NCBI GenBank assembly: GCA_000182565.2
Contig: KQ257451.1
Source: Spizellomyces punctatus DAOM BR117
Lineage: Eukaryota
Length of the DNA: 64,000 bases
Strand: one strand, 5' to 3'
The notes beneath the pieces were generated by a model that saw only the letters and a program-made list of their open reading frames with translations, made no database searches and had not been told where the DNA came from. This document shows, one piece after another, positions 1 to 64,000 of this stretch (within the stretch, counting starts at the first letter, position 1; each line of letters begins with the position of its first letter). Both the position numbers and the translations under genes were made by a program.

Positions 1-614
1 GATTGCGTGAAGCATCGTGAACCTGCGATCACTGTTCGGTGACAGCCCGGGGGAGGGGATTCGCGCTTGACCGTGTTGAATGGATCCATCCAGGCCACGT
101 GATTTGCTTGCAAGCGGCATGGAGCTCCCACGCAACCAAAGATGCCTGCAGAGGAACTACCTGTCCAAGATTTCTCCTTTGTGCCTTTTTGCTTCGCTCC
201 ATCATCTGCGACCCCCATTTGGCTTTATCTGGCTCTGTGTATTTGTCTGGTCCTCCTCCACAGTGGCCTTCTCGGCCCTGCGATCTCCAGCAAATTGTCC
301 AATTCCACCTGAGTGCACGCTGTTGACTGGATAGGACGGAGCCAAAGGGCATTCGGCTCAGCTCTGCACTATTGGTCCAGGCCGCAAGATATCTTGAAGC
401 TGAAACATTGGTTGTTCTCTGGGATAAGCGTGGTAGGCGGGTTTTGCAAGATTGTCGCTTTTTTATGGCCATTTGATGGCGCCACCCGCGGGCATTTAAT
501 GGCTGACGCGAATCGTTATATCTAACTTATCGTCGCCCGTACTGTCAGTAGTTCCTCGAGACTTGGACCTTCACGTAGACGTCTTAAAGCTTGCTTGAGC
601 CGTCAAAAGCCTTA

Positions 615-3099
615 ATGGCCCAACCCATGCAGCATGCGCGACAGAATTCAATGCAGGGCAGTGAGGGCAATACCGGTGTCATGTCGCCAGAATTATACGG
701 TTCGCCATATGGAGGGAGCGGCGACCCAGTTCCTCCAATGTCGTTGAATCAGCAGGATTCACGAGACGATTTAGAGAGAGTTATGGAGACCAGTCCAAAT
801 GCAAGATATGCAAAGGTGCAGAATCCCTCTTATTTTCGGGGTTGTGCGATTGATGATGGGCATTGAGCGGGCCGCTCGCAGAGGGTCCGCTTTCTTGATA
901 TCAAGTACTTATTTTGCAATATGTCGCATTACTGCAGCTCAATCAACTGCTAGGAAAGGGCGCGTACAAGGTTGTATATAAGGCGATTGATAGGGAGGAG
1001 GGCTACGAAGTCGCGTGGAATACGTGCCAGGTAGGTGATTCAGGTCAATTGCCAGGCTTTCATAACCTTAAATACTCTGTTATAATATTAAAGACTACCA
1101 AAGCGGAGTTTATGGAGTTGAGCGAGGAGATTGAGATCCTGAAACGAGTGCGGCATCCGAATATCATACAATTCCATGATTGCTGGTACAATAATATGGA
1201 GTTCGTTTTTATTACGGAGCTGATGACTTCTGGAACACTGCGAGAGTAAGTTGTATGAACGGCGTATTTCGGCATGGGAAGCTGATGGATGTTCTTCGCG
1301 TAGGTATATTCGCAAACTTCAGATTCCAAATTTGAAGATTGTAAAGCGATGGGCACGACAAATACTAAAGGGTCTATCATATCTTCACTCACACGATCCA
1401 CCAATTATCCATCGCGATATTAAGGTAGGTTCGAAAAAGCTAAGAATTTTGAAGTACGGGTTGATCGTATGTGTTATTTACTTGGAAACCTAGTGCGATA
1501 ACATTTTCATAAACGGTGCACACGGAGAGGTGAAGATAGGGGATATGGGAACGGCAAAGATGAAGCTTGGGAAGAAGTACACAGTCATAGGGACGCCGGA
1601 ATTCATGGCACCGGTACGTACTGGATTGTGTTAAGTCCAGCTGGGATAGTTATAAAGAATTAGGTATTATAGGAAATGTATGAGGAAAAGGGGTACAGCG
1701 AGAAAGTTGATATATATGCATTCGGAATGGCGTTGTTGGAAATGGTAAGTGCAATATGTTATTCAGGACATGATGTTTTGACGGCTTATATATTGTTGTC
1801 TTGACATCAGGTCACTGGAGAATATCCATATAACGAGTGCAAAAACGCGGCGCAAATCTACAAGAAAGTCACGCAGGTACGTTCGGGTGTTCCACACCTT
1901 TTCTCGATTTGGTTTGATAAAAGGGTTAGCGTTCGGACGGACACTTTGGGTCGAAGGGAGCAAAGATCTTGTCAAAGACTCACTGAACCCTTTTTTTTTC
2001 AGGGCATTAAACCTGAATGCCTATCGCGAGTCACCGATCCAGAAGTTCTGGATCTGATCAATAACTGCATAGGAAATGAGCATGACCGACTAAGCGCACA
2101 GGAAATTATCGAGCATCCTTTCCTCGCCTTGGAGCCTGAAGTAGTGCTCGTAATGACAGAGAACAAAACTCACTTGACCATGCAAGTAGTCTTCAAGGGC
2201 ATGGACAAGCTGTCGGTGAAATTTGAGTTCAACGGTATAGTCGTTTCTCATCAAGTTTCAGTGCCTCCGGCGATGGTAAAATTCTGATTTCGGTTTGTTT
2301 ATATGTCGCCAGTGGACACAGATACCGCGGAAGAGGTGGTGAATGAGATGGTAGGGCGCTATCTGACCATACCGTGCACATGGGAGTGGTGATTTGACGT
2401 ACGTTTAGATCCAAGAGCAGGTGCTTCCAGCCAAGTATCAGCACCTGATAACCGGGGAGATTAATCGCATTCTGCGAGAGATGAACAAACCATCGCCAGA
2501 TGAGGACAAAAACAGAGAGGAGTCACGGCAAGGGTGGGCTACACGAAGTAACAGCATGTCACAAAACACGCCGCAGGACGCAGAGCCTGGAACACGGCCA
2601 CCTCAGCAAGCGGATGACGGAACTCCAAGCAGCGAATCAGCGCCACTCCTGCGGAAAGTGTCACTACAAGAAGCCCGTAGCGAAGATTTTGTTGATTTCC
2701 CACATAAAGGTGACTTCCGAGTTGGCCTAATTCAATTACATGGGATAGCGCATACTCACCGGAATGTTTTTCAGAATATGCTGATGACCGACCTATTGAA
2801 GAGATGGTCATGGACACGGCAATAGCCACCAACCGAGGAGTGGAGAAAGCGAACGAGTGGTTGGCCAAGCTGAAAGCCCAAGACATTATGACTGTAGGCG
2901 ACATGCGGGAGTTACATGACGAGGATTGGTCGAGCCTGTACGTTGAAGAGCGCTAGGATAGCTGATTTTACCTGGCTTCTACTGACCCAGACGCTGCCGT
3001 CCATTCTGTAGGGGCCTTACGGTGTTCGCAAGTCGCGCTTTGAAGAACGTTTTGTATGGTAAACCTGCTCGACCTGCGCCCACCAATAGGGAATCGTAA
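615..3099 (+). CDS. WNK: WNK (with-no-lysine) family Ser/Thr kinase, multi-exon
   Basis: Spliced translation gives [14 protein letters not shown]...EVAWN (catalytic Lys in the Gly-rich loop), [55 protein letters not shown]2/CCT-like segment follows ([19 protein letters not shown]). ATG 615, TAA 3097-3099. Confidence 0.93.
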
Positions 3100-3294
3100 A
3101 TACATGTAGACTAATGAGGCGCCGGGAGGGGGTGTGACTGATGCGAAGAAAATGACTCTTTTGGTTTGTTGCTAGAAGATACCCTCTGGTTCAAATTGAA
3201 ACCGTTATGCATCTCATTGCACCTGTTGAACTGAAGATAGAGACTGAATTTTGTATCTACGATTGACTTAATGACTTCACAAGACATATCGCAA

Positions 3295-5443
3295 TTAGCG
3301 AAGCATTCCTCGTAATATGTCAGCATTATCTGATATGAAAGCCACCACCTCTGGGAGGTTGTCATCCAAAGCACTACCAGAAGAACCTTGTTGACTGTTC
3401 CTTGCCCTACATGCTGACAAGTCGAGTTCCAGCACACAATCCAAATCTTTCAGGAACTGAGAGAAACGATTAACCGCCTATTTGGGGTTTAAACATTTCA
3501 AAATCTCCGTCGTAGCGGCTGCATTCAGGTGAGATGTACATACCTCGCTCAGAGTATCATATCCATCAGCTTGTTTCCTCTTTTTTGCTTCACTAGCACT
3601 GAGTCCAAAGAAACCCTCGATCAGCTGAAGTGATACAATGTTATCAGAAAAACCTCGCGCGAAACAGAAGCTGATTTGGCTACGCACATGGTTCGCTAGG
3701 CCTGCTCGCACTAGACTTGTTCCATCATCAATCACCACAATCAACGAATATCCGGATCGCTGGAGTCGTAGTGTTTCCCAGTTGTCGATGTGTGCCTGTA
3801 AGGCCAGTTGCCAAATAAGTGACATGTTCACCTATCAGACAGGTGTGCTGGAAACTGAACCTTAACATGTATCCGAGTGTGAGACCTACTAGCTACTATT
3901 GTTTCAATATTGCACAAGTACCCTAGACGCGGTGGTGCTGTCGCGGGCTGTATCAGGTTCGGACGATTCGGAGAGGAGAGCCGCGGTTTTTTGGCTGGCG
4001 ACGAGGACTCGTTATCGCCAAGCTGATTCGGTGGGGATTGTAACTCATGAGGATGTGACAATCGCTGTCGTGTCGATAGCTCTTTGAATACAGAAAAGCC
4101 TGATGGGGAGGAATGTGATGAATTGAGTCGTCCTTCTTGTTTCATCTCAATCGCTCCAACACTCGTTGGTGCGATACTCGCGGGTTTCAAATCTGTGCGA
4201 GTCTGTGCCGGCACACCACTATCATTTTGCCTATTGGAGATTGGTGGTATCGCCCCATCGGATGTCAGGTCAATCAACTGAGGGAACTTTTCGTCCTTAA
4301 TGCTGCAGAGAGAAAGCACATTTGAATTGCTCTGGATTGCAGAATAGCCAGCCTCTTCTTGCAGCAAAACGTCAACGTCTCCCAGATCGAAATCAAAAGC
4401 ATCCAAGTCGAAATCATCGTCGTCGAAGGGGAAGTCCTCCAGTTTAGCATCCTCGTCCTTGGCCGAGTGAGCAGTAACACCTGGGTGTGCAATACTTGCA
4501 TCAGGCCGAAGCGACTGGGCGCCCTCTGTTGATTGACCCCGGGGATGCCGATTGTCCACGGAAGATAGGATTCGATACGATTCCGATCCCGCAACTGTTG
4601 CTTCGCCCTGGCGATCTGGTGCAGATCCATCATTTCGGGTGGGTATCGAGTCTGTGCGTTGTGGCGCTTCATATTCAATGCTGTTATTGAACGTCGGTTA
4701 CTTTCACTTCCGGTATTTTGTTCGTTACTCACAGTTAACATACTTCAAAAATGCCTTGCATTTTTTCTCCAACCTCACTAACGGCTCGTCAACGTTCATG
4801 CTTGCCACATAGCCGCCAAGGATCGAGAAGTTCTGCGGCTCAAGCATAATGACGCCTTGGCGAATTGTTGCATTTGTTACGACAACCTACTGAATACTTG
4901 ATGAGATGAATTTTCCGGACACAATCATCAATCTGACACTAAGGAATTCACCTTAACGCCTAACATGCTCTCCACCGATATTCCTGGGAGTAAAGCGCAT
5001 TCCATGGCTGGGACCTCCTGCACGCCGTCCGTTAACTGTAAGCGAAGCATTTTCCTTGGAATTTGAAGGCTGCTGTGCTGTGGTCGTGGTGGCTCTCCTT
5101 TCTTTGGCTTGAAGTCCAAGATAAGCTCGAGCATGGAGTTTGCTGAGACGCCGACCTCATGCACATCAATGACTTGCAAGACAATGCCCTTAGGTCGACC
5201 CACCACAACTTTATGCGCCTCTGTTATCCTTGGAGGCAGAACGGGCAGTCCAACCTCGCGCAAATCTGTGTGAAGATACTGTTCGAGGATACCGTCCACT
5301 AGATCACTGTCGGTTAGGGATATTGGAGATCTTGTTCGAAGGTAGTTGATGCACTGCTCAGTCCAGTGGGGATGAATCTGAATGTTCTTGGCCGCCAAGC
5401 GCTGCTGGACAGTTGAGGGGATGATGGGTGAAGGCTGCAACAT
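3295..5443 (-). CDS. RMI1: RecQ-mediated genome instability protein 1 (OB-fold BTR complex subunit)
   Basis: N-terminal W..QC helical region, QYLHTDLR, VLQVIDV.EVGVSA, RKMLRLQLTDGVQEVPAME, G.K|VVV.NA.IRQGVIML.PQNF.ILGG. Then an acidic linker and a C-terminal OB region (YSLIVVIDDGTSLVRA). Stop at 3295-3297. Confidence 0.88.
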
Positions 5444-5708
5444 TGCACGCCAAACTTCTGCAAGTGATGGGCAAGTTTCTACCAGGACCGGAATCTGCGG
5501 TGGCTGGCTAGTCAATACTAGGTTCATTCCAATGCGCCTTAACCGGCAAAATAAAAAACGAATGAATTCGTAGCCAACAGCGAATTTGATGCAAATACAC
5601 AATCATCCGGATTATTGCGGCTGAACCATGTTTTGATTTTTGTATGCGACGATGACATCCATCATACTCCGATCCGTCTGTGTATCGGTTTTTGGGACAA
5701 TTTTCGAC

Positions 5709-8700
5709 ATGCCGAAAGCAACGAGAAAAAAGAAGCTCAAAGCGGAGGATTTCAGAGTAAGTAGACGAAGATCTGACGATATCTTTTTCCTTACCTCGAT
5801 TTCGATTATTGCTATGCCCAGATCACTCATGACTTCGTAACAGAAAACCAAGCTCAAGGTCGGGAAAAAGAAACCTCCCGCCACAAACCAAACTGATGTT
5901 TCCTTTCGCTCGCAAGGTACAGCTCCACATTGTATGAACATTTTTAATCTCCCTCATTCACCCCTTTCGTATGCCTTAAGCCATTGTCGTTCCCTCTCAA
6001 AGTATTATCGACGAGAAGGCTTCCTCTGACCTTGTTAACAGTCGCAAACAAAGCCTCAAAGATATTATAGTGCAATTAAAACATTACAATGCACAAACGC
6101 GGAAAGGTCTGTCCAATGGGTTTAGCATATGGGGTTACCGAGTAAATTGTGGGGATGCTGAGAACCGAAATTGACTACCAGATGCGTTGGTGGGGATTAA
6201 GGACCTTCATAACAGACATCCCGAGGCGCTACATGCCCATCTTAGCACACTTCTTGATGCTCTTTCCAAGCTTCTTGTTGATGATGTGAGTCTCAATGTA
6301 ATCGCAATCCTAACAGTTATTGTTATTTACTTTTCGTTTAGGATGGAAACGTTCGAAAGACGCTGCTTTCCTTTTTGAAGGATTTGATGCCTACTATACC
6401 AAAGGTTATTTCCTAATAATTTGGCCAGCGGTTGCATGTCGTGACCTCCAACTAATACCATTGTTTATGTAGGGTCACTTTCGACCGTTCATGTCACTTT
6501 TGATGGCGTACACCTGCTCTGCTATGACACACATATCGGAAGATATTAGGCTAGACGGATTGAGGTTCTTAAGAATATGGCAGGATAATTACCCGGATTT
6601 AATCGCTACCTATGCAGACAAGGTCAGATTTTGCCTCCCTTATGTGTCTCCATTCAGTGCTCATGATGAACTGCAGGTTATTCCAAATTTCCTTTCAATG
6701 TTGTCAACCGGCGGTAAATCCCAGAGCTCATCTTCCATCGGTAACTACCCATGTAGTTCATCATAATGTGGTGTGGTGTAGCTTTAAACTTCTCTTAACA
6801 GGCACGGGTTCGTCTTTACTCGTGAATCCCCGCAGTCAACTTGGCAGCGCAAAGGTGAAAAGAACGATGAAATTCTTTTTTCTCATTCAAAATGCTGGAC
6901 TTACGGTTTTTTTATTGATGATTATAGTCTAGAGTGGACGTTCTGGACAGTCTTCACAGGTTTCTGCAGCTGGTCCTGGAAACTGGAAACGATACGTAAG
7001 TCATTCATCCAAGCGGAAGATAGTACTATTAAAGGGTGAACATTTGTAAATATTACCCACAGCTGGTGGTTTCTGGCCATGTCCACCAGGTCCGAAGACT
7101 CGGCTAGCACCGATCAAGCGCCAGAATTTGTTGCTTATCAACCGGTATGTAACACATTACGTAGTAAAGAGAGGCTGGGATGCTAAAAGACTTGTCACGC
7201 TGTAGCGCGGTTTAGTTATCCACGGTTGGAGTGAGGTGCTAGGCAGGCCTCACCATGCTCGTAGCAGCCTTCGTGAAAGCGACCACCTAGATTTGTTTAC
7301 CGCAACAAGCACATCCGCACCACATGATCGTTTAGTGATAGATCATGGTGGTAAGGGTGAGAATGTAGTGCGCAATCTGTACGACTTAGCAGAGTTTGAC
7401 CAGTTGAAGGTATGTGTTATTGAATGCGGATTGTTTTGAGACGTTTGTATGGCGAAAGATTTTCCGATATCGTCTTACCGACGCCTTCAGGCTTTCACGG
7501 ATGTCATCATGCCGGTCCTTGTTGATATATGGTTGGAGGCCTCACCGACGGCATTTTCTGCGGGGTCCATAACTCTATCACCCGCTCTTTCCGTCATGCA
7601 TACTGTTTTGAGAATGACAAACTTGATTTGGAGGGCTTTACTATTCACTGAGAAGGTATGTATAACTGTTCCGGGGAACAGAGTAGCGATATACCCGCTA
7701 AACTTTAGGTCTGCAGAAGCGAGCAGACAGTGGTTGGGTCGACTCGTGGTTAACGACAATCTCCAAGCATTTTGCGGTTCACTTTCCCTTCGGAAGCAGC
7801 AACTTCTCCCTCCGGGAAAAGCAGGTATTGATATAGCGTATCGAAAGGATCAAGACGTCTGTATTGAATGGTCTTACAGGTGGATACAGTTTTACAAGAT
7901 ATGAATATCCTCTTTTGCGAGATTCTGTCCCATTTCCTTTTGGGAGGGCAGTCGAGTAAGCCGGAAGGAGCGTTCCACTGGCGGGACCGAATGTTTGAAT
8001 ATGTTCTGGAGTTGTTTGATGGCAAGGTATTTTTTGGGAATGGTGCTGCAACGCTCCCCCTTAGCTAATTCGATGGTCAAGAAAACGATGGATCGTTCTC
8101 CAAGAACGCCTGCGACAATCGTAAGCCTCACTAACCAGCAATTAGAAGCCACCTATCCTGTGCTATGGACGTTACTCAATACATTGGATAGCGGCGAATG
8201 TGCGGATCTAATGCGCGTAAGTACAGCGTACATTTTGTTTACTGAATTTACTAACGTCCATATTGGTAGGCTTTCTTACGAAATGCTCAGTTGTTAACTG
8301 ACCTCCGATCTGCGAGACGCTCCTTCACCTTCATATGTAAAATACTAAAGGTATGCTATGATTGGGAAAGATCAAACTCTGGTTATCTCGACTGTGCCTT
8401 ACAAGTTCCTCCTCCTTGTCTGCGACAGCTACAGGACCGGCGTCAGTATATTGGCAAGTTTAAAGTATCTGCAAATGAGCAGCTGTATGACATTATACAG
8501 AAATGGCTTTTGGGGTTGCCAAAAAAACTGTGGCAGCTAAAAATATCTGATCAAGCATTCAGCAAGGTACATTTGGGTACATTTTCACTCGCCGCAAGCT
8601 AGTACCACCGGTCATTGATGTCATCCATGCTGTTAGGATATCATTGACATGCTGGCATATACCCTCAGAAATGACCTTTGCGGATTTGCTTCCGACAAAG

Positions 8701-10226
8701 TATGGACATTGCCATATTGCATTATGATATGGATGCATCTTATTAGTGATTGACCTGCTTTCTTCCGTAGGCATTCACATCCGGTCTGCAGACCGCGATC
8801 ATTCCATTTTTCCAGGTCACCACAGCAAAAGGTCCACTATTTGGTCCTTTCGTGGACTCTTCTCCCACCGTTCAACATGCTGCCGTAGCGTTGCTCTATT
8901 ATCTGCCAGCGTGGCCCGATAAGCTGATTCGTGGAGTCGCCACCTGTGTGACAAGTAAGCGCTTGAGGTGCTGAGGAGTCTGCTCCTCTGTATGTCGTAC
9001 TCACGTCATGCCGTCTTGCAGACTTTTCGGTATCAGCTGATATCGTCGGTCAGACACTTGAGATACTTGGGCGCCGACAAAATCAACCGGCAACGTGTCT
9101 GCCTCTTGAAGTCTACGCGAGCATTTTGATAACCGTAGGCATCGTGGGACATGTGACCTCGGAGATGGCTGCTTTGCAAACGCAGGACGTATCGAAACAC
9201 CCGTCGGGGCGAATGATGATCATTCGCGGGAGGAATGAGGTCATCGAGGCGAAATTGAGAAAGAAGGAGATCAACGCCGATGATTTCTGGAAACGGCGAC
9301 TGGCGATTACGCAGGTATGCCCATCGCTCGACGTGGTATCACGTATGGTCATGTTTGTTGATGGATCACACTCCATTGTGTCATAGCGAGCTCTCACTTT
9401 GTTGTCACATCCGTCTATCGATGGAGCATTGTTTGTACCTGCTTTGCAGGAATTGATGGTAAGCTGAAAGGAACTTAAATTGAGTCTCATCATATTAAAA
9501 CCTATGTTGATCGTGTATCGTGTACCCAGCAGATGCAAGCACTACCAGTAGATACCTACTACGGAATCGCAAGTGCCATACATTGCATCGCCAAGTCTGC
9601 GGCATTGTCAAATTTGGTATCCGTGCAAATTACGGCAGATATCTCTCGCGCATTGATTGCCACAATGGAAATGAATTATGTCAGTGGGGATTTTCATCAG
9701 GTTAGCACTCTCAGTGCATGATTCTCGGGCATGCCAGCTGACGTCGGAGTGTTAGAATCGTGAGACTTTCGTTCATTGTTTCCAAATTTCATCGCTCCTG
9801 CTACTCCAATTACCGGATCTGGCGAGTTCGGTCATCAAGATGGTCTCGACGAACATTCAGGGTATGGTTTTCTTTGGTACCATGTCCACGGACCTTCTGC
9901 TGATAGCCCCCGCGGGATAGAACGTACTAGGGTTTCTGCCGATCAACCATCTGCCAATGAGATATGTGCGACATTCAAAGTGATGACAAGGTTGATCCTA
10001 GGAAATGAGCAATTGAGAGACCAAGTTATGGGTGGTGTCGACTCCCTCAAAGAATTACGCCTGATGGCGACCACATTGAAGGTATGATCCTCGCTAAGTG
10101 GCATGTATGTGACAGTTAGACAAATTTCTCATATACACATAGGACCTTGCGAAGCGCAGTGAGAAAGTAGGAACTGAGATGCTGAAGGAGGAAATTGAGA
10201 TGCTTTGCCGGCTTTTGGGTTTGTAA
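5709..10226 (+). CDS. IPI1: Pre-rRNA-processing protein IPI1/TEX10 (Rix1 complex), many exons
   Basis: MPKATRKKKLKAEDFR|KTKLKVGKKK, LKHYNAQTRK|DALVGIKDL, AYTCSAMTHISEDIRLDGLRFL, followed by a long helical C-terminal part. Internal exon boundaries are partly uncertain. Confidence 0.88.
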
Positions 10227-10351
10227 AGAGTATGATGAAGGGGAGTGTAGTACAGATGAAATCCTGTTTAAGAGTCCCTTTTTATGTAGAGCTTAGAGTT
10301 AGATGGTTCTGTATATAATTTGTAGAATGGCTTTCCCGACTGCTGACATTT

Positions 10352-12014
10352 CTACTCTGTGTCATCTACTTCTTCCAAATATGAATTCACCTTTGCCGCC
10401 GCTATTTCTCGCGTGGAAGCCCAGCCTGGGAAGCCGGTAGTTGTTGGGTTTGCTGCTGCCCAGTCAACACTAATCTCCTCGAGTTCTGGAATTGCATCAT
10501 CATCGTCAACGTCATCGCCGTGCCTTACAGGTAACTCTTCAATGAGAGGTCCCACTGTTGGTTTGGCCCACGGTGTTCGGAATTGGAATTGGTCGTTTTG
10601 GCTGTCGTTGTCCTCGACATCTGCTTCCTCTATTACTATTCTTTTTCCAGAAGTCGATAGCTCGGTGAAAGATCGAATGGGAGCTGCATTTCGTTCACCA
10701 ATTTCTGCACATTTTGTTAATGTTGGCTCGTCAGCTTCTTTCGGACGCTCCTCTGGTTCCTTTATTTTGTCCAACATTTCATCCCGCAATTTCTCAACCT
10801 CGGGTGAAAAGACAGGCTCTTCCTCCTCGCCATATCTTTCACGTCGACGTGCTCGGGCGTCATCCTGAAGCTTTCTCAATGCTGCGTAGAGTTTGGTGGG
10901 TTCGTAACTAACTTTTCCCAGAGAAACCGCTGGCGGTACACACCTTCAAAGCTCCTTTCGTGCTCCTTCTTTTCCTCATCTTTTTGTCGTTGTCTTTCCT
11001 CTCTCTCGGCTTCTATCCCTCCGCGTGCCCTATCGACATTTTTCAAATAAAATTAAATGAAATCGAAACGTGCGATTATTGTAAGCTCCACGAAGACGCA
11101 CCACGCTTCGACGGCCAGTCTCTCTTTATCAAAGACGGGTCGATCATCCAAGTATGTCAGCGTTCTGATGCGGGAGATCAATGTCCTTCTGTAGTTTGGA
11201 ATTTTAGACGTCACCGGGTTAGACATGAGATTCAGAACAGCCTATGAATGGGAATACGAATGAGATAATGCTCTTCATGAAGCCAAGTGTGCAGTTTGAA
11301 TCCCCACCAGATTAGGCATCAGTTCAAAAATTTCCACAATTTCCGGATCCTCAATTTTATTGTGGGATAAATCCAGGACAGTAATTGACTCGCACTCGGC
11401 CAGGTGAGAAATGTCCTCTTTTGATTTCAGGAAGTTGTGGGTGAGCTGTAACGTCGTGAGATTCTTCAACGAGGCCAAGTTGTCTATCTTCTTGAGAAGG
11501 TTATTGTTCAAACTGAGTGTATCGAGATGAATGAGCTCGTCTAGATTCTCGATGGTTTCGATGCAATTTTGCGCCAGGTAGAGACATCTGAGCTCGGTGA
11601 GAGCGGATAGACCCTCAATGGTGGATATCCCGTTTCCTTCCAGCCAGAGTGCTTTGACACCAGTGTACGCTTCTAGATTCTCAATCTTGGCAAACCCTAC
11701 CGACAGTTTATCAGCTCTAATGCTTCTTAATAGTGGGTCCAAGACCAATTTGGTGCCCATGGCCACTAACTGCACCTTTGAAATGAAGATAGAGCTTATC
11801 ATTCAGTTCCGGCGTTTGGTAAAGTTTCTGCTCTCGGCACAGCTGCTGGATATATTTTGCGGTCATGCGAGTGTTGCTGTTGGGCAGGCATGAGATTCTT
11901 GGCAGCGCATAACTGATGTCAGCAGTCTTACCCTTGGCCATCCAGTTCTTTCGCATCTCGCCTTGAGGGCCATGGCCGGGCCCCCGCGGTCACAGTTCTG
12001 TCTGCAAGAAGCAT
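10352..12014 (-). CDS. DNAAF1: Dynein axonemal assembly factor 1 (LRRC50/ODA7)
   Basis: [55 protein letters not shown], LRRs, [10 protein letters not shown] cap and an acidic tail. ATG 12014 joins in frame through a phase-2 intron starting at 11931. Confidence 0.92.
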
Positions 12015-12201
12015 TGTGTGTCCACAGGTGTTAAACGTTAAACGTAATACACTGGTATTAGGTGGAAAGTACTCTTTAGACCAACCTGTGGCAGTTTACC
12101 AGGATCACGTTAGCTAATCAAGACGCGAGACTACGCGTTGCTGCGCTTCTCACATCGAGTAGAAACGCTCGCTCAACCCCACATCCAGGTCACCTTATCC
12201 A

Positions 12202-12759
12202 ATGGCCACGACAGCGTCAGAGAGTCATACCGCTAATCCCGAGACCCGCCAAAACAGCAGTGAAGAATGGCTTCTCCTTCGAATCGGGGCGATACCACGC
12301 AACTCGCTTGGATGGTTTCGGTGTGGCGTGGGGTTTTATAACAAGAAGGATTATTCAAAGGCAATAGAGTGCTTTGAAAAAGCTGTGGAATTAGATCCCA
12401 TGAATGTACGAATTATGAGGTGTCAGACCGTATCATGATGCATAAATGGTGTGCTGATCATTTCTCATTTATGATGTACAGTACAATGCGTTCCAAATAA
12501 TGGCAAGAGCTTGCATAGCAGTCAATCGTAAGGCCCTGCTGAATCCGATATTCTATACTTGGAAGGATTAAGCTGATTTATGACATGCAGGAAAAGACGA
12601 TGCCATAGCCGCATTAAAGCAATCTGTGATGCTCGACAATCCCTCAGATTGGTAGGCGCAACAATGTTTCCTATGTGCGAGATATGTTCGTCTGACTCTA
12701 AAACGTTTCCTCTTCTGCGTAGGCAACTGCTAATAGAGCTCACTTCAAACAAAGAGTGA
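12202..12759 (+). CDS. Small TPR-repeat protein (4 exons)
   Basis: WFRCGVGFYNKKDYSKAIECFEKAVELDPMN|YNAFQIMARACIAVNR|KDDAIAALKQSVMLDNPSD|WQLLIEL: two TPR motifs joined by canonical GT-AG introns. Confidence 0.8.
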
Positions 12760-12976
12760 CCACCAGTCCAAGAACTGTCGTTAACAGACGGTTCGCCAGC
12801 AAACGGATTGCTGTCTATCATGGGTGACTGTTTTACGTTACTTAAAATGACATACTTGTTTAATCTTTACGTACGCACGGTGCTAAATACAAGAAAAAAA
12901 AAAATAGAACTACTATACAAGACAACTATATATCAGTATATCAGTGTCAAATTAAACGACTATTACGTATGTCGAC

Positions 12977-15927
12977 TCATATTCCGTTAGCCGCCTGGGA
13001 ATACTTTGCAAGATCTAAAGCAGGACAGCAAATCAGTATATGTGCATCACACATGTGCGAAGGTTCTAGTTACGTACATTCTGCCAGTTTTGGTGACATC
13101 GTGCGGGGAGATATCGTTGCTACCTCCTTGTTTGACTTTGACCCAATCGGTATCGGCTTTGAGGGTGGGCTTAGTGATAACCCAGGATGTAGATTTTCTT
13201 TCTTTGCCAGATTATCATTAGATTCAACAGGAACAGCAGCCATCTGTTGACCTCGCCTTAAAGTACGACTGAGTGTGGATGTCTTGGGGTCTGCATCTAC
13301 GTATCAAAAAACATTGTAAGTTGCGGCTCAGATGCGTAATGCAAACACCAAGTGTGTGATATGTACCTCCCAGGAATCCGTCCCCAAAGTCGAAATCGAT
13401 ATCCAAGAAGTTGTTTTCTGTTCCGACGATTGTTGACAGTTGAGAAGTGGCGGAAAACCTCGCAGAGGGTCTTGCCTCGGCAGCCGGCGCGAGATGATTG
13501 GCGGAGGTAGTCGTTTGCTGCTGTTTCGGCTCGGGTAGCGGTTTCGGGTCACGACCGAGTTTGGAGACATAGTTTACAGGTCTTGGCTTTAAAGGCGGTG
13601 ACATTGTTCGATATTGAATTGGAATCTTGTCGTCGTCAGTAAAGTTTCTCGCGGCGGCAAGATCTGGAATGGAGGGTAATGGCCTGGGAGTGCGACCAGT
13701 TGGGCTGCTGGGCGCCGCGTTCTGGGATGGTGGTGGTTCATAGAAACTGGGTTCCGGGAGAGCCCTTCTACCATGAAGTACGGGGCTTGGAAGCGACAAC
13801 GGATCAGGAGAATTGCCATGAGTAGCCCACTGCTGAGGCGATGTCGGGGTCTCCGTTTGTTGATTGGGACTTGATGGGATGTCCAGAAGCATAGACGATC
13901 TCGACAAGTACTTGCTTCGTTCGACAGCGGGAACATAGGAGATTGGACCGGTTGGACCTGTGTGGCAGATGGTGTCGATTTAGCGAAAATCCCATTTTAA
14001 CATGAACGATAATCATCTACCAATTGGGGGCGATTTGGCAATGTTTCCCTTCGTGGCGATACCTCGCATGGTCGCCGAAGCAGGGGAATTTGGAACCAGT
14101 TCCCGAAGGAAGCCTCCAGCAGGGGGAGAATGGTCTTCTGGGGGCGGCGTGTCCATAGCGGCATTGCTCTTTCGAGCTCTCCTTCGTGCCACAAAGTCGG
14201 CAACGTCCCCCTCATCATCTGACCATGGAAGTGCGCGTCTTCCTTTTGGAGGACTCAGCGCCATTGCTCCGCGAACTGTCCGTGGTGGTGAAGCGGAACG
14301 CGCTCGCAATGTTGCTTTCCAGTTTTTATCACGTTTACGGACGGTTGGAGCCACCTCCTCCGCAGGGTCATCGGAAATTACATTGTAGTGTTGCGGGTGC
14401 AAGTTAGCCATCATGTTAACCGTGGGTGGGGGTAGGATGGAAGCTGAATGGCAAACATTGATGGGAAGCTCAATCACCAGGTCCTTACTGCATGAATAAT
14501 ATCAGAATATGCTACTATAGCAGTAGAGATTATGACTTGGGTTCTCCACTCACTTGAACGTCCCCATATTAAGCGCAATGATTACTCGGCACGCTACCTC
14601 TGCCAAAGCGGTGTTGCGTACTGTACGAACAAAACGCTACAAAACGAACCGGACCACGGTGAGACTACTTGCGACGATACCTGCTTCTTAGAAAACTGCT
14701 TTACCGGAATGTGGATATTAAGGATGTTCGCCCTCTCCTCTCCAGGATCAAAAATGAAATCCTTCTCTTTGAAAGTTGTTTCGGATACCGACTCACTAAA
14801 CATCTTCACATCGTTTAGTGGATCTTGAGCAGATGTTCCTTCCCGTAGCATCATCAACTTGCGAATTAATGATAACTTGATTCCTTGAACCTGTTCAATA
14901 AAGGACAAAATAAATCAGAAGTAAGTTAGACGGATCACAACCGACATTTTTGCTGCAAATGACACGTACTCGTCTCTTTGAGTCGTTTTTTACGCGAAGC
15001 TCCACATACACGTCATTCCCCGAACAAAAGAAGGATTTTTGAATGGTACCCTCAAGCTGAACTTCTCCGGCACCTCCAAACCAGACTTTCCGATGATTTT
15101 TTGCCCTTATTGGCTCATCTGTGATGTCCATATGATTGGCTTTCCAGTTTTCCACCACGAACGCCTCCTTTGATCTGAATAAACTGTCGCTTCGTCCATT
15201 TTGCTTATATTGAACCACCCTATGGTTGACGGCAGTCCACGTATATGAGAATCTCTGAGTGTGGTGCCGATTTGGGATGTCACTCTTACCCTGTGACGAC
15301 ATATCGTAAGCTAGAGATATTCTGGTACGCATAAGAGCTCGGTGCGTCATTTGGAAGGCGGAAAGCAAATGGGAAAGTTGTTTTGCCCTTATTTGCTTGC
15401 CAGAATCCATTCTCTCCCGGACCGCGGACTGCGTTTGAGGGAGGCATACGCTCTCCTTGAAAAACAATGCGAGCGGAAAGGAAGGCCTGACTTCGCTCGT
15501 AATCTTTATCGCTGACCTCTAATGTATAAATTATATAGTGAGTAGGTTTGCTAGCATCTTCCTAGCGATGGGCCTTAGTCTTACCTTCAAAACCATTGAG
15601 TTCAACAGATATCTCTCCTAATTTCAAGCTTTTGTTGGTGGACGATATAATTTCCATTCTTCCGTGTAGGTTTCCTCCAGCGACATATATCGTCGAGTCA
15701 AGCAATACGTTGACTTTTAACTTGGAACATTTTCCGGGGGTCGTTGGAACAGGGTTGAAAGCCATATTCGAGGTCGGCTTAAGTGCGCTATGTGCGCCTG
15801 GAGAGGCCTTTGGTGGACTTGTACCATACGAGCCATCGGACAAATTGCCGAAGGAAGAAGTGCTGATTTTGTGGTGCAGTTCTCTCTGCCCATGTGTCAA
15901 GCTGGCTATATTACCCACAAACGCCAT
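12977..15927 (-). CDS. Arrestin-domain (alpha-arrestin-like) protein with long Pro-rich tail
   Basis: YVAGGNLHGRMEI...ISVELNGFE, KGKTTFPFAFRLPNDAPSSY...LRYVVTG, C-domain VYVELRVKNDSKRRV|QGIKLSL and DLVIELPINVCH. Disordered C-terminus. Confidence 0.8.
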
Positions 15928-17574
15928 GCCTAGAGTTATCTATGTAGGTGAGTCTAACGCGTGTGTGTGCTTTCGCACATCATCTGCAGAAGGATGCTCG
16001 TACCTATTTCCCTTAAAGTTTATTCGTTTACGAGATACGGTATTTGCCTATTCTGAGGTAGCCAAGATGGGAGTCAGGTGTGGGAAACCAATATCATCTG
16101 CGCATCGACTTGCGTACCCAACTATGAGATGAGATGATATACAAAAAGCTGCGCAACACACGCAAGTGAATGAGGAATGAGCCCAAAGCTTTATTAAAAT
16201 AGGACAAACTCCTGCATTGGGTAGCGCATTACGTCCTGCCGGAAAAGTTGACAGCGCCGAAGTCCCCAAAGATCTGCCCACGCAAACTTGGACAGTTGCG
16301 GTTGCAAGGCATTCTAATGTGGTTGCACATTTCATTAATACACTGTGCAAAGACTTGGATTGTATTTGGCTCCTGCTTCAATAGAAAGAGTCGGAAATCC
16401 GTTCTACCCATGTTGCTCTGAGCATAAAAAGCAAGGTCGAAACGGTGATGAAGCGCCAGAACAACATCAAGGCAATGCCTTCTTGCGTATATCTAATGGC
16501 CAACCATTGTTTGTTTTTATTGATTCAACCCAAGTGGATAAGCCAACTGGAATGCATCAAGTGGTAAATACGAGCGCGTCGCGAAGATTACGCGTTTGCT
16601 TTCTTGTTCATTTGCAATTTGTCCTTTGTGTTCCGCTGTTACTTTTTACCCTTCAAGGCTCGGCACTTTTTGCTGGTGCAAACCACAAATCCCCAACAAA
16701 GTAGGCTGTGTAAAGGAGTTATAAATGAGCAATTCAGATATGTCACTTGAATATGTCACTTGAACAAGATCCTTCAACATGTGATAGATCTTGGATTGCC
16801 ATGTGGGGAAGACATGCCAAAGGCACAGATTAAAATCGAGGACGGCGCGTCCCTGCACTTTGTGACCCAACAAACCAGACTATTGCTGTAGGAACAAAAG
16901 ATGAGCCACATTGGAAGTTGAGGACGAAAAGTTATTCTTGATGATGAACATGATCTCATGTTCTGTGCATGCGCTAACGTAGGTGGAAGTTGCATTGCAA
17001 TTATATTGATTAGGTAACAGATTAATTTAATATCGCTGTCAATTATACTAGAATATATCTCTTTATACTTGATAGCATCCAGTCATTACATAGCCTATAA
17101 CGAGTGTTTAGTAGTGAGTATTATGACTGTGAAGCTCACTATCTAGTGTTCAATATATCCGCATAATATCAGACAACTTTATCTCATCCAAATGCGCTCT
17201 TCATGATACCTTAGAGTTGCATTCCATTGGTGGTAACCCTTCGTAGTGCGTTGGCATTAAAAGTCTCGTGAATAACAGGTTTGCGGGAGAGTCACGCCGA
17301 TCGTGTGACTGTGCCAATGGCCTTTCCACAAGCAACTGACCTAACTCGGAAGGCCTTCAGTGCAAGATCTCATCGACACGTCAACAAAAGCTGCCATCTT
17401 TGCAACAGTGCGCACATAGGAGAGGTTCGACTGTGGCAAAAGATTAACTTTGTAACTGTTCGTCTCCAATCTGGGTTTTAGATGGTAGTAAAATTGGGGC
17501 TAGGTAGTATGAGGAATTATGGCTGATAATATGCGCCTTTCGTAGTGTTTGTGAGATTACCAACTGCCGAGAAA

Positions 17575-19979
17575 ATGAGCTCTTTAAACAATCCTCCTTT
17601 GCCTGGGACAAAGAGATACACACTTCGGTCGTCTCTACCGCAAACATCAATAGCACATCATGTAATGAAATTCCAGACCCAGAAGTTTGATCTCGAATCG
17701 CTAGTACCGCCGGTCCGCATGGTCCGTGAGGTACCAAAACCACGAAAACCTGTAGAAGAGCCTACAAGCACCGAACCATCAGAAGCAGCTAACAAAGAGA
17801 AGATGGACCCTACCAAGGTTGCACCTTTCGGGAATGCGGTTAAAAATCGCCAGAACTTATTCAAGAAGAAGACAAAGAGTTACATATATGCGCGAGACCC
17901 CGATGATGATAATTCACCCAGGAGGCCGAGAAGAGATCCAGATAGATTTCCTTGGATTCTCTCGGATTTCGATGGTTCCCAGCAGTATACGGGGAATGTG
18001 GAGGGCATGCCAGAATCGAGTTACCTGATGCTTGCTGTGAGGGTATGCCGCTCAATTGGCTGAACGTACATTGACGCACACTATCTTACTTGAGTTTGGC
18101 TAGGGGGGATAGCCTTAAAGTTGTACCTGTTTCCAAATGGTACAAATTCATGCCGAAGCCTAAATATCGCACATTAACCGCGGAGGAAGCAGATGAAATG
18201 ATGAAACTGCAGAGCCGTAAGCGGCTAGACACGTGGCTGATGCATAAAGCTCCGAAGGAGGTTAGTACTTTTAACCAAGATGTGTTTGTAATTGCACATA
18301 TCCTCAAGAACCTGCCCATTCAAAGGAAGACGCGGCCATAGCCCCTGATTCACAGCCAAAGGAGGAGAAAGGCTGGATTAAAAAAATCCTGGAAGGGGAA
18401 GGTGACGAAAAGAACGGTCGGGCAAGGCGGCCGCGTTCGCAACGCGATGATGACGCAGGAGAGCTCGACTATGAGGAAGAATTTGCTGATGATGAGGAGC
18501 TGCTTTTCGGAATTGAGGATGAGGAGGAAGCCAAGGAAGCCATTAAGCGCCAGTACGGAAAACACGGGAAGCGATCGGGATTCTTGGACGATGAGGATGA
18601 TGAGGATGAGGAGGAACATGATACCAGAAAAAAGAAAGGTGTTGGGAAGGTACGCTAGAGTTCGGAATGACATTTGTTGTAGCAGGAACTTCGACACGCC
18701 TTATTTTTCCAGGATTTGAGAAAGGCATTACGGAAAGCGGACCAAGCGGATGATGTTTATCACTCGGATGAAGCAAATCCTTACCTTAGCGATGAGGTAA
18801 CAGCGTCTTGTTTTGCAGCATCTAACCAGGGTCCTTATGATTTCCCCCTCCTTGGTCCCCCGTAGGAGGAGAGTGACGAAGAAGAAGCCAACTCAGAGGA
18901 TGTGGAGGTAAAAACGGAGCCAGGAACTGAGGATGCAGCTAAACAGAAGAAGCGGAAAGATGGTGAATCCCATGGGATTGCAGTTGGACTAGGAAAGAAG
19001 ATCAAGAGGGAGGATTCTATCTCGCCTAGCGCATCTCCAGAGCATATCCTGATGGACAAGAAAAAAGCCAAGAGTTCAGCCAAATCGCCATCGCATCTGG
19101 GTAGCAGTGGGCGGGCGACAAGTTCTGTTGGAAGAGCCGCGAGTACATCTCCACTACATGGTAGCAGTCCGGCAGGTGCAGGCAGGTCCGTTACTGGCAA
19201 GAAAAGAAAAGGACCGGGTTCGGATGATGAGAAAGTTGAGAAGGTCAATTATCCTACAATTAGATCGTTCTACTTCCTTCGTGAAGTTTGTGAACTAAAT
19301 TTCTTATGTCTACAGAAGCCTAGAACCGAATTCGCGCCTGTCACTTCCAGTTCAGCGTCAGAAATCTTGAAGCAGCTCGCCGGATCTGCTAGCCCACCAC
19401 ACCTTGGATCTTCCCGTCCTCCGTCTGTGCGTTCAAAAGCTCCGACTGGTCGCCCAAAAGCCGGCAGTGCACGGAATACCCCAATGACAGATAGCGCCGC
19501 TGCCGGTGGACCATCGGCGCAAGCTACAGCACGCAGTACGCCCCTTACCGAGGGTGGCGCACGCGGTACACCAGGGTCGGGCAGTGGAACTGGCAAGCGC
19601 AAGGTGAAGAAAGGCACTCCTGGTGGTACCCCAAGGACTAGCCCTACCACCGGCGGTAGTAGCAAACAAGGCTCGACTCGTAAGTAGATCTATTTAGGCC
19701 GCTCTTTGGTTCTTTTCTAATGCATACTCTCTCCCGAATGAAGGACGAGCGAACGCCTCGGACATTATCGATGTGTTTAGGAGAGAGAAAAAGGATGCGA
19801 TGCAATTGGGAGAACTGGTTCGCGGATTATCACATATCATGGGGAAATTGAGTAAAGAGGAGCAACGCAATATCGTTCGTGGATTGATTAAGAACGTTTG
19901 CAATGTTACCAAGACGGATAGTGCAGCAAAAAGCAGCGGAGTGGTTCTTTCTGTCAAGCCGGAATTCAAGGATTGGTAG
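17575..19979 (+). CDS. TFG1: Transcription initiation factor TFIIF large subunit (Tfg1/RAP74)
   Basis: HHVMKF, VAPFGNAVKNRQNLFKKKT, RFPWILSDFDG, VVPVSKWYKFMPKPKYRTLTAEEADEMM, acidic ELDYEEEFADDEE region and a C-terminal winged-helix-like exon. Confidence 0.88.
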
Positions 19980-20327
19980 CCTAGCCGGTCCGGTCGTGGT
20001 GTGGTATTGCTATCAAAGTGGACATGTATATACTTGACATCGTGCAATACACGCTCAGAAACGAAACGGCAAAGGAATCTTCTTATCCAATCAATATGTA
20101 CAAACAGACTTTGTAGGCCCTTCAAGTGGCAAATCTATACTACGATGTTTAACGTTGCGCATATCCATGCTGCTTGCGACTCGACGATCCATCAATGACT
20201 GTGTATATTATCAGCAGAAATAACGCAATGACTGGTAAGATAAATTTCCGGGGTCTCCTAAAAACATGATCGTCAACAAACATTGCACCTTTGAAAGACA
20301 TTTTTCCCGTCTTAAACAATAAAGTTC

Positions 20328-21013
20328 TTACAGCTCGAGAGGGAAAAGGTCCCAGAATGAATTGATGTCCTCCATGTAAGGATAGCCTTTCACAGCACTA
20401 GTCCATGTGGCCTTCACCTCCTTAGGTCGCGCTAATTCTGCCGAGTACTGTTGAATCAATGTCGTTTCTTTCTGAATCTCAGCTTTTAGCTCCTTGGACC
20501 GTCTTCCTGCATTTTCCGTCTGTACAAGCAAGCTCGTCAGTAATCTCAACTCGACAAAGTCAGAGAGTTTGAGCCCACCTTGACTTTAAGGGTCCCAAAT
20601 CTTGCCTGATAATCCTTGAACTCCACTAAATACTGCCTAGCTATCTCCGGGTCTTCTGCTTGTTTGAGGAGCTCCCTGCAGGTTACAGAATTAGAGCATG
20701 TCCTACTTTGACGATGCATACCGCGACCTTACCTCATTTGCAGCAAGTATTGACGATGCGCGTCAAACTCGGATTTCTTGGCTGCAAACACTCCCGCCGG
20801 ATCCTCTAATACTGCTTCCTCTAGTGACATCGGAGGCCGATGTGCGGACGGTGTGGTTGTGCTCGACGTCTGCTGGTCATTGGAACTTGGTGAGGTAGGT
20901 GGTATAAAGTTGGATAGTTGACGGAGTGTTTGCAGTGTGGGATCGACGATTTGAGAGTTTGTTGACTGTCTCTCCTTTGTTGTGCTTTCCTGATCCTCCT
21001 TTTGCAGGTCCAT
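20328..21013 (-). CDS. Hypothetical small coiled-coil protein (3 exons)
   Basis: ATG 21013. The exons join in frame through two GT-AG introns (...QYLLQMR|ELLKQAED...TLKVK|TENAGRR...FPLEL*). No family recognised. Confidence 0.6.
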
Positions 21014-21201
21014 CGTAACGGTCTTGGTCTGATCTGGTTCCAAATTGTCCTCTCCTGAGTGCGCGAGCCCTTGGATCCATGATCGCACGCGTGACTCACA
21101 CAGGACAAGTGTCAACAGATGCGGCTGCGTTTGTCGTTTGTTGACGACTTGGCGAGTGGTTTTCCTTCCCACGCTCCATCTTCAATATTCTCCGCTCAGC
21201 C

Positions 21202-24200
21202 ATGCCACCGCAAAGCGAGCCGTCACCCTTTACACCTCAAATTGTTCGTGGACTTAGCGACAAGCTTTACGAAAAGCGGAAGGCAGCTGCTTTGGAAGTC
21301 GAACGGTTCGTTTACTTTTGCATTCTGTAGCACATGTAGGATGGGCGGCGGCTAGACAGACCGTTAGATGGTGCAGCATGTAATATGGCGAACAACTGCC
21401 GCGATCTGCATAGGACAGCAAAGTCCCACGTTGCAGTCATAATCGTGATGCGGAAATACGATTGAGATATGCGGAATGTGGACAAACCAGAATAGTGGCA
21501 GGCTGCACATTGAAGACTAACAAGTTATTATTCACCAAACTAATGACCCTTGGTTCAGCCTCATACGTGACGCACTCACGACCAGCGATCACACACGCAT
21601 TTCCGCAATTCTTCGAACCCTCATTGACGATTTTGCTTATTCATCCCTACCCAATGCACGAAATGGAGGATTGATTGCGCTCGCCGCTGCCGCAATCGCC
21701 CTTGGTATCGCAGACCTCTCTCGACATCTCGACGCGATTGTTCCGCCAATCCTATCCTGTTTCTCTGATCAGGACTCACGAGTGCGATATTATGCGTGTG
21801 AGAGCATGTATAACGTCGCAAAAGTCGCTAGAGGTGATATATTGAAGCATTTTAACGAGATTTTTGATGCGCTGAGTAAGGTAAGACAAAAGCGGTATCC
21901 TTTTGTGACGCAGAACCTAGTGTGATTGGCCGAATGCTGTGCGCTACCACTCGGCAATATCTTGAAGTATTCACCGCATCCTTCTCACATTCTACAGCTC
22001 TCTTCGGACGCTGAGCCATCCGTTAAAAATGGAGCGGAATTACTCGATCGCTTAATGAAAGATATTGTATCTGAGCGAGCTGTATACTGGGCCCCTACAC
22101 AGTTGGAAGAAGGCCCTGAATCATTACGAAAGGCCGCAGAACAACCGACGTCACCGACCGTGGGCTCGCCATCCGCAAACCCGGTTCAACCAGCGGTTCC
22201 GCCATTGCCGGGCACTGTTCCTCTTTTACCAGGCATGAAACCAAATCAATTCAACCTTCCTCGTTTCATCCCACTTCTTGCCGAGCGCATTCACACTCTC
22301 GCCCCGTTTACACGAACCTTCCTCGTGCAATGGATATCTGTCCTGGACTCTGTGCCAGATTTAGAGCTAATTGCATACCTCCCAGACTTTCTGGATGGCT
22401 TGTTCAACTATCTTAGTGATCCGAATATTGATGTGCGGGTGGCAACCCTGAATGTTTTGGCAGAATTCTTAAAAGAGATTCGTGACGTAGTGGAGACTCA
22501 ACGAAGTCGAGGAGCCTTAAAAATTCGTGGCAAGGTTACCAAACCGTCGAATGGCCGTACACATCGTCGAGCGTGGTCTGATGCCGGTCCCCCTCCACCA
22601 TATTCTGTCGGTGGCATTCACGACGATGACATGAATGAAAAAGCAAGTGTGAAATCGTTGACGATATCCAGTGGTCCCGAACCTGTGGAGTCACCCATTG
22701 TAAGCAACGACGACCAGATACCAGCAGCGCATGATACAGGCCGAGAAGATGCGAAAATGGCATCAGACCTTTCGGAAAAACCACGGAATGAAGCGGTTGA
22801 CGGAAGTCAGCCTTATGTTCCAGGACTAAGTGTTGTACTAGATATAGGACGCATGACAGAAATCTTGATTCCGCATCTGATGAGCACGGGTACGTCCGAA
22901 TCCATACGTGAATTAAACTGCTGAAAGAGACTCAAATGCTGGGTATCCGACAGATGAAGAAACCCAGGCAACTGCGCTCCGTTGGATAAACGAGTTTATT
23001 ATTCTGGCCCGAGAGGTCATGCTCCCTTATACGCCAATGCTCTTGAACGCCATCTTACCAAGCTCGGCGCACTCTGTGAATGATATCCTTTTGCATAGTT
23101 GTTGGCGCGCCCACTCGTATTTAAGATGGCCATTCCTTAACTCAAAACTATACCCATTAGAAACGTAGCTGTCGAGACAAATTCAAATCTTTATAAGCTT
23201 ATTCTGGACCTTCCCACCAGTTCGCTTCCATCAGGAGAATCCCAAGTGCCCGTTGATGCAGCACAGGGAGGACCAAGAGCGATAACTGTGACGCCGCCAT
23301 CGGAAGAGACCACATACGCAACGCCTGCATCTCACAACAATGGAGCCCAGTTAGATTCTATTGATTTGCATGCAACGGTGGACACACTCACCTTGCAATT
23401 TCAAGATGAACGGGAAGAAACCAGAGTGGCAGCCTTGGAATGGCTATTGATGTTGCATAAGAAGGCACCTCGACGGGTAATTAGGACCTATTTGGCAACC
23501 GACCTTGCTAGTATATTGACTGACAGAAACATATGCATGACCAAGGTTCTTAATTCGGATGACGCGACCTTTCAAGCCTTGTTGCGAACACTATCTGACT
23601 CTTCCGAAGAGGTGAGCTAGTCTTCTGCTCATCTGTGCTCGCAAGACAGGATGTCTTAAACATATGTTGCACTTGAAAGGTGGTCAAACGCGATCTTCAA
23701 TTGCTGGCTCAGGTGTCGCAGCATTCCGATGATGAATATTTCAGTAGATTTATGGTCAACTTGCTCTCCCTATTTTCGACGGACCGGCGACTCCTGGAAA
23801 CTCGCGGAAGTTTGATCATTCGACAGCTGTGTTTAAGTCTGAATCCGGAGAGGATGTATAGAACTTTTGCAGAGATTTTGGAAAGGGAGGAGGTATGGGT
23901 TTACCTCTTTTTCATTGCTATGGTCAAGGTGATATGCAACTAGTGGTTATACAGGACCTCGAATTTGCGAGCACAATGATCCAGAATCTCAATTTCATCC
24001 TCATCACTGCACCCGAATTAGCAGATCTGAGACGACGCTTGAAAAATCTGGACTCGAGAGTATGTTCGTACTTCTGTAATATAAAACTGATGCAACTTAT
24101 TCACTGGCGACGAGAGCAGGACGGCATTCTACTGTTTACTGCTCTATATCGTTCGTGGTGCCACAACGCTGTTGCAGTCTTCTCTTTATGTCTTTTGGCA

Positions 24201-25113
24201 CAAGCCTACGAACACGCATCAGCGTTACTAACACTATTTGCTGATCTTGAAATAACTGTGAATTTGCTGATTCAAATCGATAAACTGGTGCAGCTACTTG
24301 AGAGTCCCGTGTTCACATACCTGAGGCTGCAGTTACTGGAGCCCGATAGGTACCCACATCTATTCAAGTGCCTGTACGGGATCTTGATGCTATTGCCGCA
24401 GAGTTCAGCATTTGCAACGTTGAGAAATCGCTTGAACTCAGTGAGCTCGATGGTGTTTATGTTTTCGGGCGGGGCTGGCATGTCGGCTGGGTTGCCAGCT
24501 TCCACGGTTTCCGATTCGTCACCAAGAGGAAGTGTATCCGCATTAGGAAATCGAACGTGGGTCTACTCAGCACGCTTTGGTCGAATACTGCGCTAATAAC
24601 TGGTTTTTAGTGGCAGCCGGCCGAAGGCCGGAGAAGCTTCTCCACCGCCGCAAGTACGATGGAATGAGCTACTTCAACAATTCCGTTCTGTCCAAGCACG
24701 CCATGAGCGTAGTCGACGACTAGGTCTGCAGTGTTGCATCAAGACAACGTATATCAAATGCTCAATGGCGTTTCCTGGTTTCAGGCGGACGAGGCAGCTT
24801 GCCGTCGCTGGATCGAAGTGGCAATTCTAAGCGGCGAGTACGGTCCTCTCGCGCGGATGAAATAAACGGGGGTGATGATTCGTCCTCGCTTCCGCATCTC
24901 TCAGCAGGGCATGGGAGCGGTGATCACAGTCGAACGATGAACCCGACGATCACAAGAGAACGATCAGGAAGTTTTGCATCTTCAAGCGGGGGACGTTATT
25001 CGAGAGTCGGTAGCGGAAATCCTGGTGGGAGTCCTGGGAGGTCCAGTAGTGAGAGTTCCCGCGTAGTACGGAAGACGACTGCTCCTGGGTTTGGTGTAAG
25101 ACGAGCCCAATGA
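21202..25113 (+). CDS. VAC14: Vacuole morphology protein VAC14 (PIKfyve/Fab1 complex scaffold)
   Basis: [122 protein letters not shown]. Contains one AT-AC intron. Confidence 0.97.
23083..23153 (+). other. U12-type (minor spliceosome) AT-AC intron in VAC14
   Basis: 5' ATATCCTTTT, branch TTCCTTAAC at 23133-23141, 3' TAC. Removing it restores the frame ([14 protein letters not shown]). Confidence 0.92.
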
Positions 25114-26050
25114 GTTGAGAGTTTAATGTGAGCAACTTTGATCTAGTTTGCATAGATAGCAGTATTTTATTGTATAGGTAGTAGCCAGCTTATAGGTATA
25201 GCAGAGGGAATGTTGACATGCTTGTCCGTCGCATTACAAGTCAGAGATATGGTCTTTTATCCGGAGGCTGTGCATTAGTTTGTGCACATGCCGACAGAAT
25301 AACAGCAGAGCCATTTTGACACAGCCAAAGCAGCCTTCTTCGCAAAAGTCAATGTTCTCTTGCCTACGACACGAACTTGACTATACCTATCATGGTTTCA
25401 ACCTAAACATCATTTTGGCCGAGCCATGTGGTTATTATAAGCACGAAACAGAAACAAAGCACAGTTATTATCTTCCACCAACCAGCTCCCTGTTGCGACC
25501 CCACCAGTTTCTTCCCATCATCAAGGAGCTGAACAAGGGAATATTGAAGGTCATCTAACCACTACAGTTTTTTGTGCACTTCCTACCAGCAACTACCGTA
25601 TCTTCATTACGTCGATCTTTATTAATAAATGCCATTTTCCACTTACCTCCTTGCTCAACACATTCTAGATATAGGTAACTTTCTTCCTTCTCTATTGTCA
25701 TCTATTAGAGCCCGCCAATTTAACTCTGGGGCTTTCAGTTAGACAAACAATCATGAAGTAATCTTTGGGAGTCACAAAGGTCACTAGTGCTACATGGCGA
25801 AATATCAAGCTTTGGGGTGGAGGTCAAGGAGAATGGAGAAGATGATGATCGGTCTGACAAAGTGTTACCAGCATATCAAGATGCTGGTGGTTCGGTTGAG
25901 GAAATAGTACTTCTACTACAGGCAATTCACATTTAACTGCCAAAACAACCATCTGCACTACAGTGAATGCACTAGAGTCAAGTCTATTGACGCTACATCT
26001 ATACATGCCGTGTGACTACCAGAAAATAGCCCATTGCACAGATGTCTGCC

Positions 26051-29000
26051 TTACTTCAATTCGGGAAGGTTGTAATATAATTTGAGTGATTCCGGGTTGG
26101 CCAGCGTACCACTAGGGATCAAAGTCTCTCCCGAAATGATCCTTTTCACAGCCACTTCAACTTTTTTGCCATTGACAGTGTACTGCAAGCGGCAAAGTTC
26201 AATAAGATCTCTCCTGCTGGTTGAAGAGCATGTGTCATCTTACCGGGATGTCAGCGATGGGTAATATAACGGCTGGTACATGGCTGATGACAGAAGAGAT
26301 CAGACAACTGGACAAGTGGTAACCATTTGCGCAATACTAACCGTGCTGAGAGAAGGCCCTTTATGGTGGATTTGATAGACTCTACAAATTCGGGGGTAAA
26401 CTGGTGTCCGTCCGCCATCTTACAGAATAGGATAACTCTTTCGTCGGCTCCGCGCTTTTGCCCGACCTGGGACGATACGATAATGGAGTTAAATCGGCTG
26501 TGGTATATCAATCAGGACTCATGTAGATCTACCAACCACAAGCGTGTCAGCAAGCTGTGGGAACTGGTCCACTAGATACCAACAGGTAGGTTTAATATAG
26601 AGCCCAATAGATCACTGCTAAAAGAACATACAGATGTTGTAAAGTTCAGCACTGCCGAATCTGGGAGGCGTTGTCAGTAAGGCTAAAGGATGATAAAGGA
26701 TCTGATGCGCCGAAATATACCTGACACCTCCCGGATTTAGGGTACCATCGCTGGACGGCGGCAAGTGACGTTTGTACTTTGAGTGCAGCTGCAGACGATC
26801 ACCAGCAAAGCCAAGGTCTCACCTGCGACCAAGCATGTGAAATCCGCCAGTTTTTGAGTTAATGAGTACAAAGTCTCCATGGTACCAGACACCCTCAAAC
26901 CGAGAAAAGTATGCGGCTCTGTACTTTTCATTCTCTGGGTCATTCCAGAAGTATACAGGCATAACAGGGAATGGCTCTGAAAGAATAGCACATTCCCTTC
27001 TTAGCAACGAGCTGATGAGTAGAAAGACGTAAAAGGCTAGACGCACTGGTACAGATCAGGTCTCCAGGTTCATCGTACACCGGCTTGCCTATAAAGATGC
27101 AAATCAGTTAGTCAACAAAGCGAAACTACGTGTAAAGACGTGTACTTACCCGCGTCGTCCCACGCTTCCACGCTCATCCCCAGACCTCGACACTGGATCT
27201 CCCCACGATAGACAGGTAACGCAGCATTATGACCCGCAAATAGAGATACAATATCGGTGCCACCTGCGATAACCAGAAGAAATTCCAGAGAAATTTCCAA
27301 TCCACTATGAAAAACGCCGCCCACCTGTAATTGAGCCGAGTAACACGTCCTCCTTGATTTGTGTATATACATAGTCGAAGCTTTCAGGCTTCAATGGAGA
27401 TCCGGTGGAGTAAATGGTTCGCAGGGTACTCAGGTTGTGGGACTTGACTGAGCATGAAAGCAGGACAACTTAAGGATTGTTTCATTGATTGTCGCATACT
27501 GCTTCCACTTACTTGGAGTCACCTTGGCCTCTTGTAAGCTCTGAATGTACTTGGCAGACGTGCCGAAAACAGTAATCCTATGGTGTGTCTTCATAAACAC
27601 CTGACAGTCCCAACAACAACTGCTAATCAATATGCGCTTACTTTAATTCATCAATCAAGTCCAATAATCGCGCCGGAGTGGGCTTGAAAGGGCTGCCATC
27701 GTACAAAACCTAGGAATGATTGGTTAGCCGTCAACCGGGTGTTATGCAGACAGCATCCAGGCCGCCTTACCAGAGTCGCTCCAGCTAAAACATGTGATTG
27801 TCTAAGATAAGTCGAACGCATTCAAATTTGGCTCTGAAAACATGCCTTACTCACCCACCAAACCGCTGACAAGCCAATTCCACATCATCCAGCCAGTCTG
27901 TCGGAAGACGTCAAACATCGGTGTGCCATTGGCGACAATGCAGATTAACCCACAGTTGTATAGTAAAAGAATACATCGTCTTCTGACAAGTCCCCATGAA
28001 TGACATGCTCTTTGAGATGCTGAATGAGGATGCCCTACGATGCCCGGACTTCAATCCTAACTGCGAAAGCTCGAGTATGAACACCAGGGACGTTGGCTTA
28101 CCCCTGCGGAATGGACAATACACTTCGGTTTTCCTAATTTTTCCAAACATGCGTAAGCATAGGATCAAAAGGGCCGCTTGTAGCCGCAGATACTACTTAC
28201 CTGTGGTCCCAGAGCTGTACAGAATAACCAAGGGATGGTAAAACGGGAGCTGCTCAAAGATGATGTCCCTGCCATCATCAGTGATCAGGAAGTCCTTATA
28301 CGTCTCTCTGCAGTGGATCAATTAGTATCACAGCCAAGTCTAAGCCATACCAATATGTTCTCAAACCAACCCCTTCGGGATCATCGTTGCATCGAAGGGC
28401 TGCTCAACGAAGGGTATAATGATCACTTTCTCTAATGATTCTAAACCTTCCGCAACCTCCCTCAATTTTCCTAGGTGATCATGAGCTTTGCCGTTGTACA
28501 TCACCGCGTTGACGGAAAACAGGATCTTTGGCTTCACTTGAGAAAATCTCTCCAGAACTCCGGTTACGCCAAAGTCGGGAGATGTTGATGACCAGATAGC
28601 GCCAAGACTGGTAACGGCCAAAAACACAATGACCTATAAAAATAACCTCTCAGCAAGGGACAGACATCCTCCTTGTCAGGTCCAATTTACCGTTTCGGGG
28701 CAGTTGGGAAGGTAACCCGCGATACGATCGCCTGCCCGAACACCATGTCTGCGAAGCGCTGCAGCACATGCCCGAACGCGCTCATACGTTTGCTTGTATG
28801 TGTATTGGACATATAGGTGTCCTTCACCTAAGTATATGCATGTAAGAGCGGATTCGCATTGCTATAGTGGTCCGAAGATTACTCGCCAGCGCCAATGAGG
28901 GCAATATGATCATCGCGTCTAGCCAAAAGGTTTTCCGCAAAGTTTAATCGAGCTCCCTATGTCCGAATATGCCGTTAGAGAGATAGGACATACAGCTGTC

Positions 29001-29425
29001 ACGTTTCTCCGGCCAGCCGCCTTACCTTGAACCACTTGGGTATATTGTCCATGGAGACGTCGCGTTCAACCACCTACCCCATAATCAGAATTGTCGACCC
29101 CATAAGACTCGAAATAAAAGTCCCAGAACCCACCTCTGTATAGGGAACTGAGGCTTTAACTCCACAGTACTCCCAAACAGACGCCCAAAATTCCGGATAG
29201 TTTTCCACCGACCATTTCCATAATGCATCGTAATTTGCTTTTATCACACATAACATCGCAAGTATTAGACACTTCCAGGGTACTTTGGCATTTCAAAAGG
29301 ACTAAAAACACACCAAGCTTTAAATGATATCTCCTTTCAATGAATGACTTGAACTTTGCCATTTGAGTCTCCTCGGGACGCGAGGGCTTCCACAGTAGCT
29401 TTGGTTGCTGAAATCCGTTCGTCAT
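26051..29425 (-). CDS. AACS: Acetoacetyl-CoA synthetase (acetoacetate-CoA ligase)
   Basis: [123 protein letters not shown]. Confidence 0.95.
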
Positions 29426-30655
29426 GGTGCAATCAAGAATAATAAAGGGGAGCGTTTGAGACCAAGTACGCAGCAGATTCCTGAGATCACACTTGCTTGG
29501 GCTTTGCGAAACCCCGGCAGAACGGGCATCCTCCTCCAAGAGTTGTAGACAGTTGTATTGTGAGACCACAGTGGCTTAGTCGCGTGCGCGCCCCCGTGAC
29601 TCGGGCTTGGAAGGGGTTCGAATCACGTCGACAGACGAGGCATTCAATACGATGGTCGGTCTGGAGATACATTATTCATCTCCATCTCCAGCAGTTGTTA
29701 AAAGCGAATGGTCCAGTGCGGTGGAGAATTCTGTTCATTCATCTGGCATTGAAGTGCGTCGCTTGCCATACTCTCGAGTCATTGCACAATTGTCTATCGG
29801 CATGGCCCCCCTCTCTGGGTTGACTTCTTCATGTGCCTGCCACGGATGTGTCAACGGTAGTACATATCTCAGTGGTATAGTAGGTCGTACTGTAGCATGG
29901 AGCTAGGGATGTATTTGACAACGTAGCGCCAGCTTTTGTTAACAGTAGATGACACCCTGGGCATCGTTGCAAAGATCCCGACCTAGCGATGGTTTCTTTG
30001 GAGCTTTCGTGCAAGCAGAATATCTTTCTCGTTGATGTTGAATGTGGAGATTGGAAAGACTCTGCGCAGAATAGCTGTTCAATCCGCTATTGGGTGGCAT
30101 TAACCGGTCCGACCAACTAGTTTACAGCCGAACCAGACCAACTCGACATGGTGATTTTTTTTTTATTTCCGAGGGCTATACAAAAGCATTGCATCATCGT
30201 CATCGTCGTCCTCATTCAGTGCGAGTGCAAAAAGTCGATGCATTCGTCTTGATACGAAGACCACAACTGAGGAGTGTGCTGCGCGTATGCTGAAGCAACG
30301 TGTTCCATTATTCACGGGAGTCTGGTCACACAGGCAGGGTGAACTGTCAGCCAAGTTGGAGGGCGGAGCCATCCATTACATTCCACCACACGTTGCCCCT
30401 TCCTCTGCTTCTTCCTACTCAAATCTCACTCGTCTACGTCTTCACCTGTCAATCTCTTGTCCATGCGACCCACCCCATCCCTGTAGCTGCAATTGCTGAC
30501 GGATCACACTGTAGACTTCACCTTGGTCCGCGAAGGAATCTGACACTGGCTCCGAACTGTGGTTACAGGAGCGCACCGTCACAGTCGCTCTGTGGTCACA
30601 TCATCTTGGCCCTCTGCATGAGGTTGCGTTTTAGAAGAATTGGGAGCCCCCTTCT

Positions 30656-31743
30656 ATGAAGTTTGAGGGGATCAACCGATCTGAGCCCAAAATGCTCTAT
30701 TCTTCTGCGCCAGAGCAAGCCAGCGCAAAAACGACCGAGGAAGATGAAAGCAGCCAGCCTTCGGTTATTAATATCAACGTTCACCCAGACGATGCAAAGT
30801 GTGCAGTATTAATGGCTGTTAGTGTTTCTGGCTGTCGTAAGTCACTCTGCGGCTCATCACTAACTCAGCAATTCCACGTAGTGCATGAAGGCCCTCATTA
30901 TGCTCGGCAATCGGCCGTGTTCTCCAAAGGAACTTGCTGCATTCATTCTAAAGCACAAACTTGCTACCCTCGGGTATGTTCGTACATATGTTTTCTCAGC
31001 TTGTGCGTTTACCAAACATAACTTTTAGTGGTCAAACACCATATGCAACGGTATCGTCGCGAATTTCACAACATTTTAAGCGATGTGCGGAAGGTGTCCG
31101 TCGACCTCTTCTCGGCAAAAAGGCGGTCGTGGAATCCAACAGACGAACAAATGTGGGAATGCCACGTAAATGGCGATATTATGTTGACCAAGCAGGTGTG
31201 CCGGTTGCCGACGATAGTGAACCCATCGAGGATATTGAACCTCTCTTGGGCATGACGGGAACTGATATCGAGCAGTGGAGGAAAAAGCATGGTAGCGAAA
31301 AGGATGGCTCGTCTTCAAAGTCGGGAAGCGGATCCCGTGAAAGCTCCAAGGCGACTTCCGGTAGGAAGCGATCGGCGGGTGATCATCCGCGTAAGACTCT
31401 CAAAGCGGACGGAACACCCGTAAAAAGAGACCCACACTCTCCACCTCTATCCGCACAGACTTCGGCCAAGGGAAGCCCGGAGGCCTTTGAAACACCTTCA
31501 GGTAAGAGGGAACGACCTCCGCAGCAAGAAGCCAGTCCAAATGAGGAAGGATCTTCAGGCGACGAACCATCGTTAACTCCAACATCTGAGCCATACGAGG
31601 AAATAGTCAAACGTAAGGATCTTTTCGCTGCCGATGCAATGGAGACGTCCCATGAGGTTGCTTGCAAGATGCTGCAACATCATCGCACGGAACTGCAGGA
31701 CGACTTCCCGGTGAAGATGAAGCGGATCCGGGCCGATTCGTGA
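30656..31743 (+). CDS. GDS1-type/HARE-HTH-like winged-helix domain protein
   Basis: HPDDAKCAVLMA|CMKALIMLGNRPCSPKELAAFILKHKLATL|GGQTPYATVSSRISQHFKR, followed by a basic/Ser-rich disordered tail. The start may lie further upstream. Confidence 0.7.
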
Positions 31744-31980
31744 GCATAGAGAACTCGGCTGTAGATTTTGATCGTGCGCATATGCGGGTGGTGTATTCAG
31801 GGCTGCCCGCCTTTTGGTATTCTGTTTCAAACCATATACAAATAGCATTTCCCTATGGATGGAAAGCTCCTTCTGTGTCAAAACAAGAGAAAACGAAAAT
31901 CAGATCATTTGCTTTTTCTGCGTGTATTACAATCTCATTCCACTGGCTCCACCGCAGTCTACAAAGATCTATAACGGTCC

Positions 31981-34900
31981 TTATGCGCGTAAACCGTTCA
32001 GACAGGCCTCTTGAACCAGATGAGGCCAAATATAATCAAATTCTTGAATTCTTGCATGTGATCGTACACTTTTTGCCAAGGTCGTTTGAGTAAACTTCTT
32101 CGCAAAGGATTTCCAATGGCTGAGACGATTGTGTGCGGTTATCCTTGACTGGCTGAGCAACTCATGACAGCATCGCTCATCGTACTCCCGCGTATCTAGG
32201 CCCATGTTTAGCACGAAAGGAAGGACACTTTCCGGTGTCCTACTTAATGTGTATGAAGATAACTGTCCAACCGTCCGTTGCAGTGCACCTGAAACACATG
32301 ATAGTTAATGCGGACGTTTTTCTCCCTTTCGATTTGCAACTTACCGAAATGACCATTAGCATCCTCTAATTCTTCAATCGTAACAACCTCATTACATATC
32401 TTTTTTATTGAAAGATGACACAATCGAGATAGGACGTAATAACGGAAGAACGGAAGCGTTACCGCCGGGTTTTCATCGGCCATAAAGTCTAGATGAGACA
32501 CCTCTGGCAGCAAGGCGAGGTGGTTGATCTACAGAACGTGATCAACGGATTGCTATAGTGTATGTCAAATGACAAAATACGAACCTGTTTAAGCCTAGTC
32601 AAATTATTGTTGGAGAAGGCCACCGTGTGCAAGTTTGTGAAGCGTCTAAGTTTCAATAGAAAGTGCGCGATCTTTGGGAAACTAACGTAGGTAAATCGAA
32701 CCGTGTGCACGCTACTAGGATCTATTTTGTCGATCATGTTAATTGCGTCGCCGTATCTAAGTAGGAGTAATGAGGTTTTTGATCAAATCAGCGGGCTGAG
32801 TGAGGAAAGTACTCACATTGCAAGTCGACCATTGGTGAGCTCAATGTATCCATTTTCGCCATTGAAGATTTTCACTGAACGTTCATCAATGATCTTTACA
32901 CTGCAATTCCGGATACCAGAATGTTAAACCGAGACTTACCTTCCTCCACCAACAATGCTTTGGAACTCCTTGTTCTGGCTGCACTGCTTGCTCTCGAAAT
33001 AGGTTTCGATAGGCTGGAGCGACTTGCTAGCCATGGCACATCTGGTGGTTGAGGCCGTGACTTTCTGTCGTTTGCATCATTCACGGAACGCTGTTCCAAT
33101 CGCACTTCTATGCTCCAATTACGCTGAATGTAGGCGATCACACGTTCTCTACGTTATAATTAACTCAGTAAGCAGAAATATGTTCCCTCGAATTTCACCA
33201 CCATACCTCTCCTCTCTTTGCAAGTTCATTCTCTCAGACTCCTTCCGGCGCTCGCTCTCTCTTCTGGCAATTTTTGTTGCAGCTCTTCGTTCTTCATCAT
33301 TAATTCTCTTTCCATCCAAGGTTTTGAGCGAACGAATGCGGTTTATGACAAATGCCCGGTGGAAACCATCCTTGCATATTGGGTTGCTGTCTATGGCGAG
33401 GTCTAGGTCATGATACTCCGTCAGCGCATATGCGATATCTGATAGTCTCAAAAGGGCCTGAATGACAACTTTACCATTCAAATGGGGCAAGCGCAACACA
33501 TCTGAAATATCATCGAATGAGGTGATTTCATTGTGATTGAGCATGAGCCTTCGCAGACTGTCGAGCTCCGTGATGTCTTTTACGACGGATATCTATTAGA
33601 TGACAGCTGAGTGCTGGGAAGCCAAGCTTGACGACAATACAAGAATAGGGGTAAAAACCTTATTCCGCTTCAAATTGACCTCGGCAATGGATCGGAGCCC
33701 CTCTAACTGGGATACGTCCTTGATACAATTGTCCTCTAGATTCAACACTCGGAGCTCTGAAAGATGACCAAGATTCTCTGATGATACAAAAGGTCAGCAC
33801 GCGAGATTGCAGCTGGAAATACGCGAGATGATACTCACCAATAAGCTCGATCTGATTACTATGCAAATCCAGCACATCTAGTTTGCTCAGATTTTCCAAT
33901 CCCTCAATTTTGTGTATGCTGTTTCGACCCAGCATCAAAACCCGCAGATTTTGCAGAGATTTCAGGCCACTAATGCGCTACAGCTGTTAATCAGAAAAAG
34001 ATCACAGGATATCGCTCATCAAAGTGATGGTCTCACTTCGAGATGATTGTTGTAAAAATCGAGGAAAACCAAGTTGACAAGGTGATCGAGATGTTCAATC
34101 TTCGTTATGAAATTATTTTGGTAGTTTAATAGGCGCAGGCGGGTCTCGTTTGGAAGAGTGAGGCATGTCTGAGAACACAGACCTGGTCAAACCGCTAACA
34201 GGAAAAATGGACAGACCAGTAACTACGCACGTATAGGTTTTGTCGATTTAGATTTAGACGTTCCTTTCCGCCTTCCTGCTCCTCTGATGTGCGATGTAGC
34301 TAGACACAAAACTACGGTCAATAAGTACCATTCAACACCACATTCGGTATGTAGGTGCCAAAAATGCGTTTATACTACCCACTTCTTGATTGATTGGCGC
34401 TACTTGCCCAATATTCCCTACTTCAGCGTCTCCTGCTTTCGTAGCCCAAGTACTCACAGGTTGATATGGAACACCACTTGGCTCACACGCATGTGCAATA
34501 GGGCAAAGCTGTGAGACTGAGGATGCGCGGGAGGCTTGTGACCATCGGTCGCATGATCCACTACGAACGGCGGGCGGTTTAGGAACCATGTCGGCTATGG
34601 AGTTCGCCGACACGAGCGTTGTTGCGGAAGAGTTGATTGATGCTGGGTTGGAATGTTTAACGGCGGTTGGAGACAGTTGCTGTGGTTTGCGTGGAATGGA
34701 TAAGCAACGCGGCGAACACATCTTTCATTACTCTCTTATACGCGCACCCCTATAAATAAGCACGGGGAGGGAGACCACGCATGCTTCGTTCCTGGTAAAC
34801 GTTTAGCATTTCGTTCAAACGCTCGATTGGGAAGGAAAGCAGGTGCTCACCAGCTGATGCAGATGCAGGTCGATTTTGACTCTGTCTTTTCCTAGACTCG

Positions 34901-35322
34901 CACAAGGTCGCCAGCTAACCAATCCATGTCATTAAGTCGCGGACCAATGCAAGATCCTTACAAGTGACCACGTACTAGTCTCTCTCCACTTGGTTTGATA
35001 ACTGCCAGACCGCCCATATATCGCATAGTGACTTCTGATATTGTAGCCCGCCTACCGTTCCCAGTATGTAAGCATCTTAAAGTACATGGTATGTGTAGTC
35101 ACATTTCATTCATAGATACCCCATATTAGAAGCGGTAGACGGTCTGGTATCCCCACCATTTTTGCCCTGTTGTGAGCCTGCCCTGCCCTTGGGCGCGGGT
35201 GCAGATTGGGGCCTTTGGCGGCCGTCTTGTTGAAGCAGAAGGGGGGCTGGTAGAGATGCAGGGGACACTCGGTTCGTCCTTTTTGAGGATTTATTGGAAC
35301 TTGCGGACGATGCACGTAGCAT
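31981..35322 (-). CDS. LRRC49: Leucine-rich repeat protein LRRC49-like (centriolar satellite / tubulin polyglutamylase-associated)
   Basis: ERLNLNRQNL, LRLLNYQNNFITKIEHL..LVFLDFYNN.LE|RISGL.SL.NLRVLMLGRNSIHKIEGLENLSKLDVLDLHSNQI, LDGKRINDEERR, and a second LRR block near the C-terminus. The 5' exons are uncertain. Confidence 0.8.
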
Positions 35323-35575
35323 TGTTCGAGGGATTATGATCGTCCCACAACCGATAGCGATCGGCTTGGCTGGGAAAGACCGCGCTGCGCCACTGACTAT
35401 TGCTTACGTGAAGCGCGTCTTAATGACTCTGCTGCTTTATTCCACGACCACTATCCCGTCTAAATCTTGCCAAAGGCGTAGCTTAGTCTTTCTATTAGCT
35501 GTCCTATGAGGCTATCCTACTCTACAAAGACCTCATAATTCCGTTTGGCGCTTACAATCTGGTACGCGGGACAAG

Positions 35576-37903
35576 TCAATCGACAAAGACTTGTTCGTCC
35601 ACGACTGCAAATTCTTCAAAAAATGACTGCAAAGATTACAAGTCAGGAACCGGCAAATTCAAGATGGATCGGCGCTCGGCTTGATAGACAACCAACCTCA
35701 AACAAAGCCACAGCGTGCTTCACATCCTCCACTCCAGCCGTCTCCCGGATAGAGTGCATACTGAGTTGTGGGTTTCCGACGTCTTGACGAAGATTTCATT
35801 GTATTAGCGTATATCCTTACGGCCATGGGCTATAGTTCCTTACCAATCGTTCGTAATCCCAACTTAGCACTCAGCATTGGCCCAATAGTGCTACCACATG
35901 GAGAATCGTTCCTGACCACAAATTCCTGAAGAGGGACGTTCCTCTTTCGTGCCACTTCCCGGACGATAGCCGTACTAACAGCAGTGGTTGCATATCGCTG
36001 ATTCGCATTCTGCTTGATGACGACTCCCTTGTTCATAGCAGGGCGGTGGTTTTCTTCGTGTTTTTCGAGGTAGTTAGGGTGTAGTGCATGTGCCATGTCC
36101 GCCGAGATGAGAAGAGATCGAGTCATTGCGCGCTCAAAGCTTGACTGATAAGGGTCAAGGGAAGGGTGCAGAGAAGGGCAGGATGACTTTAACACTAAAA
36201 TCCAATCCGACATCTTAGCGGCAAATTTCCCGCCAAACGTATTGCCTCTGTCGGGGAACGAAGGGAACCGTATTGACGGAACAAGACCCACCTCTGCCTT
36301 GTCTCCTGTTTCCACTTCCGCAGCAAGACGTCTCAACGTGATCTCCAATAAATTCGATCCAGCACCATAGGATGAGACGGAGCCCACTTCCTCATTATCG
36401 AAAAGCACAACGACTCGGATGTTAGGGTCTTTTTGCAAACTGTCACCCTTTGTACTGTTGACCAAAGCCTGAGTTTGGTCCAAGGTTAGTTCATCAATAA
36501 CGGTCACGAATGCACTCAGAATTGTGTTTATGGAGACGCACCGTTATGGAACAGTAAGACATCATCAAATTGTCCAATCGGGCAGAAAAGATGTATTCAT
36601 TCTGAGCACCACCAATAGTTGAAGGCTGCGTGTCATACAAACACAGCTCAAAATCACCCAGTTGGTCCCCTAAAGTACTTTTAGTCATGGCGCTCAATGA
36701 GAAATGGTCAGCGAGACTCTTACCATCAAGCTTCAATTCATCAGCCAGGATCTTGAGAAGTAAAGGGGCGTGCTTATCTTCATTGGGCGCCTGGTGGACC
36801 GCATTCTTCTGTTCGGCGTCGGCATTCAACCTACGTCATATTTGTGAGTGATGAAGTGTACAGTACAATAGCTTCTAATATCAAAATCAAACATTTTGGT
36901 AGCCGCTGAAGCTAAAATGGGAGTGAGCTGGACCTCATTGTTGAACTTGAAGCCTTCAGAGACGCCGCGATCCAAGTGAATAGCTAGCGTCGGGATGCGC
37001 AAAATTGGGCTACAGGTTATTAACATAAGAGAAAATCAATATCCCTCTCACTGAGACAAATACGTTAGAAGACAATCATAACTTCCAGAACATACCGGTC
37101 GACGCGCACCAAGCGATGGTCAAGCTTCCCCTCTGCTGTTCTTACCAAGACACGGCCCGCAATCCTGAAAAGTTTACAGACATATTAGCTGGACTCGCCA
37201 GCATGAGTGAACATAGAGCTTGATTGCCAACCCTAGGTCTCGATCAAACCACGTATGCCTTATTTGATAATGAGCTCATCTGCAGGAATTCGCCAACGAG
37301 AAGAGCAGGAAACAGGCTTACCAGAGGCCTCCCCCGTAAAGTTGCACGCCGACTTGAGTGTAGCCGCCTTTCTCTTTCTTTGAGTGTGGTTTAACCTACA
37401 AACAGTGGAGGCCCTAAATCTATCCTGCCTCAAAGAATAATAACAGATAAGAACGACCCCTTTTGATTGACATACCTTCAAACATGGAGAGTCTGTATGC
37501 GCCCCAACCACAGAGAATCCATTTCCGCTGACGTATTTTCCACCAACAGCAAACGCCGTGATCGAGCTCTTGTTCCTGGTGAAGAAGTACTTCCCTTCCC
37601 GACGGAGTTTTCCGCTCCAAGTATCGCGTTCGCGGATTTCCTCAAATCCAGCGGCAAGGAGACGCTGCCGAGACGTTTCAACAGCGTGAAACGGTGAAGG
37701 AGACGAGTTGACAAAGTCGATGAAGTCTGAAGCGGACTGCGTGGCAAGTGTTGACGGAGTGGAGGTTGTGAAATGAACGGTTGGGCGATGCGACGTGTGC
37801 AAAAGGCAAGTAGAAGGTCGACCGTAGGTTAGAAATCGCTATTTGAGAGTCAACAAAGCATCAATTCCGACAGACTGCCGACAATCATGTCTCCCCTTAC
37901 CAT
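35576..37903 (-). CDS. DNPEP: Aspartyl aminopeptidase (peptidase M18; Ape4/DNPEP)
   Basis: [101 protein letters not shown]. The first coding exon is ATG alone (37901-37903). Confidence 0.96.
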
Positions 37904-38311
37904 GGTTTTTGTAGGATTCAAGATCGGATTGCGCAAACCAAAACACACCCCAAACTCGAGTGCGCGTCCAGTTGGATCTTGTAACACGTGACCTTCTTCG
38001 AATATTCACGGGGCAGCGGTGGCTAACGAGGACTTAACCCTCTGGCTGCATTCTTTCATCTTGCCATCTCTGCGCCTACCTTCCTCCCTGCGCCTCCCGG
38101 ACGCTTATGCCGCAAAGTGGTGAAGCCCTTGGAACTGCCACAAAGCCGTAGGCTGCCGACATATTTATAGATATATGAAGCAGCTGGACCATTTCGACTC
38201 AACTTGTTTTGGACACCAAGTTCGTACTGTTTCTCTAAACCCACATACAGCAAGTCAACGACCCACGACTATCGAATTCACTAGAATACCTCATCCCTTC
38301 AACCTCGAATC

Positions 38312-39624
38312 ATGTCCGCGCCTGCTCCTGCTACTCCTTCTCGTCGAGCACGACCACGACCTGTGCGACTGGGTGTGTCGCCAATAAATCTCAATGGCCT
38401 GCCACCACATCAAGAACTCGAGTCTCCTTCAGGCGCTCTTGTTCCACAGCTAGCTGAGCTTTCCCTCCCACAAGAAACAAAGCTAGATCTGAAGAATGAA
38501 GATATTGACATCTTGAGCGAGCTGGGTGCAGGCAACGGAGGTACTGTTCACAAAGTCAAACATGTGCCAACTGGTACTATCATGGCCAGAAAGGTAAGAC
38601 TCAGATGCATATCTAGTATCATGCTGCTGTATGGATTCTCAATGGCCTTGTCACAAAACAGGTCATTCACGTTGAAGCCAAGAACAGTGTTCGGCGGCAG
38701 ATTGTACGGGAACTTCAAATTATGCACAAGTGCAATTCTCCATACATCGTATCATTTTACGGCGCTTTCCTAAATGAAGGAGACATTTCGATTTGCATGG
38801 AATATATGAACTTGGGATCCTTGGACAACATCTATAAGAAGATTGGTCCGATTCCAGAGGATGTCGTCGGAAAAGTGACACATGCAGTACTAGCAGGTTT
38901 GGTATATTTATACATGCAACATCGCATAATTCACAGAGGTATGGTTTGCCTAGGCGTTCATTTTCAGCTCACCCGTCTTCCTCTTGCTCACAAACACACG
39001 ATTTTGGGAAACAATAGATGTCAAGCCCAGTAATATCTTGCTGGACTCAGCCGGTCACATCAAGATTGCTGATTTCGGCGTCAGTGGGCAGCTGATCAAT
39101 TCAGTGGCAAACACGTTTGTTGGAACCAGCGCGTATATGTCGGTAGGTATCACATTTTTGGAAGTTACTCTTCCCAAAGTGTATGTCAAACTAAAGTCGA
39201 CATATTGCAGCCAGAACGTATACAAGGGGGGAAATATTCGGTGCAATCGGACGTTTGGAGTTTGGGGATAACATTAATGGAGTTGGCCCTAGGGAAGTTC
39301 CCGTTCCCACCCGAGGGAAAACCCCTTTCGGTGTTTGAATTACTCGAATATATTGTAAATGAGCCTGTACCAACGCTACCCGCCGGACAATTTTCTGAAG
39401 AACTCGAAGGATTCATTGGACGATGGTACGTCGGTCTTAAACCGGTTTCGTTCGACGAAAACTAAATGCAGCGCGCCCTCTCTCTTAACAGCCTAATCAA
39501 GGATCCCGCAGCACGCCCAACCCCTTCAGAACTTCTGAAAGATCCATATTGCCGACAAGCGGCAGAAAAGCCAGTGGATGTGAAGGAGTGGGCAAAGATT
39601 TTGCAGGATGTAAACAAGGGGTGA
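38312..39624 (+). CDS. STE7: MAP kinase kinase, STE7/MEK1 type
   Basis: N-terminal docking motif [75 protein letters not shown]. Confidence 0.93.
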
Positions 39625-39700
39625 TGATTGTACATGTGACACAAATATCACGATATTTTATGGGAATTCGGCTGCGCATATATTGCTCTGCCTTTCGCTC

Positions 39701-40674
39701 TCAAATCTTGGCCATTTCTTCAAGGGCTCGCTCTAATTGGGCTATCTGTAAGCCGAACTTCTCCATCTCTCTTGTTGACCGCTTTGTTTCGTTCCAAATG
39801 AAGGTTGGCGTCTCGTCACTAGATATTCGTCCCCGCCCGCTTTTGTCGACTGCAGAGAAGAACACGTTCTTCTCCTCCAGCGGTTTCATCACCTCAATTC
39901 GTCCCTCGTGTACCAATTTCAATTCCTCCCTAAGTCGTAGTTTTTCTGCATTCAACCGCCGCAAGTTAGCAGCTCCTTCTTTGACCTCCGTGCATTTTCG
40001 CTTTAATTGCACACACATGTCCTTAAGTCGAACATTCTCCCTTCGGATCCGATCTGCCTGGAGCGCAGAAGCTCTGGCTAAAATGCAAGCAAGTCTGTTA
40101 CTATGAGGTCAGTATGGTCGAGAACGGGTAACCCACCTTCGTTTACCAAATTTGAGATTCGCTTATTTAACGCATCCACACCACGTTCTTTCTCATTTAA
40201 CTGCGCTGCCAGCTGCTCTCGCGCCTCATAGCTCGCGCTTAATTTATCATTAAGGATGTCGCGATCATTTTCGAGATCGCTCATATTTCTGATTACTTCA
40301 CGGACTTTGTTTTCCAATATAGCGTTACGTTCTCGCTCTTCCTCAAGCTCTCGTCGTAAGGCATATTGTCGCTGCCGGGCCTTCTCCAATCGTGTGATCT
40401 GCTCAGTAAGATCAGCGACGAAGCTTTGCTGTGCGGCGCGGAGCGTAATGGAATTTGAAGTTGACTGGGCGAGGAGAGTGCTTATTTTCTAGTAAATCTG
40501 TAAGTTCGCGATACTGTGGCAAAAGGTTTTGTAGGCAACTTGCTACGAACCAGCAGCTCACCTACAAAGCACGGTGATCGGTCGCGTTAGACTGTGGACA
40601 TGCGTACGTCAAAGGAACTTATTACTTTTCAGACGACTATTCTCTTGAACGAGGAGATTCTCTTGAGTCTCCAT
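39701..40674 (-). CDS. Hypothetical coiled-coil protein
   Basis: ATG 40674 (METQENLLVQENSRLK), an 11-nt microexon at 40551-40561, then heptad-rich exons matching ORFs 40078-40389 and 39701-40018. Confidence 0.65.
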
Positions 40675-40822
40675 ATATAAAACGAAAATCAAAAAGGGAG
40701 AGTAACTATCAAGTTGTTCTCGTCGGGCACAGTGGCAGCTAAATGACAGCTGGGGCTTAGCCATTTATCTGCTGCGCAACAACGATTCCGCTGTTGTCGT
40801 TGTTCTGGCAATTCCTTTAGCG

Positions 40823-41719
40823 ATGGCGTTGAGCAGGTTCGACAGAAAGCTTGCGTATGTGCAAGCGGGCTCCGGTCTAGCATTTTCAACCTTCTCTTGT
40901 TTACATCTGGCTGGACATTTGTCCGCGAATATACGCTTTTCTCTGGCAGATTCTGCCCTAATCGCCTTCAGAGAATGTACGTTGTGTTGCCGCTCTCTGA
41001 GTTGTTCCACTATCGAGCTACAAGTGCCTTCTCGCTATTATAAGATTACCAGCACCCTTTTATAGAGCCTTTTCTTATCGGTGTCTCCCTCGTTGCACAC
41101 ATCGGCTCGAGTGTCGCCAGAGTCTACATCAGGCGTGCAGCCAAAGCTCAGAGAACAAGCAAGAAAGTTGTAATCGAGGAGAAAGCACAAGATGGTGGAG
41201 CAGCTGCCTGGCCGACCATGGCCACGGCCCTTCGTGAATTGAATTGGCATCGATACACCGGATATATCCTCACGAGTTTCATCGGCGTACATGTCTGGGC
41301 CACACGAATAACACCGTTAAAAAGTATGGTTTGGATGCCATTCTTAGGCCTACATTATCTAAAACATGCTTTACTGTCTAGTATTTCCCGATCCTTCAAT
41401 CGTAGATATGAGTTGGTTGACAAGCACTCTACGCAATGTACCTTTCCTCTTCCCGCCCTACTACTTTGCACTTGGAACAGCGGGCATCTATCATACTTTA
41501 TACGGTGTCCACCGAGCTCTTTGCACGCTGCAATTGCTCCCGCGTTCCCGGCGTATTGAACCCGGCAGGTGGACCGCCGTCATGTATGTTTCGGCCGCGC
41601 TTATGGTTTCCACCATTATGGCGATCGCGGGTGTTTATGAGACAGTTCCTATTCCGCTTGCCGCAAAATGGGAGCAGCTGGACAAAGCTATCATGGGTGT
41701 CTATTTGAAAAGCCTCTAA
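40823..41719 (+). CDS. MCP1/DUF1691-like multi-pass (mitochondrial) membrane protein
   Basis: VQAGSGLAFSTFSCLHL, FRE|YYQHPFIEPFLIG.SLVAHI.S, WHRYTGYIL..FIGVHV, YY...AGIYH.LYG: four His-bearing TM helices typical of this family. Confidence 0.75.
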
Positions 41720-41755
41720 CACGAAGCATCGGCCATAGATCTAAACTATTGACAT

Positions 41756-44721
41756 TTAATACACTCGTACACTATGTGCAGTTCGTGGGCTTTGTATGTT
41801 TTCCTCTTCCTCTGCTACGGTTGCCGGTGCCCGTACCACTAATTTGAAACCTGGAGCTTTCGCTGCAAGTGACCTCTGAACTGCCGGCGATGGCAGCTCA
41901 GCAGGCTTGAAGTCCTTCACTTCTGGAGCATCGATAGTTACCAGGTCTGCCTCTCCGGGTAACATTGTTGAGATTTCTTTTAATCTTCCATATTCTGACT
42001 GCAGTCCTTTGGCCACCTCCGCCAGCAGGCGATCACGCATTCGCAAGGCTCCCAGCCGCTCCATCTCTCTCTCTGCCTCTCGACGGTCTAATTTCGCATG
42101 CATACGTTCAAACTCGAGGCGGACTTTTCGTTCTGAATGGAGAGACTGCCGGATATCGTGTAAGGTAGTCTCGAGATGCTCTCGTTGGCCTGTTTCCTTT
42201 GAGAGCGTTTGCTTGGTGTCGGTCAGTTCTACTTCGAGCTTATCGACAAGCCTCTTGAGTTTCTTGGTCAACTTGTCCAGTCGCGCAACCTCTTCATGGG
42301 CGTCGTAGGAATCTTTGCTAAGCTTTGCGATTTGAGAGTCCTTCTCTTTGACAGTTGTACGGTGCTCCCTTTCAAGATTGCTGATAGTTCTGCTAAGTTC
42401 ATCCACTTTCACGAGAACGGACTCCAAGTGTGCACCGATGTCTTTTTTCTCCGTTGTCACCTGCTGCAGTTCGGCAGTAACACGTTCGTTTTCCACCTTG
42501 ATTACCTCCATTGCAGCCTGTGTGTGACGTTCTCGGGCTTCCATTTCCCCTTGTCGCTTCTGTATATCAGACTGTTTGCTTTCTAGATCAGCCTTTGTTG
42601 ATGTGATAGCCACGTATCTTTCTTCCAAGTCAGTATGCTCCTTTTCCAACGTCTGGTGTACTGAGCGGATTTCGGCGAGCTCCTTCCGTAACTGTGTTTC
42701 CACTGATGTGGCCTGCTCACGGTGCTGGGCGAATTCAACCTTGATTTCTGCCAATTCCTGCTCCCGCTGCTGCAGTTCAGAGCGGGTCAGTTTGAACTTC
42801 TCCGTCACCTGGCGCTTGTCATTGGCAAGATTGTTTTTCGCAAGATTGAGCTTTTCAATTTGTTCTTCGAGAAGTCCTGTCTTTTCTTCAGCTTGCCGCC
42901 TCACTTGAGCAATTTCGAAGTTTACCATATTCACATTCGCCGTCTCACGATCTAGGGAATTTTGGAGGTCCGTCACCTGAAACATGAGTTGTTCCTTTTG
43001 CTCCTGCAGTTTTTTGATGTCTTTAGCATCTTCAGCCCGCAAGTTTCCAAGTTCCTGAATTCTCGCTTCTCGACCTTGGATTTCTTTTTCGTGCTTCTGA
43101 GTCGCCACTCGGAAAGCAGATTCAAGTTGATCCTTCGCTCGCGTCACTCCCTTCAGAGCATTGGTTAACTTTTCATTATCGTTCTTGAGCTGTTTGACGG
43201 TAACATCGAGATCCTTCTTTTGCTCTTTTACAGCTTCCAAATCCTTTGTCAAGTTTGTGATCTTGACATCAAGATCGTATTTGGTATCTGTATGTATACG
43301 ATTCATCTCCCGTAGTTCTTCTTCAAGCTGGCGGTTTTGCATGCTTGATATGTCGTGGGCATGCTGTGTACGTTTAAGTTCGGCGGCAGTTTTGTCGAGT
43401 TCGGCCGTGAGTTTCACATTTTGCTCCTCGGAAGTACGTTTGCCTTCTCCTGTAAGGTTGAACTGCGTGACCAACTCTCCCAGCTCAAATTCGAGCTCGC
43501 GAATGCGATTCTGAGCCAACGTCAGATCCTTGGAAGTTGTCTCATAGTCACGCGCCAGCTTATCCAGATTTCGTTGAAGGATCTCATTTCGCCCCTGCGT
43601 CACCTCCGAACCCTTTTCTGCTTCTTTTCGCAAACGTGCCATGGTTTCGTTCATTTGCAAGAATTCTTTGAAAGATTCATGGAGCTTGCTTTTTGTTTCA
43701 AAAACCAGTTTCTCGGTTTCCGCAATCTTCTGATCTTTGTTTTTGAGCTCTTGTCGCAAGTTTTCAATCTCGACAGACAACTAGCAAAGCGGCAACGCAG
43801 GTTACGCATGGTGCAATTGGCTCTTCCGAGAAGTACACCCACCTTTCGCTTTCCTTCTTCTGAGTTAATTAGAAATGCCATTAATGATGACAATTCTGCT
43901 TTGAGATAGCGTATATCCTGCTGTAATCGTGCGCTTTCCACTGCCTGCCACTCTTCTGCGTACACGTAGTAATTCACTGCCTTTTTCAGTGCGATCCTGA
44001 GCTTTTCAACATCATTCTGCTCCTGCTTTTCCGACTGAGTCCGCTCGTAGAGTTGTTCACGCAACATATGAATTTCTTTATCTTTAGCATCTAAGGTCCG
44101 TTTGTACAATGCGCCAGAGAAGACACGGCCCGACTCGATGCCCCAGCCTCGTGGTCCCATACTGGTAAAGGTTGCTCGTGCATTCCCAGGGTGCTCTTGG
44201 GTTGCAGCGTACCGTTGCTCGACATAAGCCCATCGCTCTCGATCAATTTTTTCAGATACGTCTGTATATACAGTATTCTTGGGCTTGGTTGGGTCCTTTA
44301 CTATTCTAAAGTAAGGCGGTTCCGTGAGGCGTCGACCATCTTCTACCTCATCAATCTCATGGAGGGAGCCCATGATGGGTTGATCACCGTTTTTGGCCAG
44401 ACAATGTTCGAATGCCCCCAACAATGCATTTTGACACTCTTTACAGACTCGGAGGGATACAAGCAGCTGTGCACCGTGATCTTCATGTGGAGTATCGGCT
44501 ATCAAAGCAACATCTGAAGCCTTGGAGTCGCTTGCTGCAGACTGCGGGCGATTTGATACAGCCCCATCGCAAGAATGTGAACGTTTGTGGATTGGGGGCA
44601 AGGCTGGATGATGAGCGAGCCGACTTCGAGTTGCTCTGACCTCCAGTACCGTTGCTGGCCCATCTTCAAGGTCGCTATGTACATTTGTCGGCAAACCCAG
44701 TCGCGTGGCAACCTCGGCCAT
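41756..44721 (-). CDS. Large coiled-coil protein (roughly 970 aa); 5' end uncertain
   Basis: ORFs 43651-44727 and 41756-43780 join at an intron (GKRK|gtgggt...ctag|LSVEIE). About 650 aa of continuous heptads follow. An upstream exon near 44765-44850 is possible. Confidence 0.75.
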
Positions 44722-45047
44722 GCTCAACGGTTGCGAGAATGCGCCAGTGTCTTAAGCTGGGGCGTACCCAACAAATGGGCCGCGCAAGGAATTTCCTCCG
44801 CTGTCGGCGGGTATTGTTGTTGTTCTTTCGCGACCATACCGTCGGCCAAACAAGGATGAGCAGGTGGATTGAGGGTTTCGCCTGATCGGATATTTGCTTA
44901 CATAACCAGAGTGTCCAGATGGCTGGACGCGTTTCGATGTCTCGTTGTGCGCACTGGACCGTAATCGTTTCCAACACTCATCTTTCAATCCAGTTAGGCC
45001 ATATGCATTGATAGTACGCACACAGTTCTGCCGCATCACGGCTGATC

Positions 45048-47994
45048 ATGTTAACTCCACAGCCTCAATCTGCGTCGAAAGAGCTTTGCCGTCCCGCTCC
45101 GGATGAGGTTACCTCATCCAAGAAGACAGTGAACGGAATTAAACCAGTATCTAAGAGGCTACCTGCAAAATCCCCAAAATCATGGCTGTTTGGCCTGGGC
45201 AGACACAATACTAGTGCTGAAAAGATACTCAAACACGCTAGCAAGGATGACGGAGTGGGTGCTGCCAAACTGAGCTCGCCATCACCTCGCGCTGCCAGTG
45301 GAGCCGGCAAGCCTATGCGCTCTTTCACGGCGACCGCTCAAAGATCGTTCTCTGACCCCTGTAATGAAGCGGGTGGGAAATCTGGTGAAAGACGCCTGTC
45401 AAACCCGGTCACTCAACGACTTCAATCACCAACCGAAAGTAATTTGAAGCAGCTCAACAAACAAATCACCTGCCGTGTTCAAGCCAATGATGTGCGAAAT
45501 GGAAGTAAAAGATCACCGACATCATCGCGTAGATGCAGTGAGAGTAGTTCTGCGACATTGTCCCGCGACTCAAGCACGTCGTTCACAGTAATGATAGCTG
45601 ACCCGAGCACCGACAGATTTTCTTCGGCCGCACTCGACGCCTCAACTTTGGTCGATGCCGACGTACAACGTTCGTGCACGGTAGAGGATAGTAGTGATAG
45701 CCTCCGTGCTGAAGATGAGCAGGAAATGGAATTCGTCGTACAGAACGCGCGAAGTACTCTTCATGAGGACCGCGTGGAGGAGAACGTCGACCATGGGGAC
45801 GGCACACCCAGTGCAACAATCGATGGTCCCCTAGAAGACGTGGAGGTTTCTATGGAGTATTTGTCCCTCCTTGATGAAGGCAGTGAGTTGCGGTACGAAC
45901 ATTTAAGCAATTCAGTCAGTCTTGCCGCTCGCGATGAAACCGATTGTTCTGTGGAACAAGCTGCTCAGTCTTTTGGAAAGCTTTCAAGCCTGTCGGACTA
46001 TGTACCTCTGGAAGAAGATCCTACCACAGCAGATTCAAACATCATTCAGAAAGGCAATCTCGAACGCATTGATAAGAATCTCCAGTGTACCGTACCAAAT
46101 GAGGATGCTCAAGGCACCCCGCTTGAAGTCAGTCGTGCGCAGGAGGAAATTCTTTGGCTGCGACAACAATTAGCCATCTGTGAGATGTCCAGACAGCAAT
46201 CGGAGAAGGATCTAGAAACGTACCGGGAACGGTTGTCCTCGCTCGACGAGCGAGCCATGGACGAAGAACGCCAGTTGGCTTCCTACGAGCGGCGATTGTT
46301 GGAAGCAGACCATCGTATAAAGCACGCTGAGGAGGCTTCCGTGCTGCAGGTATGTACTGACCTTCTTGGTGGGCAGAGGGCATGAAACTTACCGATACAT
46401 TACATTAAAGGTCAAGGATCTGAAGGATCAGCTTAGCGCTTTGAATAATGAATATCAAGAGGTCCGGAATCAGCTGTTTGAATCGCACGATCGAGATCAA
46501 GGTGATGACAATCGCAAATAGTGTTAAATCTCGATCTTGAAGTTGACCATACTGTCGCTCTCAACTTGTAGTATTGAATGATAAAATGACGGCTATGCAG
46601 GAGAGTCTGGACCTTCTTCGTGAAGAAAAGGATGAAGTCTATCAGCTTTTGCAAGATGAAAAGGTCTGCTAGAGTTGACAGCTGGAAACGCAGGGGGTCT
46701 CTAACATTAAAGTTTGGTAGGCCAAAACATTTCGACATGAAGCAGACTTCCGCCTTTTTTCCCGAAAAATCCGTACTTTACAAGAACAAAACAGGTAAAT
46801 CGTATCTGTTGCACCTTTTTGCATGTAAATTATCTAAATTCCACATTAGCCAGCTACATCAAGAGGCAGAGCAGCTTCGAATTGAACTGCGGGTATAGCT
46901 AGGTTATATGGTTGCTTTGCCGCCTTTCATTCATTGACGCAGCACCTGTAGCGTATGCAATATGATGCGCCATCTCCTTCATCGCCGTCAATAGGCGATA
47001 ATTTCTACAAGGAACGCTTGGAGGAGGCTTTGCTTGATAATGAAGCTCTTCGGGTGAGAAGAGAAGATACCTGGTTCACTATTACATCATATTGATTAGC
47101 TGCTTTCAGGCATTGCTTGAAGAATTCAAGCGCGAGAATGACGCTCTTAAACTCCAGCTGACCAACACATCCATCGCTCCATCGTCAAATATCCAAGAAT
47201 CAACGAAAACTCTGGAAACATCCCCCATGGACCTGGCACGGTCCGCGAACATACACAGCCGTCTTTCTTCAGGTGCCCGTAGTCCTACTTTGCACCGTAT
47301 GCGGTCATTCCCGGCTTGGGAACGACAGACACCTACAACGACAACAGGAGATCGGAAAGCTTTCGTAGATAGGATGAGACAGTATGAAAGCGAGTTTTCA
47401 CCAACTAATGGCCGCGGTTGCACCCAGTTATCACCAGATAGTCCCTTTGCGAAGCATACAATGCCCGATATAATCGGTTCCCCCTCAACCTTTAAATCGA
47501 GTCCTGACCTCAAATCCACAAATGGTCGTTTGGAGGACAATCGTTCATCTCGCCGAGCGTCAATTGCCAGCACTTCAGAGTCCCCATTAATTCATAGAGA
47601 GTTGCAAAGTACCGCTGACACGAAGAAAGAGCCGTCAGTTGATTATTTGGAGTTGCGACATAAGCTCTCAGAAGATCTCAAGTCTTTGATGGATCACAAG
47701 GTAACTTACTTCGGCCACCTGAACGATGTGCCTCGGCGCTAACACAAAATTCTTTCCTTTTGTTTCCATGGAATCAGGCCAAGGTAAGCAACTTGTGACC
47801 ATGATAGCGTCCAATGGAAATTGACGTCATCCATATCTCGTTCCTAGCTGACATCCGAAATGAGCCGCATTCCTGCCAGCGGTGGTCTTGGCCGTGTTCG
47901 CCGACGTAAGGAAGAGTTGGATACCCAGTTAGATGAGGTCGACGGGCAGATCGGCACTGTGAAGAGAAGGATGCGAGAAATGGGAATGCTTTAG
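45048..47994 (+). CDS. Disordered/coiled-coil protein with MPHOSPH9-like C-terminal helical hairpin
   Basis: Long Ser-rich first exon, coiled-coil exons, a 6-nt microexon, and a last exon LTSEMSRIPASGGLGRVRRRKEELDTQLDEVDGQIGTVKRRMREMGML*. Confidence 0.7.
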
Positions 47995-48329
47995 ATTTTA
48001 ATAGTAATAACCGTTTGGCTTAGTGCAACATCGATTGCATCTTGCATCCAATTTCAACGAAAGTAAATGGAATTGTGGCGGGGGAGCCGGTTAGTCTCAT
48101 GATTGCTTGCTTCGGGAGAGTCGAGAATAAATAACAAGCGGGGGAAGAGCGAGAATGAGGATTTATATAGAAAATCGAGTGCAGCTGCAGAACAATCCAG
48201 GCGTCTTTCATTGATATCGCATTAACTTGTACAGGAAACTCACATTTGTAGTTTCCACACCGCTATGTAGAAACATGATTACCTAAGCTGCTTATCCTCC
48301 ACGATCTGGGATGGTGTTACACAAGATTA

Positions 48330-49055
48330 GTGTGGAGGTGATTGAAAATGGCACTAGGACCCATTATTATCCGGATTAATCCAGTTAATCATATCGCATA
48401 ATCAGCACCCCCATCTATCGCTCAAAACGGTGAGGCATGTTTTTTTTTAAACTGCGGTGAGGTGCATGCCAAAGGTCTATAAAAGGGGAACCTTCTGTCT
48501 CTTTCCCCTTTCCTCTTTACCCATCCTTGACTCACAAGCATCTGCCAATGCTCAACTCTCAAGTCCATCATGAGAATCCTGCTCTGGTGCCAAGGACCTC
48601 ATCCGCCTGACAAATACAACATAACCCCTCACAAACACTGCTACTACTATATTGCTACAATCACAGGTATGCATTATCTTTGTATTTTCCCATGTGTATT
48701 CCGAGTCTAATTCTGGTTTAATTAGTATCTGAACATCCTCCGACTAAAGAATTTCGGAATCAAGGGCTTAGTAGGATTTCTCTCGTGTGGTGGGCTTAGT
48801 TACCCGGTTAGAACAACCATAATGTATTGCATGTGTAATTGGGCCTAGTGGTAGTTAGTTAGTGGAATCGTGCTGCTTTGCACATACCCCAGTTCAACCC
48901 AGGCTGGAACCTGTAGCGAGTTAGGATAGGGGTGGGACTCGTTTGCAGGATAGGTTATGCAGGGTTGGACAGGCTGGCTAATTGTAAATTAGAACCGGCT
49001 GTAGTGGGTTGGAGGGAGAATTTGTCCCTAGTGACATTTTCTACCACCTGCACAC
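48330..49055. mobile_element. Non-autonomous DNA transposon (MITE), Tc1/mariner-like
   Basis: Left end GTGTGGAGGTGATTGAAAATGGCACTAGG matches the reverse complement of the right end, GTGTGCAGGTGGTAGAAAATGTCACTAGG, at 25/29 positions. TA on both flanks (48328-29, 49056-57). No long internal ORF. Confidence 0.8.
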
Positions 49056-49106
49056 TATGATATGATCAATGACGTTGGTAACGAGATCTTCTCCCACTTT
49101 GCATTC

Positions 49107-50849
49107 ATGTCTGTACATTTCAAAGCTGGATGGTTGGGACAAGGCTCCAATTGTACACAGCCAGATCAGCATGAGCTAGTAAGTCGAATATGGGCTTTAT
49201 CTTATCGGAAAGACCGCTGAGTTGTGGTGGCCAGGGTTGGAGCAATGTTGCCATTGCGTCGAGTCTAATAGTGGTAAATGGTATGAATGTATTTATATAT
49301 GTACTGCTATGGGCAGACGCACTGAGCAAACATGTAACTTAGGTGTCGTGTCCGTGCTATTCGGGCTGGGACTGGAAAAAACATTAATAATTTCGGCGAC
49401 AAGGTTTGCCTTTTACTAGCGCCAAAGCTTATTTACTACCTTTAAGTCGGAACACTAATTTTGCACATCCAATGAAGATGTCTGGTCCAACTGACTATAA
49501 TGGGATATGTTCTGAAGCCTGTGTTTGAGCACAATGATCCCCTCTTTGTTTTCGCCCTTGCCTGTATGTCCGTTGCTCTTTGACCTCTTGATTTGATATA
49601 TTACTGACCTAGTACCTTCTGGGTCACAGTAACCCTTATCTTAATATCCACAGTGGAGGTGCAGAGAGCTGCAAGCGTGCTTTAAGGAAGTGAATCCCGT
49701 AACGCTCAACAGTTGCAATAGATTGTGTACAACAAAAGCAAGCATCGACACGACTACATGTTTGCTACCGTATTGGCTGCCATGTTGTTTAGTGTCACTT
49801 TAACCTCTTTTATTGGTTGGTATGAGGCTCACAGTTATACTGAGTTTCTGCCACATGAGCTGATTTTCTTCATTTTGGTAGGCAATGCCTTTGCAATCCA
49901 GGCTGACCCTTGGTGGCTGCCACGCACATATATTCCAACTCTGGGCATGCTGTTGGGGAACTCTAGTAAGCTGAAATCCGCCTCTACCCTGTTGCCTTCC
50001 TCACTTCTTCCCGTCTCATCGTATTATGTATAGTGTCCGGCATGGCCTTGGGACTGAGCAGCGTGTTGGGACAGGCTGCCGATAATAAAGACCGGATAGA
50101 GCTTTATCTTTCATTTGGGGCGTCTCGATGGGAAGCAGGTACTTCTGGAGAGCCGATCAACGGTTTCGGTTTCGTTCATACTGACTGGGAACATAGCTCG
50201 ACCTGTCTGTGCAGAGGCAATAAAAACGGCCTTGCTACCAGTGTTAAACAACATGAGGTGCGGATTCATCGCGGTCATTGAACATACCCCTTTCTGCTGA
50301 CAAGTCACGGTTCTTAGCGTAATGGGGTTAATCTCGATACCAGGGTATGTGGAAAGACAGTCGCACTGAGAGTTGATGGCATTTGGTTCATTCGTCCTCC
50401 AATTCATTTAGAATGATGACAGGGCAAATACTGGGTAAGTTGAACTGTTCTAGTAGTAAGGGATAACGAACCTTACCCTTAAAATCTGTAGGTGGGGCCA
50501 AAATTGCGGACGCTGTTCGCTATCAACAGGTGACTTTCAGTCTGAGTGTTATCACATATAGTACGGTGTATTGACACAGTCTGTGCATGGTCATGACCTG
50601 CGACAGATTATCATGTTCATGATCAGCGCATCTTGCGCGATTGCGACAGTTATGGCGGTATTGAGTTGTGTCTTCATCATATTTGATGATCATTCACGAT
50701 TACGGATGGATCGCATATTGAAGGACGCGAAGAAAAGAAAGACGGCGACAAGGTTTTGGACGAATGTGATGAAGAGATTCAAAGGCCGTAATCAGGTGGA
50801 TCATGCAAATGGACAAAACGGCTCTGAAGCAGAGGCTCTTTTGCGTTGA
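49107..50849 (+). CDS. UPF0014 family ABC-type permease (FetB/YbbM; plant ALS3/STAR2-like)
   Basis: LGWSNVAIA, LGLEKTLIISATR|CLVQLTIMGYVL, YIPTLGMLLGNS|MSGMAL, IELYLSFGASRWEA, ALLPVLNNM|SVMGLISIPG|MMTGQIL|GGA...AVRYQQ|IIMFMI. Confidence 0.9.
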
Positions 50850-51930
50850 AGACATAATAAATCCAGTGATGGGCGTTAATAATAAGGTGTCCATTAAGGT
50901 ATCTATTACAGATGTCCATCAACTTCTGCAATCCTAGACAGGCATCTACCGTCTGGCAAATACCGTAAGTGGTAAGGAGAGATCTGTCCATGTATCTACT
51001 AGGCCATCACGAATAATCTGGGAATTTTGATGGGGTAATACACCCACCATCACGAGTATCTTGGTATCGAAGGTGCGAAAGCTTCGAAACCTCACAAGAG
51101 GAACAATGTTAGATCAAGTTCCCAGTCGAGGTAAATTGGAGCATCACAAAAGAAGCCTCTTTGACAGTTGAAAAGGCTGGTAGTCTAAGGTCGTTACTGT
51201 GGATACTGGGAGGACGTGGTGTTTTGGCGCCAACGACCTTGAGAACGCTTGCAAGGCGTTTTATAGGTCAACAGAAACTTGCAGATGTTACAAATGATAA
51301 ATGCGCACTGGGTTAGTTGCATGCATCTTGCAGTTGCGGCCATCACCATTTGGTCCTTTCTAATATGACCGAGTTGCTTGCCAATATGGCAACCACACGA
51401 ACATGGAGGACAAACTCGCCATTTATCAGCTGATATTGATGTTCAGTCCGATACGGCTGGAAGGTTCACTTCGTCCCCATCATTTACCAATGGCATCCCC
51501 GATATAGAGCAATTGCCAGAAACAACCAACCCAAATAAAACCTAACCAGCTGAAAGCAATCAGTAAGTCACCTTCAAATTCACCATAGTCATCCTCATCA
51601 CCACCTCCATCTTCATCCTGGTCGGTATCATAGTATCCGATGCGGGGTTTGCCATGGGTCGTTCTGCCTCATTTCCTGCCGCGACCACCAGCGTTGCAAT
51701 AATTTCCGTTCCTATCCTAACTCCTAAGGCTCTCACTGACTTGAACGTGTCCAAAAATCCTCCGATGATATCAACTTTATTTTTAGAAATAAGGATCATC
51801 GACACATTTGTTCCTTGGGGTATCATTTCTCTTCAACAGTGGCGGAAGTGAAATAAGACTACATTATTGCAAGAACAAGCTTTATTCCTCTACGATTGCT
51901 CTTTGGGGTGAATAATTCTGATTTCAAACC

Positions 51931-53133
51931 ATGGCTGTCCGAGCTGGTGCAGATGACTTGGTGAAGATCACAAATTGTAATTATCTATTGTAGCAAAAAC
52001 TCGTTGCATTGTTGGTTAGTTTTCTCATCATTGGACACGGCTTTTTAGTCACACGACAAGATATAGAAGTACTTCAGCACCGCTTCATCGGGCTCCTTCC
52101 ACCACAACAGTCACCAGGCATAGGAAGCGATCGTGACCCATTGGCGGCATTATACGCAGGAAAGATTGATCGTGCTCGCTTTCGGGACTTGTTGGCAGAT
52201 GTGTTTGGGGTCGATGACTCGCTCCTGATGGACAGAGGTATTTTGCACAGTTTAAGACAAGTTGGGAACTATCTGGTTTCCCCTGATCTGTTGACGGACG
52301 TCGGATGAATGTTCATTATGCTGATTTTTTCATTCTTCATCATAGTTTTTCGATCATTCGATACAGATGCGGACAACTATATCTCATATGAAGAGTTCAT
52401 CCGAGGAATGTCAGTTTTCCTGAAAGGCAGACCAGAGGAACGTGCGCGTTTCTGTTTTCGAGTATACGATCTGAACGGTGATCGGTACATATCAAAGGAG
52501 GAGATGTTCCAGATGTTACGTAATTGTCTCGTACGTGGCCAAGAGGAAGATGAAGACGGTGTCAAGGATCTGGTAGATCTGGTCCTGAAGAAGCTGGACG
52601 AGGACAGGGACGGACGGGTGAGCGAAAGCGACTGGGCTACTGTAATTGGAAAAGAGAACCTATTGATGGAAGCGTTTGGACAATGCCTGCCGCGAAAAAA
52701 GGTAATCAGTGCACGCGAGAAGCACAAAGAGGTATTCCTGCGACAAACAACTAAATCAAAATGCCTCATTCAGACAGTGGAGCGATACTTGAGTCCAGCA
52801 TCAGAAAAAGATGGCGTGACTGGTAGTAAACTGGTCCGGCTGTCTCTAACTGCCCCTTATCCATCCTACCCACTCGCCGCTCGCCTCACTACGGGAGCGC
52901 TTGGAAGTAGTACGGCGAGTCTCACAAGTGAGCTGGGTACAGATGCAGTGGAGCCAGTTCAACTCAGACATGGGCATGCCCCGGCACAACGCAGAATGAT
53001 TGCCGGTCGTACAAAGGACTCGCACAGCTCAGCAAGCACGGTGCCGCGGATGTCCGGTGTTGCAGGCGGCAATGCTAGCAATCATTCCGCACAACCGATC
53101 CAGGGTAAAAAGGGTCGTGTAGTTGCCCTCTGA
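51931..53133 (+). CDS. EFCAB1: Calaxin (EF-hand Ca2+ sensor of outer-arm dynein docking)
   Basis: IDRARFRDLLADVFGVDDSLLMDR|VFRSFDTDADNYIS, FCFRVYDLNGDRYISKEEMFQML, GVKDLVDLVLKKLDEDRDGRVS, LLMEAFGQCLP. Carries a C-terminal extension. Confidence 0.9.
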
Positions 53134-53207
53134 ATGTACTTGTTTAGGTGATGTTGATGTGACAAGTGTGAATATGACTTACAAGCATTTCACCATTCTC
53201 GCTGAAG

Positions 53208-54051
53208 CTACAGCAGCTTGAGATGGCCTGTTAACTCAGTTGTCGTACTTTCCGGGCCTGTAGATATCTTTAGTCACTCGCATACAGTATGGTTGTTTAT
53301 GGTGCATTGTACCTATGATGGCCAGCACCGTGAGCGATCCCCGGGGCACCTGTGTTCTCCCAGCATCCTTGACCATCTTTATTGGCAGACCCTTCTCCAG
53401 CGCGGACTTTTGGATCTGAATCCTTATAGATGAGGCGGAAGGGAGGTCAGGGTCGGGAAAGGCAAATAGTTCTATCTGATAGGGGATAGGCACCGCAGGA
53501 ACCAATTCTTTGATGTTCATTGCAGCGAGACCACCAGCTATACTTTGATACATACATGGACTTTTCATCGTCACATTTCAGGGCGATCTTCATTTGTCCG
53601 CTTGCTTCCCATTGTCGTACCCAATCTGCCCACTGGCCACGTGTGAATATCACAGCAATCGTCCATGACCAGCGTACGTGAAAGAACCTGTTTTGTCCCC
53701 CGAACCGCCTCCTTCCAGCACCCGAGAGCAGCGTGAGCACATTGAGCGGCGACCTTTCCTTTACCCATTTTTAGATCTTGCCTCACAATGAGGACCTAAG
53801 CACAGGGTAGTTGACTGATTGTTAGATTAATTGCGCACAGCACACTGTTGAACAAAGGAAACAATGACCATCTTTTGCTTTTCCATTCGTTGCAAGGTCA
53901 ACGTGCTGTATGAAGCACATTGTTTATTTAGCACAATGCAAGAAAGAAGATAGCCAAGCACCATCCCAAAAAGGATAAAAATGATAGGCGATAACAGAAA
54001 GCAGTGCTCATGCCAAAAAGCAGAAACCATGTTCGGCAAATAATCTGTCAT
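53208..54051 (-). CDS. PTH2: Peptidyl-tRNA hydrolase 2 with N-terminal TM anchor
   Basis: KM|VLIVRQDLKMGKGKVAAQCAHAA, W...GQMKIALK, VKDAGRTQV..GSLTVLAI, LTGHLKLL*. Hydrophobic segment IIFILFGMVLGYLL near the N-terminus. Confidence 0.92.
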
Positions 54052-54283
54052 GATGTCTAGGGAAGGTGCAATGGCACTACCAACAGGTGTGTCGGCGACA
54101 GACAGCAGACGTTTGAACCATAGTAAATGGTTGCAGTGACATTGATTCCAACCCATTTAATGCAGGTGAAGTCGCGTAACTAAGCCACTCCAGCCATGGC
54201 CTCCTGGCAAGGAAGGACGAAGAAGGGGCAGTGGGATATCGTAGGGGCGTAAAGATTAAATACAATAGATCATATTTTCAGTT

Positions 54284-57200
54284 CTATTCGTCAGAGTCGC
54301 TCTGCAGCAAAATGGATATCTTCTTCCTATCTGTACCCAGTAGAGCAACTGTGCCTCGTGGACCATTAGATGTTAAAGAGAGAGGATCGGTCTCTAATGC
54401 CGCACTGGCCTCCACAGGGATCAGAGGTATTCTATCGAGCGTCTACATGAAAGCAGAAATAAGTATCGCCCGAGCAGTGACGAACGTAAAGGACTTCACC
54501 TACAATGGTTTGGATATATGCATTCAGAATACTCATTTTCTCGGTTCCGTCATAGAATGTCGACGCCCGAGAAAACTCCAGATCGCGATATCGCAATGTT
54601 GATACCTGCGATTCTGACTCTGCGATGCCTGTAGAATTGCCGGCTCAGTCTATAGCGAAAAGGATATCCGCACAGACTACCCATATTTGACTAACCGGTA
54701 GCTGTCCGACTTCTGTGAATCATTATGGCGATGTCATCGTCAAAGATTTCATGAAACTCGACGCTAACGTCATTTCCATCGCCGGTAGCAAGTCTAACGC
54801 AAGCAACGTCTAGGTCGTACGTTTGATACACTGATGGTTTCGGTGTTCGGGACTCAGGCAATGAAGTAGTCGTCGCGGAGTGTCGTATAACCCAGACTGG
54901 CAGCCAAAAGTTAGAATCACTCAGTAGAGTCCCAAGGCGTGCACTTACACAGAGGAATTGTCTGGTCACCAATATTGTGCCGAATACTTAAGGCTATATA
55001 GCGCAGTCCCTCTACCTGCACGCCAGAAATGTTAAATGCCACATCTCAATTGGTGCTACCAAACGAAAGATTGTATGTACCTCTCGTGAGTACTTCGCTG
55101 AGAGGAAGTGGGTCATGCCGACATCGCTCGATGTTGAGTCATCAACTACCTCGCATAGTCGGATGCAGCCAGCAAGTGCGACTGGTTTCCAGTTTAGCGT
55201 ATGTGTCACAGGCCAAATCTTCGTGGCATTCGAAGCTAGGTTCTGGAATAGCCGTGGCAATTGTGGTTCCTTTACAACCTCATCAGCTGTAGCACCTACG
55301 AGACTGAAGTTTTAAGGATTAACCACTGTCGTGTAACCATATGCACACCATAGGCCTGACCTTTCTGAGGCATCGGCCGCAGAATCAAAGAACTCGTGAA
55401 AGGGGTCAGAGATGAGGTGGTTCCGGATGTAGTTTGACACCTTGCTAATGTTCGCCGCTTCAACTAAAGGTGTGATATGCTCAGATCCAATATCATGTTC
55501 AAGATTTTGACAAACTACGTCATATTAGTACTGGACATTGCGCCACATCGCCAAAATCTCAGATACCTGTATTGAGCCACTTGATGAACTCTCCGAAGTG
55601 GTCTGCCGCGTCAAGGGTGCGCAACTGTAGCGAGTTTACACGCATTGCAAGTCCGCGGCAAGAGTCAATGCACTCTTCGATCGCGCTCCTCGTTAGTTCC
55701 AAAACCCCAAAGTTGTGTCCCCTAAATCAGTCAAAGATAGTTGTGTAGCCAAACACTAAACTTTTCGGAAGTCATACTGACGTACCATGTCCCTATTGCC
55801 TTGAGCTCATCCAAGTGCATGAGGAGTCGCTCTACCGCTGGCATGATATGGAGGCAAGATAGCCTTTGCAGACTTTGGTAACCAGCATCGAATGTTTTTT
55901 GCCAAACTTTAAGAGCCTAGGTGAGTGCATTAAGTTGTAAGCACAGGTAGTACGAAGACAAAGCAAATTGCTTCAAATTCGTACTTGGTTGTGGTTCAAC
56001 TTTTGGGTGAGGTATTGTTCAAGAATCATACTTGGGATTCCACACAAAAGAAGATGGAGCAGCTCCCCACGTAAGTTTGACTCGACTTGGTAATGAGTGT
56101 CAGTTCTTGCGAAGTCATCCCGATAAAGGTCCATAACTTACCACCGTGTTCCTCTATTATGTTGTTGAAGGCTTTCAGTTGACCGTCTGATTCTTTCATT
56201 ATTGTTTCGTTCTCCCTTTGCATGGCTTGGAGAGCTGTGTCGAGATATTCTACCAAGGAGTCCACTTGGGCTAGGTGAGACGCTACTGATCGCAGCACTT
56301 CTCTATGTTCCAGTAGTAATCGATGATCGAATTGTATAAGTGACAGTTCTCGTAATGAGGTAATAGGATCGTTGTCGGCGACAAGAACAAATGTAGACGC
56401 GAGATCGGAAGTTGACCAAATATGGGCGATACTGGGATTCTAACCGCCATATGAAGTGTCACTAAGCCGCAGAGATTTGCACAAGGGTGCTTGGAGATCA
56501 TACTTTCAAGTTCAGCTCGGTGTAAGATCGCAGTGCTATAACACCCGCCGGCAAACGACCTGCAATGCTACCCAAGCAGATGTTAAAAAGTACGCTACGA
56601 ACGATTGCGAAGGGTGTAAGGCATGCGCCACCTAAGTTGAACTGTAGTGTCCGCGTCTAACACATTTAGCATGTCGAGTTCGGATGTATCGTTATTCGCT
56701 GCACTCCAACATGCACTAGGGGAGGCAGTATTGAGGTTAATGACAACAGGCTACCATTTTTACGGCTTCCAATTTCAACTTACTCGGCCAAATCTCTATT
56801 AGAAGTACTTGACATCAAACTGGGTAAACGACCAAGAGCCCTTGCGGGTAGTCCAGCGAAAAGCTATATTTGCAATATGGAGATAAGTGGTAAAGCAAAA
56901 TGATATTGTAATTGATCTTACTCCTATGTACCCTGCCGCATTTCCCCAGAAACTTTTGGCGCACCCATTCCAGGGAAACTATTTGACAGTGGTCGGCGTT
57001 GAAAACGTGCAATGCCGCACCAGACTCAACTTCGAAAAGATGCACAGATCCAGTATCCCATCCTATAGCTATCACTTTGCCTAAAGAGTTTCTCAACGTC
57101 AGCATGTAGGCACTATTGGAATTGCGTTAGAGGTCGCTACCGTCCGATCGCCAAGCCACTGTCTCTGTTTGGGCCCCAGAACGGAGCTGCGGGATAGAAC

Positions 57201-57342
57201 AAACTCGCTCCCAAGGGACTCTAAAGATGTCCACTTCATTTGTATCATAAAGCACCGCCAGTAAGTCCTTGTTGGGGCACCACCGGAGCAGCTTGATTGC
57301 TTGGTGGAAGCTTTCGTCAGTCCAGGTCTTGAAGGTTATCAT
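54284..57342 (-). CDS. APC4: Anaphase-promoting complex subunit 4
   Basis: WD40 start WCPNKDLLA...VAWRSD|GKVIAIG...VHLFEVE, helical domain LKVWQKTF...HIMPAVERLLMHLDEL, FIKWL, and a C-terminal propeller (NGPRGTVALL). Confidence 0.85.
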
Positions 57343-57453
57343 TGCAAGGTGATGGACGGAAAATGGCTGGAAAGCTTGAACGCGTCCTACTAGAGGTTGA
57401 GCATGGTTGGTCCCAGCCGCCGTCACCATCCGTCTTGACAGCAACCCGAAGAC

Positions 57454-57815
57454 ATGGCAAGCCCCCGTTCGGTATGTGTCTTATGCAAATATATTGTACC
57501 AATTGCGTCTCATTCACTGTGGTCACAAAATAGATAAACGTACTTTACTTCGCCGGTGCGAAGGATGCATCGGGGGTCACGGAGGAGATTTTCGAGATAC
57601 CCCCAGGGCAAGAAACCATTAGAGTACCACAGTTGATACAAGCTCTTAGTAACAAACATCCACCCCTGCTGAAAGTATTCGAGGCGGCTATATTGGCCGT
57701 GAATATGGAGTATGTAGATCGGGACGGGAAGTTGACTGAAGGGGAAGGGAACCGGATTGTAGAAGTCAAGGCGGGGGATGAAGTCGCAATCATACCGCCT
57801 TTGAGCGGAGGTTAA
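57454..57815 (+). CDS. MOCS2A: Molybdopterin synthase sulfur-carrier (small) subunit, MoaD/CnxG
   Basis: MASPRS|INVLYFAGAKDASG...LAVNMEYV...GDEVAIIPPLSGG* with a C-terminal diglycine. Confidence 0.92.
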
Positions 57816-58075
57816 GCCTGCTATCCATAAATAAACATATCATAGGTGGAGTGGGGAGACTGTCAAGACCGTGTAGCTCAAGATACTCCTCAGACTGCTG
57901 TGGAATGGGTACATAATCAAGCTGGCCAGAACTGCCTTTATTAGATTGCTTTGTCATTCCTTATGCCACATCTCATCATCAGCTCCCTTTGAAGGACAGT
58001 CGCCGAGTCTAACTGGTATGAACAGGCCATGTGACGCTATCAGCTTGGTTGCGCATGTCGGTCGGCTCTCATTCG

Positions 58076-61000
58076 TTAATACCTCCTTAGGCTATACCCT
58101 AAAGAACTTCCTGACGCCGCCAGACTTTGACTGAGGGAGCCCCTCATAGAGCTCCTATGGAAGGATTCCGACTCAACACCTGCTCCTGGTGGACTTCGGT
58201 GACGTGATAACCGGCTGAACCGTCCAGTTGAGGGACCTCCTTCCACCACGGACGTCAACTCAACGGCTTTGCCTCCAACGTTGAGTAGACTGAAGGACGG
58301 GAGTTAGCCGGGACAGTAGTGTGATCTGCTCGCCATCCAGAACCCACCCTATGTATCCGCTAGCCTCCTCCCTGATATAATGAGCAAATAGGCAAACCGT
58401 ATGGAAAACGTCGTTTCTCCCCTTTGTGAGCGTACGTTAGCGGCAGCTGATCCATCTTCATATCCTGTATGTACCTACCGAATAAATATCATATACAGTG
58501 CCCTCCACCACCACATGAAAATGCGGTGGCCACTTGGTGTAGTGTCGTATCTGAATGGTGTGAGAGGGTCCTAGGTTGAGGTAGTACCTTCATCAGTCTC
58601 GTCCATGATGCACATCCCAGTGGGAGACGTCTTACTGACCTGGCTTTGAGCCAATGGGTATAAAGAATTTGCTGCTGAAAGGGAAGTTGCCGTATGTTGC
58701 AAAGTTTTCTCCCGGCATCATCTCATCCATAAACCGACAGAATAAGTGCATCACGAGCTGCATCCAGGGAGCAGTGTCACTGACATTCGGGAACCAACTT
58801 GTACAAGAAGACATTTACCTGCGCATCTGTGGGTTGCTTGTCATTTGACCAAGGCTTCCCTTCCATATCCGAGCCGCCGTTCCACTGATACATAGCAAGG
58901 TTGTTACCTTTGGCCAGTACTGTGCAAGAATGTAAATATCCGACTCGGTCCGTAAAGTGAGAAATGTCGCTACTCGTTACTTACTTTTGATTCTTTCGAC
59001 GATATATCCACGACAATTGAATTCCGGGAGCGTCAAATGGTTTTCCAATTTCAAGCGCTCTTGAACGACCAGATTCTACGATAGGGTCTAAGTCTCGTAA
59101 CTTTCACATATTAGGTACAGTGGCAAGGCAAGAACGTTACCTTTCTAAGCTTCTGGCTGATGTCATAGAGCGTCGGGTACTTCCCATCAACAGATTGAGT
59201 AGAGACAGACGTAGAACCGAAGAGGGATGAATTCGGCGCTAAAAAATTGCAGAGAAGTACAGGAAACAGTGGGTAACACAAAACACCAAGCATTGCGAAT
59301 TAAAAGTGGCATTGTACCTCCAGTAGTGGAAGCTGTTATTGCTTCCATAGCCGCCATATTCGCAGCCATTAGCCCCGCTTGCATAGTGGCTGAACCGCAC
59401 TGGAGATGATCCAGTCCAAGTTCACTAAAATAGTAATCGGATAATTCTATCCTTCGAGCGAGGGGTTTCACTACTTTCGTCGCAAGCCACTAGAGTGAAA
59501 AGAATGTCAGAGCCATGTATAAAGGTTACATAATAAGTAATCGTGAAGAACCTTTCGGGCATTTTCTGTCCACTCGTCTATGTAGCTTCCAACATTCCAT
59601 TCATCCAATGTCTTCAAGATATGTTAGCAAGCATAATGAGGGTAGACAGCATATGACGGCGTACCTTTTGTGGCTCTTTCACGACAATTCCATCTTCAAT
59701 CCGCTCTTGGACCTTAGAGGGCGTGGAGGTCTTCGAGGCCACTTGGAATTTCGGTACAGCTGGGGTAGATAATGCTGCAATCGACAATGCAGAGGCACCC
59801 GATCCTATGTCTTCTTGCCAGCCACCTTCTGTAATCATCCGTCAGTTCCAGCTTCCGACTCCAACTATCATTCATCTTTGCAGCCCGTCACGCACCTGTC
59901 GAGACACCATCCCTATGCTCACGGATTGCTAACATGTCATCTAAGGCGCGACGATCTCGGACGGGCTCCGCGCGCATACCGGCTAAATTGTAAAAACTTA
60001 GCCCCTCACATATAGCAAGAATGCAATCCGCTGCCCGTACCTGGAGACGTGGTCAGCCTGTACGTCGCAAGAGGAGACACTGGTGAGGGAACAGCAGTTT
60101 GAGACCGCGGGTGCCGGCGAGCGGACGCATAGGATGGCCTGAGAATGGAATCAATCATAAATGCTACAGTTCCATCCGTACAGATCCAAAGGACAACCCT
60201 ACGTTGCGGGAATATGATCGCGGCTTCTTTGCGCGGGGGAGACTGGGCTGGGACGCTGGGCCTGGACATACATCAAACAAGATCGTTACACGAAGACGGT
60301 GAGTAGCAACATACCGGCGAGCTCTTCGTTTCGAAGCGAGGTTTGATTACATCAGCAAACTTTCTCTGGCTCTCTGTGAGAGATCGGGCTAAAAAAACAA
60401 CCACATATTAGAAACCGGTCCAAATGCCTGACTTCCTATCGCATCCATACTGTCGGGATTAAGCCCAAGCATGCGTCGTTGGGCTGGACTTAACGCGTAA
60501 TCAGCGAACGTGTCTGGCGGGGCGAAGAACTTCACGAGCAGATGGTAAACGTTCAGCGCCATAAGAATTGCTCCCGCAACTATCGCATATAATATTAGCA
60601 AGTTGTTGCTGTAGTCGAGAGCGATCATGAACGGATATCATACACGGTAAGTAGGCCACCCAGGACCACTGTTCAGGAAGGGCGTTCTGGAGAAAGCTGC
60701 GTGATGCAAAAGATTTGCTGTTTTGGAAATGTCGCAAAGGTATTTGCCAAATACTACTTTCTTACCGGTACCAGCCTGTCAGATAGCTCAGCAAGAATAC
60801 GAAGAGAACGGAGCCGTTCCACACAAGCTTTCGATAGTCTAGATCAGTGAACCCAGCTTGTGCAAATCGTTTCGACACCTCTTTGACAGCGGGATGTTCC
60901 CATCGCAAGGGAGATTGCTGTTCCTTTGCCAGTTTCGAATAGGGCTCCCGGCTAAGTCGTGGGGATGTCGATGAGAGCGGTACAGAATCCAACGCTGGAG

Positions 61001-61313
61001 CGTCCCCGGAACTAGCAGGGTTTTGAGCTGGATTTGCAATCCAAGTTCCAGACGAAGGTGTCCCAGATTGTGGTCGATTTTGCAGTTGCTCCTCTTGTGA
61101 TGAGATAGTGGTTTGTGAGAAGCCTGTACGGGGAGGCGAGTAGCTTGTCTTTGGAGTGTGAACTGCCGAATATGGGGATGTTTGAAAAGGCGATCTATCA
61201 GGTGAAGAGGAAGCTGACGCTCGTCGAAACGAAAAGCCATCCTGCGACCGAGAAAATAGGTGATTTGAGCTTGATGGCGTACCACCCGCGGCCCGCGGTG
61301 AAGGACGGTACAT
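58076..61313 (-). CDS. TMEM209: Nuclear-envelope membrane protein TMEM209/POM34-like
   Basis: WEHPAVKEV, two TM helices, LSPAQRRMLGL, then YIVERIK|ILAKG...YQWNGG...PTDAQ|LVMHLFCRFMD, PPHFHVV, GRNDVFHTVCLF. Confidence 0.8.
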
Positions 61314-61593
61314 TGTCGTGGCTGCTGGGCTTTGGCCAAGGTTGCAGTTGTTAGACAAATCGCGTCCCCAACAGCAACTTGGTTTGCTTGACTGCGCCAT
61401 TTTTCCAGAAAAGGTTATATAGGTATTGCATGTCCGAACCCTCGTCCGGAATCTTTGCATAAGCAGCCAAACTTTTCCCACACCAGTTGGCCTTTACATC
61501 TTGAGGTTTTCACTGTTGGCAAAACCGCGTGTCGGTCATTCAAGAATTTTGCCCTTATTACGTTGGAAGGGCCGAAAGTAAATCGCTTTCAGC

Positions 61594-64000
61594 ATGTCGA
61601 GCAGCGAGGACTGGGATGACTTTGGTGCCAAGCCTAAGGTGAGAGATTTCGCCCGCTAGATCTGTATGAAAGGCCGGTTTTATTCTGCAAATGCTCCTTT
61701 GGGAATCACGGTCAACACCTTACATACTTTCAATCTTGAATAATCTGACCGCCTACGGCAGGCCGTTAAGAACGCGACGGTCTCCAAAATCGCGAAGGCC
61801 CCACCTAAAGCGAAGCCACGCACAACAGGGGCAACTAAAAAGAAGCCGGCCTTGGGTGAATCGAACTCTTTCTTGGATGCGGAAGAGGATATTGCTCCAG
61901 CTGCTAACAGCAGAAAGGCGTCTTCAACAGACGTAGAAACAAAAACAGTCGAAGAGGTAGGGACGTTCAGCGACACTCAACCACCAACAAACATTAAACT
62001 CTTCTCTGGAGTAGATTTACCAAAAGAAAACTCAACTCGAGCACATTCTTATTCGGCCGGATACGTACATTGGATCCGTGGAAAGTCAAACGGTCCCTAT
62101 GTGGGTATTTGAAGACGATAAGATGGTATGGCGGAATGTCACATTCGTTCCTGGTCTCTACAAAATCTTCGACGAAATCATTGTCAACGGTAATCTAGTA
62201 TGTACTTGATTCGCACTAGAAACTCAGTGATATTCATGATCTGCTTGCATTTTAGCGGCCGACAACAAGGTATCAACATTTCGGATCTGGTATCTTGGTA
62301 GCCTCACGCACTTATCTTTGTTTGCAGGTTCGAGATCTCTCTATGGATGTCATCAAAGTAAACATTGACAAGGAGAACAATATGATATCCGTATATAACA
62401 ACGGTCGAGGAATTCCGATAGAAATGCACTCGAAGGAACAAGTCTATGTTCCGGAATTGATCTTTGGACACCTACTTACATCGTCGAACTACGATGACAA
62501 TCAAAAGAAGATAACGGGTGGAAGGAACGGTTATGGAGCTAAATTATGTAACATATTCAGTACTGAATTCATAGTGGAAACGGCGGATTCCGTAACAGGA
62601 CGGAAATTTACTCAAGTGAGCTAGCAAAACAAGCAAACAAGCTGTTGCACAAGAGGTTCTGACTTTTTATTTTCAGATATTTTCAGAAAACATGAGCAAG
62701 AAGGGCGTGCCCAAGACTACGAGTAATCCCCGGGGAGAGAATTACACTAAAATTACTTTCAAGCCCGACCTCGCCAAATTTGGCATGTCCACCATCGATA
62801 ACGATTTCGAAGCCTTGGTTAAGAAGCGCGTCTATGATTTGGCCGGTTGCATTCGCGGCGTTAAGGTCTTCTTGAATGACGCCCGCCTGAAAGTCAAAGA
62901 CTTCAAGGAGTATGCAGAATTGTACGTTAATAGTGCTACACCCGCTGGCGCGGTTGGCAAACCGACTATCATTTACGAACGCCCCAATGAACGGTGGGAA
63001 GTGGCTTTCACCATCAGCGATGGTCAATTTCAGCAAGTTAGTTTTGTCAACTCCATCTGTACGATGAAAGGTGGAACACACGTGAACCACGTCGCCGATC
63101 AACTTGTTGCGAGTTTAATAGAAGCAGTAAAGAAGAAAGACAAGAAAGGTGTGCCGCTCAAGCCATTTCAGGCGAAAAACCATTTGTGGCTATTTGTCAA
63201 CTGTTATATCGAAAATCCGGCGTTTGATTCGCAAACCAAGGAAAACATGACCTTGCGTCAAAGCAGCTTCGGTTCCAAATGCAATATCTCAGAAGACTTC
63301 ATGAAAAAAGGTTTGATCAGAGAACACAAGATTGCCATTTCCCTATTGTTATTCCTGACCGCTTTCCGATAGTTCTCAAGTCCGGTGTGGTGGACAACAT
63401 CTTGAGTTTCGCCAGATTTAAGCAGGACCAGCTCCTTAAGAAAACTGATGGAGTCAAGAAGACCCGTATTACGGGAATGGCTAAACTTGACGATGCAAAT
63501 AATGCGGGAACTCGCAACGCACACAAGTGTACGCTAATTCTCACGGAAGGAGATTCAGCCAAGTCACTCGCTGTCAGCGGTCTTTCTGTTGTCGGTCGTG
63601 ATAACTTTGGGGTTTTCCCCTTACGAGGCAAATTGCTGAATGTTCGCGAGGCATCCCATTCGCAAATTACTCAAAATACCGAAATCAACGCCATCAAACA
63701 GATTTTGGGTCTACAGCATGGAAAAGTGTACACCAGTACCGACAGTTTAAGATATGGGCATCTTATGATTATGACTGATCAAGTGTGTATCCATCTAGTG
63801 TGGCATCATTTCTTCATGACTAATGATATCCCTTTTCGTCAATGCTTAGGACCATGATGGTTCTCATATTAAGGGACTGATTATCAACCTACTGGACCAC
63901 TTCTGGCCTAGCTTGTTAAAAGTGCCTGGTTTTCTTCTCGAATTTATTACACCCATTGTGAAAGTGAGCTATTCATTTAGCGCCGCATTACCACTACAAC
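61594..64000 (+). CDS. TOP2: DNA topoisomerase II, 5' part (runs off the window end)
   Basis: IYQKKTQLEHILIRPDTYIGS, GLYKIFDEIIVNAADNK, GHLLTSSNYDD, GGRNGYGAKLCNIFS, LILTEGDSA, PLRGKLLNVR, MIMTDQ|DHDGSHIKGL. Confidence 0.98.

Follow-up and report, generated by a model that had tools for sequence, protein, structure and literature searches.

The 71-nt segment at 23083..23153 (+) of the window, by which we mean the whole 64-kb stretch of DNA analyzed here, is very probably intron 4 of the VAC14 gene of Spizellomyces punctatus and, judging from its letters, an intron of the U12 type, AT-AC subtype. This was the core claim of the original prediction, and the splice signals, the reading frame, the fit of the spliced product to homologous proteins and a comparison with relatives agree in supporting it.

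The gene containing this segment has a coding region that extends from 21202 to 25113 on the plus strand, and it was modeled with 11 exons encoding a product of 1010 aa with one terminal stop. The exons lie at 21202-21305 (exon 1), 21559-21880 (exon 2), 21998-22889 (exon 3), 22954-23082 (exon 4), 23154-23476 (exon 5), 23546-23611 (exon 6), 23680-23892 (exon 7), 23955-24059 (exon 8), 24120-24556 (exon 9), 24611-24723 (exon 10), and 24785-25113 (exon 11), all on the plus strand. All but one of the ten introns are GT-AG introns of 54-253 nt, and eight of these nine have a G at position +5. They comprise intron 1 (21306..21558, 253 nt), intron 2 (21881..21997, 117 nt, with a chance GTATCCTT at 21895), intron 3 (22890..22953, 64 nt), intron 5 (23477..23545, 69 nt), intron 6 (23612..23679, 68 nt), intron 7 (23893..23954, 62 nt), intron 8 (24060..24119, 60 nt), intron 9 (24557..24610, 54 nt), and intron 10 (24724..24784, 61 nt). 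Among all ten introns, intron 9 has the least secure splice sites, because the most similar deposited protein, P0001, is 2 residues shorter there.

Pfam matches to Vac14_Fab1_bd (E 8.4e-31) and Vac14_Fig4_bd (E 1.2e-62) were found in the exons. A search with exon 3 as the query gave 1240 matches, the top ones being named VAC14 or Fig4p-binding-domain proteins. The best of these 1240 was P0001, a protein of 1008 aa from Spizellomyces sp. 'palustris' (96% identity to the exon 3 query), followed by eight matches at 54-62% identity from other Spizellomycetales and chytrids, and by lower identities beyond these. When the full 1010-aa model was compared, it was 96.2% identical to P0001 over 1010 aligned positions and 73.8% identical to P0002, the VAC14 of Powellomyces hirtus. 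By its sequence, the gene at 21202-25113 is a complete VAC14, predicted to encode the scaffold of the Fab1/PIKfyve-Fig4 complex.

Four public runs (X8, X1, X2, and X6) were compared with positions 21000-25300. Spliced contigs from X6 confirmed introns 5 and 7, with joints that skip 69 nt (23476^23546, which also fixes the 3′ end of exon 5) and 62 nt, respectively, and a loose contig end at 23614 that continues into exon 7 fits intron 6. These spliced contigs start at 23256, downstream of intron 4. The RNA run X8 indicated transcription of the plus strand, with coverage biased toward the 3′ end and a run of A after about 25233. In this 3′-biased library, the depth was 0.35 in the bin 23016-23159, and no joint was present at 23083-23153. 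A DNA contig of 1337 nt from X2, a run that may share the source of the window, covered 22653-23989 with 0 differences and 0 gaps; as this contig is identical across the whole interval, the segment assigned to intron 4 is not an assembly slip.

The U12-type 5′ splice-site consensus is /RTATCCTTT, i.e. /ATATCCTT(T), and the U12-type branch-site consensus is TTCCTTRAY; in such introns, the branch site lies about 10-15 nt from the 3′ splice site and there is no polypyrimidine tract. Intron 4 fits this description throughout. Its 5′ splice site, ATATCCTTTT (23083..23092, +), and its branch-site motif, TTCCTTAAC (23133..23141, +), each agree with the consensus at 9/9 positions, and the motif is followed by the short A-rich tail TCAAAACTATAC (23142..23153, +), which is without a polypyrimidine tract and ends in the terminal AC at 23152-23153. 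The 71-nt segment with U12-type signals and a terminal AC that had been predicted was thus confirmed at 23083-23153 (+), but the statement that the branch motif ends 12 nt before the AC held only in part, as the 12 nt are counted from the motif through the last base of the intron and take in the AC, so that the gap between motif and AC is 10 nt. Known U12-type AT-AC introns and intron 4 are alike in termini, 5′ motif, branch motif, and distance from the branch site to the 3′ end, and neither has a pyrimidine tract. We found no sequence difference between them; at 71 nt intron 4 is short, but the other introns of the gene are 54-253 nt long.

Neither motif is unusual in frequency on its own. 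In the window, ATATCCTT occurs 3 times compared to 2.00 expected, and TCCTTAAC occurs once compared to 1.67 expected (neither significant), the sole copy of the latter being the branch site of intron 4. The combination of both motifs with the spacing and the terminal AC was found once in 64 kb and in 0/100 dinucleotide-preserving shuffles.

Searching the 64 kb for further motif pairs yielded no other credible U12-type intron. The pair at 35811 (+) was rejected because it is the complementary strand of a GT donor belonging to a minus-strand M18 aminopeptidase gene, that at 61892 (-) because it lies in antisense orientation to exon 1 of a gene for topoisomerase II, and that at 11625 (+) because it lies opposite a minus-strand LRR ORF. 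The site at 54660 (-) had no branch motif, and the pair at 8641 (-) consisted of weak motifs. Rfam gave 0 matches in the 64-kb window at gathering thresholds.

The reading frame points to the same segment. The VAC14 blocks that flank intron 4 are in different frames (ORF 22917-23165 upstream and ORF 23141-23617 downstream), so the length of an intron joining them must equal 2 modulo 3. The upstream block ends in ...GCG CAC TCT GTG AAT G and the downstream block begins with CC ATT AGA AAC GTA GCT, and removal of the 71 nt at 23083-23153 restores the frame in phase 1, with the last G of exon 4 opening an Ala codon that is split by the intron. The ORF positions and the open spliced model bear out the claim that excision fuses two VAC14 blocks that are otherwise out of frame. 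The claim that the GT at 23076 is out of frame when paired with the AG at 23160 (85 nt) or at 23168 (93 nt) was also correct, since both lengths are wrong modulo 3, whereas the 101-nt pairing 23076-23176 is in frame, as the original prediction had implied.

Candidate introns were then compared by the fit of their products to homologous proteins. The candidates were all introns starting at 23040-23149 and ending by 23229 with the ends GT-AG, GC-AG, AT-AC, AT-AG, or GT-AC, and a product that was open and in frame was given by 55 of them; the two out-of-frame pairings of the GT at 23076 are absent from this set. Their products were scored against an HMM built from 48 segments of homologues; P0001 and P0006, the protein of Borealophlyctis nickersoniae, were excluded as suspect models. 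The AT-AC intron 23083-23153 scored highest of the 55 at 120.7 bits, followed in second place by an AT-AC intron without consensus signals at 23080-23153 (113.8 bits), while the best GC-AG candidate reached 109.6 bits, the best GT-AG candidate, 23098-23168, reached 107.8 bits, and the GT-AG candidate 23076-23176 reached 84.0 bits. In the printed sequences, the product of the AT-AC intron is in register, residue by residue, with the x-Ile-Arg/Lys-x-x-Ala-x-Glu-Thr/Ala-Asn block of the homologues. Two conserved anchors in this region are 42 residues apart in 49 of the 53 homologues, among 120, in which the regular expressions for both anchors matched.

Deposited protein models are disturbed at this same position. 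The comparison of P0001 with our model gave a single block of clustered mismatches, 5 residues at the exon 4/5 junction, where P0001 reads Asp-Ile-Leu-Leu-His-Ser. This is the translation of G|ATATCCTTTTGCATAG..., continued for five codons into the intron and followed by a GT-AG jump. In P0006, 28 additional residues are inserted in frame at the site (Asp-Ile-Leu ... Ile-Pro), which is consistent with, but does not prove, a retained N|ATATCCT...ATAC|C intron. VAC14 models from Glomeromycota were abnormal at the site in 16 of 21 cases, with the block deleted or garbled in 11 and an x-Ile-Leu read-through in 5 (P0125 of Rhizophagus irregularis, P0128 of Dentiscutata, P0132 of Ambispora, and P0137 and P0139 of Entrophospora); the block was intact in the other 5. 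The x-Ile-Leu read-through is therefore present in seven deposited models, two chytrid (P0001 and P0006) and five from Glomeromycota, and is what N|ATATCCT in phase 1 would give. The disturbed models agree with the earlier expectation that standard gene predictors would mis-model such an intron, and they show that this failure is common.

To place the intron among other eukaryotes, metagenomes were scanned with 21 aligned VAC14 proteins as the query, which gave 34 loci, and the junction region of each was sorted by local tblastn. The site was uninterrupted in 22 of the 34, of which at least L001-L003 and L005 resemble intron-less transcripts and are for that reason uninformative on introns. 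Interruptions were found in seven loci (L012, L013, L021, L027, L028, L030, and L032); L022 contained only the downstream side of the site, L033 ended at the site, and L020, L024, and L034 gave no match. L021, L022, L027, and L028 represent one organism, being 98-100% identical where they overlap, and L021, which shares a 599-nt overlap with L027 at 100% identity, has the same intron. As the exon in L027 and L028 is 92% identical to VAC14 of Funneliformis mosseae and Glomus cerebriforme, this organism belongs to the Glomeraceae. Its intron, seen in L027 and L028, is 75 nt long with AT-AC termini, starts with ATATCCTTTT, and contains TTCCTTAAC, after which 12 nt remain up to and including the terminal AC. 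It occupies the site of intron 4, in phase 1 and in the codon preceding the conserved Ile-Arg.

Introns of a different type were found at the identical site, also in phase 1, in L012 and in L030/L032. These are GT-AG introns of 59 and 55 nt, with the donors GTATGC and GTAATT, respectively, and without a branch motif resembling TCCTTAAC; L013 has the same break as L012. Position and phase of these U2-type introns are therefore those of intron 4, but the termini and the U12 motifs differ. The best matches of L012 were 61-67% identical and came from fungi of several phyla alike, and its Atlas label is only 'VAC14, Eukaryota'. The GT-AG introns of L012 and L030/L032 have either descended, by conversion, from the same old intron or been inserted independently. 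Taken together, these sequences support the presence of a U12-type intron at this VAC14 site in both Chytridiomycota and Glomeromycota and suggest that it is old within Fungi, since an intron shared by the two phyla would date to their common ancestor or earlier. The suggestion that the intron may be ancestral is upheld in this sense, within Fungi, by the AT-AC intron of the Glomeraceae, which agrees with intron 4 in site and phase, and by the GT-AG introns that do so in two unplaced eukaryotes.

Given these results, we weighed other explanations for the segment. A U2-type GT-AG intron at 23098-23168, also 71 nt long and of the kind found in the Spizellomyces sp. 'palustris' protein, would make the occurrence of ATATCCTT and TCCTTAAC a coincidence. 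Such an intron leaves an open product in frame, preserves the spacing of 42 residues, and is the choice of the gene predictor in the sister species, P0001 being a product of this kind. We nevertheless give it only a slim chance, as its product scores 13 bits below that of the AT-AC intron, residues derived from the intron supplant the conserved x-Ile-Arg/Lys-x-x-Ala block, and its donor, GTTGTT, is without the +5 G present in 8 of the 9 GT-AG introns of the gene. It also gives no account of the recurrence of both U12 motifs, with the 12-nt spacing, at the same codon in the Glomeraceae. The alternative named in the original prediction itself, the 101-nt GT-AG intron at 23076-23176, shares with the former an open product in frame, but it loses ten conserved residues, has a weak donor (GTGAAT, likewise without G at +5), scores only 84.0 bits, and produces a spacing of 32 that was found in 0/53 anchored homologues, so that its probability appears vanishingly small.

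The remaining explanations concern the nature of the segment and not its boundaries. A few AT-AC introns are spliced by the major (U2-type) spliceosome, and intron 4 could be a real AT-AC intron of this sort. We consider the chance of this very slim. U2-type AT-AC introns are not known to have a TATCCTT motif at the 5′ end or a TCCTTAAC branch site near the 3′ end, whereas intron 4 has both in perfect form and is without a pyrimidine tract. Minor snRNAs, moreover, are reported for the genus (PMC2396436, PMC10639083), which also argues against splicing by the major spliceosome. That the segment is not an intron at all, and reflects a frameshifted pseudogene or an assembly artefact, would agree with the missing RNA joint at 23083-23153, although X8 is 3′-biased and shallow there. 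The rest of the gene, however, is intact over 1010 codons, and the gene is transcribed and polyadenylated, with spliced contigs at introns 5 and 7. The DNA contig from another run is exact across the segment, and the same interruption is found in the sister species and in Glomeromycota. The probability of a pseudogene or an artefact is accordingly negligible in our view, and the segment is best read as a U12-type AT-AC intron.

The minor-spliceosome pathway is established, and from it we infer how intron 4 would be cut and how the 23082^23154 junction would arise in the mRNA. The U11/U12 di-snRNP would bind the 5′ splice site /ATATCCTTT and the branch site TTCCTTAAC together, and U4atac/U6atac.U5 would join after it. 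An A within TTAAC would then attack the 5′ splice site, and the joining of exon 4 (...AAT G) to exon 5 (CC ATT...) would create the Ala codon and restore a conserved block of VAC14 that forms a HEAT helix.

For this chytrid genus, both minor introns and minor snRNAs have already been published. PMC2396436 reports minor snRNA components from S. punctatus, and PMC10639083 lists this species with minor introns and minor snRNAs; the prediction that this genome keeps U11, U12, U4atac, and U6atac draws on these reports. PMC10639083 also gives counts of minor introns for Rhizophagus irregularis (n = 205) and Basidiobolus meristosporus (n = 249) and states that Ascomycota and Basidiomycota have no convincing minor introns. 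Intron 4 is of the same kind as these minor introns of early-diverging fungi and comes from the same groups, and the Glomeraceae locus L027 has a homologous intron. VAC14 is not named as a fungal minor-intron gene in the main texts of these surveys, which place their per-gene lists in supplements, and intron 4 may already be catalogued there. The further claim that VAC14 is a minor-intron gene in animals is supported for the mouse, as the main text of PMC8848931 describes an 8-fold decrease in the in vitro splicing of the Vac14 minor intron with an LNA that blocks U12. What the mammalian Vac14 minor intron has in common with intron 4 is the gene family. The main texts searched for where the minor intron lies in VAC14 of animals or plants gave no position; PMC8848931, the sole relevant one, was also silent on phase and subtype, and the main text of PMC12528970 contained nothing on U12.

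Intron 4 leaves the known distribution of the minor spliceosome in fungi unchanged. Its practical value is one of annotation, in that it provides a corrected VAC14 gene model, and, with P0001, P0006, and 16 of the 21 Glomeromycota models wrong at exactly this codon, minor-intron catalogues that depend on annotation can miss it. The intron is also a marker common to Chytridiomycota and Glomeromycota and part of a same-site series, with a U12-type intron in chytrids and Glomeromycota, U2-type introns in two further eukaryotes, and no intron in Dikarya-like loci. With GT-AG introns at the same site elsewhere, the VAC14 site is a candidate case of intron-type conversion. We tentatively propose, at slightly less than an even chance, that the VAC14 AT-AC intron of chytrids and Glomeromycota is the same as the animal VAC14 minor intron and predates the split of fungi and animals, that it was lost in Dikarya along with the minor spliceosome, and that in some lineages conversion at the site turned it into a U2-type GT-AG intron, L012 (GTATGC) and L030 being candidate snapshots. 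If this shared ancestry with the animal intron is true, VAC14 would offer a natural series, compact enough for study, of U12-to-U2 conversion at a single site.

VAC14 intron 2 (21881-21997), an ordinary GT-AG intron, contains GTATCCTT at 21895-21902 (+), a U12-like 5′ motif of the GT subtype; this was taken as a chance match, because no branch motif was found near it and one such motif was observed against 1.62 expected. Across intron 3 (22890-22953), a 151-nt contig from the public sequencing run X1, guessed to be RNA, extends unspliced over 22836-22986, and this single contig, at a depth of 2, represents either DNA or unspliced RNA. The exact positions at intron 9 (24557-24610, +; GT-AG, 54 nt) are the least certain of all the VAC14 splice sites modelled, and the deposited protein of Spizellomyces sp. 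'palustris' (P0001) is two residues shorter there than the present model. At the 3′ end, reads of RNA run X8, a 3′-biased library, pile up over 24888-25300 to a depth of at most 52.8, with loose ends behind 25233 (+) consisting of A runs, and what looks like the VAC14 poly(A) site lies at ~25233 (+), about 120 nt past the stop.

Seven matched ORF fragments surround VAC14, corresponding to RMI1 (4931-5602, −), LRR (11278-11802, −), M18 aminopeptidase (35833-37838, −), protein kinase (38617-39462, +), EF-hand (52309-53130, +), APC4 (56029-56439, −), and type II topoisomerase (DNA_gyraseB domain; 62015-63854, +), with no spliceosome component among them.

Deposited proteins were compared at the codon split by the AT-AC intron. 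Sixteen of the 21 Glomeromycota VAC14 models (P0121-P0141) are abnormal, all at this site, and five of the 16 read x-Ile-Leu into the intron; these faults are a systematic, phylum-wide annotation error. The Neocallimastix lanati model P0047 lacks 23 residues directly upstream of the site, with 19 rather than 42 residues between the conserved flanking anchors. Minor introns have been reported in Neocallimastigomycetes (PMC10639083).

Two environmental eukaryotes represented by metagenome loci carry a GT-AG intron at the same VAC14 codon and in the same phase as the AT-AC intron, one at L012:10657-10715 (donor GTATGC) and the other at L030:2530-2584 (= L032:5805-5859; donor GTAATT). These introns may have arisen by in-place U12-to-U2 conversion.
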